A DNA stretch of 61,454 nucleotides, filler included, from Basidiobolus ranarum (Eukaryota), in assembly GCA_040143965.1 (NCBI GenBank). It is 22 parts of 22 records of this genome, joined end to end, with 100 filler letters (N's around TTAATTAATTAA, not from the genome) between each part and the next. Parts side by side here need not be neighbours in the genome. Positions count along the whole stretch, not along the records: positions 1 to 2,709 come from JASJQH010003049.1; 21 more parts are not named here. One strand, 5' to 3'. Both the position numbers and the translations under genes were made by a program. The stretch's first letter is position 1. Every line of letters starts with the position of its first letter. A model generated the notes under the pieces. It saw only the letters and a list, made by a program, of their open reading frames with translations, did no database searches and had not been told where the DNA came from. Below are positions 1-61,454 of this stretch, in pieces.

Positions 1-1
1 T

Positions 2-1117
2 GAACGCTCTTACCAATCCTTCAATAGAGGGGTCTTATGCGTCAGTGGCCCACTTGGACTATATGATGTTCGTATTCTCCGAATTATTCTCGGATCTTGG
101 GTTACTCAGAAATTTGCAAAAACCGAAACTACTTTTGGTGATGACCGTCATCTTACAAATCAAGTACTTAATTGCAACCTTAAGGTTCTTTACACACATC
201 ACGCCTATTGCTATTCAGATGCGCCAGCTACAATAGTTCGCTGGATCAAGCAACAAACTAGATGGGGCAAATCCTTCTATAGGGAACTCCTTTGGTTTCC
301 AAAAGTTTACATCCTCCATTCTCCTTGGTTATGCGTCGAGATGTGTATACAAGCATTATACCCATTCATCCTAGCTTATAATGCTTTAGCGTATCTTTAC
401 GGAAGCTATAGTCTCGAACGCTTAGCCGTATTCTTGGTAACTGTTTGGGCCGTTGGATTTATTCGAGCACTCTACGCCTTCTTTACTACATTGAAGTTGG
501 TTGGTAAGGACGAGCAGGTTAACAAGTATGATTTCGATAGCAGATTATCTCAAGAAGGGGTCCGTATTCCTCTTTTGTGCACATCCTGGGTACTCTATGC
601 TCGGTTTGACTTCTTTTTGTTCTCATTTTATGGATTCTACTACTTCTTCTTCCTCATTCCATCTAAGATGTATGCAATGATCACTCCACATGTAACACAA
701 TGGGGTACTTCTGCTCGCTCAGCTAGTGAAATGCGTAAGGGGGATTCTTTTTTGGAACGGACTTCTCATGTCCTCATTCATATCCCTTGGTTTATCGCGT
801 TCGTGGTTGGTGTAGGTCGTCTACTTTGGGTGCTATTTGGCAGTGCACTTGCCTGGCTTGTACTCATACTAATCATAGCCCCACTGACCATGCTCTATGG
901 AGATATCATCAAACGTTATCTCTGTTGTTGTACCTGTGAGAGCGATCTAGAGAAGCAAGCGGATAGTGAGCTGCAGGAGAAACTAGTCAGATCTCGTTTG
1001 ATCAACGTCGATAACTCTTCATGGCCTACATACAGTCTTATCTCCAAGGAATCTCACTCTCACCACGAGGATGAGAAAAGTGCTACAGAGGTTGAGGTCA
1101 CGCAAACACAGTACTAG
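2..1117 (+). CDS. Hyaluronan synthase-like processive glycosyltransferase (GT2, class I HAS type), 5'-partial
   Basis: The frame of ORF 341..1117 stays open back to base 2: ERSYQSFNRGVLCVSGPLGLY...TFGDDRHLTNQVL...YSDAPATIVRWIKQQTRWGKSFYRELLW...LIPSKMYAMIT...WGTSAR, plus several TM helices. These match class I HAS motifs (SGPLGxY, GDDRHLTN, QQTRWSKS, WGTSGR) rather than chitin synthase EDR/QRRRW. Confidence 0.85.
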   Translation, partial: ERSYQSFNRGVLCVSGPLGLYDVRILRIILGSWVTQKFAKTETTFGDDRHLTNQVLNCNLKVLYTHHAYCYSDAPATIVRWIKQQTRWGKSFYRELLWFPKVYILHSPWLCVEMCIQALYPFILAYNALAYLYGSYSLERLAVFLVTVWAVGFIRALYAFFTTLKLVGKDEQVNKYDFDSRLSQEGVRIPLLCTSWVLYARFDFFLFSFYGFYYFFFLIPSKMYAMITPHVTQWGTSARSASEMRKGDSFLERTSHVLIHIPWFIAFVVGVGRLLWVLFGSALAWLVLILIIAPLTMLYGDIIKRYLCCCTCESDLEKQADSELQEKLVRSRLINVDNSSWPTYSLISKESHSHHEDEKSATEVEVTQTQY

Positions 1118-2506
1118 TGGATTAATTTGGAGTACGACAATCCTCGTATTAAATTCGATTATAATATAAATGTACAATATCAAGTATGAAATAAACCATA
1201 ATTCATGTAACCACAAACTATATTACTGTCGAATACGGATTAGGGAATACGGATTAGGCTGGTATGAAGGGGGCAAATTAGGAGGGCAGGGGCGATCTAG
1301 AATGGCCTAGTAGTACCTGAAAAATCCTATTTTGGCGGATCGATATTAGTATCAACAATTCCGAATTCCATTGATAGTTCTATTAATTTTAAGTTATGAT
1401 AACAAATTCTACCTTTATGGTCGTTCAATCTATTTGGAATGAGATAATTGTGGAATGTGTTAACAGCTGCAACACTATTCGAGTATGCAACATCGATTTG
1501 ACTAATCACATTTGTAATCTGAATGAGAAGTTAAGTAAGCAGTTTTTGTTGAAAGCAATGGCATGGATTCATGCTAATGCACAATGCACTCCTTCGATCG
1601 CAATCAGCTGCAATAAGATATACAGTACGATAAAGGTCACTTTGCTCACTTGAACCGAATTAACGCGACCTGTTAGCAAAAATAAACACTGAATATACCA
1701 ATCATGATAAACCACTGAAGTACCAAGTTCTAGCTGTGTTCAATAGCTACCATTTGCAAGTACCAAGTACCATTACCGTGATCTTTCATTGACTCATAAC
1801 CTTGCTTATACACTTGGCTTGAGGTGAACCAAGTATAAGTTCACTACTTCAGCCAACCAAGAGATTCAGTAACTTCTCGCAACTTGATAATCTAGTTGCT
1901 CTATTGAGAAGTAATCGGTAAGATCATCCATTCATCACCTATAAGGGTTTATTCTTTACTTGTGGGAAAGGAGCAATGTTAGGCCACCATTAAGCTTACA
2001 CGATTTTTATGTGAGCAAAGCCCAAACGATGTCTACAGGTTTCACGCCAACAGCATGACTGCAACAGAGATGAATATCATTACTTATTTCAAAATTGTAG
2101 TCAAATACGCTTGTCAGAGTTTATTGAAGCTGATCACGTGCAAGTTTGAAATGCAATGAATTATGGCATGACATTGCGGTGTTGCTGTTTCGAAATTGAT
2201 GAGTGTAATCAAGATTCATATCTAGTGAATTCTGTGATCTCCAACCTTAACAGATACCATCAACTCCTTGCTTGTCACAATTGATGACTCGCAATATACC
2301 AAGAGAATGAGGTAAAATCGGTGACAACAGGTGCGAAAATACCCAGCTAATGCAAGAGTTAAAGTTGCTGTTTGTTCAGATTGGCTGAATTGTTCGAGTT
2401 CATCGGGATTGAAGTGTTTCCTTCATGCAATGTTTACATGTAGTCGGTTCTTGAACATCCCTATATGATTTATGCATCCGGTGGAGCACGTTATGTCACT
2501 AGTTTG

Positions 2507-2514
2507 TATATAAA
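2507..2514 (+). promoter_or_regulatory. TATA-like box upstream of the ORF at 2565
   Basis: TATATAAA about 50 bp before the ATG at 2565, which has an A-rich context (AATAATG). Confidence 0.45.
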
Positions 2515-2564
2515 GTAGCCACTGGTTTGCCCTGTGCAAACATAAATTTACTACCCAATAAATA

Positions 2565-2709
2565 ATGCCCATCTTCCAACCTAACGATCTGAACACCCTT
2601 CTAGATTTACATGGCAGGCAGAGCGGTACAAAAGTCGCTCTTATTTACACCAATGCTCAGGGTGAAGAGCAGAAAATCACATACAAGCAGTTCCGGGATT
2701 TGACCCTCT
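2565..2709 (+). CDS. N-terminus of an adenylate-forming (AMP-binding) enzyme, acyl-CoA ligase or NRPS-like; 3'-partial
   Basis: MPIFQPNDLNTLLDLHGRQSGTKVALIY...GEEQKITYKQFRDLT resembles the 'kvAli...lTY.el' A1 region of ANL-superfamily enzymes. Only 48 codons precede the contig end. Confidence 0.55.
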
Positions 2710-2809
2710 NNNNNNNNNNNNNNNNNNNNNNNNNNNNNNNNNNNNNNNNNNNNTTAATTAATTAANNNNNNNNNNNNNNNNNNNNNNNNNNNNNNNNNNN
2801 NNNNNNNNN
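2710..2809. other. Artificial contig linker (first of 21)
   Basis: N-run, TTAATTAATTAA (stops in all six frames), N-run, 100 bp in total. It recurs at 5519, 8328, 11135, 13942, 16747, 19551, 22355, 25158, 27958, 30755, 33551, 36344, 39136, 41928, 44720, 47511, 50302, 53092, 55881 and 58668. Confidence 0.98.
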
Positions 2810-4333
2810 TCTTTGACAAGAAGAAATCTGATATACTCCCAGCTCACCACCCATATGATTGCCCTATAGATCTACAAGAGGGAAAACAACCACCATTTGG
2901 TCCTATCTATCGGCTGACCCAGCCAGAACTCAACATTCTGAAAGAGTACATTGCAGAAAATCCGGAGAAAGGATTTATCCAACATTCAAAGTCCCTAGCA
3001 GGCTCTCCAATCTTATTTGTTAAGAAAAAGGATGGATCCCTCTGTCTCTGTGTTGATTATTGCAGCCTAAAAAGCATTACAGTCTAAAATTGGTACCAAT
3101 TGCCATTAATCAACTCACTCTTGGATCAGCTTGCTTCAGCCAAGGTGTTTACTAAAATTGATCTAAGAGGTGCTTACAATCTTGTAAAAATCAAACCACA
3201 AGACCAATGGAAAACTGCCTTTCAAACTTGCTATGGACACTTTGAATACAATGTCATGCCATTTGGACTTACCAATGCCCCTGCAGTCTTTCAACACATG
3301 ATGAATGATATCTTCAGAGAGTATCTTGACCAATATGTGGTAATCTACCTTCACAATATGGTGGTCTTCTTAAGCTCTCAAGAAGAACAAATATTCTTGT
3401 TTCCAAAGTCCTAGAAAAGTTGAAAACTTCTGGGCTCTATGCTAAACTTGAGAAATGTGAATTTGATCAAGCTGAAGTTGAATTCCTTGGATATAACATC
3501 AGCCCATCAGGAATCTCCATGGACCCTAAGAAGGTCAAATTTGTTCTATCTTGGGATATTCCCAAGAATATGAAGGATGTCCAATCTTTCCTTGGATTTG
3601 CAAACTTTTACTAATGGTTTGTCAAGAACTACTCCAAAATATCTGCTCCATTAACAAACCTTACAAAGAAAGAACTCCCATTCAACTGGAACCCATCTGG
3701 CTAACAAGCATTTGTAACTTTAAAGGGTGCTTTCTCCTCAGCACCAATCCTGGCACATCCCAAGCTAGACAAACCATGTATTGTTGAAACTGATCCATCC
3801 AACTTTGCTCTAGGAGCAGTACTAGCACAGCTTGATGATGACAACTTACTGTACCCTGTTGCCTTTTACTCAAGAAAGTTCTCTGCCACAAAAATCAACT
3901 ATGACATCTATGACAAGGAATTATTAGCAATTATTGCTTCATTTGAACAATGGCAACAATACTTGGATGTAACAAATCACAAAATCACAGCTTATTGTGA
4001 TCACAAAAATCTTCAGTATTTTAGTACAATCAAAGTTCTCAACCATTGTCAAGCAAGATGGTCATTATTTGTTGCCAGTTTTGATTTTGTCATTACATAT
4101 TCACCAGGTAGCCAGCAAGGAAAGCCTAATGCCTCATCACATAGAGCAGAATATCAGCCTAAAGAAGGGGATGAGGCCTTTGGCCAGCAAAATACTACCT
4201 TACTGAAGCCTTACCAACTTCAAATTAGTGCAACTGCCCTTTCTCTGCCTAGTTCAAGCACATTACATGAAGACATCCACAAACTTCAATCTGAAGACCT
4301 ATTGGTAATATCAATCAAGAAAGCCCAGAAAAC
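2810..4333 (+). mobile_element. Degenerate Ty3/gypsy (Tf1/Tf2-like) pol fragment: RT and RNase H
   Basis: Motifs [39 protein letters not shown] (decayed YLDD), VQSFLGFANFY, NYDIYDKELLAI and DHKNL, with stops and frameshifts. Confidence 0.93.
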
Positions 4334-5229
4334 TGTTGAAGTTTATTGCCTTTTTCATATTTGTCATCTATATCTTTAAACACCTAACTATTTTGTATAT
4401 CACATATAAGTTAGTTAACATTACTTAGTCGAATATCACTTAGCTAAAAATTGGAACATATAATATATATATGTGAATAATGTGAGAATTAGCAATTCTA
4501 TATTGGAAATTTCAAACTTGTCCAAATTTCCCCAAAGATAGCTCATTTTACTCCCACAAATGTTCTGAACACAACCCCAGTGTTAGTTTTCTGTATTTTC
4601 CATTAAAATGTATAAATGCTTTATTTCTGGACAATACATAATTATCTCACAAAGCTTTTCACAACTCCACTTTTCTAAAGTTCCTCCAAACAGCCTATAT
4701 TTTCCCAATAGGTTATGAGCCCCACATTCTAACCTTTACAGCATGACAGAAACCACTACTACCACTTTTATAAACTCAAGTGTTGAAAAGCTTGATGGAG
4801 AAATTTACAATTTCAGGAAGTTCAAGATGCAAATCATGCTGGAAGACAGGGAGCTTTGGGATGTAGTCTCTGGAGAAGAAAAGGAACCTTCTGACCCTTA
4901 TTTATTGGAAGCTTACAAGGAAAGAGACAAGAAGGCCTTTAATGTCATTTGTCAATGTTTGAAGGATTCACAACTTGTGAATATTCAGTATGCAAAGACT
5001 TCCCATCAAGCTTGGACTATATTGGAAGAGTGTTATGAGGCAAAGAGTCTTGCTAATAGACTCTTTCTCAGACAAAAATTCTTTAATATAAAGATGGAAA
5101 AGTCTGAAAGCATGGTTACTCATATAGCAAATGTGAGATCTTTGGCAAAACAACTGGAAAATATTGGTGCAACTTTACAGGAAGAAGACGTCATTATGAC
5201 TCTTCTAAGTAGTCTACCAGAATAGTATT
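4334..5229 (+). mobile_element. Ty1/copia family B 5' end inserted in the gypsy pol: LTR 4334-4710, PBS 4711-4722, gag 4743-5225
   Basis: TGTTG...CAATA LTR followed by GGTTATGAGCCC, then a copia gag (KLDGEIYNF.KFKMQIMLEDRELWDVV). The same LTR occurs at 50402-50532 (+) and 52751-53091 (-). Confidence 0.9.
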
Positions 5230-5518
5230 TGTTGGATAATTAATCTTTATTCAACATCATAGTTAACTTTAGTTATGATACATATATCAGAAATCGAAAG
5301 CAATGTATCTATAGCCCCTATATTCTAAATAGGAATATCTCTATATCTATATAACAAGTATGTCTTATTACCCACACTTATCTATTATATCTTATTGCAC
5401 AAACTCCTGAATATCTCAAACAATTGACTTACTTTTCTACTATATAAGTCACCATATACTCTTAAGAATAAAGTAACTAAAAACACACTATCATAAGTTG
5501 CTTCTAATACTCAAAGTC
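5230..5518 (+). repeat. Copia family C LTR, truncated by the contig end, inserted in family B gag
   Basis: Starts TGTTGGATAATTAATCTTTATTCAAC and matches copies at 7326-7642, 13698-13941, 37443-37759 and 59698-60005. Confidence 0.88.
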
Positions 5519-5618
5519 NNNNNNNNNNNNNNNNNNNNNNNNNNNNNNNNNNNNNNNNNNNNTTAATTAATTAANNNNNNNNNNNNNNNNNNNNNNNNNN
5601 NNNNNNNNNNNNNNNNNN

Positions 5619-6125
5619 CTCAGATGTTGCTTTACTCACTGATAACAAATTTTTTGCTATCCCAGGCACATATAGCACGTTTTTCAGTGTCAAATACATG
5701 CCCCCAGAGGTGTCCCCAAGATCCACTTCAATTTCTCCCACTCCCAGAGCTTCTAGTGGCCGGTCATCTCCCATATAAACCTTCTTGTTTATATCAGTTT
5801 TGAGTGTTTTAAACCAGTTTTTTTGATTAGAGAAATGTTGAGAGGCTCCAGAATCAATATACCACGACCTACAGTCTTGTTCAGAGGTCACTGATAGGGC
5901 AGAAATGAATAAAACTTCCTCCTTGGTTGAAACCTGATTTGCTTGTTCTGACTTCTCATTTTTGCTGTAATTTCTTGATTTGCAATCTTTTATCTTGTGT
6001 CCTGGTTTGTTACAACCATAGCATAAACCTGGGTAGGTTTATTTCGATACTCAATTGTTGTGATCATACACTATGTCCACAAGCCTTGTGCTTCATCGCT
6101 TTGTGGCTTCTGACCAATGTTCATA
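5619..6125 (-). mobile_element. Ty1/copia gag zinc-knuckle and protease fragment
   Basis: CYGCNKPGHKIKDC knuckle, then WYIDSGASQHF and VLYVPGIAKNLLSVS. Confidence 0.88.
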
Positions 6126-6453
6126 GTCATTTCAGAAAGTCATGGAACCAGTAAACTTTGTTGTTAACCTGAAGGTCAGTCCGGATGCACAATAGCTCAT
6201 AACTGATTCACTTTTTTGAAAGAGTTTTTCAAATGACAATATCTTCACATTAACTGCGCTCATCAACTCTACAATTGTTTTTTTCTGGCTCTTAAGTGAC
6301 GCATAGAGTAATAAGAATCAGAGTCTACATGTTGGAATATGTTGTTATAATAAAAGCATAGGCATTCTTTTAAATATGATAGACAATTGCAAAATAAATA
6401 CTTAGCTTGGCTAGACAGTTTATTGATGGTATCCTTCTTTGTTGCGAGAAAAC

Positions 6454-6755
6454 TGTTGAAATTAGCATTGGCTAAGCACTAAGATATTATCCATTATTCT
6501 CATGAGGAATTTACTTAGAATATTGACACCAACTTAGAAGTTTGAAGATATATAGATTTTTTCAAACCTGTGCCAGAAGCCCAAACTTTGCACACATGTT
6601 CCTAGAACGTTCTTTAACACATTCTACACGTTAGTTTGCTTACATCTGGACAAATATATAAACGTCAACTTTCTACTCTATAAATCAATTAGTGAAAACC
6701 ACCAATTTCTCTAATTCTCTAAACCACTTCCAACCGGCTCCCAAATACTTTAACA
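6454..6755 (+). repeat. Solo LTR of copia family A with a perfect 5-bp target-site duplication
   Basis: TGTTGAAATT...TTTAACA, flanked by AAAAC at 6449-6453 and 6756-6760. Confidence 0.9.
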
Positions 6756-7175
6756 AAAACAACATATAAATATGCTAACAAAATGCATTTCATATAACAG
6801 AGAGTACCTGATGAGTAAATAGCAGATCCATGAGGGTATGTAGGCAATAGACTCAAATTTGGTGCTGGGTAATGTGGCTAGCCATATTTAAATAGTGTGG
6901 GCAATCATCTGTCACAATGTGGAGGGTCACAAAATAGCTACCAAAAAAAATTACAAACTTTTGAGCTTAGAACTGTTACACTGACAGTACTACATACAAA
7001 TGCTAGTAATATCACAAAGAGTACGGGAATCTACTTCCTAACATTAGAGATATTGGAGTTTTGATTAAGCAATGTGCTTAATATCAAGGTGAGTAATGTT
7101 GAACAACCAAAGTCATAATTGCTCTATGTTGATAATATTGCACTTGTTTATCTCCCTCAAGATGTGACCAATACT

Positions 7176-7820
7176 TGTTGAAATTAGCATTGCCTAAACA
7201 GCTGTATAGTCATATATAGCTTAGTATTTAGTTATTCTATATTTCACTAAGATATCACCCACTATTCTAAATTAGAATTTTCATTAAATATGCTTACCAA
7301 TTCAGAAGCTCTCAGATATAGAGATTGTTGTAGGATCTTGACATAATGGGGGTGGACTTGATATATTAGAGACAATATTTAATAGTGTTTTAGTTACTTT
7401 ATTCTTAAGAGAATATGGTGACTTATATAGCAGAGAAGTAAATCAATTGTTTGAGATATTCAGAAGTTTATGTAATCAGATATAATAAATAAGTGGGGGT
7501 AAATAAGACATACTAGTTATATAGATATAGAGATATTTGTAATTTGAATATAGGGGCCATAGATGTGTTGCTTTCTGTTTCTGATATATATATCATAACT
7601 AAGGTTTAACTAAGATGTTGAATAAAGATTAATTATCCAATAGATATGTTTCAAACTTGTCCTAGAAGCCCCAAACTTTACACACATGCTACAATTTTTT
7701 CTGTTTACCTCATGACAAGATCATAATTGTCAACTCTATTGAATAAGTCAACATATGAAAACCATCAATGATTTCTAGTTCTCTAAACCACTCCCAACAA
7801 ACATCCAAAATACATCAGCA
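7176..7820 (+). repeat. Family A LTR interrupted by an inverted family C solo LTR (7326-7642)
   Basis: The family A LTR stops at 7325 and resumes after 7642. The insert is flanked by GAGAT and GATAT. Confidence 0.8.
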
Positions 7821-8091
7821 ATGTCTACATCTTGGAGTATAAGTCAGATTATAGTGTTGGTCAAGATATATCCTACATATTTGTTATATTACTATCCTCT
7901 AAAGATAAGAAATGATACATCTTCAATATTTCCTTGCTTCCATATGCAACCTATCTTGTAGAGAGTTATTATACATCCTTGATCTCTTAATGGAGGACTA
8001 TGCCTGTTATATCCATAAACATTCCAATCTTTCCAGTTTCTGGCAAAGCTCATTCATGTACAACCAGGTTATGTTGAAATGACATAGCTTA

Positions 8092-8327
8092 TGTTAAAGT
8101 ATTTGGGAGCCTGTTGGAAGTGGTTTGGAGAATTAGAGAAATTGGTGGTTTTCACTTGTTGATTTATTGAGTAGAAAGTTGCCATTTATAGTTTTGTCAA
8201 GATGTAAACAAACTAACGTGTAGAATGTGTTAAGGAAGGTCCCAGGAACATGTGTGCAAAGTTTGGGGCTTCTTTGAAAAATCTATATATTTGAGAACCT
8301 CTAAGTAAATTCCTTATGATAATCATG
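8092..8327 (-). repeat. Family A LTR, partial
   Basis: Reverse complement of the family A LTR 3' part (TGTTAAAGTATTTGGGAGCC...). Confidence 0.85.
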
Positions 8328-8428
8328 NNNNNNNNNNNNNNNNNNNNNNNNNNNNNNNNNNNNNNNNNNNNTTAATTAATTAANNNNNNNNNNNNNNNNN
8401 NNNNNNNNNNNNNNNNNNNNNNNNNNNT

Positions 8429-8581
8429 CGTCAACCAAAGGGGCCTGATCTTGATCGAAATTTCGCTAATCGTAGTCGTAAGGTGATCGTTAGTAACCTG
8501 AATCCTACTTTCACACTCACTCCAGCAGAAAATAACACCGATCAAGCTGTTCAACTAGCCGCCATTGCACCTGTTTATTGA
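8429..8581 (+). CDS. 3' end of an unknown gene carrying an RQPxGP (SUZ-C-like) motif; 5'-partial
   Basis: An open frame from the contig start reads RQPKGPDLDRNFANRSRKVIV...IAPVY*, with host-like codon use (CpG retained) and a UTR-like tail. Confidence 0.45.
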   Translation, partial: RQPKGPDLDRNFANRSRKVIVSNLNPTFTLTPAENNTDQAVQLAAIAPVY

Positions 8582-9148
8582 TGGCAACGTTCGTGACGTC
8601 GTTTGTGAGATATACCAGCGATATCCGTATAATTTATAAACATCTCGCCTTTCCTTTCCCTTCCCTTCCAACCAGCTTACTGTATTTAGATGTGTATTTA
8701 GGAACTCTAAAGGCTATGTTTCGACTTAACATATGTATTTGTAGCTGGTCGATTTAGACAGTTCCAGGTGTGAGAAATTTCGGTTTTTTTACACATCGAC
8801 AAATAAATCGACTTATTTATTGAATATTTTCGCACTGGTGCACCAGTGAAATTCAGGCAGTGATGAAAATAAAGCTACTTGGTATTACCATTTTATTTAT
8901 GTAATGAAGCATCAACATCAAAGTTATGATACATACTAGAGAATATTCAAGAACCTACAGCTCCGTATCTATGTTAATGCAGGAAGAGGGGGAAATATAC
9001 CACTACATTCTATATAGGATAGGTATAAAAGATAGAATGGGAACTCGAGGGAATACCAAGCAATCGAATAATGTATGTACTCTTGAATAAATATTCAACC
9101 AACGGAACATTCACTTGGTCAGAGTTTTCTTCGAATTAAAGTCTCTAT

Positions 9149-9560
9149 TTAATTAGGTACACTTTCTTCTAGATACTTTTTTATCCGTAATAACATATCG
9201 GCTTTTATATCCTCCGGAACAGTACCTCTGGCGTGAGGGGTGATTTGGGATACCATCTCATTGACTGTAACTCCAGTAACTCCATCGGTCTTTAACTTCT
9301 CTTTAACCATTTCTGAACAATGAGTTTTGATATTTTCTAACCAACCGCATTCGCGTAAACGTTCTTGTAATAAAGATTGCAACCTGATAAAGTATCAATA
9401 TAGAATAAGCTTGGTAAGAATGGTGGGAAAGTAAATAAGGCTGATATGGGAGGGGGGGTAAATTTGAAGAGCCCATGTAGTACCTGTCTTTTTCTCCGGA
9501 CTCGGTAAACTTTTGACAAAGTGACATGCGTATTTTCTCTTCGTCAGTATTCCCAGCCAT
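9149..9560 (-). CDS. SUS1: Transcription and mRNA export factor Sus1/ENY2
   Basis: Exons 9560-9484 and 9383-9149 around a 100-nt GT-AG intron give MAGNTDEEKIRMSLCQKFTESGEKDRLQSLLQERLRECGW...ITPHARGTVPEDIKADML, the ENY2 pattern. Confidence 0.92.
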
Positions 9561-10043
9561 ATTCTTAAGTTTCTTCTGGTAGTTATAAAATTCAAGGTAT
9601 ATATATATGTATGTGCGTATATGTGTGTATGAGTGTATCTACGTGTGTGTCCACGTAAGTTTTGAACCCAGTGAGAAAAGGATTATGGAGTAATAATAAA
9701 TTGATCCATAGAATAAAATTTGAAGAAATTCCTATTTATATCCTATTTCTCATCATTCCGATAATTGTTTTTAGTATAATAAATCAGTACATATAATATA
9801 AAAATGCTCTTTAATTTCAATAAGAAAAGGGAACATTCATACAATTATTATATTGTCGATATTGAAAGCTTGGTAAGAGGATGAAGAACAAAAGTATCCA
9901 TAGGTGTGTATCTAGTTGTGAAACTACGATAGAGGGTTCTATAAAGAATAGGTGAATAAATCGTTAGGGTTGAATACAGTTTCTAGAGGCGGTAAGAATC
10001 CACTCATTGCTCTGTGATAGAGTGAACGAATAAAAATTTCCAT

Positions 10044-11132
<1,089 letters not shown>

Positions 11133-11234
11133 ACNNNNNNNNNNNNNNNNNNNNNNNNNNNNNNNNNNNNNNNNNNNNTTAATTAATTAANNNNNNNNNN
11201 NNNNNNNNNNNNNNNNNNNNNNNNNNNNNNNNNN

Positions 11235-13264
11235 TGAAGGATATTCTCCATGCTTATCAGTATGTATTTTCTTGATTTTAGTTCCAGATTCAGTCTCCGC
11301 AAGTGTTTTGAAATCTCTAAAGATAGAGAGAGCTTCTTCTTTTCTTTCCATAAAGTAGACCCAAGTATATCTTGTATAATCATCAATAAATATGATTAAA
11401 TATCTTTTTCCACTTAAAGATAAATTTTGCATTAGTCCACACAAAGCTGAATGAATTAGATCCAATTTTTTGACAGATTTGATTAAGCCAGAGCTCTTAA
11501 ATGGTTGCCTTGCTAGTCTTCCATATATACATCCCTCACATACTTCCATTTTGGTTGGGGGGGGGTCAATTTGAATTCCAGAAATTAGGCAATTTTTTGA
11601 TCATTTTGCTCAAATAATCAAATCAAATATGGCCAAGTCTGTTATGTCATAATTGAATAGTTTCTTGATTGGAATAACTTATACTTACACATAAACCTCT
11701 TGGATTATTTGTAAGTTTGTATAAGTTCTGATTGTTCTCTCCCAAAGCTAAACAATTCCCATTTTGATCATTAATGGTGCATCCTGACTTGTCGAAATTG
11801 AATCTTAGCCCTTCTGAGGTGGCCTTGCATATAGATTCTGAGTTCTTGTCAATATCTGGAACATGTAGTACTCCCTTAAAAGTATATACTTTCTCTTCAT
11901 AAGCTCCAGTTAAATTGACTTGAGTTGTTTCCATTCCAACAGCATCCAATGTGTGGCCATCTTCCATCAAAGCCTTTCTAATTGGGATTTCTTCATAATC
12001 CATGAACCAAAGTTTTTCATTGGTGAAATATTGGGAAGCTAGAATCAATATACCACATCTGAGAATCCTTGTTGGTAGTCATAGATAGAGCAGATATGAA
12101 TGAGTAATCTTCTGTTGTAAGCACATTTCCAGATTCAGTTTGTTTTTCTTCTTTTGCAATTCTTTTAAAGCAATCTTTGCTTAAATGACCGGTTCTTTTA
12201 TTGTAATCACACATTGTGTTACTTTTCTTCTTAAAGTGTTTTTGACCTTTATAGGAATGTTTCCCATAGCCTATTCAATCATTTTCTTCATTCTTTTGGT
12301 TGGATCCTGATTTGTGCAAATCTTCATCCAGAAGTCTGCCAGATTTATAATTTAAGGTCATATTCTCAGATCTTTTTTTTAGAGCCATTACCAAGCTCTA
12401 AAACTTTTGCGGCAGGCCATTCAGGACTGTAACTATGATATCTTGATCAGCAGTAGGTACTCCAATGTATTCCACTTCATCCACTAAAATAGTAACTCTA
12501 TTAATAAGTTATATAATGTTTTCACCTGGCTTCACCTTTAAGTTAAAGAATTATCTTAATAGAGACATCTTGTTGACAGCAGAACATGTTTAGTAGGTGT
12601 CTTCCAAGGCTTTCCATACCTTGTTGGCAGCTTTTGCTCTTGAACAATGAATTAACAATTTTTCATTAACATTAAGGCATATTTGGTTAAAGGTACTTTG
12701 TTATTTTATATCTTGGAGTGAAATTTTGGTTTCAGATATATTTGCATAGTTTTCTTCTCCTACAACATTGTCCTAAAGTCCTTTTTCTTGCAGCAGCATT
12801 TTCATTTTATTTTTCCAAACTTGCCAATTAGTTCCATTCAATTTTTCAGAAGAGGGAAAAGTTCAAAAGATTTAAGAAGTAGACTACACAGAGAGTGCAA
12901 GCCCAGGGCTCATAACCTGTTAAAGAAATTGGGAGCCTGTTGGAAGTGGTTTTTGAATTGGAGGAATGGGTGGTTTTTCACTTAGTGATTTATTGAATAG
13001 AAAGTTGCCATTAATAGTTTTGTCAAGATGTAAACAAACTAACATGTAGAATGTGTTAAGGAAGGTCCCAGGAACATGTGTGCAAGATTTGGGGCTTCTA
13101 GCACAAGTTTGAAAAATCTATATATCTGAGAACTTCTAGGTTTGCAAAGTATTCCAAGCAAATTCCAATTGAGAATAATTGATAATATCTTAGTGAATTA
13201 TATGATTACTAAGTACTAAGCTATATATGACTATATAGGTGTTTAGGCAATGCTATTTTTGGCA
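11235..13264 (-). mobile_element. Copia family A element, 5' half, degenerate: LTR 12918-13264, PBS, gag-PR-IN
   Basis: LTR, then GGTTATGAGCCCTG, then gag, a WYID.S protease motif, CEGCIYG and integrase IDDYTRYTWVYF. Confidence 0.92.
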
Positions 13265-13697
13265 CCAACAGGTGTGCCTGCTTGCATGGTAAAATAATGC
13301 CTTTTTGCCAGTAAATCTGACTCTGGAAATACAGATCTTCATAATGGCATGAAGAAATTAGTAAGTGGGACAGTAGAGCCTAAAATCACTGACTCATTTG
13401 CTTTTGCCAAGGGTTTACTTACTTCCTGCTCCTTGAGTTCTTGTTTAGCTGCTTCTCCTTCTTTTCCAAGTTGATATTTGTGTACATTTTTGATATGTAT
13501 CATGAATAGGCCTATATGAGCCCAATTGCCATTTGCCATTTGCTTGCAAATACCCAGCATAAGCCACATGATATGAGTAAAGAACCTTTAAAGTAAGACC
13601 TGTTTTTGTTTTTTCCTTGATTGGCTCAAATAAAGGTGCTTTCAGGCAAGAATCAGCACAGTTGCCAAAATGTTTACTCACTCATCATTAGAGCAAG
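13265..13697 (-). mobile_element. Fragment of the second ORF of the CACTA-like element
   Basis: KTGLTLKVLYSYHVAYAGYLQA...IGLFM.HIKNVHKY matches the + strand sequence at about 28830-29110. Confidence 0.55.
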
Positions 13698-13941
13698 TGT
13701 TGGATAATTACTCTTTATTCAACATCACAGTTAACTTTAGTTACAATATGTATATCAGAAACAGAAAGCAATGTATCTATAGCCCCTATATACTAAATAG
13801 GAATATCTCTGCATCTATATAACAAGTATGACTTATTACCCCCACTTATCTATTATATATTAGTAGACAAACTCCTGAATAACTCAAACAATTGATTTAC
13901 TTTTCTACTATATAAGTCACCATATACTCTTAAGAATAAAG
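13698..13941 (+). repeat. Family C LTR, partial
   Basis: Matches 5230-5518 and 59698-60005. Confidence 0.87.
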
Positions 13942-14041
13942 NNNNNNNNNNNNNNNNNNNNNNNNNNNNNNNNNNNNNNNNNNNNTTAATTAATTAANNN
14001 NNNNNNNNNNNNNNNNNNNNNNNNNNNNNNNNNNNNNNNNN

Positions 14042-16160
14042 ATATAAAGTGCATTTTCAGTAGTAGTTCACCATAAGGGAGGGGAATAGGAAGACATATG
14101 ATTGCATACAAATTGTTATAGTGTGCTGCCTGCAGTTCCCGGCTTGTGATGTTTCTATCTAAATTGTCTACAGAGGGGTGTTCAATTGTTGGCAAAGAAG
14201 GCAATTTAGAAGTCCATAGGCATGATGGTGTTTCCATTAGACTTTGCTTGCATATTCATTTACTACATAATTGGATGACTGTAATCACTTGACTTGAACC
14301 AGAGCTAGGGAGGAACACATCTGGTAGGATGATCAATGCTTAATGTGACATGATTCAACCCTCAGCATCTTAATGACTTTCAAACTTGATATTAGGTAAC
14401 CAGACTGCTTGTCAATTGAGTACTCTGTTCTTTCTAGTTTGTTTTTCATTTTGTGCCAGCAGGCTTTGCCTGAAAGCCCATTTTGACTTTGATTTTGAAT
14501 GCTTTTGGTGGCATTGGAGTTTTCAGATGTTAACCAGGTGTAATGAAATTGCTTAGAAACAACTGAGGATGAACCAAAATTATCATCCATTATCAGATAG
14601 ATCATGTAAATCCCCTGATGACTCATCTGATGATAGTGATGGATATACCTGAAATTCCGCCTCTACAAAGTGGGTGTTTTTTTCCATAACATCTTTCTCA
14701 TGCCACAATACAAATGTTCAAGTAAGCCCTGCTATTACGGTCATAAATTCTTGAGCCTTGAAAGCCAGAGGCTTCATAGAAAAAATAATCACAAGCACAG
14801 TCATGGTACAAAGCTACCAGCTGCACAAAGCCTGGTGAATATTATTAGTAATAAGAACACAAAATTGACCTTAGATTGGCTCACTGAATCCATTGGCTGT
14901 GCTATTCCACATAGTTTGGATAAAAATGCTGAAAGATACCATGCAAACACCATAGTTATATGACCAAAGTGATGTGGGTAGAAGTGCAAGTGTGGTGAAG
15001 CCAGTAAGTCCAGCAAACTTAGAGGACATGTTGCTAGATGCTGATCTTGGTTATTTGAATGCTGCAGGCAGTTTATCCAAAGAGCAAGAACACAATGGTT
15101 TTGTGATGAACTCTTTGTTATCAGCAAGCATTGAATTCACTCATAACACTCACGGTAAAGGAAGCAGCTTTGATTATTGAGGAGTGGCAAGTGCAATCCA
15201 ATCTGAGCAAGCAGGTGTTATTTGCTTTCTTTAACTCTTATCACAGTTGATTGGCAACTGTTGCTTGCCACAGACATAGTACAAGTGGAAAACACTTGAA
15301 GTTGTATGACTTATAGTCCTTCAGTAACTCTAAAGCCTCCATGTCCAAATGGTTGTTTTGCCTTGACCAGCTATCTGGAAAATCAGAAGTCAAACACTGT
15401 TTGCACATAGTTGTCAATTGCAGAATCAGGTAAATATTGTTCACATTCAGCTTATATACCATTGTTTCTTTGTCTTAAAGTTTTGATGAAATCATCCAAA
15501 TTTAGCTCATTGATCTGGTACCAAGGTACTCACCTTCAAGCTGATGGCAGTACTGATAAACTTGATGGATATCACCACCAGAATTGCAAAAGTCAGGTTT
15601 ATTTGAGAACACATACTATCATGCATCTGCAATGGTTCTGGATAGTTTCTCACTAAACAAACATACCATTCAAAAGGCTTGCTGGCTTTGTGCCCTGGAA
15701 GGGTGTATCCAATCCAGATCAAATAGATTTAAATTTTGCAGCAATATCTTTCTCTTGCCCCAACACACACATTTAAAGAAGTCTGGCTATTGTTTTGACA
15801 TGTTCTTCTGCCACAAGGGTTGAACGCTATATAGAATAATAATCCCAAACATGATATCTGTACAAAGCCTTAAGCTGGAAGCTTGCTGGCCAATAAGTTT
15901 AATTAACTTAAATTTGTTTCCATAAGAACAGTTAGAGAGTGATAACATTTGATGCTATTCATCATATCTGGATTTAATTGATCAGTACCTATAGATAGCT
16001 ACTTGGAGCCTCTAATCAAGGAATTTGAATGGCAACTCATGGTGTTCATATTGGTGAATATTTTTGAAAGTTTATATCATTAAATATATTGATATCCCCC
16101 CTGCCAGTAGTAAACATGGAGGTCTTATTGGGCATAATAACTATAATGCTGAAGATTCCA
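14042..16160 (+). mobile_element. Degenerate CACTA/EnSpm-like element interior: ORF2 start on - (about 14042-14240) and transposase on + (about 15000-16160)
   Basis: Transposase remnants (CP.GC..., LDGFSLN, ACWPI..INLNL, SIISG...IDSYLEPLI.EFEWQ) are typical of Tnp2/Transposase_21. The - strand LPTIEHPSVDNLDRNIT matches 28285 onward. Confidence 0.7.
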
Positions 16161-16189
16161 TCCAATTAAAGGAATTTACTCTGCCAGGC

Positions 16190-16746
16190 AAACCCACTGT
16201 TTAGTGAGAAACCATCTAGAGCCAATGCAAATGCATGATAATACATGTTCTCAAAGAAACCTTGACTTTTCAGATTCTGGTAGTGATATCCATCAAGTAT
16301 ATTGGTAATACCATCAGCTTTATGGCAAGTACTTTGGTATTGATTCAATGATCTATATTTGGATGTTTTATCAAAACTTTAAGAAGGGAAATCCATGGTG
16401 TGTAAGCCAAATATGGACAATATTTACCTGATTCAGTGATTGCCAATTGTGTGCAAGCAGTACATGACATCAGGTTTTTCAGATCACTGGTGAAAGCCAA
16501 ACAACCAGTTGGACATGAAGGTAGTTTAATTACTGAAGGATTATAGGTCATATGATTGCTAAGTGTTTTGCACTTGTACCAGGTCTGTAGCAAGCAACAG
16601 TTGCCAATCAACTGTGGCAAAATGTAAGAAAACCAATAAGCACCTGGTTTCTAAGATTGGATTGAACTCTCCACTACTCAATAATCAAAGCAGCTTTCTT
16701 TACTGCAAGTGATATGAGTGGACTAATGCTTGCCAATAGTAAAAAG
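16190..16746 (-). mobile_element. Second, inverted CACTA-like transposase fragment
   Basis: LPSCPTGCLAF...YCPYLAYTP...YYHAFALALDGFSLN is homologous to 15110-15660 (+) and 55270-55820 (-). Confidence 0.72.
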
Positions 16747-16846
16747 NNNNNNNNNNNNNNNNNNNNNNNNNNNNNNNNNNNNNNNNNNNNTTAATTAATT
16801 AANNNNNNNNNNNNNNNNNNNNNNNNNNNNNNNNNNNNNNNNNNNN

Positions 16847-17316
16847 TAAAGTAGCTTGTCCAGTTAAATGGAAAGATGGCTCCCAAAATAGTTCTGGTAA
16901 GTTTCGTTACGCTTTTTATTACTTCCAATTTATCTCAACTCACTTTGAACCATCTTTTTCTTCGCCATACAGTTGGTAAAGACCGTAAAATCAATGAGAA
17001 CAAGTTGTTATCAAAGGCGGCCAAGAACCGGTATTGGATTTTCTTACGTGACAGATCAACCGATTGAGTATATTTTCACACTTATCTTTTCATAGGTTCG
17101 CTCCATATCAGAACAAATGTAAAACATGCAACTCTCGGATGCACCAAGAGCATGCCACTTATTGTCAGAATTGCGCATATAAAAAAGGTAAAGAGTTAAA
17201 GGTGCCTCAGTAAGAGAACATTCTATTGAAACACGATTTCACCTTCTATAGGTCTGTGTGCAATGTGTGGAGTCCAAATATTGGATATCTCCAAGTTCAA
17301 GCAAAGTGCCAAGTAA
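16847..17316 (+). CDS. CRIPT: Cysteine-rich PDZ-binding protein CRIPT homolog, 5'-partial, 4 exons seen
   Basis: Exons <16847-16896, 16973-17030, 17096-17187 and 17252-17316 give KVACPVKWKDGSQNSSVGKDRKINENKLLSKAAKNRFAPYQNKCKTC...YCQNCAYKKGLCAMCGVQILDISKFKQSAK*. Confidence 0.9.
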
Positions 17317-18003
17317 GAAGGAGGAAAGAATTTTTTCAATTGGAATTTCCAGTGCGAAGAATGATTTTGATATTGTCAAAGTTGGCGCCATCATTAAACA
17401 ATCCAACAACCTGAGGAATTTCATCAAAGAATCCACCCACCCCCTCTCCTTCTCCATATCTTATTCAACTGATTGCAAATACACTAGGAGCCTACCCTTT
17501 ACTTGTTAAAATCGACAACCATGATGAATTGAGCTGGGAACTTTGAACTATTACCAAAATGACGTATTCATGTGCACTTGATCAACCACAATCAGTCGAA
17601 TGAGAATAAATCAACCTTAACAAGTAAATTTTGACACCGCTTAGTTTAAGATTTTAAATTAAAATAGGAGTGGTGACAACGCCAGACAGATGTACATCTC
17701 CTTTCAAATCGAAAGTTGACAGGTTCCCACGCGTAACCCACTTTTATCAACCTATACATTTGAGCAGATATGGCTATCAACATACACTGTCTCACGAGAT
17801 GAAATGGGGATGGGTTTGGTGAATTGTAGATCAAGTAGAGAGCAAATCTTTAGATGAGTCTGAAGTAAATGTACACATAATGCAGGCACTATTTTTAAAT
17901 GTACAGTTGGCTGGAAGGAGAGGTGACTAGAATGAGTATTTATACCATATCCTAGGAATATACGACCCGTTCCTTTCGGTCTTCCCTCAGTAGATTTGTC
18001 AGC

Positions 18004-19501
18004 ATGATTTCTTATACTATGATTATTACCATTTGGTTGGTATTGACTTCGAATACTCTTGCTTGGCCTTGGTCAAGGAAAGTCAACTGGGATACAGTAA
18101 GGTTGGCTTCCTTTAAAACCATGTTCACACTGACTCCAGTTAAATCCTCTATATCATTAGTACCCCAGTAGCCACATGCTCAGGAGATATCTTGGATCCA
18201 AGTATAAACGAATGTAACGGTCCACGAAGATTTTGTTACTTGCCAGTCAATTTATACTTTTGGCTTGGATCACATAATGGTATGCCTAATAAGCTAGTGT
18301 AGTGGCATAAGAGACGGTTGGTATGTGAAAGCTACTGACACTTTTTACAACGTTAGCTGGTGCTATCTCTCCTTTGGGTTGCATATTTTGGGAGAGAAAT
18401 CAGCTCCATTCTTTATCGAAGCAGTTATCGTATGGGTCGCGTATATTGGATATAGGTATGGAGAGAGTAGACTATTTGCGTATTAAGGACTACAGTGGAA
18501 CTAACCTTGTACTCAGATTTGGCGAAAAGGTATGGTAGGATCCACATTGTACATGGGCCCAGGACCTTCGGACTGTTTGAAAACTCCTTCCAGGAGATAT
18601 GGAACTGGGTATATAGTGCGAGGTATTGCGAGCTTCATTATTTCGTCATGTTTGGCTTGACGTATATTTGTCGCTGACTTTAGTATCTATTCTTAGCGGT
18701 GAAGGTCAGGTTGTTGTAGTATACCTATCTGATAATGGTGGCGGCTTCGAAGCAGATGAGTTAGACCAAATTATTAAAAATGTGTGTGGTGTAAACTGTG
18801 GTAAGATACACCGAAATGCTAAGAGAAACTCTACATGGCCGATACTGGGAGACCTCATATCTCGTGATCAAAGAATTATCATCTCTACAAGTAAATATTT
18901 TCAAAAATACGTGAATGACTATATCGATAGCGATGGGGTTAGCCATGTAGGAAGTCAATTCCTCTCATATGTAAGTCATTTTCACAACATACGAGTCCCT
19001 TGCTTTATGCTGATTAGTTTGGTTTCTAGAATTGGTTTACTGCGGACTCATATCAATGCGGTCATGACTCCTATGGTGAAGTACTGGATTGTGCTCATGA
19101 ACTCTGCACAACTGATTCTCATCCGGAAATATTAATTCAAAACTTTGGGGTTTGGTCGTGCGATATCTTTGGACGAGTAAGTTACATTATCATAGCATAG
19201 CCTTTGAACTGACTAACGCTCGTTGCAGTATAATCCTAGAGTTCACGATGTGCTCTACTCGGAACAAGGTTGTGAATTAGAGCAGAGTGGAGCTTACGTT
19301 AGTGTTCTATTGAATTGGTTCACAACCCTAGGAGAGGATAACGTTAGGAATTTAACCATCGAGGCTAACGACATTCAGTTATCAAAAGCCAGAAGACAGC
19401 ATCGTATCCCCACCGATTCTTACTTAGACAATATACAAATATCAAACAGCGGGTCACAATCGTACAAATCTCTATTATTCATCCAGAAATTGGTTCTATA
19501 A
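18004..19501 (+). CDS. Secreted PLC-like phosphodiesterase (PI-PLC X-domain fold), multi-exon
   Basis: Hydrophobic signal MISYTMIITIWLVLTSNTLCLA, followed by spliced WLGSHN|AGA, RNQ..SL.KQL.YG.RILDI|D, HIVHG and VVVVYL. Exon ends are approximate in the 3' half. Confidence 0.75.
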
Positions 19502-19650
19502 TCTATTCAGAGGTCATAGATTACATGTCTCTTCGGAACACACAATTATTNNNNNNNNNNNNNNNNNNNNNNNNNNNNNNNNNNNNNNNNNNNNTTAATT
19601 AATTAANNNNNNNNNNNNNNNNNNNNNNNNNNNNNNNNNNNNNNNNNNNN

Positions 19651-20186
19651 ATGCCCATCCACTGAAAATAGAACTCCTCTGTTATTAGATTATGACATCA
19701 TATCTGCTGTACCATCCCTTCTTGGAAATCTTGTGTTAGATCATCCAGGTTACCTTATATGGTAGTCATGTTCTTTGGGACATTCCATGAAGCCTAACCA
19801 GTCATGTCATCCCACACATGGTGTATTTCCACCAAGACCTTCCATGGAAGGTCACCTGATCATTCTTACATCATCCTTACATCATCCTTACATCATCCCT
19901 CTTTGTATTGGTCCTTGTAGTCCTCAACACCCCATTACTTGAACTTGCCACAGTATATTCCCTATTCAGTATATTATGTTTCACCATGCAATATGTATAT
20001 AAGCTCCATGTATACCTTGATCTGACCTCAGTCTGATCAACACCAGTTATCAATAAAGATTCTTGCCTATGTATCTTCCCTGTCCAGTCTTGTCATGTCT
20101 TGTCTTGTGGTCTACACCCAAGTACTCTCCTGCCTTCTAGCCTCTTGTCATTGTTTCCAGTGCTTGTCCAGTTCCTTATTGTGACA
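19651..20186 (+). repeat. Probable LTR of a further (gypsy-like) family
   Basis: CpG-depleted, with an internal (CTTACATCATC)x3 repeat, TATATAA near 19996, AATAAA near 20052 and a ...GTGACA end. No second copy is available to confirm it. Confidence 0.4.
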
Positions 20187-20672
20187 TTTGAAGAGCAAGC
20201 TCAAGAGAGACTACTAGAGATAGTTACTGGCTACTGTATGACTAGAAAGCACTTGACTGGCTAAGGAAAAACTGACAGGTAGGTGTTATATTTCTGATAC
20301 TTTATATTTCTTTCCCTAGCTTTTTCTGCATAGGCCAGGAACTTTTCATATCCTTGGTTAAATCACTACTAGTGCATCCTTGTTCAAGACCCTGCTATCT
20401 AAGCTTACAGTTGCTTTTGAGTTGATATACTCTTTCTATCTGATCATTCTTGATGGACATTGAAGGCGGAATATTCTTTTGTAAGGTGCCAAAATATTAT
20501 TCAACAGAAAGTAGGACATTGCATTGTGGTGTATTGGTCCTTAGAATTTTCTAGAGGCTTGATTCCCTTTCACAAACACCCAAGAGGCAAGAGACAGACC
20601 CATATTACAGTACATCCCAGAGTTTTTCAACCATGTTTATTGCACCCTTTGAACACCTCATAAAATCCTTGG

Positions 20673-21943
20673 GATATTACAGTTATAGTTGCTGCTTACA
20701 CCCTGATACAACTACAATGTACTATCTTGGAATCCAAAATAAAATTGATAGAACAGCCAATACAATAACTTTAAGCCAGTCTAAGTATATCTTTGATATA
20801 CTAAAGAAGTTTAAAATGGAAGAATGTAATTCAGTGTCTACCCCAATGGAGACCAATCTTAACTTGACCAAAGATGGCTCAAATCAGACATTTATGGATT
20901 CAAATAAAAGCCAGAAACTTCCTTATCAATCTATGAATGGTAGTTTGATGCATAATATGGTTTGAACATAGCCAGATATTGTATATTCTGTGGGAGTTAT
21001 GTTCCAATATCTTCAAAATTATGGATCTGATCAAAACATGGTAGTTAAGCAGATTTTCAGATATTTGAAAGGTACTGTGGATCTGTGCTTAAAATACATC
21101 TATTCTGGATCAAGCTTTGATCTGATGGGATATTCAGATGCAAATTGAGGAAGAGATATTGAAGTCAGGAGATCTACAACAGGATACTTATTTATTTGCT
21201 GTGATGGAGCTATTTCTTGGAATCCAAACAAACAACCTACCGTAGCACTTTCAACAACAGAAGCAGGATACATGGCTGCCCGTGAAGCAATAAAAAAAGC
21301 AAGATAGTTAGGAAAACTTTTAACAGATTTAGGTTATTCTCAAAATTCACAAACTTTAATATTTCAAGATAATTAAAGTTGTATCAAATTAGCTAAAAAT
21401 CCCACATTTCATCATAAAAGCAAGCATATACATATTAAGCATCACTTCATCAGAGAGACTACAGAGAATACGTTTATTGCCATAACTTTTTGTACTACCA
21501 AAGACATGATTGCTGATATATTAACCAAACCATCAGCTAGAGAGAAATTGGAGAAATTTAGACCTTTATTAGGATTAGTTTATTTGACTATTTAGTTGAG
21601 GGAGAGTGTTGAAATTAGCTTTGCCCAAAGACCTATATAGTCATCCATAGCTTAGTACTTAGTTATCTAATGATATTATCCATTATTCTCAATTGGAAAT
21701 TAGTTCAAAAATTTTTACCAACTCCAAAGTCTTCAGATATATGATTATTCAAGCTTGTGCTAGAGGTCCGGAACTTTGCACACATGGTCCAGGGACCTTC
21801 CTTAACACACTCTACACATTAGTTTGTTAACATCTTAACAAAACTTTAAATTGCAACTTTCTACTCAGTAAATCAACAAGTGAAAACCACCAATTCCTCT
21901 AATTCTCCAAACCACTTCCAACAGGCTCCCAAATACTATAACA
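20673..21943 (+). mobile_element. Copia family A 3' end: RT/RNase H remnant, PPT 21598-21606, 3' LTR 21607-21943
   Basis: YYLGIQ, LSQSKYI, GYSDA, ALSTTEA.YMA and ADILTKP motifs, then GAGGGAGAG directly before TGTTGAAATT. Confidence 0.92.
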
Positions 21944-22188
21944 GTAATTTGCCATTTGAAAACTAGATTTTGGTAAAATTTGCAAGAAATTAAAGAATGC
22001 ATGCCAACTATGAGGATCATTATTTTAACATGTATCAATACAATCAAAACATTGTCAAGAAGTTGCCATCACACCATCAAAATCCCTGGCAGAATGCAAG
22101 CCACAAATATTGTGACAGTTCTCTGATGGTTTTGCAATCCAGAAGGGTGGATATGATCTGGATCAAATCAATTTTATTTTTGTTAGAG
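21944..22188 (+). mobile_element. CACTA-like element right end
   Basis: Matches 34340-34581 and 54100-54342; ends ...ATTTTATTTTTGTTAG. Confidence 0.7.
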
Positions 22189-22454
22189 GGTTTTTTGAGG
22201 TGTCCAAAGGGTGCAATACACATAGTTGAATAACTCTGGGATGTACTGCAATATGGGTCTGTCTCTTACCTCTTGGGTGTTTGTGAAAGGGAATCAAGCC
22301 TCTAGAAATTTCTAAGGACTGATAAACCACAATGCAATGTCCAACTTTCTGTTGNNNNNNNNNNNNNNNNNNNNNNNNNNNNNNNNNNNNNNNNNNNNTT
22401 AATTAATTAANNNNNNNNNNNNNNNNNNNNNNNNNNNNNNNNNNNNNNNNNNNN

Positions 22455-24417
22455 TCTGGGATACATGTGTTTTAAGCACATATCTACGGTATCTTGTAAA
22501 TATTTCAAAATCTAGTAAACTGATATGAATAAATCAGATCCATAACTTTTTCAGATATTAACACATAACTCCCAAAGAATATGCAATATCTCACCATGTC
22601 TCAATCATGATATGCTTCAAACTGCTAATCATAAATAACATAAGAAAACATCTGGCTTTCATTTGAATCTATAAAATCTGATCTGAAACATTTTGGACCA
22701 AGTTAATACTTGATGCAGGTTAGGTATGTACTTGAATTCATTGTTCCATTTTAAACTTCTTTAGTATGTCCAAGATATACTGCAACTGGCTTAAAGCTCT
22801 TGTTTTGGTTGTTCCATCTATCTTGATTTGGTTCCACAATTGTATGTCAGTTCACTAGGATTGATAGTTTTGAATTTTGCAAATAAGTAGTTTTGGTTTT
22901 CTCTAAAGTCTTCAAGTTATTGATTGCTATATAAATGTTTTCTTCATAAAAGACTAATAAATCTGGCTTGGTGCTATCTAGCCTGAAGTAAATACTATTG
23001 GCTTCATTACTCTTTTCAAATATGAGTTGTGCACCAATACACATAAAACTTGCATGGATATCTATTTAGTTATCATCCTAGCTAACTAGTCATCTGAACG
23101 TATCCAGTATTTATTAATATCTGAGAGCTTATGATCCTTTCCAGAACATAGGTCATTTTTATATGATAGTTTCACACTCTTATAGCTTAGATGACCCAAG
23201 TGCTGATGGTAAGTCTTCAAGTTTCCAGAAGTAATTGTTACAAAGTTAGAAACAGTCTCAGTCATTAGTGTAATATCCAGGTGAGCTACATTCCCAATTC
23301 TTGTTCCAGCTGCTACTATCAAGTCCTTGGATTTGTATATGGTTGTTCTTCCTTGGCTGAATTTGCCATCATAGTGCTTCTTTCCAATTGCATCAATTGA
23401 AAACAGATTTGTTGTAAATGATGGAATATAAAAAACATCTTCCAAGGTTACCATCACACCTTTGTTTTTGTTTATTTGTATATCAAGAGTGATCTTTCCT
23501 ATTCCATATGCTATCAATATGTTTCTTCCAGCTACCATGAGGTCCAGAGATTCTCTTTCCTTATAGTCATGCATTAAGTTTCTATTGTGACACATGTGAT
23601 CACTTACACCAGAATCTAGAATCCACACAGCAACAGAGTCATTTCCTGATTTAGATGTTGCCATAAGTACATCGTGTTCATTTTCTCTTTTAGTGGTGTT
23701 ATATGCTTCCTTTTTCTTTGAAACCCATTTCTTCTTTGATCTGCAAAAATGAGCTATATTTCCCAGTTTTCCACCATTATAACATTTCAGAGTGCTCCTT
23801 TCTGGTTGGCTATTTTGAGAATCAAATACTTGTGTAGGTTTTGTTTCATCTGCAAGCTGACTTTAGTCTTTCCTTTTAAATTCTTCTTGACTTAGACTGG
23901 TGATCAGATAATGCTGAGTAAGCTTATCCCAAATTGCTTCCAAAGTGAGGACTAGGGCTGAATATAATTCAGAGAGACCATTGACTATGGTAGGAATTAT
24001 ATCTATTTCAGGTACTCAATAATTCACTGATTCCAGTTGTTTTGCAAGTTTCCTGACACCACCTACGTATGTCATAATATATGAATACTAAAACATACAA
24101 GAGTTTATGAATTTTCTTGATATTCTAGACTCTTGGAAATTATTTTACGGCATTGTATTTTTTCAGAGTATGTACTATTTTTTAGAGGTTTCTGGGTCCA
24201 CAAATCCTTCTGGCTGGCTCATATAGATATCCTCAGCAAGCTCACCACTCAAAAAAGCAGGTTAAATATCAATTTGATGATTAATCAACTGATATATGGC
24301 CAAAATTGCTAAAATCCACCTAATGAAACTAAACTTAGCCACAGAAGCAATTGTTTTTGTATAATCTATTCCTAGTGTTTGTGAATAGTCCCGTGCTACT
24401 AGTATAGCATTGTTTCT
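22455..24417 (-). mobile_element. Mosaic of copia remnants: RT pieces plus family C gag-protease (about 23050-24130)
   Basis: WILDSGVSDHM, a CYNGGKLG knuckle remnant and GIDYTKT.ASVAKF RT start. Homologous to 36500-37050 and 37800-38700. Confidence 0.85.
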
Positions 24418-25157
24418 TGTTGAAAATGGATAAATAGTATCTCATTACTTAGTAGTAAGTTTATTGATATTTGAATTATTTAGCACTTAATTCTGTCAAT
24501 GAAGAACATGTGTTTACTGGTTCAATTGATAGAAAATAAATCAGATCACCTTTACCAATATTGACTATTTTCTCAAAACTTCTCTAAATCATCTCAAATT
24601 TTCACCTATACTTTCCAGGCACATTTGTGATGCTACAAGCATGTGCAATAATCCAGTCTCATAGCAAACTTTACATAGGACAAAATCAATTCAATGAAAT
24701 TAAAGTGTCTAATTCACAAGCCCAAACCTGGTCCAAATCATTTCCAAATCCATAAACACTTTATCAGCTTATGAGCCCCAAGCTAGCTGCTGAAGGAATG
24801 TCTACCAGCACTATTAACAATGCTTTTGCATCCATAGAGAAGCTTGATGGTGAAGACTTTAACCATTGGAAGTTCCAGATGCAAATGCTGTTAAAAGACA
24901 AAGACCTTTGGATTTGTTACTGGAGAGGAATCACAGTCAAAGGAACCACCACAAGCTATCCTTGCCTTTCACAGGAAGCAGAGGAGAACACTCTCTACAA
25001 CTTGTCTACATCTCAGAGAATTTCAATTTAGTCACATATATTGGGCCAAAAATGTCTAAGCTGTCCGGAAAACACTTGAGGAACTATATGAGACTACAAG
25101 TCTGGCTAATAGGCTATAGCATAGGCAAAAGTTACTCTCAATTCAGATGAATACTGA
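24418..25157 (+). mobile_element. Copia family E 5' end: LTR 24418-24766, PBS, gag
   Basis: TGTTGAAA...TTATCA, then GCTTATGAGCCC, then gag EKLDGEDFNHWKFQMQMLL. Same family as 34582-36343. Confidence 0.8.
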
Positions 25158-25257
25158 NNNNNNNNNNNNNNNNNNNNNNNNNNNNNNNNNNNNNNNNNNN
25201 NTTAATTAATTAANNNNNNNNNNNNNNNNNNNNNNNNNNNNNNNNNNNNNNNNNNNN

Positions 25258-26910
25258 CAAGGCAGCACATGTTGGAGCAAGTTTTCTACCTTAAGGTTTG
25301 TGTTTGGCAGTTCCTTGCCTCTTCAATTATGATAGATGCTTCATCTCTTTCAGCTGGCCATGGCTGTGGTTGTATGGAGTATGTGATTGAGTGAGTTGTC
25401 TATCTTGAGATTTGTGTTTGGCCATTCTAGCTTCTTTAGCCATAGTAGAAGCTTAATCTTTTTTGACTGACCATAGCCTCTATCTCATGGTGGAAAGCAT
25501 TGCAATGTATCTTCTACCTTGAGGTTTTTGTTCAGCTGTGGTGGCTTCTTGAAGCTCAATAAGAGCTTCACTATCTCTCTTAAAAGCCCATTGCCATGGT
25601 CTTGTGGTGGTACACATTGTAATGGATTGCTGTCTTTGTACTTTGCTCTTGGGTGTCAGGTCTTCATCCAACAAAGTGGAGGATTCAAAAATACTGGCAG
25701 TTAGCCTGTGCTGCTGTCATGCAATAGTGCTTGTTAATCCAGTATGTCTGTCTGGTGGCATGCTCCTTGGAGCAGACTCTTCTCCAAATGTAAAAAGCCA
25801 ATTAGTTTGTCTTTTGAATCAGGAAAACTGTGCACAATGTGGTGTGAGAATGTAGCCTGTCCCCTTTCTTGTTCTTCATTGCCTGCTTGCTCTTCATCAA
25901 AAATGGGAGAAACATCACTGATTCTTCCAAGCTGGCAGTGCTGTTGGTGTGCACTACTAGCTGATGAACTAACCTGTTGGGCTCTTGCTCTTGATGGAGA
26001 TGTTACCTCAATTCTAGGATGGGTGGTGTAGATTCTTTTTGTGAAATTGATATCTAGTCATGAGTCTCTTTGATTTGGAGTGATCTAGTATATCAGTGCA
26101 AAAGTCTGGACTGCTCTAATTTGCCTTTGGGAATATTTTCTGATTCAATTATTTTAGAGAAGCTTCAATACCAGGCTTCAAGTAAGTGGGAATTATCTAG
26201 GCTTTGTGATGAATGATATTGAACATGCCTGGGACAAAAGATTCAGAGACTCTAATTTCCTTCCATTTCCTGGAGTTGTTCCCAATGAAGTTCTTAACAG
26301 AAATATTCTTGATACAATTTGTGTGAGAATTAGCAGGCCCAAAAGCAACCAAAAGCTATTCTATTCTGACAAGCACAAAGCTCACTATGTAAAGTTCCAG
26401 GCTTTGAGAGATTTGCAAGGAAACATCATTTGGTTTAGTGGCCACATCTAGGGAGACATCAAGAAAAAAGGCTTTGGGTTAGGTGGCATGCACCATTTGT
26501 AAGATATGAGAAGACTATGGCTAATTTGGCATATGTTTGGGAAGAATGCAGAAGGCTAGGATGTGTCACAGCCAATGAGAGGCCCAGAGGAGGGATACTC
26601 ACCCAGAGGCAAAAGCTTTATAGTGACATTTTTACCCATTTTAGAGCAAGAGTAGAACATAGCTTTGGTTCCCTAAAGAGATATAGCATTGTAGCAGGAA
26701 AGTATAGAGGAAAATCATTTTGTAGGCCTCTATCCAAGTTATGCAAAGTAGGCTAAATCTTGATGAATTCTCAATGCATTCATACTCATAGATATCCAAC
26801 AAGAGCTCCAGGCTTGAGACACTGTGAATCAAGCTAGTGCCCAATTGTGCCAATTTGAGCTGGCTCACTTATTAGCTGGCCTGATCCAGCTCAATAAAAT
26901 GAAACAAGTC
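25258..26910 (+). mobile_element. PIF/Harbinger (ISL2EU-like, DDE_Tnp_4) transposon, degenerate; transposase about 26100-26800
   Basis: LDTICVRISRP...FYSDKHKAHYVKFQ...G.IIWFSG, ANLAY (decayed AD.aY) and RARVEHSFG.LKRY. The end sequence 26830-26910 recurs at 28140-28220. Confidence 0.8.
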
Positions 26911-26914
26911 TATT

Positions 26915-27393
26915 CAATATAAGCTTGTTTCATGCTTAGAAATTGATACTATATCCAAACTGAATCTTTATCAAGAATGCATATATGGAAATGCCACAGA
27001 CTGCCATTTTCAAGCTCTGCAGAGATCAAATCCGCTCAGAATTATGCACTGATACATACTGATCTATGTGTACCTATGGGAAATGTCTCAATTGGTGCCA
27101 CAAGGTACCTCAACACCTGTACTATGACAAAACTAGATATACTTGGGGATTCTTGCTCAAATTAAAGAATGAAGCCTTTGCTGTCTTCAAGCACTACAAG
27201 GCAATGGTAGAGGAAGAATCAGCACCAAAAATAAGAGTACTGGCCTTTGCTACTTATTGCTGCAAACATGGAAATAAGCAACAAACTACTGTGTCTTATA
27301 CCCTACAGCAAAATGGAGTATCACAACATGCTAACAAGACCATAGTGGAGATCTCAAGATCAATGTTACATGCTCAAAAGTTAGATTACTAAG
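26915..27393 (+). mobile_element. Copia integrase fragment
   Basis: LIHTDLC.PM, TRYTW.F.LK.KNE and QQNGVS motifs. Confidence 0.82.
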
Positions 27394-27957
27394 CCCTAAC
27401 AGAAATTTGAGGATTGTAATTGTAGGAAAACCATCCCAATTTTAATCCATTTGGGATTGAACATTTACCTAATGTCTTAATATCATCAAGTTATATTTGA
27501 TTATAATCAATTTCTTCAGTTTCTGGAGTGAAATTTCAAGATATTGCAAAATAGCTGCGCATGGTTGACTAAAATCTTAGAGATTTCTGGGTCAACACAT
27601 GTGCAAAAAATGTAACTCAAATTTGCAAATTTACTACTTAAATGCCAATTTGTCACCTTTGAAATCCCTAGTTTCATTGATACATTCTCTTGAATATTTT
27701 TATAGAGTTCTTCATACCCAAGATTTAGCTCCCCTAACAAAAATAAAAGCAATTTGATCCGGATCAGATCCACCCTCCTAAAAAGCAAAATTGTCAGAGA
27801 ACCGTCACAATATTGTTGGCTTGCATTCTGCCAGGGATTTTGATGATGTGACGGCGGTTTCTTGACGGTATCTTGGCAGTATTCATACATGTTAAAATAT
27901 TGATCCTCAAATTTGGCATGCTTTATTCAATATCTAGCAATTTTTGCAAAAATATAA
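27394..27957. mobile_element. CACTA-like termini: left end starting at 27394, with a right end inserted at 27732
   Basis: CCCTAACAGAAAT at 27394 and CCCTAACAAAAAT at 27732, each followed by sequence repeated elsewhere in the window. Confidence 0.72.
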
Positions 27958-28224
27958 NNNNNNNNNNNNNNNNNNNNNNNNNNNNNNNNNNNNNNNNNNN
28001 NTTAATTAATTAANNNNNNNNNNNNNNNNNNNNNNNNNNNNNNNNNNNNNNNNNNNNGCAATGATGTCTAAAAGTACTTTTCTTAAAAAGACAACATAAG
28101 TAAAATAAACTGTTTCCAAAATGGTAAATAGCATTGTGCCGGATAGTGCCCAATCATACCAATTTGTGCTGGCACACTTTTTAACTGGCTTGATCTGGCT
28201 CAATAAAATGGAACAAGTTTATAG

Positions 28225-30186
28225 TAAATCAATAGTTGAGCAAAGTTCTACCAAAACACTGTCAAGACCATCAACTTTGAAAATGGCTACTTTGCCCACT
28301 ATTGAACAACCCTCTGCAGAAAATTTGGATAGAATTATTACAACATGGGATTTGCAGGCAGAACACCATAATGATTTGTATGCAAACATAAGTAAAAACT
28401 ATGAAGTTGCTATACAGGCCATGACAAGCAATAACACTGCAATATTGCAATTAATGCAGTGTTTGGAAGCAACCAGTCAACAGTTAGAGAGTCACTCAAC
28501 AATGATACAAGACCTTGAGAATGCTGTACTTGAGCTAGAGCAACATGCTGCTCACTCCATTCATTCCCATATGGGATTTCAATCAATCCCACACCATACA
28601 TATGAACTTCACCATGACAATCCAGCAGAGCAGAATATGTGTTGGACCATTAAGCCAATGCAACAACCCAAAATTACTTGTGCACATGAAAGTTGAAATC
28701 TCATAGGAAAACCAGCAAACCAAAAGATTCTGAATGTCAGTGCTGCCGTTACTTGCTCTGATGATGAGTGGTTTAATAATCTGGAGACTGTGTGGAATCT
28801 TGCCTGAAATCACCTGGATTTGAGCCAATTGTGGAAAAACAAAAAACCAGGCGTTACTCTGAAGGTTCTTGACCTATTTCATGTGGCTTATCCTGGGTTT
28901 TTGCAAGCACGTGGTAGTTGGGCTAGTATAGGCCTATTCATGAAACATCTCAAAAATGTGCACAATTATTGACTTGGAAATGAAAGAAAAGCAGCTAAAG
29001 AAGTACTCAAGGAGCAGGAAGTTGGTAAACTCAAGGGAAAAGCAAAGGAACCAGTGAGTTTAGGCTCTACTCTCCGACTTACCAAATTCTTGACACCATT
29101 ATGGAGATCTGCATTTCCAGAGTCAGATATACTGGCAAAAAGGCTTAATCTCATCATGGAACTGGGTACAGGAGCTGGAAGAGTGTGTAAATCAGAAGTT
29201 TATCCAAAACCTGGCACCTCTCCACAAGCCCAAACACCAGCAAAAGAAACTCATGGCTCTCCAACCTCAACTTGTACGTTTCAAAGTGTTGAAACTTGCC
29301 CCAAAGTTAAAGGCAAGCAAAAAGCCTCACAAACACTGCAAAGCACCCTCAGCTGTGTTACACTGCAAGGATGTACAAAAATAGTCAAAGTGCTTGAGGA
29401 GTATTTTCAAAAGTATGAAAGGTAAATCTGAGTTCAAGTATGCAGAAAGTGGCTTAAGAAGAAGAACATTCAACCTGTCATTTGGTCTGGTGTTGACTAT
29501 GCAGATATCAGGGAAGAACTTAATACAGAGTGGCACAATATTTCAGGGTATCCATCAGATAACCAAAAGAATGTTGATCCAGCAACATTAATACAATGGT
29601 GGTCTTTGATGGAGATATTGATACAAACTGGTGTTGGGTATGAGCTACACCTTGATTATGAAGAAATCTATAAAAATATTCAGGTTAATCAGTCTGGTGT
29701 TGACTGTGCAGATATCTGGGACAAAGTTAATACATAGTGGCACACTATTGCAGGGTATCCGCCCGATAGCTGGAAAAATTTTGATTCAGCAATGTTGATA
29801 CAATTGTGGGCTTTGATGCAGATATTGACACAAACTTGTGTTGGGGATGAGCTAAACCTTGGGTATGAAGAACTCTACAAAAATATTCAGGAGAATATAT
29901 CAAAGAGACTAGGGTTTTCAAAGGTGACAAATTAGAATTCAAGTGGTAATTGTGTAAAATTAGAGTTATGTTTTTTGCACATGTGTGTTCCATAGTTCTC
30001 TGGGATTGTAGCCAATCATGCACAACTCTTTTGCAAGATCTTGCAATTTCACACCTGAAATCAAAAAAATTGATAAAAATCAAATGTAACTTGATGATTT
30101 TATGATAGTAAGTAAATGGTCAATCCCAAATAGATTCAAATCATGACAGTTTTCCTACAGTAATAATCCTCAACTTTCTGTTAGGG
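28225..30186 (+). mobile_element. CACTA-like element arm: degenerate ORF2 running toward a terminus ending ...TTTCTGTTAGGG
   Basis: Coiled-coil-like ORF pieces (28121-28696, 29054-29425) are shared with contigs 5 and 6. A ~207-bp tandem duplication lies at about 29485-29891. The terminus is the reverse complement of 27394 onward. Confidence 0.65.
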
Positions 30187-30645
30187 ATCTGTTCAAGCAA
30201 TGACGCATCTACTTGTGGCAGGACTTTTGTTGACTGCAAGTTGGGGATATATTGGCTGGGTTCTTTATGGAAATGCCAAAATCCAAGAGCTTATTCTCAT
30301 TGTGAAAGGTAACAACAGTCAGCTATTTGCCAAGTGTCAGTACTATTCAAAATTTCAGATGTTGAGTGACTTTTCCACCATTAGTTTGCTGGTAAAGCAT
30401 ATTGATGTTGTTGAGTTATGTCTGATCAGTCACGTATGTGCATATGTAGAGACTAAACACAACAAGATTCTTGTATTTTTTGATTCACATGATGGCTAGA
30501 ATACAAAGCCAAAAATATTCAAATAAAGACATGCCTATTAATTCAAATTCAAACAGCAGTAAACCTAGTAATTTGCCATTGAAAAACTATATTTTGCAAA
30601 AATATCCCAAAATTAAATAATACATACCAAATATGAGGATCAATA
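30187..30645 (+). mobile_element. CACTA-like subterminal fragment
   Basis: Closely matches 34015-34420 and 53720-54180. Confidence 0.68.
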
Positions 30646-31203
30646 TTGTTGAAAGTCTGGTGACTTGTGGTACAAGCAGTAATTCCCAAAGAGGAAAATA
30701 TTGAGTATGGTGACTGCATCTGAACACAAAGTCTAAGGCCAATCAGTTGCTTGTNNNNNNNNNNNNNNNNNNNNNNNNNNNNNNNNNNNNNNNNNNNNTT
30801 AATTAATTAANNNNNNNNNNNNNNNNNNNNNNNNNNNNNNNNNNNNNNNNNNNNTTAAGTATGGATATGATCCAGTATTGTCACAATATCTTAAAAGATT
30901 GATGTCTTGATTGTCACTTTGTTTAGATTAGTATTTAAGCTAAATAAAGTCCACACCATCTGGTGTTTTTCATCCCCTATTCTCTTAGGCCTAGCTTACT
31001 AGGAAACTTAGCTTTGTCAACATCTTGACTTTATCTTTGAATATTATATTCTAACTTGGCTTATTTATTTATTGACTTTGTTTAAATTGATAAATAAATA
31101 TTACACCTTCTGGTGTTTATCATCCCCCCCTAACCCTAAACATTTTATCTTTGTCAATATTTCCAACATTTGTCAGGTTTTACCATACTATATGTGCTAA
31201 TTT

Positions 31204-31549
31204 TGTTAAAGTATTTGGGAGCCTGTGGAGGTGGTTTGAAGAATTAGAGAAATTGGTGGTTTTCACTTGTTGATTTATTGAGTAGAAAGTTGACATTTAC
31301 ACATTTGTTAAGATGTAAGCAAACCAACGTAAAGAATGTGCTAAGAAAGATCCCAGGAACATGTGTTCAGAGTTTGAGGGTTCTTGCACAAGTTTGAAAA
31401 TCTATATATCTAAGAACTGCTAAGTTGGTAAAAATATTCCAAGTAAATTCCTTATGAGAATAATTGGTAATTTCATAGTCCTATTTAAGATAACTAAATA
31501 CTAATCTATATATGACTAAATAGGTGTTTTGGCAATGGTGATTTCAACA
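31204..31549 (-). repeat. Family A solo LTR
   Basis: Full-length LTR flanked by AATTT and AACTT (5-bp TSD with one mismatch). Confidence 0.87.
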
Positions 31550-31719
31550 AACTTTACTTACAAAATATTAACTAAATAATTATCTGTTGAAAATGACATA
31601 GCTTAAGCATCTATATAGTCATATAGTTAGCTACCTAAATAACACTCATTATTCGATATCTTCCTTTACTTGAATACTTTTACCAACTTGGTGTTATAAT
31701 TAGCATATTACTCATCATT

Positions 31720-33057
31720 TTCAAAAGAAATTTACTTTTTTGCCATTATTATCCGTTTCAGTATCATAAGAACCAGCTCTATTGCCACCCTTTTCAGTAT
31801 CATAAATGCCAGCATCATTACCGCCTTTGTCATTGCCATTGTCTCCTCTATTTCCAGTGCCACCATTTCCATCTCCGTTGCCATTATCACCCTTTCCAGC
31901 ATCATAAGAGCCAGCTCTATTGCCACCGTTGCCAGCCCCACTGTAGCCATTACCATCTCCACGCTTACTAGCATCATAAACGCCAGCTCAAATGCCATTA
32001 TCCCGTCCATTACCAGAACCTCCTCTACCATCGCCATTGCCATTATCCCGTCCATTACAAGCACCACCGCTCCCATCGCCATTGCCATTTCCACCCGTTC
32101 CAGTATCATAGGTACCAGTTTCATGGCTACCGTTGCCATTTTCATTGTCTCAACTATTTCAAACTTCATCAGGGCCAGCTCCTTCACCGCTCTGTTGTTG
32201 GAACAACTATTTCCAGCACCACTTCCACTAGGACTCTTTCCAGAATTATAAGTGCTGGCTCCATCATTGCCGTTTCCGTTGCAATTATCTCCTCCATTAC
32301 CAATGCCACTGTTACCGTCGCCGTTTTCATTACTACCCTTACCAGCATCATATGCACCAGTTCCGGTGCCGCCGTTTGCATTGCCATTATCTCTTCCATT
32401 TCCAACCGCATCTTACCCTGAAGAGTATGGTCAAGCTGGAAAAAGGCCCACCAGCTCTCAGATGCACAGTAATTCTGGTAGAACAAGGTGCTCTTAGTTA
32501 GCGTTGTAGCGCATACCAATAAATGAACATTTATAAAAGAGATGGTAGTATAAGTAATAAGGCAGGCTCTGGCAAAAGTGGGCTCTAACCATATGCGCTC
32601 TTACTGGAATGAGCCTATTCCAGACCCACTTTGATCGATCAAATGCTCTGATTTTGCACCATTAAGATTCAGCACTCTTACTGAAAGAGAAGCCCGGCAG
32701 AAGTGGTAGTACGAGGGAAAAGAAGACTCTCATTATGAGCATGCTTGGAATTAAAAGGCTCTATGCAAAGATTGTTCTTCTTATTCCTATATATATATAT
32801 ATCATTCACCGAACATTGATACGTCTGGATCTTCCCCTCGTTGGTTCTACTACTGTCCGCGATATCAAGACTCATAGGAGTTTTGTCTCCTTTTAAAATT
32901 GAGACTGGTCAAATTTGCATTGACTTGGATACATTTCTTCATAAGTGCCTGCATCCTGGAAGGCCTCATATCCATTCTCAATAGGGTATTTTCTGGGACT
33001 TTCTCCTAAGGCAGTAGCCGTGAGCGATAGCACCCAGAGAGCAGCAATAGTCAACAT
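31720..33057 (-). pseudogene. Secreted Gly/Asn-rich repeat protein, disrupted
   Basis: Signal peptide MLTIAALWVLSLTATALG. The biologically plausible frame of 31720-32420 is GNG...GAGxYDAGKG..GNG repeats, with three in-frame TGA and one frameshift near 32195. The ORF-track calls here are off-frame. Confidence 0.6.
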
Positions 33058-33378
33058 AATGTACTTTACACTCACATACGTATGGATCATTCTATAGTAC
33101 ACTTCACTGAAACACACCCAGTTGATATATTAATCATTGGAAACATGAAGACGTACTCTTCACAGAGAATGGAGCATGTGCTGGATTGTTAATACAAGAT
33201 CAGAATGACTCTTCGATCATTACACCCTCTCAACCTCGGCCCTCAGTCTCGGATGTTGAGATGGAAATGTATCGAAGTTTAAATCATACTTTTCTCAGCA
33301 ATTTACACATAGCAATCTTATATAACTTATACAACATCTTATATGTTCATTTTGCACTAGTCGATAACTATAGAATCG

Positions 33379-33457
33379 GAATTTATAGGTGGGTGAATTT
33401 ATAGGTGGGTGAATTTATAGGTGGTGAATTTATAGGTGGTGAATTTATAGGTGGGTG
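33379..33457 (+). repeat. Minisatellite GAATTTATAGGTGG(G)T x5
   Basis: Five adjacent 15-16 bp units, read directly from the sequence. Confidence 0.92.
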
Positions 33458-33650
33458 CAACTGATGCCGCAGAACTCAAATGAAGCAAAATAAGTGATTG
33501 ATTGTTAAGGATTGCTGGGTTCAAGTATAAACATGTATGATGTATAGATANNNNNNNNNNNNNNNNNNNNNNNNNNNNNNNNNNNNNNNNNNNNTTAATT
33601 AATTAANNNNNNNNNNNNNNNNNNNNNNNNNNNNNNNNNNNNNNNNNNNN

Positions 33651-34581
33651 AAATGGAGCACACCTACAGTGAAATGATGGTCCATGTGAGATTGTCAGTA
33701 TTACTGTATGCTAATCTGAGCAACAATGTATCAGCAAAATCAGTGATGGATGTAATGCAATGGGTTAAGGTGACTCCAGAGTATATTAACCAGCCAACAA
33801 AGGGCTCTTTTTAATGTGCTCACAGGTTTTTGCATTGTTTGAGCATAATAACAGCAACAAAGCCCAATCCATGGACATAGAGTAAGTACCTCTATAATTG
33901 CACTAATTTGCTTGTGTGATAATCTGATGATATTTTTAGGAAAGCTGCAAGACATACTTCTTGGTGAGATAGATGGATATACATGGTATTATCATTTTAG
34001 CCATAGGGTAACCTATTCAAGCAATGACACATCTACTTGTGGCAGAACATTTGTTGACTGCAAGTTGGGGACATATTGGCTGAATATTTTATGGAAATTT
34101 GCCAAGTGTCAATGCTATTCAAAATTTCAGATGTTTAGCAATTTTTCCACCATTAGTTTGCTGGTAAAGCATATTGATGTTGTTGAGTTATGTCTACTCA
34201 GTCAAGTATGTGCATATGTAGAGACTAAACACAACAAGATTCTTTTATTTTTTGATTCTCATTATGGCTGCAATACAAAGCCTAAAATATCTAAATAAAG
34301 GCATGCATATTAATTTGAATTCATACAGCAGTAAACCCAGTAATTTGCCATTCAAAAATTATGTTTTGCAAAATTGCTGGATATTGAATAACAAATGCTA
34401 AAACTGAGGATCAATATTTTAACATGTATGAATACTGTCAGAATACTGTCAAGAAACCACCATCACACTATCAAAATCCCTGGCAGAATGCAAGCCACTA
34501 ATATTATGACGGTTCTCTGACAGTTTTGCTCTTTTGAAGGATGGATCCAATCCGGATCAAAGCAATTTTATTTTTGTTAGG
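33651..34581 (+). mobile_element. CACTA-like transposase 3' remnant and right terminus
   Basis: ME....EM..HV.LSV..YANL.NNV region, ending ...ATTTTTGTTAGG. Confidence 0.72.
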
Positions 34582-36343
34582 AATGTTGTGCAAATCCATT
34601 TTTCTATAGAGTCCAAGGTATACTAGCTTGTTGTCTAATTGCTTATTTCAAGCAAAAACTAGCAAAGTCCTTAGTGCAGTATAATTCTCCATTTTCACTA
34701 CTAAGTATACTTGTTTCTTGACTTATTTTTTCTCTAGCATTGCATTGTAGTGTTGAGTGTAACCAAGGCTTCAGATTTTAATGTTAGAAAGAATGCCCAG
34801 TTAATTCATGTTTTGTCATCAAGAAAGGGGAAATAGAACCTTTTGCCACCTATTGCAACATTTGTAATGGGCCCATATAAGGCAAATCTTTGAGGCTAAG
34901 ATTTTTAGCAGATATGCTCTCTCTGGCACTCAAAAACAGCTGTGAGTGATGTTCTCCATATAGGAAACCCTTGATTAGATCCAGTTTGGTGTTACTCTCT
35001 ATTTTTTAACCTGAAACAAAATGATGATGGATTATTTGATCAGCGTTTGTTCATTAATGTTCAATGACATGTATGACAGCTTATGTCACTAGTATTGGCT
35101 AATTTGCATTCTTAGAATGCACTTTCTTGATTTCTATCTTGTACAAATTCTGAGTATTCACCCAGTAGCTAATTTGGTACTATTCTGGTGTGAAATATTG
35201 TATCTAATCAGGCTGAACACAGAACTTAGTCCTTACACTTATGCTTTACTTGCTGCTGGCAAATCCTAGGCTATATTATTAAACATTGTACGAGATCTAT
35301 ATTTGCAGACTGTGAAGCTAAATTGTGTTCCAAATTGCCCAAAACTGTTCCCTGACTACCTGCATCTATTGCATAGCTGTCTCCTAAGTAGACTATTTGT
35401 GTTTGAATGGGTTTTAAGCTGGAACACCAATCTTTTTTGTTTAACATATGCTGGGAAGCTCTGGATACAACTTGCCTAGTTTCTGAGTCTTTCTGGGTGA
35501 TTACCACTAGGGTAAGCACAGATAGGTTCTACCTATTAGAGCCTTCTTGTTTTGCTTGATGTAATTTATTTACCTTTGGGCAAAATATTTTTGTGTGTTC
35601 TTTGATTAAACAGACTGGTTTCTTGCAATACTTGCCAAAGATGAATTTCCTATCCAGGGCACTGCTATTAAAGCCTGTTGGATGCTTTACAGCTTCACAA
35701 AAAGCTAGATCTGTTTTGTTTTTCAACAACTAGAGCTCCTTAATTCTTCATTCAAAAGCCTAGCACCAACATATTCCATTATTAATGGCTCTGATCTTGA
35801 TTCAAGGGCAATTACAAGGTTACCAAGCTCATCTGGCAGGCTCACAAGTAGTATCATGACTAAGTCATCTTCATTTAGAGGTGCTCCAATGGATGAGAGC
35901 TGATCTGCCATAGTTTTTAACCAATTTATATGATTAAGCATAGAATCATCAGGATTCATCTGAATTGAGAGCAATTTTTGCCTAAGATATAGCCTATTAG
36001 CCAGACCTTTAGCCTCATATAGTCCCACAAGTGTTTCCCAAGCAGTTTGGATGTTTTTGGCTGATTGTATGTGCCTCAATTGAGAATCTCTGAGATGTAG
36101 ACAAAGTGTAGAGAGTGCTTTCCTCTGCTTTTTGTGAAAGGCAAGGATAGCTTCTAGTGGTCCCCTTGGCTCTATTTCTTCTCCTGTAACAAATTGTCAA
36201 AGGTCCTTGCCTTCCAGCACCAATTGCATCTTGAACTTCCAAAGATGAAAGTTTTCAACATCAAACTTCTCTTTGGATGCAAAATATTGGTAATAGTACT
36301 GGTAGACATTCCTTTAACAGCTAGCTTGGGGCTCATACCCTGA
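34582..36343 (-). mobile_element. Copia family E, degenerate: PBS, gag, PR, IN
   Basis: GGTATGAGCCCCAAGCTAG at the contig end, gag LYEAKGLANRLYLRQKL, SRASQHM and integrase remnants. Confidence 0.87.
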
Positions 36344-36443
36344 NNNNNNNNNNNNNNNNNNNNNNNNNNNNNNNNNNNNNNNNNNNNTTAATTAATTAAN
36401 NNNNNNNNNNNNNNNNNNNNNNNNNNNNNNNNNNNNNNNNNNN

Positions 36444-36500
36444 AGGGATTGAAATTGTGATGGTTTTCCTACAATAACAATCCTCAAATTTCTGTTAGGG
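36444..36500 (+). mobile_element. CACTA-like terminus inserted in a copia protease region
   Basis: ...TCCTCAAATTTCTGTTAGGG, the same end as at 30186. Confidence 0.7.
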
Positions 36501-37759
36501 ATAGTTGTGCAGTATGTTTCTATTGTGACACATATGATCACTTGCACTAGAATCTAGAATCCACACATGAGCAGAGTCATTTACTGCTTTAGAGGTTGCC
36601 ATAAGTACATAGTGTTCGTTTCCTCTTTTAGTGGTGTTATATGCTTCCTTTTTCTTTGAAGCCCATTTCTTCTTTGATCTGCAATAATGTGCTATATATC
36701 CCTGTTTTCCACATTTGTAACAGTTAACAGTGCTCCTTTCTGGTTGGCTTTTTTGAGAATAAATACTTGTGTAGTTTTTGTTCATCTGCAAGCTAACTTT
36801 TGACTTTCCTTGTAAATTCTTCTTGACATAGACAAGTGATCAGATAATGCTGAGTAAGCTTATCCCCAATTGCTTCCCAAGTGAGTACACAGGCTGAATA
36901 TGATTCAGGGAGACTATTGATTATGGTAAGAATTATATCCATTTCAGGTACTTCATAATTCACCAATTCCAGTTGTTGGGCAAGTTTCTTGTCACCATAT
37001 ACATTTGTCATAATATCTGAATCCTCAGACATATGAGAGTTTAAGAATTTTCTATGTATAATCATCAAGTGAGCAAGCCCTTTTTGCTCATGATGTTCCA
37101 CTAGGATTCCCCATGCATTCTTGGCAGAGTCAGCATCTCTAACTAGCATAAGTTGTTGTGATCCCAGTCTTAGAAATATTTCCCTTAATGCCAATCTGTC
37201 TTTTTCTTTGAAGGTTGCCCTGGCTTCTTTACATGTTGGCTTCTTTGTTAAAGTGTTAGAATCTGTACTTTCTTCTTCAAAAGTTTCTTCTTCTTTATCT
37301 GGTTGAACTACTTCCCAGACATGTTTCCCTTCAAGCACAAGTTGCATCTAGAATTTCCATTCATGGAAATCTTCCCCATTGAATGTTGGAATATTAGTAA
37401 ACTCCTTTTGGGAAGAAGACTCTAATTCACTTGCTGCTACCATGTTGGAGGATCTTGACTTAATGGGTGTAGACTTTGGGTACTAGAAGCAACTTAAGAT
37501 AGTGTGTTTTAGTTACCTTATTCTTAAGAGTATATGGGGACTTATATTGTAGAAAAGTAAATTAATTGTTTGAGATATTCAGGAGATTGTGTAATAAGAT
37601 AAAATAGATAAGTGGTGGTAATAAGACGTACTTGTTATAAAGATATAGAGATATTCCTATTTAGAGTATAGGTGCTATAGATATGTTGCTTTCTGTTTCT
37701 GGTATATGTTTCATAACTAAAGTTAACTATGAGGTTGAATAATGATTAAATATCCAACA
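36501..37759 (-). mobile_element. Copia family C 5' end: LTR 37443-37759, PBS TGGTAGCAG, gag-PR
   Basis: LTR ...CCAACA, then TGGTAGCAGC. Gag FNGEDFHEWKF*MQLVLEGKHVW, CYKCGKQG and WILDSSASDHM. Confidence 0.9.
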
Positions 37760-39112
37760 TATATCTCTTCCCCAATTTACGTCTGAATATGCCATCAGAG
37801 CAAAGTTTGATCCAGAATATGTGTATTTTAAGTACATATCCATAGTACCTTTCAAATATCTGAAAATCTGCTAAACTACTATGATTAGATCAGATCCATA
37901 ATTTTGATGATACTGGCACATAACTTCTGCAGAATATGCAATATCTGGCCATGTTCAAACCATGATATACATCTAACTATCAACCATATAATAATAAGGA
38001 TATATCTGGCTTTCATTTGAATCCAAGTATGTCTGATTGAGCCATTTATGGTCAAGTTAACATTTGCCTACAGTGGGGTAGATACTGGATTGCATTGTTT
38101 CATTTTAAACTTCTTTAGTATATCTAGAATATACTTAAAATGGTTTAAAGTTATTGTTTTGGTAGTTCAGTCTATCTTAACTTGGATTCCAAGATTACAT
38201 GTCAGTTCACCAAGATCAGGCATTTTGAATTTGACAGATAAGTTGGATTTGGTTTTCTCCAAAGTCTACCAGTTATTGATTGCTATAATATGGTCATCTA
38301 CATTTAAGGCTAATAAAACTGGGTTTGTCTTATCTGGCCTGAAGTAGATACTATAGTCAGCATTACTCTTTTGAAATTTGGGTGTTTCCAAAAACATGTC
38401 TATCTTGCTATTCCAAGCTCTTGGAGATTGTTTTAAGCATAAAGTGTTTTCAGGAGTCTGCAAACCTCTTTTAGGTTTTTCTGAATCTACAAATCCATCT
38501 GGCTGGCCTATATAGATATCCTCAGCAAGCTCTCCATTCATAAAACCAGTTTTAACATCCATTTGATGTATAGTAAACTGATATATAGCTGAAATTGCTA
38601 AAATCAATCCAATCAAATTAAACTTTGCTACAGGAGCAAAAGTTTGTGTATAATCTATTCCTGGTGTTTGGGAAAGAGCCATTGGCTACTAGTCTAGCCT
38701 TGTACCTTTCTGTGTTGTCATCAGAGTTGTATTTAACTTCAGACACCCATTGGCAGCCAATTGATTTTCTATCATCAGGTAAGTTGCATTTTCATTTTAA
38801 TTTTTCAAACTTGATGGTTGGTTTCATCCAATTTTTCAGAACAGGGAAAGCTCCATAAATTTGAGAAGTAGACATTACAGAGAGTGCAAGCTTGGGACTC
38901 ATAACCTGTTAAATTGTTTGGGAGCCTGTTGGAAGTGGTTTGGAGAATTAGAGGAATTGGTGGTTTTCACCTATTGATTTACTCAGTAGAAAGTTGACAT
39001 TTATAGTTTTGTCAAGATGTAAACAAACCAACATGTAGAATGTGCTAAGGAAGGTCCCAGGAACTTGTGTGCTAAGTTTGAGGCTTCTAGCACAGGTTTG
39101 AAAAATCTATAT
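37760..39112 (-). mobile_element. Internally deleted family A element: LTR 38907-39112, PBS and ~100 bp of gag joined directly to RT
   Basis: Gag start PVLKKLDETNHQV abuts RT motifs KSIGCQWV, YKARLVA, GIDYTQTFAPVAKF and QMDVKTGF near 38785. Confidence 0.85.
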
Positions 39113-39235
39113 GTAAGGTATGGATGGCCAATCAANNNNNNNNNNNNNNNNNNNNNNNNNNNNNNNNNNNNNNNNNNNNTTAATTAATTAANNNNNNNNN
39201 NNNNNNNNNNNNNNNNNNNNNNNNNNNNNNNNNNN

Positions 39236-39514
39236 ACCAAGATATTTTCCATTATTCTCAATTGGAATTTACTTGGAATATTTTTTACCAACTTACAAGT
39301 TCTCAGATATATAGATCTTTTAAACTTGTTCTATAAGCCCCAAACTTTACACATATGTTTCTGAGACCTTTCTTAACTCATTCTACGCATTAGTTTGCTT
39401 ATATCTTGAAAAATTTATAAATGTCAATTTTCTACTCAATAAATCAATAAGTGAAAACCTTCAATTTCTCTAATTCTTCAAACCACTTCCAACAGGCTCC
39501 CAAATACTTTAACA
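39236..39514 (+). repeat. Family A LTR, 5'-truncated by the contig start
   Basis: Ends ...CCCAAATACTTTAACA, about 225 bp from the AKR stop codon. Confidence 0.87.
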
Positions 39515-39738
39515 TTGATTAACGGAACATGTTTATATACAACAGAATATTTAGTAAGTAGTTAGTGATGTATAACATGAAGAATGCATTTGTAGAGTAA
39601 TTAAAGCTACATGTGGGAATTAAAGAAGACTGAATAGTTCAGGTAGAGAAATAGTCCAAAAATATGGCAAACTTGAAAAGGGAACATGCAGTTATAACGG
39701 ATAGATAACACGTATATAAGTGGGCAGATTGATTTTAT

Positions 39739-40602
39739 TTATATCCGGGGTAAATACTGTCTATGTTCAAGCATATTTCCAGCAATATCAATTCTCTCCA
39801 CTTCTTCATCAGTTAGCTTAAATGTACCAAGTTCCAGGAATTCAGTTAAGCGATGAGGCTTACTAGATGTTGTTACCACCATATTTCCTTTATTGACAGA
39901 CCATCTTAAAAGTACTTGACTGGTAGTTTTGGAATATTTCTTAGCAATCTCCTCTACTACACTCTCCACTGGACCATCGGATTTGTGTACAATTGGAACC
40001 AGCCCTCCATATGCCTCAGTTAAAATTCCATGGTTTTCAGTATAGAGAATCAGTTCACGTGACTGAAGATATGGGTGAAACTCTATCTGATTGACTACTG
40101 GTTTGATACGAGCAATGGGAAGAAGTACATCCAAATCTTTAATGTGGAAGTTAGATACACCAATAGCACGAGCTAAGCCCTGATCAACAAGATTCTCCAT
40201 CTCTGGCCAAGCCTCCTCAAGTATGATCCCATGGGACTCCTTGTTAAATAAAGGAGAATGAACAAGGTACAAGTCAACGTACTCCAACTTTAGGCGAGCC
40301 AAAGACTCCTGAAGAGCCTTTTTAGGATCACCAATATGTGGCCAAACTTTGGTTGTAACGAAGATTTGATTCCTTGGAATTTCTGACTCTTCAATGGCCA
40401 AGCCTACATCTTTCTCAGTTCCATACATTTCTGCAGTATCTATATGGCGATAACCAATTTTCAGTGCCTCCTTAATGCTCTCCACCAGTTTGCGGTTAAT
40501 AGGTCCATCATTTGTGCCAGTATACCAGGCAGTTCCGGTGCCAAATGCAACAGTTGGCGCAGTTATATCGGCTGTTAAAGAAGTTGTAAGTTGATTAGAC
40601 AT
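39739..40602 (-). CDS. Aldo-keto reductase (NADPH-dependent; resembles fungal alpha-keto amide / polyketone reductases)
   Basis: Intact, intronless 287-aa ORF with FGTG, IDTAEMY, TTKV, DLYLVH, IGVSNF and NQIEFHP; the D-Y-K-H tetrad is present. Confidence 0.95.
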   Translation of the reverse strand: MSNQLTTSLTADITAPTVAFGTGTAWYTGTNDGPINRKLVESIKEALKIGYRHIDTAEMYGTEKDVGLAIEESEIPRNQIFVTTKVWPHIGDPKKALQESLARLKLEYVDLYLVHSPLFNKESHGIILEEAWPEMENLVDQGLARAIGVSNFHIKDLDVLLPIARIKPVVNQIEFHPYLQSRELILYTENHGILTEAYGGLVPIVHKSDGPVESVVEEIAKKYSKTTSQVLLRWSVNKGNMVVTTSSKPHRLTEFLELGTFKLTDEEVERIDIAGNMLEHRQYLPRI

Positions 40603-42028
40603 GGATTCGATGCCTTTTGTTCAAGAATTCCGACTTTTTATTAAAATCGAAGGGTCAGTCACAAGGCATTTCGATTTCGGAAGTACTGATAAAGGGGCTA
40701 GGGTATGGCTTAGTATTACGATGAATCTCAGATACTTGAAGTATTGCAATGTTATGTGAATATTGAACCGTAAACGATGGATACAGTAGAGTATGATCAC
40801 TCCTTTGTTTGATTTTGGTTCCATTTCAATTAAACCATTTCATTCTTAGATCACGTAACCACCTTGGATGGATGGTGAATTTACTTAGTAGAGAAATGAA
40901 TCATCGAATCATCTGCTACGCCTCTAAGTTTCAATTTCAATGACAACAATCTGAGTCTCGGCTTTAATAAAGTCAACTAATTTAGGAAACCATGAAACAC
41001 GAACAAGCACCCCGCCCAAGCTGGATTAGCCCCCGCAAAAAGGAACATCAAGTTCTACTCTATAGGAAGATGAAAGATGAAAGTCAGATACAAAAATTGG
41101 TTGGAAGGTAGAGGGAAGGAAATGACATTCCCAGACGTTAGCAAAGTCAAAATTAATGAACTTTTCAGGTTGAGAAAACAACAAAAAATACGACAGTGGT
41201 TATAAATCGGATAAACACTTAATAGGCAGCAACTCACTACAATGGTGACTCTCGGAACCGGAGGGGCAACACCAGTGACAAGGTAAGCATGGCGCCAAAC
41301 CAAGCACCTGTAACTGATAAAGCAACCACTAACAGTAGATATGATTCTGAAGAGCCCAATTAGAAAGGGATAATCTCGTTTCTCAGAATACCCTCCATAT
41401 CGAAACTATATACTCAAAGTCGGACTAAAATACTTAGGATACGATGGACAAGATGAATGATAACAACCATAAATTGTAGCATATGTTGGGGAAACTTGAT
41501 ACGCAAGTCAATATCGTACAATCTGGATTCTGGCAAAAATATCAACCTTAAACTTTAAGCATCAAAAAGATGCTTCACTCTGTCTAGCAGGCGTCTTTGA
41601 TCTCAAAGCAACAGCACCTTCCACCTGCCATTTACCAAATTGATTAGAATGGTGCTCGTCAGTCAGCCAAGATGCCCAAGTAGCCCATAAAGCAATACGG
41701 CTTACTTCTACTATGAGTCTGAGTTAGCCCATTATGCTCATTTATTTAGTAGCGACTTCCAAATTGCAATGAATTCAATTCAAACAATGGGATTATAGTT
41801 CTTAAACTACCGAGCCCCCCCCCACGGGGTAACAATCTTAACCCCTGGCCCGAGCTAGGGACCAATGTTATCTCCATGGTCATGGAGTGAAGAAGGATAG
41901 ATTTAAAGCGGCCAAATACTATCGAATNNNNNNNNNNNNNNNNNNNNNNNNNNNNNNNNNNNNNNNNNNNNTTAATTAATTAANNNNNNNNNNNNNNNNN
42001 NNNNNNNNNNNNNNNNNNNNNNNNNNNC

Positions 42029-43927
42029 CATACCCCTGATGGTTCTCCTTGTGGTCTTTTAAACCATCTTGCTCACCAGTGTAAGATCTCTACCGACTTC
42101 CCCGATACTTCTAGAATTCCTTACCATCTGGCCTCTTTGGGTGTTTCTCAATCACTTGTTCATACTACTAGTGGTCCTAAGAACATTTCAGTCCAGTTGG
42201 ACGGTAAAGTCGTTGGTTGGTGTACTCCTGAGCTTGCAAAGGAGGTTGCCAACAAACTTAGAGTATGGAAAATCGAGAAGAAGAACGGCATTCCTCTTGA
42301 TCTTGAAATTGGTTATGTACCCAGTTCTAATGGTGGTCAATATCCTGGTCTTTTCCTGTTCTCTACTCCTGCTCGTATGTCTCGTCCTGTTAAATACTTG
42401 GCTAACGGAAAGACTGACATGGTTGGTCCTTTCGAACAAGTATATTTGGATATTGCTTGCATGGATGATGAAGTGGTTCCAGGGACCTCTACTCATCAAG
42501 AGTTCACTCCCACTAACATCCTTTCTGTGGTTGCCAATCTCACCCCCTTCTCCGATTTCAATCAGTCCCCTCGTAATATGTACCAATGTCAGATGGGTAA
42601 GCAGGCCATGGGTACTCCAGCCCAAGCTCTGAGATATCGTACTGATAACAAGATGTACCGTATTCAAACTGGTCAAACTCCCATTGTTCGTCCTCATTTG
42701 CATAACCAATATGGTATGGATGGTTTCCCCAATGGTATGAACGCCATCGTTGCCGTTATTAGTTACACCGGTTACGATATGGAGGATGCTATGATTCTGA
42801 ACAAATCTTCTCACGAACGTGGCTTTGGGTACGGTTCAGTCTACAAATCCGAGGTGATTGACTTGTCGGATTTGAAGCGTCCTGGAGAGCCTATCACCTG
42901 CCACTTTGGTATTAACGAGAACGCCAATCGTGCTTGGAGAGAGAAGCTTGATTCTGATGGTTTACCATATATTGGTGTGAAACTCACCAATGGAGATCCT
43001 ATGTATGGTTATGTTAATGATGTTTCCGGCAAGACAGTCGTCAAAAGATACAAGGGGTTGGAAGATGCCTACGTTGATGAAGTGCGTGTTTTAGGTAATG
43101 ATACTGGTGATGAGGAATGCCAAAAAGTCCACATCAAACTTCGTATCCCTCGTCCACCTATTATTGGTGATAAATTCTCTTCTCGTCACGGACAGAAGGG
43201 TGTTTGCTCGCAAAAGTGGCCAGCTGTCGATATGCCTTTCACCGAGTCTGGAATGCAACCCGATGTTATCATTAACCCACACGCTTTCCCCTCTAGAATG
43301 ACCATTGGTATGTTCGTCGAGAGTTTGGCCGCTAAAAGTGGTGCCCTTCATGGAACCGTTCAAGATTCCACTCCATTCCAATTCAATGAGGACCATACTG
43401 CTGCTGATTTCTTCGGTGAGCAATTGTTAGCAGCTGGATACAATTACCATGGTAATGAGCCCATGTACAGTGGTATCACCGGTCAAGAATTCAAGGCAGA
43501 TATCTACATTGGATGTGTTTACTATCAAAGATTAAGACACATGGTTTCCGATAAGTACCAAGTTCGTACCACAGGTCCAGTCCATGCTCTGACTCAGCAG
43601 CCTCTTAAGGGTCGTAAACGTGCAGGTGGTATTCGTTTCGGTGAGATGGAACGTGATTCGTTACTTGCTCACGGTGTTTCCTTCTTGTTACAAGATCGTT
43701 TGATGAATTGTTCGGATTACTCGCAAACACTAGTATGCAAGTTGTGCGGTTCCATTGTATCTCCAATCTCTACCGCATCTACTGCCTCTTCCATGCGTCG
43801 TGAACATGAATGCCGTTCATGTAAAACATCTGAAGGACTTGAGTTAATTGCGGTACCTTTCGTATTCCGTTACTTGGCAACCGAACTGATGGCAATGAAT
43901 ATTCAAATGAAGTTAGAAGTGAAATAG
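42029..43927 (+). CDS. RPA135: RNA polymerase I second-largest subunit, 5'-partial
   Basis: Open from the contig start (HTPDGSPCGLLNHL). Contains TPFSDFNQSPRNMYQCQMGKQ, GDKFSSRHGQKG, YYQRLRHMVSDK and GGIRFGEMERD, with Pol I-type variants. Confidence 0.96.
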   Translation, partial: HTPDGSPCGLLNHLAHQCKISTDFPDTSRIPYHLASLGVSQSLVHTTSGPKNISVQLDGKVVGWCTPELAKEVANKLRVWKIEKKNGIPLDLEIGYVPSSNGGQYPGLFLFSTPARMSRPVKYLANGKTDMVGPFEQVYLDIACMDDEVVPGTSTHQEFTPTNILSVVANLTPFSDFNQSPRNMYQCQMGKQAMGTPAQALRYRTDNKMYRIQTGQTPIVRPHLHNQYGMDGFPNGMNAIVAVISYTGYDMEDAMILNKSSHERGFGYGSVYKSEVIDLSDLKRPGEPITCHFGINENANRAWREKLDSDGLPYIGVKLTNGDPMYGYVNDVSGKTVVKRYKGLEDAYVDEVRVLGNDTGDEECQKVHIKLRIPRPPIIGDKFSSRHGQKGVCSQKWPAVDMPFTESGMQPDVIINPHAFPSRMTIGMFVESLAAKSGALHGTVQDSTPFQFNEDHTAADFFGEQLLAAGYNYHGNEPMYSGITGQEFKADIYIGCVYYQRLRHMVSDKYQVRTTGPVHALTQQPLKGRKRAGGIRFGEMERDSLLAHGVSFLLQDRLMNCSDYSQTLVCKLCGSIVSPISTASTASSMRREHECRSCKTSEGLELIAVPFVFRYLATELMAMNIQMKLEVK

Positions 43928-44532
43928 ATTTTACTAGATTTATTAGTTCAAGTTATTTCCCTTCCAAGTGCATCTTATCCTCATCCATCATCATCAATCA
44001 TTGTCCTCTCCTCGTTCTGATTTCTATTCTTTTGAATTATTTCATTCATCGATCATTGGGGGTGAGGGGATGATTTTTTCCGTGTTTGTTTTATATAGAT
44101 TATTGTGATGAGGTCTAATGATTTCATCCTACACATTGAGTCCTTCCTCTATCATCCCCCCTCTCTCTCTCTTTCCCGCTCTCTTTCCCGCTCTCTTCCG
44201 TAGATATTAAATACTCTACCTCTTTCGGTGCGCGCATTATATATTTTGTTCTTAGAAAGTTTTCACTTATCAATACAATAGCTCTTTAAAATTTTAATAA
44301 AAGAACTAATTAATTAAATGAAAGTTTCACGAAAAAAGGGATATTACCAAGGAACAATCAAGATTTTATTGAAATGGATAATTAAAAACCTGGTATAAAT
44401 GGGGAAGGTTTATGAATGACAAAAAATGTTCATTTGAATGTAGAGATTTTAATGGGATGAAATTATAGCTGGTGATAATGCAGTAAATTGATGTCTAAAT
44501 CATCCGGAATGAGGGATTCCTTTTATAGTTAC

Positions 44533-44716
44533 TTAATATTGTTTACGGGCTTCACGAGCAACAGCTACCAAGTTCTTGAGTGCGGCTTCAGTCTCGGCCC
44601 AACCACGAGTCTTCAATCCGCAATCAGGATTGACCCATACAAGTTCACTGGGAAGAAGCTTCACAATATCTCCAAGGCGGGATTGCATCTCTTCAACAGA
44701 TGGAACTCTGGGGGAA
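44533..44716 (-). CDS. MET6: Cobalamin-independent methionine synthase, last exon only
   Basis: The - strand reads SPRVPSVEEMQSRL...VWVNPDCGLKTRGWAETEAALKNLVAVAREARKQY*, the MetE C-terminal signature. It is absent from the ORF track. Confidence 0.93.
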
Positions 44717-47700
44717 CTANNNNNNNNNNNNNNNNNNNNNNNNNNNNNNNNNNNNNNNNNNNNTTAATTAATTAANNNNNNNNNNNNNNNNNNNNNNNNN
44801 NNNNNNNNNNNNNNNNNNNCGCGATTTCGTAGCATGTCATGCAACTAAATTCATCATTTCTGTACCCCACAGTTAAACAATCTAAGGATGTCCACAGACC
44901 CAGTTAAATTTCACGACTCAATTTAATTAGAAAAGCAGGGAAATCAGTTTACTGCTTGATGCGGCCTTACTCTAACATATGCTTTTACTGAACACCAAGA
45001 TTTCAATTAGTAATTTCAGTACCCCTCTACTATCAATCATACATGGCTCAAACTTGAATAGCCACAAGGGAGTTCAATTCCTTGCCAAGCTGGATGCCGT
45101 GAAAGCCTGGGTTTGAGCGCATGAGGACCAAGCTTGAATGTTGGGACATCTGTTCTCAAGTGACCATTGAGTAACAATATATGCGCGACTGAAGTTCAAA
45201 GTAGTTAACTGGATTGCTTAATATCTATATAAAGTAATGAAATGGGATCCAGCAAGTTGAATATACCAACATCAGCAATTGACGCCGGTTTTTTTGGTGA
45301 CCCGCACTTACTTACATCGTTCAATTAAAGATGGAAGGAATAAAAACAAAAACAGTGTTAAACTCTCGATCTATTTCCTATTACACTGACATATGTCGTA
45401 CAACTAACGATTGGCGCCTTGCAGTAGATATTTTAGTGTCCTGATCTAATGATAAGGTGTGAATATGGTACTCGACTGTTTTAGAAGGGTATCCTCTCTC
45501 TCTCAAAAGAATGAGACCTTACATATTACCAGGACTAACCTTTATCCATATACATTCAGATCACTACTGGCTTTCAATATCACGGATACGGTCCTATAGC
45601 GAGTAGTTCATGTGCAGTTACAATTCTTTAGAGAGATTTTAAGTAGAAAACTCTCAAAGATGAGAAGGCTCGTTTCCTATAGATGACGTAACATAAGTTT
45701 TCCTCAATATCCCAATTGTTGTACATCCATTCCATATTCTTGGTGGCAAAAATAAACCAAAATCAAAAGTGTTTTTACCCGCATATAAGATGCCGAGTGC
45801 TTCCAAAGAGTGTGGTACATATGCCCTCTGGGCGCTATCATGCCTCCAGTTTATGCGGGCTTCTCAGGCTTACTCTCGAGTTTATTCCAATAGGAGCTAG
45901 CCATCAACTCTTTTTTTAGCACGAAGTATCTTGTAATTTATTTTAAGGAATTTTTAAGCTACCGAAATGGCAAGAGGATTTATACTGCTTTGGGAGAAAA
46001 TATTTGGTGGAGAAGTCTCAGAAATAAATAGTGCTACTATGGAAGCTTCGATTGTGAAAAAGTGATTTCCTACCTGTCCATTTCACTTATGATATGACTG
46101 ATCAGTGGTAAGTAAAGAGAATCAGAAATGCATAGAAATTGGCTGATGTAACTTGATTTACTACCACCTTTTTTGAATATTGTTCGACGGAATGGCTCTT
46201 CTGTAAGTGTGATTTAAGTGGCATCGAGGCATGTAATCTTGTACTCTCAGAATGACTTACTGAGGATGCTGCAATCGTAAGTTTGGAAGTATTTCACAGA
46301 ATTCAGAATGTAATGCACCTCGTTCATTAATGCTCAGTCACAGAGCCTATGACCATATACTTTCTGAATTGTCTATGAGCTGGAAACACCGTGAGTGTTG
46401 AATTGGTTCAACAATACGCTCAAGGTATAGTCTACTGGTATCTAATCAGATGGATAGGAACACAGAGCGGGCCGAAATGTATTACGTTGCCAATCATGAG
46501 CGATAGAAATGCTACTGCTATGTTAAGGTATAGAATGCTCGCATGTATCTTCGCATGACATCATCACCTCTACATATGGAAACTGCCACTTCATATGAAT
46601 ACTATTGTAATTAACACTTTCTTATGCACCATGATCTATATTTATACCTTGTCACCCCAAAATCCGCTTTCTGCCTCCAGCGTTGCTATTACCAAGTCCG
46701 ATAAGAGTCAGTTATCAACATTGCATAAGAACAATTTCAAGTATTTTGCTTTGCTCATCTCTTGATTTTCTAAAAGGATATTGCCTGACCAAGAAGGATA
46801 TCTGTCACATTAGTGGGTGAATGTGATGATTGTGGAGTTGAAAAATCAGGGAGTATTTAGGAACCGCCCTCATTCAAAATGCCCCCCATATGCTCATTTG
46901 GCAGCTCTGTAAATTCCTTTTGCTAATAGAAAAGAATAGAACTTTTCAATTCAATCATGTTGGTGCATATACCCTTGTTATTGCCTAGCCAATGTTGTGT
47001 TGTTAACTCTGATACTACCTCTGCTGACTATAGAGTGATATCTATCCACACTTCAAACCTTGGAGGGAAAATTTGATGTTCTATATAAATCATGTCATGA
47101 ATGGTAATACACATTTGAAAACTATGTATTGGTCGCGAGAACCAGTATATTTGTATGGTATACAGTAGAGTTTCATGCCAAAGCACCTAAAATAGGCTCT
47201 GAAGCACCGTTGCTCATATAGGAATAGATGGATGTAAAGACTCAGGAGCATAGCTAACTGTAAATTAGTTTTATACAAGATCCTTGAGGTCCATAAGGAT
47301 TGTCTTTAATTCTCATTTTTCTGGTAGGCATAGCTCTTCAGCTTCAATTCTCTAGTTAGTCAATATCTTTTTCCAGCATCCCATCTTTTGACCTATCACA
47401 ACTTCACTTGAAAGGTTACGCCTGACTTCAATGAACAGGAAAATAAGCGCCATAAAACTTGGCTCTACCATAGCGCCAGCCTGTTTTCAGCTGCATGCCA
47501 ACTTTTATTANNNNNNNNNNNNNNNNNNNNNNNNNNNNNNNNNNNNNNNNNNNNTTAATTAATTAANNNNNNNNNNNNNNNNNNNNNNNNNNNNNNNNNN
47601 NNNNNNNNNNATATAGAATCAAAATATAACTATTTGCTCTAAATACCCATGACATTTCGAGATTTATATTGCAAGCAATATCACCGTACAAAGACCAAAC

Positions 47701-50532
47701 TTGGTTTAGAAGCGACTCTTCCCACACCTCATACCCTCTCAATTCATCCACATTCCGCATCTCATCATTTAAAGAGTTATTTGGTTCCAGCCAGGGCACA
47801 TGGTAGTCGGATAGTGTGCAACTTTCTATACTTGTCAGTAGTGCAATGGTTTGCTAGTGTCTATACATTACCATAGATATTGTGGCTGATCTGACAGCAG
47901 GTAATGTGTAAGACTACATGTACTGAAAGGATCGGTGCCTTCTCACATGCACGATACATAGACTTTAGACTGGGAGGTCCAATTGCATCTTGAATTGGGA
48001 TAAATTTTCCAAGAGAAAGTTACAATATGTAACAGTGGGAACACATCATCAGATTCAATCGGAGGTGGCCGATACATTTTTTTAATCAACTCAAGTGGGA
48101 AAGACCAGCTTAACTAGGCTGAACCTAAAGTACAGTTTCTCAACAACAAAAGCTTGTCGGGTATCTTTATTGCACCCAAGTTCCAATCCATATAAATGTA
48201 AATAAAATATGAAGACACCCTAAACGCCTAAGGTTTACTGTGACAGGAAAGCTGGCGTCATTGGGAATTATAACTCTATTCGCCAGAATAAAGGAATGTG
48301 GCACACCTAGTTCACACTGATAAGATAGTCGATTCTAGTTCCATTAATTGCACAGGTGTGTCTACAAAAGTTGATGACTTTCGACATGATAGGCTTATAA
48401 GTTAGCCTACTCCTAATATCGCAAAATGAGCCAGTAATCTCGATATGGTACTTCCCTTCATTAATAGTTTGCGAATCTCACTGGTCTAGTAGGATCGTTA
48501 GTTAGACCTTGTGGTCACCTAGAATTAACAGACTGTGTTAACATTCAAGACAGAGCGAACGAGGAAGTCGTGGAACACACATGCTGTAGTATGCGTCAAT
48601 AGCTCTATGGTTAATCCTAAGTACCACTCCAATGGCTGATCATTTATTCCATTTTGTATGCAAAAATCGAAAATTTTCATTTTCAAATATCAAATCACAG
48701 GTGACAGTAAATTGGCCTCCCTCCGTGACTCCAGAATATTGTCCGGTTTGTCAGCACGTTGTAGTACTTAATATTGATTCACCCGGAATTACTATATTTA
48801 GTAGCATTATTGATTCTATTGACTTTCTATTTCAGAGCCAAATGGAGAATTTGCGTGAATATCACTTGAGATAATCGCTGATAGAGCGTGTATAATCTCT
48901 GGATACCCATTATTTATGAGTCAGGATCATCCATCCATACGCCCAATTTCTATAGTCGATGGCAGAAACGAAATTTATGGAAGGCTGACCAGTGGGGCAC
49001 AATCGCTGTGCCAACCACTTTGAGTTAAACTATAATCTAAGGTAGCGATAAGCACCTTTTCCAAAGATGTTTTTGATCAAACAACCTAAATCTATAGTTC
49101 AATCCTATTCACTGGTACTTGGGTAATTCCATTCTGAGGCCAGAGAGATGCTACGTTTTCTATATCAGCGCGAAGAGCTATTCATACCTAAAGTTTACTG
49201 CTGGGCACTAAAAAACTCCAATTATTCATGGTATATCTGTGGACTATTTTGTGAATTCATTTCAAATATTTACCGCAGCGTGCAAGCGTCAAGCTAGTGG
49301 TTAACTTTATTAAAGTGTTACTCAGGAAGATATTACTATTGTTGTTATTATAAAGTACTCACCTAAGATTCGATATTGCAACATTTTTATTTCCTCAAGT
49401 ACTTAAGAAGTATGCGAAACTTTGTACAGCATTTTATGCTTAAGCATTCCCTGAATCTGTTCTTACGCTCACAGGGATTTAGTTTTACCTAATAGAGTCT
49501 ATACAGTTTTTGTATACTAAGACAAATATAATATTCCTTGTTGTAGATAGATCATTTGAAGCATGCCACTGACTGCATCATCTAAGCCAGGATTCTTGAG
49601 AGCGTGAGAGGTGAATTAACAAGGTATAGGACAGTTGATGGAATTATGAAAGTTGATAATTAAATTTCAATTAAAACAAGTATTATGCACATTGGAGGTA
49701 ACCCTAGTCCTATGTCCAAGTTAGAATCCATGAACCTGACTTTAATGATTTATGAAATATATATTCACAATATGGAACATTATAAATGATAATTTGAACT
49801 TTAACGTACTATCAAGGCACTATTCAATCTTAGTACAATATATTGTATTATTGAGGGAATCCAAGGCGTTTGAGAGGAGCTTTAAGAACTGGAGTCATTA
49901 TTAGTCTGAGAGATGATTGCTATTAGACCAGAATGCTAATATTTATAGTTTGGGTAGAATAAAAAAAAATTGGTGAGGCTAAGCCTACAATATCTGTAAG
50001 AGTAAGATGGGGAAACCTAGAGTAATTTGAAATACATTGGAATTTCAAGTTTACCATTGTGGATTGTTGAACAACTAACATACATCCTCAGTATATATTC
50101 CCATTTTGTACTATGTAATATTTGACTAAATAACGCTTGATAACTTCGATACGATATGCATTTTTCGGAGAGAATCTCGCTGATAAGAAAGGCCTTGCTC
50201 ATTATAGAAGCAATAGTATTAATAGTCAGACAGTTAAAGTAATATCAGAGGCTCAATCAGGTTACAAGTTGAGTCCCATCGAGTTCTAATTGATGATTAG
50301 CNNNNNNNNNNNNNNNNNNNNNNNNNNNNNNNNNNNNNNNNNNNNTTAATTAATTAANNNNNNNNNNNNNNNNNNNNNNNNNNNNNNNNNNNNNNNNNNN
50401 NAGTGTTAGTTTTCTGTATTTCCACCAAAAAGTATAAATGCTTTATTTCTGGACAATAAACAATTATCTCACAAAGCTATTGACAACTCCACTTTTCTAA
50501 AGTTCCTCCAAATAGCCCATATTTTCCCAATA

Positions 50533-50925
50533 ATCAGATTATCATACAAACAGAATTGTCTGAATTATAGAGGTACTTACTCTGTATCCATGGATTGGGT
50601 TTTGTTGCTTGTATTATGCACAAACAATTCAAAGTCTATGAGTACACTGAAAAAGCTCTATTTTGGTAGGTTATATAATATAAAATCTCCTTAACCCATT
50701 GCATTGCATCCATCACTGATTTTGCTGATACATTGTTCATCAGATTAGCATACAGTAATACTGACAATTTCACAAGGAGCATCATTTCACCACAGGTATG
50801 CTCTATTGGGACCTTCTGGAATGTATAGCCAGGACCTATAATCTCTAAGCATTGTAAAAGATACAACAGGGAATGTATTGAATACCTTCATAGATTTAGT
50901 TTATCTTCTTTATATTAAATAATTT
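50533..50925 (-). mobile_element. CACTA-like transposase C-terminal fragment between a family B LTR (50402-50532) and a family A LTR
   Basis: IIGPGYTFQKVPIEHTCGEM..VKLSVLLYANLMNNV matches 53310-53640 and 61140-61283. Confidence 0.72.
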
Positions 50926-50929
50926 GGCA

Positions 50930-52750
50930 GCTTGTCAGCAGTGGCTTGGAGAATTGAAGAAATTGGGGGTTTTTACTAATTGATGTATTGAGTAGAAAAT
51001 TGACTTTTATATTTTGTCAAGATGTAACCCAACTAACATGAAGAATGAGTTAAAGAAGTTCCCAGGAATATGTGTGCAAAGTTTGTGATCTCTAGCACCA
51101 GTTTTAAAATATATATATCTGAGAACTTCTAAATTGATATAAGTATTCTAAGTATGATCCAATTAAGAATTCTGGGTAATTTCTTAGTGAAACATACAAT
51201 AACTAGATACTAAGCTATATATTACTATAAAGGTGCTTAAAAAATGCTAATTTCAACACTCCCTCAACTAAATAGTCATATAAACCAATCCTAAGGAAAT
51301 TCTAAATTTCTCAAATTTCTGTCTAGCTAATGGTTTGGTTAATGAATCAGTAATATTATCTTTTGTATAGCAGTAAACTAAGTCAATAAACTTACTCTGT
51401 ACAGTCTCTAATAAAAGGATGTCTAATATATATATGTTTGCTTCTAGCATGAAACATGGGACTTCTAGCTAATTTGATTCAACTATGATTATCTTGGAAT
51501 ATTGACGTTGGTGAATTTTGAGATTACCCCAAATCTGTTATGGGTTTTTGTAACCATATTGCTTCTTTTGTTGCTTCACAAGCAGCCATGTACTCTACTT
51601 CTGTTGTTGAAAGTGCCCAGGTTAGTTACTTCTTGAAATTCTAAGAAATAGCTCCATTACAGCAAAGAAATAAGTATCCTATTGTAGTTCTTATGTTATC
51701 AATATCTCTTCCTTGATTTTCATCTGAATTTCCTATCATATCAAAGTTTAATGCAGAATATGTGCATTTTAAGCACAGATCCATAATACCTTTTGAATAT
51801 CTGAAAATCTGATTAACTGCTATGATTTGACCAGATCCATAATTTTGAAGATATTGGCAAATAACTCCCACAGAATATGCAATATATGGCCATGTTCTAG
51901 CCATGACATACATTAAATTACCAACTATAGATTGACAAAGAAATTTCTAGCTTTCATTAAAATACATATAACTCCCACAGAATATGCAATATATGGCCAT
52001 GTTCCAACCTTGATGTACATTAAACTACCAACCATAGATTGACAAAGAAATTTCCGGCTCTCATTTAAATCCAAAAGTGTCTGATTTAAGCCATTTTTGG
52101 TCAAGTTAAGATTTGTCTCCATTGGGGTAGAAACCAGAATACATTCTTCCTTTTGAGCTTCTTTAGTATATCTGGGATATATTTAGACTGGCTTAAAGTT
52201 GTTTTTGGGCAGCTCTATCTATCTTGATTTGGATTCCAAGATAGTACATCAGTTCACCAAGATTAATAATTTTGAATTTGGCAGACAAGCTGGATGTGGT
52301 TCTCACCAAAGTTTTCAAGTCATTGGTTGCTATAATAACTTCATCTAAATACAAGGCTAACAACACTGGGTTTATTTTATCAGGCCAGAGGTAAAGACTA
52401 TAGTCAGCATTACTCTCTGGGAATTTGTGTGTTCACAAAAAGCATCTATCTTGCTATTCTAAGCTCTTGGAGATTGTTTCAAGCCACAAATTGTTTTCCA
52501 GAGTCAGCAAACTTTTTTAAAGCCTTCCTGTCCCACAAATCCATCTGGCTGCTCTATATAGGTCTCCTCACCAAGTTCTCTGTTCAAAAAAGCAGCTTTA
52601 ACATCCATTTGATGTACAATAAACTTATATTTAACTGAAATTGTTAAAATGAATCTAATTGAATTTAACTTTGCTAAAGAAATAATGTCTCAGTATAATC
52701 AATTCCTGGTGCTTACAAATAGCCTTTAGCTACTAGTCTAGCCTTGTCCC
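50930..52750 (-). mobile_element. Copia family A 3' end: RT, RNase H, PPT, 3' LTR 50930-51258
   Basis: QMDVKAAF, YLDEV, ALSTTEVEYMA and DSLTKPL motifs; PPT GAGGGAG before TGTTG. Interrupted by a family B LTR at 52751. Confidence 0.9.
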
Positions 52751-53091
52751 TATTGGGAAAATATGGGTTGTTTGGAGGAACTTTAGAAAGGTGGAGTTGT
52801 GAATAGCTTTGTGAGATAATTATTTACTGTCCAGAAATAAAGCATTTATACTTTTTGGTGGAGATACAGAAAACTAACACTGGGGTTATGTTCAGAACAT
52901 CTGTGGGAGTAAAATGAGCTATCTTTGGGGCAATTTGGATGAGTTTGAAATTTCCAATATGGAATTGCTAATTCTCACACTATTCACATATATATATAAT
53001 ATATGTTCCAATTTTCAGCTAAGTGATATTTGACTAAGTAATGTTAACTAACTTATATGTGATATATGAAATAGTTAGGTGTATAAAGATA
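52751..53091 (-). repeat. Family B LTR, partial
   Basis: Reverse complement of 4371-4710. Confidence 0.88.
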
Positions 53092-53191
53092 NNNNNNNNN
53101 NNNNNNNNNNNNNNNNNNNNNNNNNNNNNNNNNNNTTAATTAATTAANNNNNNNNNNNNNNNNNNNNNNNNNNNNNNNNNNNNNNNNNNNN

Positions 53192-54342
53192 CAGATACAG
53201 CAACTGTATAAAGATTTGGTAATTGGAAATCAGAAACTTTATTTCAGGATAAAAGAAGATAGACCAAATCTATGCTGGTATTCAATACATTCCCTGCTGC
53301 ATCTTTCACAATGCTTGGAGAATTTTGGCCCTTGATATACACTCTGGGAGTTTCTAATGGAGCATACCTATGGTGAAATGATACTCCATGTGAAACAGCC
53401 AGTATTACCATAAGCTAATCTGATTAACAATGTATCAGCAAAATCAGCAATGGATGTAATGCAATGGGTTAAGGTGACTCCAGAGTATACTAACCTTCTA
53501 ACAGAGGGCTCTTTTCAATATGCTCATGGGCTTTCACATTGTTTGAGCACAATAACAGCAACCAAACCCAATCCATGGACACTGACTAAGTACTTCTATA
53601 ATTTTGACCAATTTGTTTGTATGATAATCTGATGGTGTTTCTAGGAAAGCTGAAAAGACAAACTTCTTGGTGAGATAGATCAAGATACACAGTATTTTTG
53701 CTTTAGCCCTGGTGTAATGTATTCAAGCAATGACATATCTACTTATGACAGGACAATTGTTGAATGCAAGTTAAGGATATATTGGCTGAATCCTTTATGG
53801 AAATTTGGCAAAATCTAAGAGCTTGTTCTCATTGAGAATGGTAGCAAAAGTGAGCTATGTGCCAAGTGTCAGTGCTATTCAAAATTTCAGATATTTAGCA
53901 ATTTTTCCACCATTATTTTGCTGATAAAGCATATTGAAGTTGTTGAGTATATCTGATAAGTCAAGTATGTCTATATGTAGAGACTAAACATAACAAGATT
54001 CTTGTATTGTTTGATTCTCATTATGGCTGGAATACAAAGCCTAAAATATCTACACAATGGCATGCATATTAATTTGAATTCCTATGGCAGTAAACCAAGT
54101 AATTTGCCTTTCAGAAATTAGATTTTTACAAAAATTGCTGGCAATTAAATAACACATGCCAAATATGAGGATCAATATTTTAACATGTGTGAAAACCATC
54201 AATAAACCATCAAGAAACCACTGTAACACCATCAAAATCCCTGGTAGAATGCAAGCCACCAATATTGTGACAGCACTCTGATGGTATTGCAATCCAGAAG
54301 GGTTGACCCAATTTGGATCAAATTGATTTTTTTTGGTTAGGG
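53192..54342 (+). mobile_element. CACTA-like transposase 3' remnant and right terminus
   Basis: WEFLMEHTYGEM...ANLINNV region, ending ...TTTTGGTTAGGG. Confidence 0.73.
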
Positions 54343-54939
54343 ATTACGGAGTTTACTGCTCTACAAGTTTAAATTGATACGCATGCCTTTATTTAGAAAT
54401 CTTAGGCTTTGTATTCCAGCCATAATGAAAATCCAAAAATACAAGAATCTTGTTGTGTTTAGTCTCTACATATGCACATACTTGACGGATCAGAAATAAT
54501 TCAACAATATCAATATGCTTTATCAGCAACCTATTAGTTGAAAAACTGCTACACATCCAAAATTTTGATTAGAACTGACACTTGGCAAACAGCTGACTCT
54601 TGTTACAATTTACAGTCAGAATAAGCTTTTGGATTTTGGCAAATTTCCATAAAGTATTTAGCCAAAATATCCTTGACTTGCAGTCAACAAATGTCCTCCC
54701 ACAAGTAGCTGAGTAAGTATATTGTAATGTAGTTGAATAATAAGTGCATAGTACCTAATGGGAAGCTCTAGCTCCAGCTGATCCCCTTTAGCAATATAAT
54801 CTTAGTCTTGTGGCTAATACCAAGTTTGATGTTAGACTGACTCTTTGGTGAATTGATATAGTGATCATGTTGAAATCAGACTGGGCTCTTGAAGGTAAAA
54901 TTATGGAGCTTAGTTTTGTATTTGGATAGTAGTAATGTG

Positions 54940-55880
54940 TATGCCTGATAGAGCAGACTCCATTGATTCAGCAAAATCTGCTGCAAGATAGTACGTTGTG
55001 CCTGCAAAAACCTCCAAGTTTACTGATGGCAGGAGTGCTGCCAATACATTTAATGATATTAGCTTTAATAAAGTAATTACCCCTCTGAACAACATTAGAT
55101 AACCATTCTAACTCCATAATCAAAGCCTCCAAGAAGCTATCTATAAGCACTGGTGATTTAGGTCCAGATATGATTGATAGTATCAAAATATTATGACTCT
55201 AACACCATTCAGAAGGAGGAAGATTTAAGTTAATAAAAATTGTTTGCCAGCAAGCCTTTCCAATGGTATAGTTGTTTAGTATGAAACCATCCAGAGCCAA
55301 TGCAAATGCATGATTGTTCATGTTCGCAAAGAAACCTAGACTTTTCAAATTTTGATAGTTCCATCCATGAAGTATATTGGTAATACCATCAACTTTTCAG
55401 TGGGTACTTTGGTATTGGACAAATGACCTATATTTGGGTGATTTCATCAAAACTTTAAGACAGGGAATCAATGGTATGTAAGCCAAATATGAACAAAGTT
55501 TACCTGATTCAGTGATTGCCAATTGTGTACAAACAGTACACAACTTCAGGTTTTTCATATCACTGGCACAGCCACACCACCATTTGGACATGAAGGAAGT
55601 TTAATTACTGAAGGATTATAAGTCATACAATTGACAAGTATTTTCCACCTGTACCAGGTCTGTGGCAAGCAATAGTTGCCAATCAAATGTGATAAAAGTG
55701 TAAGCAAACCAACAAGAACATGGTTGCAAAGATTAGCTTGAACTCTCCACTCCATAATAATCAAAGCTACTTCCTTTACTGTAAGTGTCATGAGTGGACT
55801 AATGCTTGCTGATAACAAAGAGTCCATAACAAAACCATTGTCTTCTCCTTCAACTTCTGATATACTACCATTGGTACTGG
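54940..55880 (-). mobile_element. CACTA-like transposase N-terminal and core fragment
   Basis: ALALDGF, CWQTIFINLNLPPSE and ILSIISGPKSPVLIDSFLEALIMEL, a Transposase_21-type pattern. Confidence 0.8.
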
Positions 55881-56348
55881 NNNNNNNNNNNNNNNNNNNN
55901 NNNNNNNNNNNNNNNNNNNNNNNNTTAATTAATTAANNNNNNNNNNNNNNNNNNNNNNNNNNNNNNNNNNNNNNNNNNNNTATTATTGAACCTTTTACAG
56001 TGCTACTGTAATCTGTTGTACCGCACTCTGACTCTCATAAGCTGAGGAATTTAGTTTCTCCTGATATGTTGCAAGTTGACCAAGATTTTTTTTGTAATTT
56101 ATTCCATTGTAAAAAGCACATATTGATTCAAATAAGCATAGCCTAAACATCTATAGAGTCATATAGCTTAGTATTGTTTAAGTATTTGGGAGCCTGTTGG
56201 AAGTGGTTTGGAGAAATAGAGAAACTGGTAGTTTTCACTTGTTGATTTATTGAGTTGAAATTGGACATTACTAGTTTTGTCATAATATAAACACATTAAC
56301 ATGTAAAATGTGCTTAGTATTTAGTTATCCTATATTGAACCATGATAT

Positions 56349-58667
56349 TGTTGAAATTAACATTGCCTAAGCACCTATATAGTCATATATAGCTTAGTAC
56401 TTAGTTATCTTATAATTCACTAAGATATTATCCATTATTCTCAATGGGAATTTACTTTCAATATTTTTACCAACTTAGAAGTTCTCAGATATATAGATTT
56501 TTCAAACTTGGGCTAGAAGCCCCAAAGTTTGCACACATGTTCCTGGGACCTTTTTTAACACATTCTACTTGCTAGTTTACTTATGTCATGACAAAACTGT
56601 AAATGTCAACTTTCTACTCAATAAAGCAACAAGTGAAAACACCAATTCCTCTAATTCTCCAAGCCACTTCCAACAGGCTCCCAAATACTTTAACAGGTTA
56701 TGAGCCCCAAACTTGCACTCTCTGTATTGTCTACTTCTCAGATTTATGGAACTTTCCCCTCTTCTGTAAAATTGGATGGAACCAATTATCAATTTTGGAA
56801 TATTAAAATGAAAATGCTGCTGCAAGAAACAGGACTTTGAGACACTGTTGTAGGAGAAGATAGCAATGCAAAACTCTCTGAAACCAAAGTTTTACTCCAA
56901 ACCTTTCTATAAGGGTCAAGAGTGCCTTAAGAAGAAAAGCAACACATTCTGTAGTTACTGTAAGAGATCTGGCCATTTAAGCAAAGATTGCTTTGAAAGA
57001 ATTGCAAAAGAAGAAAAATGTAATGAATCTGGAAATGTGGTTATAGCAGAAGATCACTTGTTCATATCTGCTCTATCTATGACTATCAACAAGGATTCTC
57101 ACATGTGGTATATTGATTCTGGAGCATCCCAACATTTCACAAATGAAAAACATTGGTTTGTGGATTATGAAGAAAGCCCAATTAGAAAGGCTTTCATGGG
57201 AGATGACCGCACATTGGAAGCCATTGAAATGGGAACAATTCAAGTCAACTTAACTGGAGCTTCTGAAGAGATAGTGTATACTTTTGAGGATGTGCCACAT
57301 GTTCCAGATATTTCCAAGAATTTAATATCTGTATGCAAGGCTACCTCAGAAGAGCTAAAATTCAATTTTGATAAGTCAGGATGCACTAGCACTGATCAAA
57401 ATGGGAATTATTTAGCTTTAGGAGAAAAGGGTCAGAACTTATGCAAACTCACATATAATCCAAGAGGTTTATGTGTAAAAAAAAGTTATTCCAATCAAAA
57501 AACTATTCAATTATGTCATAAGAGATTTGGCCATATTGGATTTGATTATTTGAGCATAATGATCAAAAATAGCCTAATTTCTGGAATTCAAATTAACTCC
57601 CCAACCAAAATGGAAATATGTGAAGGTTGTATATATGGAAAACAAGCCAGGCAACCATTTATGAGCTCTGGTTTAATCAAATCTGTCAAAAAGTTGGATT
57701 GAATTTATTCAGATTTGTGTGGAACTATGCAAAATTTATCTTTAGGCCAAAAAAGATATTTAATCACATCTATTGATGATTATACAAGACACACTTGAGT
57801 CTACTTTATGGAAAGAAAAGAAGAAGCTCTCTTTATCTTTAGAGCTTTAAAACACTTGTGAAGACTGAAACTGGAACTAAAATCTAGAAATTACATACTG
57901 ATATTGGTGGAGAATATACTTCAATGCTATTTAAGCACTTTTGCAAAGTTCATGGAATTAAGCAAGAAACTACTGGCCCCTATTCACCTCAGTAAAATGG
58001 AGTTACTGAAAGAGCTAACAGGACTATAATATAAATGGTAAGATCTATGATAAATGCACAAAATTTATCTCATAACTTTTGGGTGGAATCTGTTGCTACA
58101 GCTGTATATCTGAAGAATAGGAGCTTTAATAGAGGTCTGCCTAACTCTACACCATATCAAGCTTGGTTTGGAGTTAATCCTGATATAAAACATTTGAGAA
58201 TCTTTGATACATTGCTCATGTCAAAATTATGACCAAAAATTGGTCTAAATTTGATCCAAAAGGTAAGAAATGCATATTTCTGAGTTATTGTACTCAAACT
58301 AAGATCTACAGACTCTATGATACCCAAGTTTCCAAGCTAATCAAGTCCAGAGATGTTTTGTTTAATGAAGATGAAAAATCTTTACCCAAAATGACCTCAG
58401 ATGATGACAAAATCAATTTTCTCCTGATCCAATCATTCAAATTGATTCAAACTAAAACAATGAAGAAAATAGCATTCCTGTGGACCCTTTGACCAAATTT
58501 TTGCCTACTAAAGTGCCCAATACAGTGCCAGAAGTTGTAGTACCTTTACCCAATCCAGGAGATCAAATCTAATTAGAAAAAGCCTTGATGAATATATTAA
58601 TGAGTTCCAAAATTGGGTCTATGCCTGCACAGCTCAAATACATGAACTCCAGACTGGATAAGTATTG
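56349..58667 (+). mobile_element. Copia family A element with an internal gag deletion: LTR 56349-56695, PBS, gag-PR-IN
   Basis: GGTTATGAGCCC at 56696. Gag jumps near 56900 to the CSYCKRSGHLSKDC knuckle, followed by WYIDSGASQH and the integrase core. Confidence 0.93.
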
Positions 58668-58767
58668 NNNNNNNNNNNNNNNNNNNNNNNNNNNNNNNNN
58701 NNNNNNNNNNNTTAATTAATTAANNNNNNNNNNNNNNNNNNNNNNNNNNNNNNNNNNNNNNNNNNNN

Positions 58768-60679
58768 TTGGAATAACTTATATTTACACATAAACCTCTT
58801 GGATTATATGTAAGTTTGTATAAGTTCTGATCCTTTTCTCCCAAAGCTAAATAATTCCCATTTTGATCAGTGATGGTGCATCCTGACTTATCAAAATTGA
58901 ATTTTAGCCCTTCTGAGGTGGCCTTGCATACAGATATTAAATTCTTGGCAATATCTGGAACATGTAGTACATCCTTAAAAGTATATACTTTCTCTTCAGA
59001 AGCTCCAGTTAAATTGACTTGAATTGTTCCCATTCCAATAGCATCCAATGTGTGGTCATCTCCCATGAAAACCTTTCTAATTGGGATTTCTTCATATTCC
59101 ACAAACCAATGTTTTTCATTTGTGAAATGTTGGGAAGCTCCAGAATCAATATACCATGTCTGAGAATCCTTGTTGGTAGCCAGAGATAGAGCGGATATGA
59201 ACAAGTGATCTTCTGTTGTAACCACATTTCCAGATTCAGTAAGTTTTTCTTCTTTTGCAATTCTTTTAAAGCAATTTTTGCTCAAATGGCCAGTTCATTT
59301 ACAGTAATCACAGAATGTGTTACTTTTCTGCTTAAAGTGCTTTTGAACTTTATAGGAAGGTTTTGCATAGCCTATTATAGCATTTTCCTCATTCTTTTGA
59401 TTGAGTCCTGATTTGCACAAATCTTCATCCAGAAGTCTGCCAAATACATAACTTAAGATCAAATTTTCAGTTCTTGATTCTAGAGCTATTATTAGGCTCT
59501 GAAACTTGTGTGGCATGCTATTCAGGACTGTAACTAGAATATCTTGATCAGTAGTAGGTACTCCAATGCATTCCATTTCATCCACTAAAATAGTGACTCT
59601 ATTAATTACTGATTTAACGTCTTCTCCTGGCTTCATCTTTAAGTTAAAGAATTGTCTTCTTAGAAACATCTTGTTGGAAGCAGAACTTGTTTGGTAGTGT
59701 TGAATAATTAATCTTTATTCAACATCATAGTTAAGTTCAGTTATGATACATATATCGGAAACAGAAAGCAATGCATCTATAGCCCCTATATAGGAATATC
59801 TCTATGTCTACATAACAAGTATGTCTATTACCCCCACTCTTCTGTTATATCTTATTACACAAACTCCTGAATATCTCAAACAATTGATTTACTTTTCTAC
59901 TATAAAAGTCACCTTATACTCTTAAGAATAAAGTAACTAAAACACACTATCATAAGTTGCTTTTAATACTCCAAGTCTACCACATTATGTCAAGATCCTC
60001 CAACAGGTTGGTGTCTTCCCAGGTTTTCCATACCTTCTTGGCAGTTTTAGCTCTTGTGTGTGGAATTAGCAATATGTCTTTAACAATAAGACAAATTGTT
60101 TTAAAGGCACTTTGTTCTTTTTTAACCTGGAGTAAAACTTTGGTTTCAGATAGTTTTGCATTGTTTTCTTCTCCTACAACAGTGTCCCAAAGTCCTTTTT
60201 CTTGCAGCAGCATTTTCATTTTAATTTTCCAAACTTGATAATTGGTTCCATCCAATTTTTCAGAAGAAGGAAAAGTTCCATGAATTTGAGAAGTAGACAT
60301 TTCAGAGAGTGCAAGCTTGGGGCTTATAACCTGTTAAAGTGTTTGGGAGCCTGTTGGAAGTGGTTTGCAGAATTAGAGGAATTGGTGGTTTTCACTTATT
60401 GATTTATTGAGTAGAAAGTTGACATTTATAGTTTTGTCAAGATGTAAACAAACTAACATGTAGAATATGTTAAGGAAGGTCCCAGGAACATGTGTGCAAA
60501 GTTTGGGGCTTCTAGCACAAGTTTGAAAAATCTATATATCTGAGAACTTCTAAGTTGGTAAAAATATTCCAAGTAAATTCTGATTGAGAATAATTGATAA
60601 TATCTTGGTGAATTATAAGATAACTAAGTACTAAGCTATATATGACTATATAGGTGTTTAGGCAATGCTGATTTCAATA
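58768..60679 (-). mobile_element. Copia family A 5' half (LTR 60332-60679) with a family C solo LTR (59698-60005) inside gag
   Basis: The gag and PR ORFs continue either side of the insert. The TSD is GGTAG/GGTTG; the uninterrupted site is visible at about 12590. Confidence 0.92.
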
Positions 60680-61283
60680 TGATGCACTTGCTATTCAAGA
60701 ACATTCCATTACGACTTATTCAGCTGTATAGTGAAAAGTTCAATCTGAATGAGCTATATAATATAAGATAACAGTTTGATTTGATTGGAAAATTCTTGAA
60801 ACAATCAAGATTCCATCTTATTGCACCAGAACTCCCATCAATATCCACTCATCCAGGAATATATTTTGATGCAAAAATTGGAAGTATTATATATATATAT
60901 ATTCAAGTGGAATCTTGAAAAGATTTCTGCCTGCTAAGTAGTGGCCATGTTGGTAGTTGTTTGTCAACATTGCCCATATATTCTTATGGCACCAACTTGC
61001 ATTGCCAGATCTCAGGCCAATATAGTAACTGTGCAAAGATTTTGTATTTACATATGAGAAACTATATTACTAGTTAGGTAAATAAACCAACTCTCTGCTG
61101 ATATTCAATACATTCCCTGCTTCATCTTTCACAATGCTTGGAGATTGTAGGCCCTTGCTACATACCCTGGGAGTTCCCAATGAAGTGTGCTTGCAGTGAA
61201 ATGATGCTCCATGTGAAATTGTCAGTATTACCAAGTGCTAATCTGATTAACAATGTACCAGCAAAATCATTGATGGATGTAAT
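60680..61283 (+). mobile_element. CACTA-like transposase C-terminal fragment
   Basis: GPCYIPWEFPMKCACSEM...SANLINNV, a decayed W.F..ER motif. It is cut by a family A LTR at 61284-61454. Confidence 0.75.
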
Positions 61284-61454
61284 TGTTAAAGTATTTGGGA
61301 GCCTGTTGGAAGTGGTTTGGAGAATTAGAGGAATTGGTGGTTATCACTTATTGATTTATTGAGTAGAAAGTTGACATTTATAGTTTTGTCAAGATGTAAA
61401 CAAACTAACATGTAGAATATGTTAAGGAAGGTCCCAGGAACATGTGTGCAAAGT

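Follow-up and report, generated by a model that had tools for sequence, protein, structure and literature searches.

Does the early-diverging fungus Basidiobolus ranarum possess a hyaluronan synthase (HAS) of the vertebrate type, and what would such an enzyme make? The locus that raises this question lies at the start of the window, i.e. the whole stretch of 61,454 nucleotides that we analysed. Translation of positions 2..1117 (plus strand) gave an open frame of 371 codons and a stop, which requires no intron. The motifs reported in the first-pass annotation were found as described: SGPLGLY at 44-64, GDDR at 137-148, QQTRW at 251-265 followed by GKSFYRE, and WGTSAR at 701-718. The features of the locus are:

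2..1117, plus strand: 3' part of a putative class 1-NR HAS-family GT2 gene, equivalent to residues 299-674 of paralog P0108; the 5' end is lost at the contig start
5..7, plus strand: Arg equivalent to Xenopus HAS1 R296, in interface helix 1 near GlcA-2 (alignments; role from the accessible part of PMC11750622)
38..64, plus strand: switch loop C-V-SGPLGLY, its Cys equivalent to Xenopus C307 (alignment, translation)
137..148, plus strand: GDDR, catalytic base motif, Xenopus D342/R343 (alignment, translation)
251..286, plus strand: QQTRW-GKSFYRE, interface helix 2, with Xenopus R381, W382 and S385 (alignment, translation)
464..466, plus strand: Arg at the channel position of Xenopus K448, in TMH4 (alignment)
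491..598, plus strand: 36-residue insert between TMH4 and interface helix 3 (alignment, model)
701..718, plus strand: gating loop WGTSAR, with Xenopus W491, T493 and R496 (alignment, translation)
779..922, plus strand: TMH5-6, two membrane helices past the gating loop, in the vertebrate/viral layout (helices 558-577 and 580-605 of the paralog model; hydropathy)
923..1114, plus strand: C-terminal tail, poorly ordered (pLDDT <50 over much of the tail in the paralog model)
2565..2708, plus strand: start of a neighbouring adenylation-thiolation-reductase gene, lost at the contig end; a whole copy lies on the homologous contig C28
2710..2809, no strand: artificial linker N44-TTAATTAATTAA-N44, past which the gene is linked to nothing

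The gene begins at the first base of its contig (G000:C3049, positions 1-2709) and is linked to that contig only, as the window is made of 22 contigs of ~2.7 kb that are artificially joined. The full gene has ~670 residues, of which the frame represents the last 371 codons; alignment to the 681-aa paralog places ~298 N-terminal codons, with TMH1-2 and the E, KR and DxD motifs, beyond the contig start. The database gene call on this contig (P0002) has 258 aa and lacks GDDR and QQTRW because its start was placed at the ATG at 341. Thus, the catalytic motifs do escape the ORF track, as previously remarked, but what had been called the catalytic half is only the second part of the catalytic domain. 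In a phmmer search of the PDB, the frame matched five sequences at E<=1, all of them hyaluronan synthases (5/5), with E-values of 9e-35 for Xenopus HAS1 and 2e-25 for chlorovirus HAS; judging by these scores, the likeness is not due to chance.

The remaining parts of the window were ruled out as gene context, the contigs being unlinked. The RNA polymerase I gene, the aldo-keto reductase and the retrotransposon pieces are therefore not neighbours of the gene, because they are joined to it by artificial linkers. The first corresponds to the 3' part of the gene for the second-largest subunit (42029-43927) and the second to a piece at 39739-40620, each on its own unlinked contig, and LTR retrotransposon remains occur on many other contigs of the window.

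Searching the genome yielded two whole, intronless paralogs, on contigs C7979 (681 aa, P0108) and C68 (666 aa, P0109), which are 76-77% identical to the window protein. Both carry the database label Basidiobolus ranarum, in keeping with the proposed early-diverging fungal host. Four further HAS-like copies are dead (C28, C8146, C4354 and C7617). A protein of B. meristosporus shares 81% identity with P0108 and also with the window protein. The paralogs are flanked by copia remains and by genes for CAP, enoyl-CoA hydratase, bestrophin, carbonic anhydrase and the adenylation-thiolation-reductase enzyme, their dS is near 2, and GC3 is 0.42, compared with 0.39 for the RNA polymerase I gene. These ordinary flanks and the GC3 match bear out the fungal origin that the first-pass annotation had wished to see confirmed; contamination is very unlikely because of the Basidiobolus labels, the B. 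meristosporus orthologue, the fungal flanks and the GC3 match. The UDP-glucose dehydrogenase that it had proposed to look for is present as two genes.

The locus and its flanks recur on C3049, C4354, C28, C8146, C68 and C7617 in sets at ~90% and 74-80% identity. By their sequence identities, these sets suggest that the segment or the genome was doubled twice and that HAS-like copies were lost. A second, distant HAS-like pair with an apparent intron is found on C829 (L007/L016) and C7491 (L008/L017). The genome also harbours six genes of the CPS1/ZtGT2 type (C21, C7320, C518, C6897, C6902 and C2233; L027-L032), and thus both fungal HAS-like types.

The AlphaFold2 model of P0108 (pLDDT 82, pTM 0.84) has, in order, two N-terminal membrane helices, a GT-A domain, interface helices, TMH3-4, the gating loop and TMH5-6, i.e. 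six membrane helices, two of them after the gating loop. In sequence searches of the PDB, P0108 retrieved HAS chains only (5/5 matches; E 2e-70 for Xenopus HAS1, 2e-67 for chlorovirus HAS). The top 13 matches of a fold search with the model were also HAS, with E-values of 1e-25 or better, and the next was cellulose synthase at 2e-12; cellulose and chitin synthases thus lie 13 orders of magnitude below HAS. In the ESM Atlas, the first match is an ascomycete cluster auto-named hyaluronan synthase 2, and chordate HAS clusters come next. The 36-residue insert is confined to the 4 Basidiobolus rows among 27 aligned and was modelled as strands near the gating loop plus a low-confidence loop.

We mapped 20 functional sites of Xenopus HAS1, as given in the accessible part of PMC11750622, onto P0108 by alignment, with a 13-residue offset. 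P0108 is identical at 16/20 of them (E109, K218, D242, R287, Y288, F292, R296, C307, D342, R343, R381, W382, S385, W491, T493 and R496). The changed sites are E367 (Asp), H72 (Phe), C337 (Thr) and K448 (Arg). Chlorovirus HAS also has Asp and Phe at the first two, and mutants at the other two are partly tolerated, the Xenopus K448R mutant retaining partial activity (PMC11750622, accessible part). In the window copy, the Thr at the priming-loop Cys site (C337) immediately precedes GDDR. The E, KR, DxD, GDD(R) and QxxRW motifs of a single GT-A domain are all present in P0108 and P0109, and the window part has GDDR and QQTRW only. The two arginines of interface helix 1 and the basic channel residue are R291, R300 and R453 in P0108 (R287, R296 and K448 in Xenopus); the R287 equivalent of the window copy would lie upstream of the contig start and is retained in the paralogs.

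The R287 site, near GlcA in the channel, is the most informative of these positions. It is Arg in 91/91 named fungal matches, a count that is biased because the matches were picked up by shared words, and Glu in 2/2 NodC and 6/6 of the genome's own chitin synthases aligned. According to the accessible part of PMC12987647, the donor-site Lys and the Arg of QxxRW frame the GlcA carboxylate. In our alignment both also occur in NodC and chitin synthases, and R296 also in NodC; R287 and GDD versus GED are therefore the only separators from these enzymes, and the sequence cannot prove the product, because the residues that sense the carboxylate are held in common. Many prokaryotic homologues retain the arginines at both the R287 and R296 sites.

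Among solved structures, the vertebrate enzymes HAS1-3, and Xenopus laevis HAS1 in particular, are closest by both sequence and fold. They share with the Basidiobolus family the six membrane helices, the three interface helices, the gating loop followed by TMH5-6, and the catalytic, acceptor and gating residues. Identity to Xenopus HAS1 is ~27% over the fold, and the two differ at the four sites given above, in WGTSAR versus WGTSGR, and in the insert past TMH4 and the long disordered tail of the Basidiobolus proteins. The PBCV-1 enzyme is similarly close (E 2e-67, TM ~0.8 by target) and shares Asp at E367 and Phe at H72, but reads GDDRR and WGTRG where Basidiobolus has GDDRH and WGTSAR. The motif set is thus less diagnostic of vertebrate and chlorovirus HAS than first supposed, as chlorovirus HAS itself has GDDRR and a search with the pattern GDDRHLTN found GDDRH and QQxRW in many prokaryotic homologues too.

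The known fungal type, that of Cryptococcus CPS1 and ZtGT2 ('gamma-HAS'), is also a processive GT2 with GDD, QxxRW and WGT. Its seven signatures in the accessible part of bioRxiv 10.64898/2026.02.21.705424 (PTI, GGVxT, WExL, RTAxY, FxxRW, WxxxP and RL) are absent from P0108, P0109 and P0001 (0/7), whereas each of the six CPS1-type genes of the genome has 6-7/7. The CPS1 type has RL where the Basidiobolus family has RY, and a three-helix pore with the gating loop followed by a disordered tail, in contrast to the six predicted helices, two past the loop, of the Basidiobolus family. P0108 scores 5-17 bits against the CPS1-type genes of its own genome and ~200-275 bits against the closer viral HAS-like proteins. 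This separation rests on motifs, scores and helix layout because the tree leaves the long CPS1 branch without a firm position (AU p 0.20). NodC and chitin synthases share the GT2 fold, KR, DxD and QxxRW with the Basidiobolus family, and NodC also SGP and the R296 arginine. They differ in GED and in Glu at the R287 site; as anticipated, NodC reads EDR/QQLRW and 13/14 chitin-synthase-like loci fetched from the genome read EDR/QRRRW. The recCHS, which the accessible part of PMC5122149 describes, with HAS as outgroup, has a CHS-like C-terminal half and is set apart by this description from the Basidiobolus gene, whose C-terminal half is HAS-like.

The family searches returned 106 proteins in the first round and 681 in the second, of which the best 120 of 681 are listed. 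The named fungi among the matches listed include Mucorales (many genera), Umbelopsis, Bifiguratus, Mortierellales, chytrids, Gonapodya, Neocallimastigales, Basidiomycota, Saitoella and Pezizomycotina. Homologues also occur on 35 viral contigs, many in giant-virus bins, and 102 prokaryotic homologues were found, of which 80 were kept. From 102 aligned rows, 66 remained after near-duplicates were dropped, for a quick tree, and 39 for a careful LG+G4 tree. Vertebrates were represented by two fish HASs, chloroviruses by IMG/VR contigs with GDDRR, and CPS1 by the genome's own genes, recognised by motifs; the rows comprised no Xenopus, PBCV-1, Streptococcus HasA or recCHS sequences. An HAS-like protein was also seen in the annelid Owenia (P0268). 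On viral contig L049:1095-2396, a frame that looks by eye like a nucleotide-sugar dehydrogenase lies directly upstream of the viral HAS-like gene.

The fungal, vertebrate and viral-contig proteins fall on one branch (SH-aLRT 99-100, ultrafast bootstrap 89, unstarred in the careful tree), outside which lie NodC, most prokaryotic homologues and the chitin synthases. The order within this branch is without firm support: fungal monophyly is weak (SH-aLRT 53-83), an AU test of a single clade of all fungal HAS-like rows does not discriminate (p 0.46), and, in a quick tree of 252 rows, viral and unnamed lineages fall between the fungal groups. In the 39-row tree, Dikarya form the sister group of the four Basidiobolus sequences (100/99), and the second subfamily of the genus groups with Mortierella (100/100) and chytrids (96/93). 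AU tests rejected Basidiobolus as sister to vertebrate HAS (p 0.0004) and to the chlorovirus-like clade represented by the IMG/VR contigs (p 0.0005), so that the special closeness to the chlorovirus enzyme suggested by the first-pass annotation finds no support. They also rejected clades with chitin synthases (p 0.022), against the grouping that would have undone the HAS assignment, and with NodC (p 9e-6). Uniting CPS1-like rows with Basidiobolus (p 0.20) or with all fungal rows (p 0.22) did not discriminate. In the 252-row tree, built with FastTree only, a protein of the chytrid Physocladia and an unnamed one (P0246, P0275) adjoin the chlorovirus-like clade, at 97.

Mucoromycotina and Dikarya group together in the species tree, and the AU test rejected this grouping for the family (p 5e-5); the ascomycete copies are nested among basidiomycete copies in the quick 66-row tree. 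From these phylogenies, the best reading is an old fungal family with early duplication and loss, perhaps including old fungus-to-fungus transfers, and not a recent gain by Basidiobolus. The surmise of a horizontally acquired gene finds no support, nor would the gene be rare, as its family is widespread in fungi.

Taken together, the exclusive HAS matches in the PDB, the HAS fold matches, the six helices, R287, the position in the tree, the two UDP-glucose dehydrogenase genes and the dN/dS values are best explained if the window gene represents an ancient fungal lineage within the class 1-NR HAS family (six-helix, vertebrate/chlorovirus-type), called 'alpha-HAS' in the accessible part of bioRxiv 10.64898/2026.02.21.705424. 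The assignment by the first-pass annotation to class I HAS, and not to chitin synthases, NodC or CPS1, is thus upheld by the PDB matches, fold, residues, tree and CPS1 signatures.

Is the window copy itself alive? Its dN/dS is 0.07-0.10 relative to the paralogs. Its dead twin on C4354 is 90% identical; over 351 codons, the window copy has gained 7 silent changes and no replacement after the two diverged, whereas the twin has 7 silent changes, 43 replacements and 4 stops (Fisher p 8e-6 for the contrast). By these counts, purifying selection acted on the window copy up to a recent time. That it is dead by now is a proposition to which we give slightly less than even weight, and which is compatible with any product: a rearrangement would have fused its 5' 172 codons to a multi-copy kinase region, with the middle removed or displaced. 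The sole candidate for this 5' end, on contig C8472, carries codons 1-172 of a HAS-like gene, stop-free and undecayed, with 6 private changes in 171 sites, equal to intact C7979; it is too well kept to be part of twin C4354. Past codon 172, C8472 switches to sequence common to C1652 and C6982, leading to a kinase-like gene. Upstream of its HAS-like codons, C8472 matches the DNA that precedes the dead copy on C28, and the DNA that follows this dead copy matches window positions 1471-2709; the synteny of C8472 with C28 rests on ~370 bases of non-coding match because the carbonic anhydrase neighbour of C28 was not seen upstream on C8472. In a genome search that scores the best candidates only, codons 173-298 of the window copy, the third copy, were not found, and four other copies are already dead. 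Against a recent death, the window part carries neither stops nor frameshifts nor replacements that postdate its separation from the twin, and the assembly has 13,754 contigs; the junction could reflect a mis-join or be confined to one allele, and C8472 might represent an additional copy. The arrangement on C8472 may accordingly reflect a very recent break, an error of joining in the assembly or yet another copy. The kinase-like region adjoining the HAS 5' piece (L009:526-2653; Pkinase, DUF6826) is multi-copy, contains a repetitive coiled-coil frame and is 81% like C1652. As the window copy is partial and possibly broken, it adds little by itself; activity is more safely ascribed to the intact paralogs on C68 and C7979, the window copy having perhaps been broken recently.

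We infer substrates, product, location and role of the family as follows. Class 1-NR HAS acts as a monomer. A whole copy would be a processive GT2 of the plasma membrane, in which one cytosolic active site, with the GDD base, the QQTRW helix and the WGTSAR gating loop, would alternate UDP-GlcNAc and UDP-glucuronic acid and add the sugars at the non-reducing end. The acidic chain would then leave through an arginine-lined channel of the enzyme itself and reach the wall or outer matrix. Hyaluronan (HA) would be the most likely product, which we hold with roughly even credence. Against HA stand the substitutions at H72, C337 and K448, the donor-site residues held in common with NodC and chitin synthases, and the arginines retained in many prokaryotic homologues; UDP-GlcA is also the precursor of other polyuronides; a 2025 review, in its accessible part, states that HA is confirmed in no fungus except Cryptococcus (PMC12691920).

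The same machine might instead make another acidic polymer, either a beta-1,4-glucuronan of the mucoric acid type or some other GlcA heteropolymer of zygomycete walls, which we consider unlikely but the most serious of the other products. The accessible part of a review of Mucorales walls (PMC6433966) describes walls and exopolysaccharides rich in beta-1,4-linked GlcA, with beta-1,4-glucuronan and mucoran, and ascribes a GlcA polymer to a membrane-bound UDP-GlcA transferase without an identified gene; it does not mention hyaluronan there, yet Mucorales carry the HAS-like family, in many genera among the matches listed. An arginine-lined channel entrance would fit any polyanion, and chlorovirus HAS, when given cellobiose or chitobiose at high concentration, extends them with GlcA (PMC12987647, accessible part). 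However, the collar for the GlcNAc acceptor is unchanged (Y288, F292, C307, D342, R343, W382 and S385), the six CPS1-type genes offer other candidates for polyuronides, and wall data for Basidiobolus were not found in the literature searched.

Less probable still is that the family makes chitin or chito-oligomers, as NodC does, its HAS look being ancestral. Some HAS enzymes do make chitin oligomers (bioRxiv 10.64898/2026.02.21.705424, accessible part). The best NCBIfam match is NodC (TIGR04242, E 2e-40), but with 139 bits against a cut-off of 550. The second Basidiobolus subfamily (C829 and C7491) has Trp at the R287 site in both copies, Arg being found in all other fungal rows aligned; the family is therefore able to lose that residue, and the substitution may hint at a changed product or short chains. 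In contrast, the family proper has GDD instead of GED, GDDR/QQTRW instead of GEDR/QRRRW, and Arg instead of Glu at the R287 site; it forms no clade with NodC or chitin synthases by the AU tests, and the genome has many ordinary chitin synthases.

Finally, it is very improbable that the gene was recently acquired by horizontal transfer, whether from a vertebrate host, from a giant virus or from a bacterium, or that it stems from contamination: the lack of an intron, the weak fungal monophyly and interleaving with viral lineages, the life of Basidiobolus in amphibian and reptile guts and the horizontal gene gain reportedly found in this genus all fit a foreign origin, but this is largely refuted by the B. 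meristosporus orthologue, the paralogs with their high dS amid fungal genes and copia remains, the GC3 match, the Dikarya sister group and the AU tests against vertebrate and chlorovirus-like sisters.

No paper describing a vertebrate-type HAS in fungi was found in the literature searched, outside which most subscription papers lie, and such an enzyme seems to be undescribed in print. Databases already label many members of the family 'hyaluronan synthase' by automatic transfer; the likeness is therefore on record, if unexamined. The only fungal HAS type in the literature found is the CPS1 type. In the parts accessible, fungal HA is limited to Cryptococcus in PMC12691920, CPS1 is the only fungal HAS named in PMC9676211, and PMC5653360, on the CPS1/ZtGT2 family, states that the structure of the CPS1 product was not determined. 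The CPS1-seeded survey of bioRxiv 10.64898/2026.02.21.705424 reports, in its accessible part, 68 three-helix fungal HASs outside the animal/viral clade and an alpha class of vertebrate and viral enzymes only, with no Basidiobolus in the main text. The Basidiobolus-type family contradicts this picture of fungal HAS as restricted to Cryptococcus or to three-helix enzymes, and bears both on the origin of vertebrate-type HAS and on what makes the GlcA polymers of zygomycete walls. That genuine hyaluronan is produced by a six-helix synthase of the vertebrate type in many fungi, among them chytrids, gut anaerobes, Mucorales, Basidiobolus and Dikarya, is a tentative proposal, which we hold somewhat less firmly than its opposite. 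If it is true, the enzyme family would be far older than vertebrates, and the chlorovirus gene need not be derived from animals, given that one quick tree puts a chytrid protein beside the chlorovirus-like clade. A host-like coat could then be worn by opportunists, Basidiobolus and Rhizopus among them, and, if HA is made, biotechnology would gain a eukaryotic HAS of non-animal origin and the family would be a candidate factor at the cell surface in zygomycete infections.
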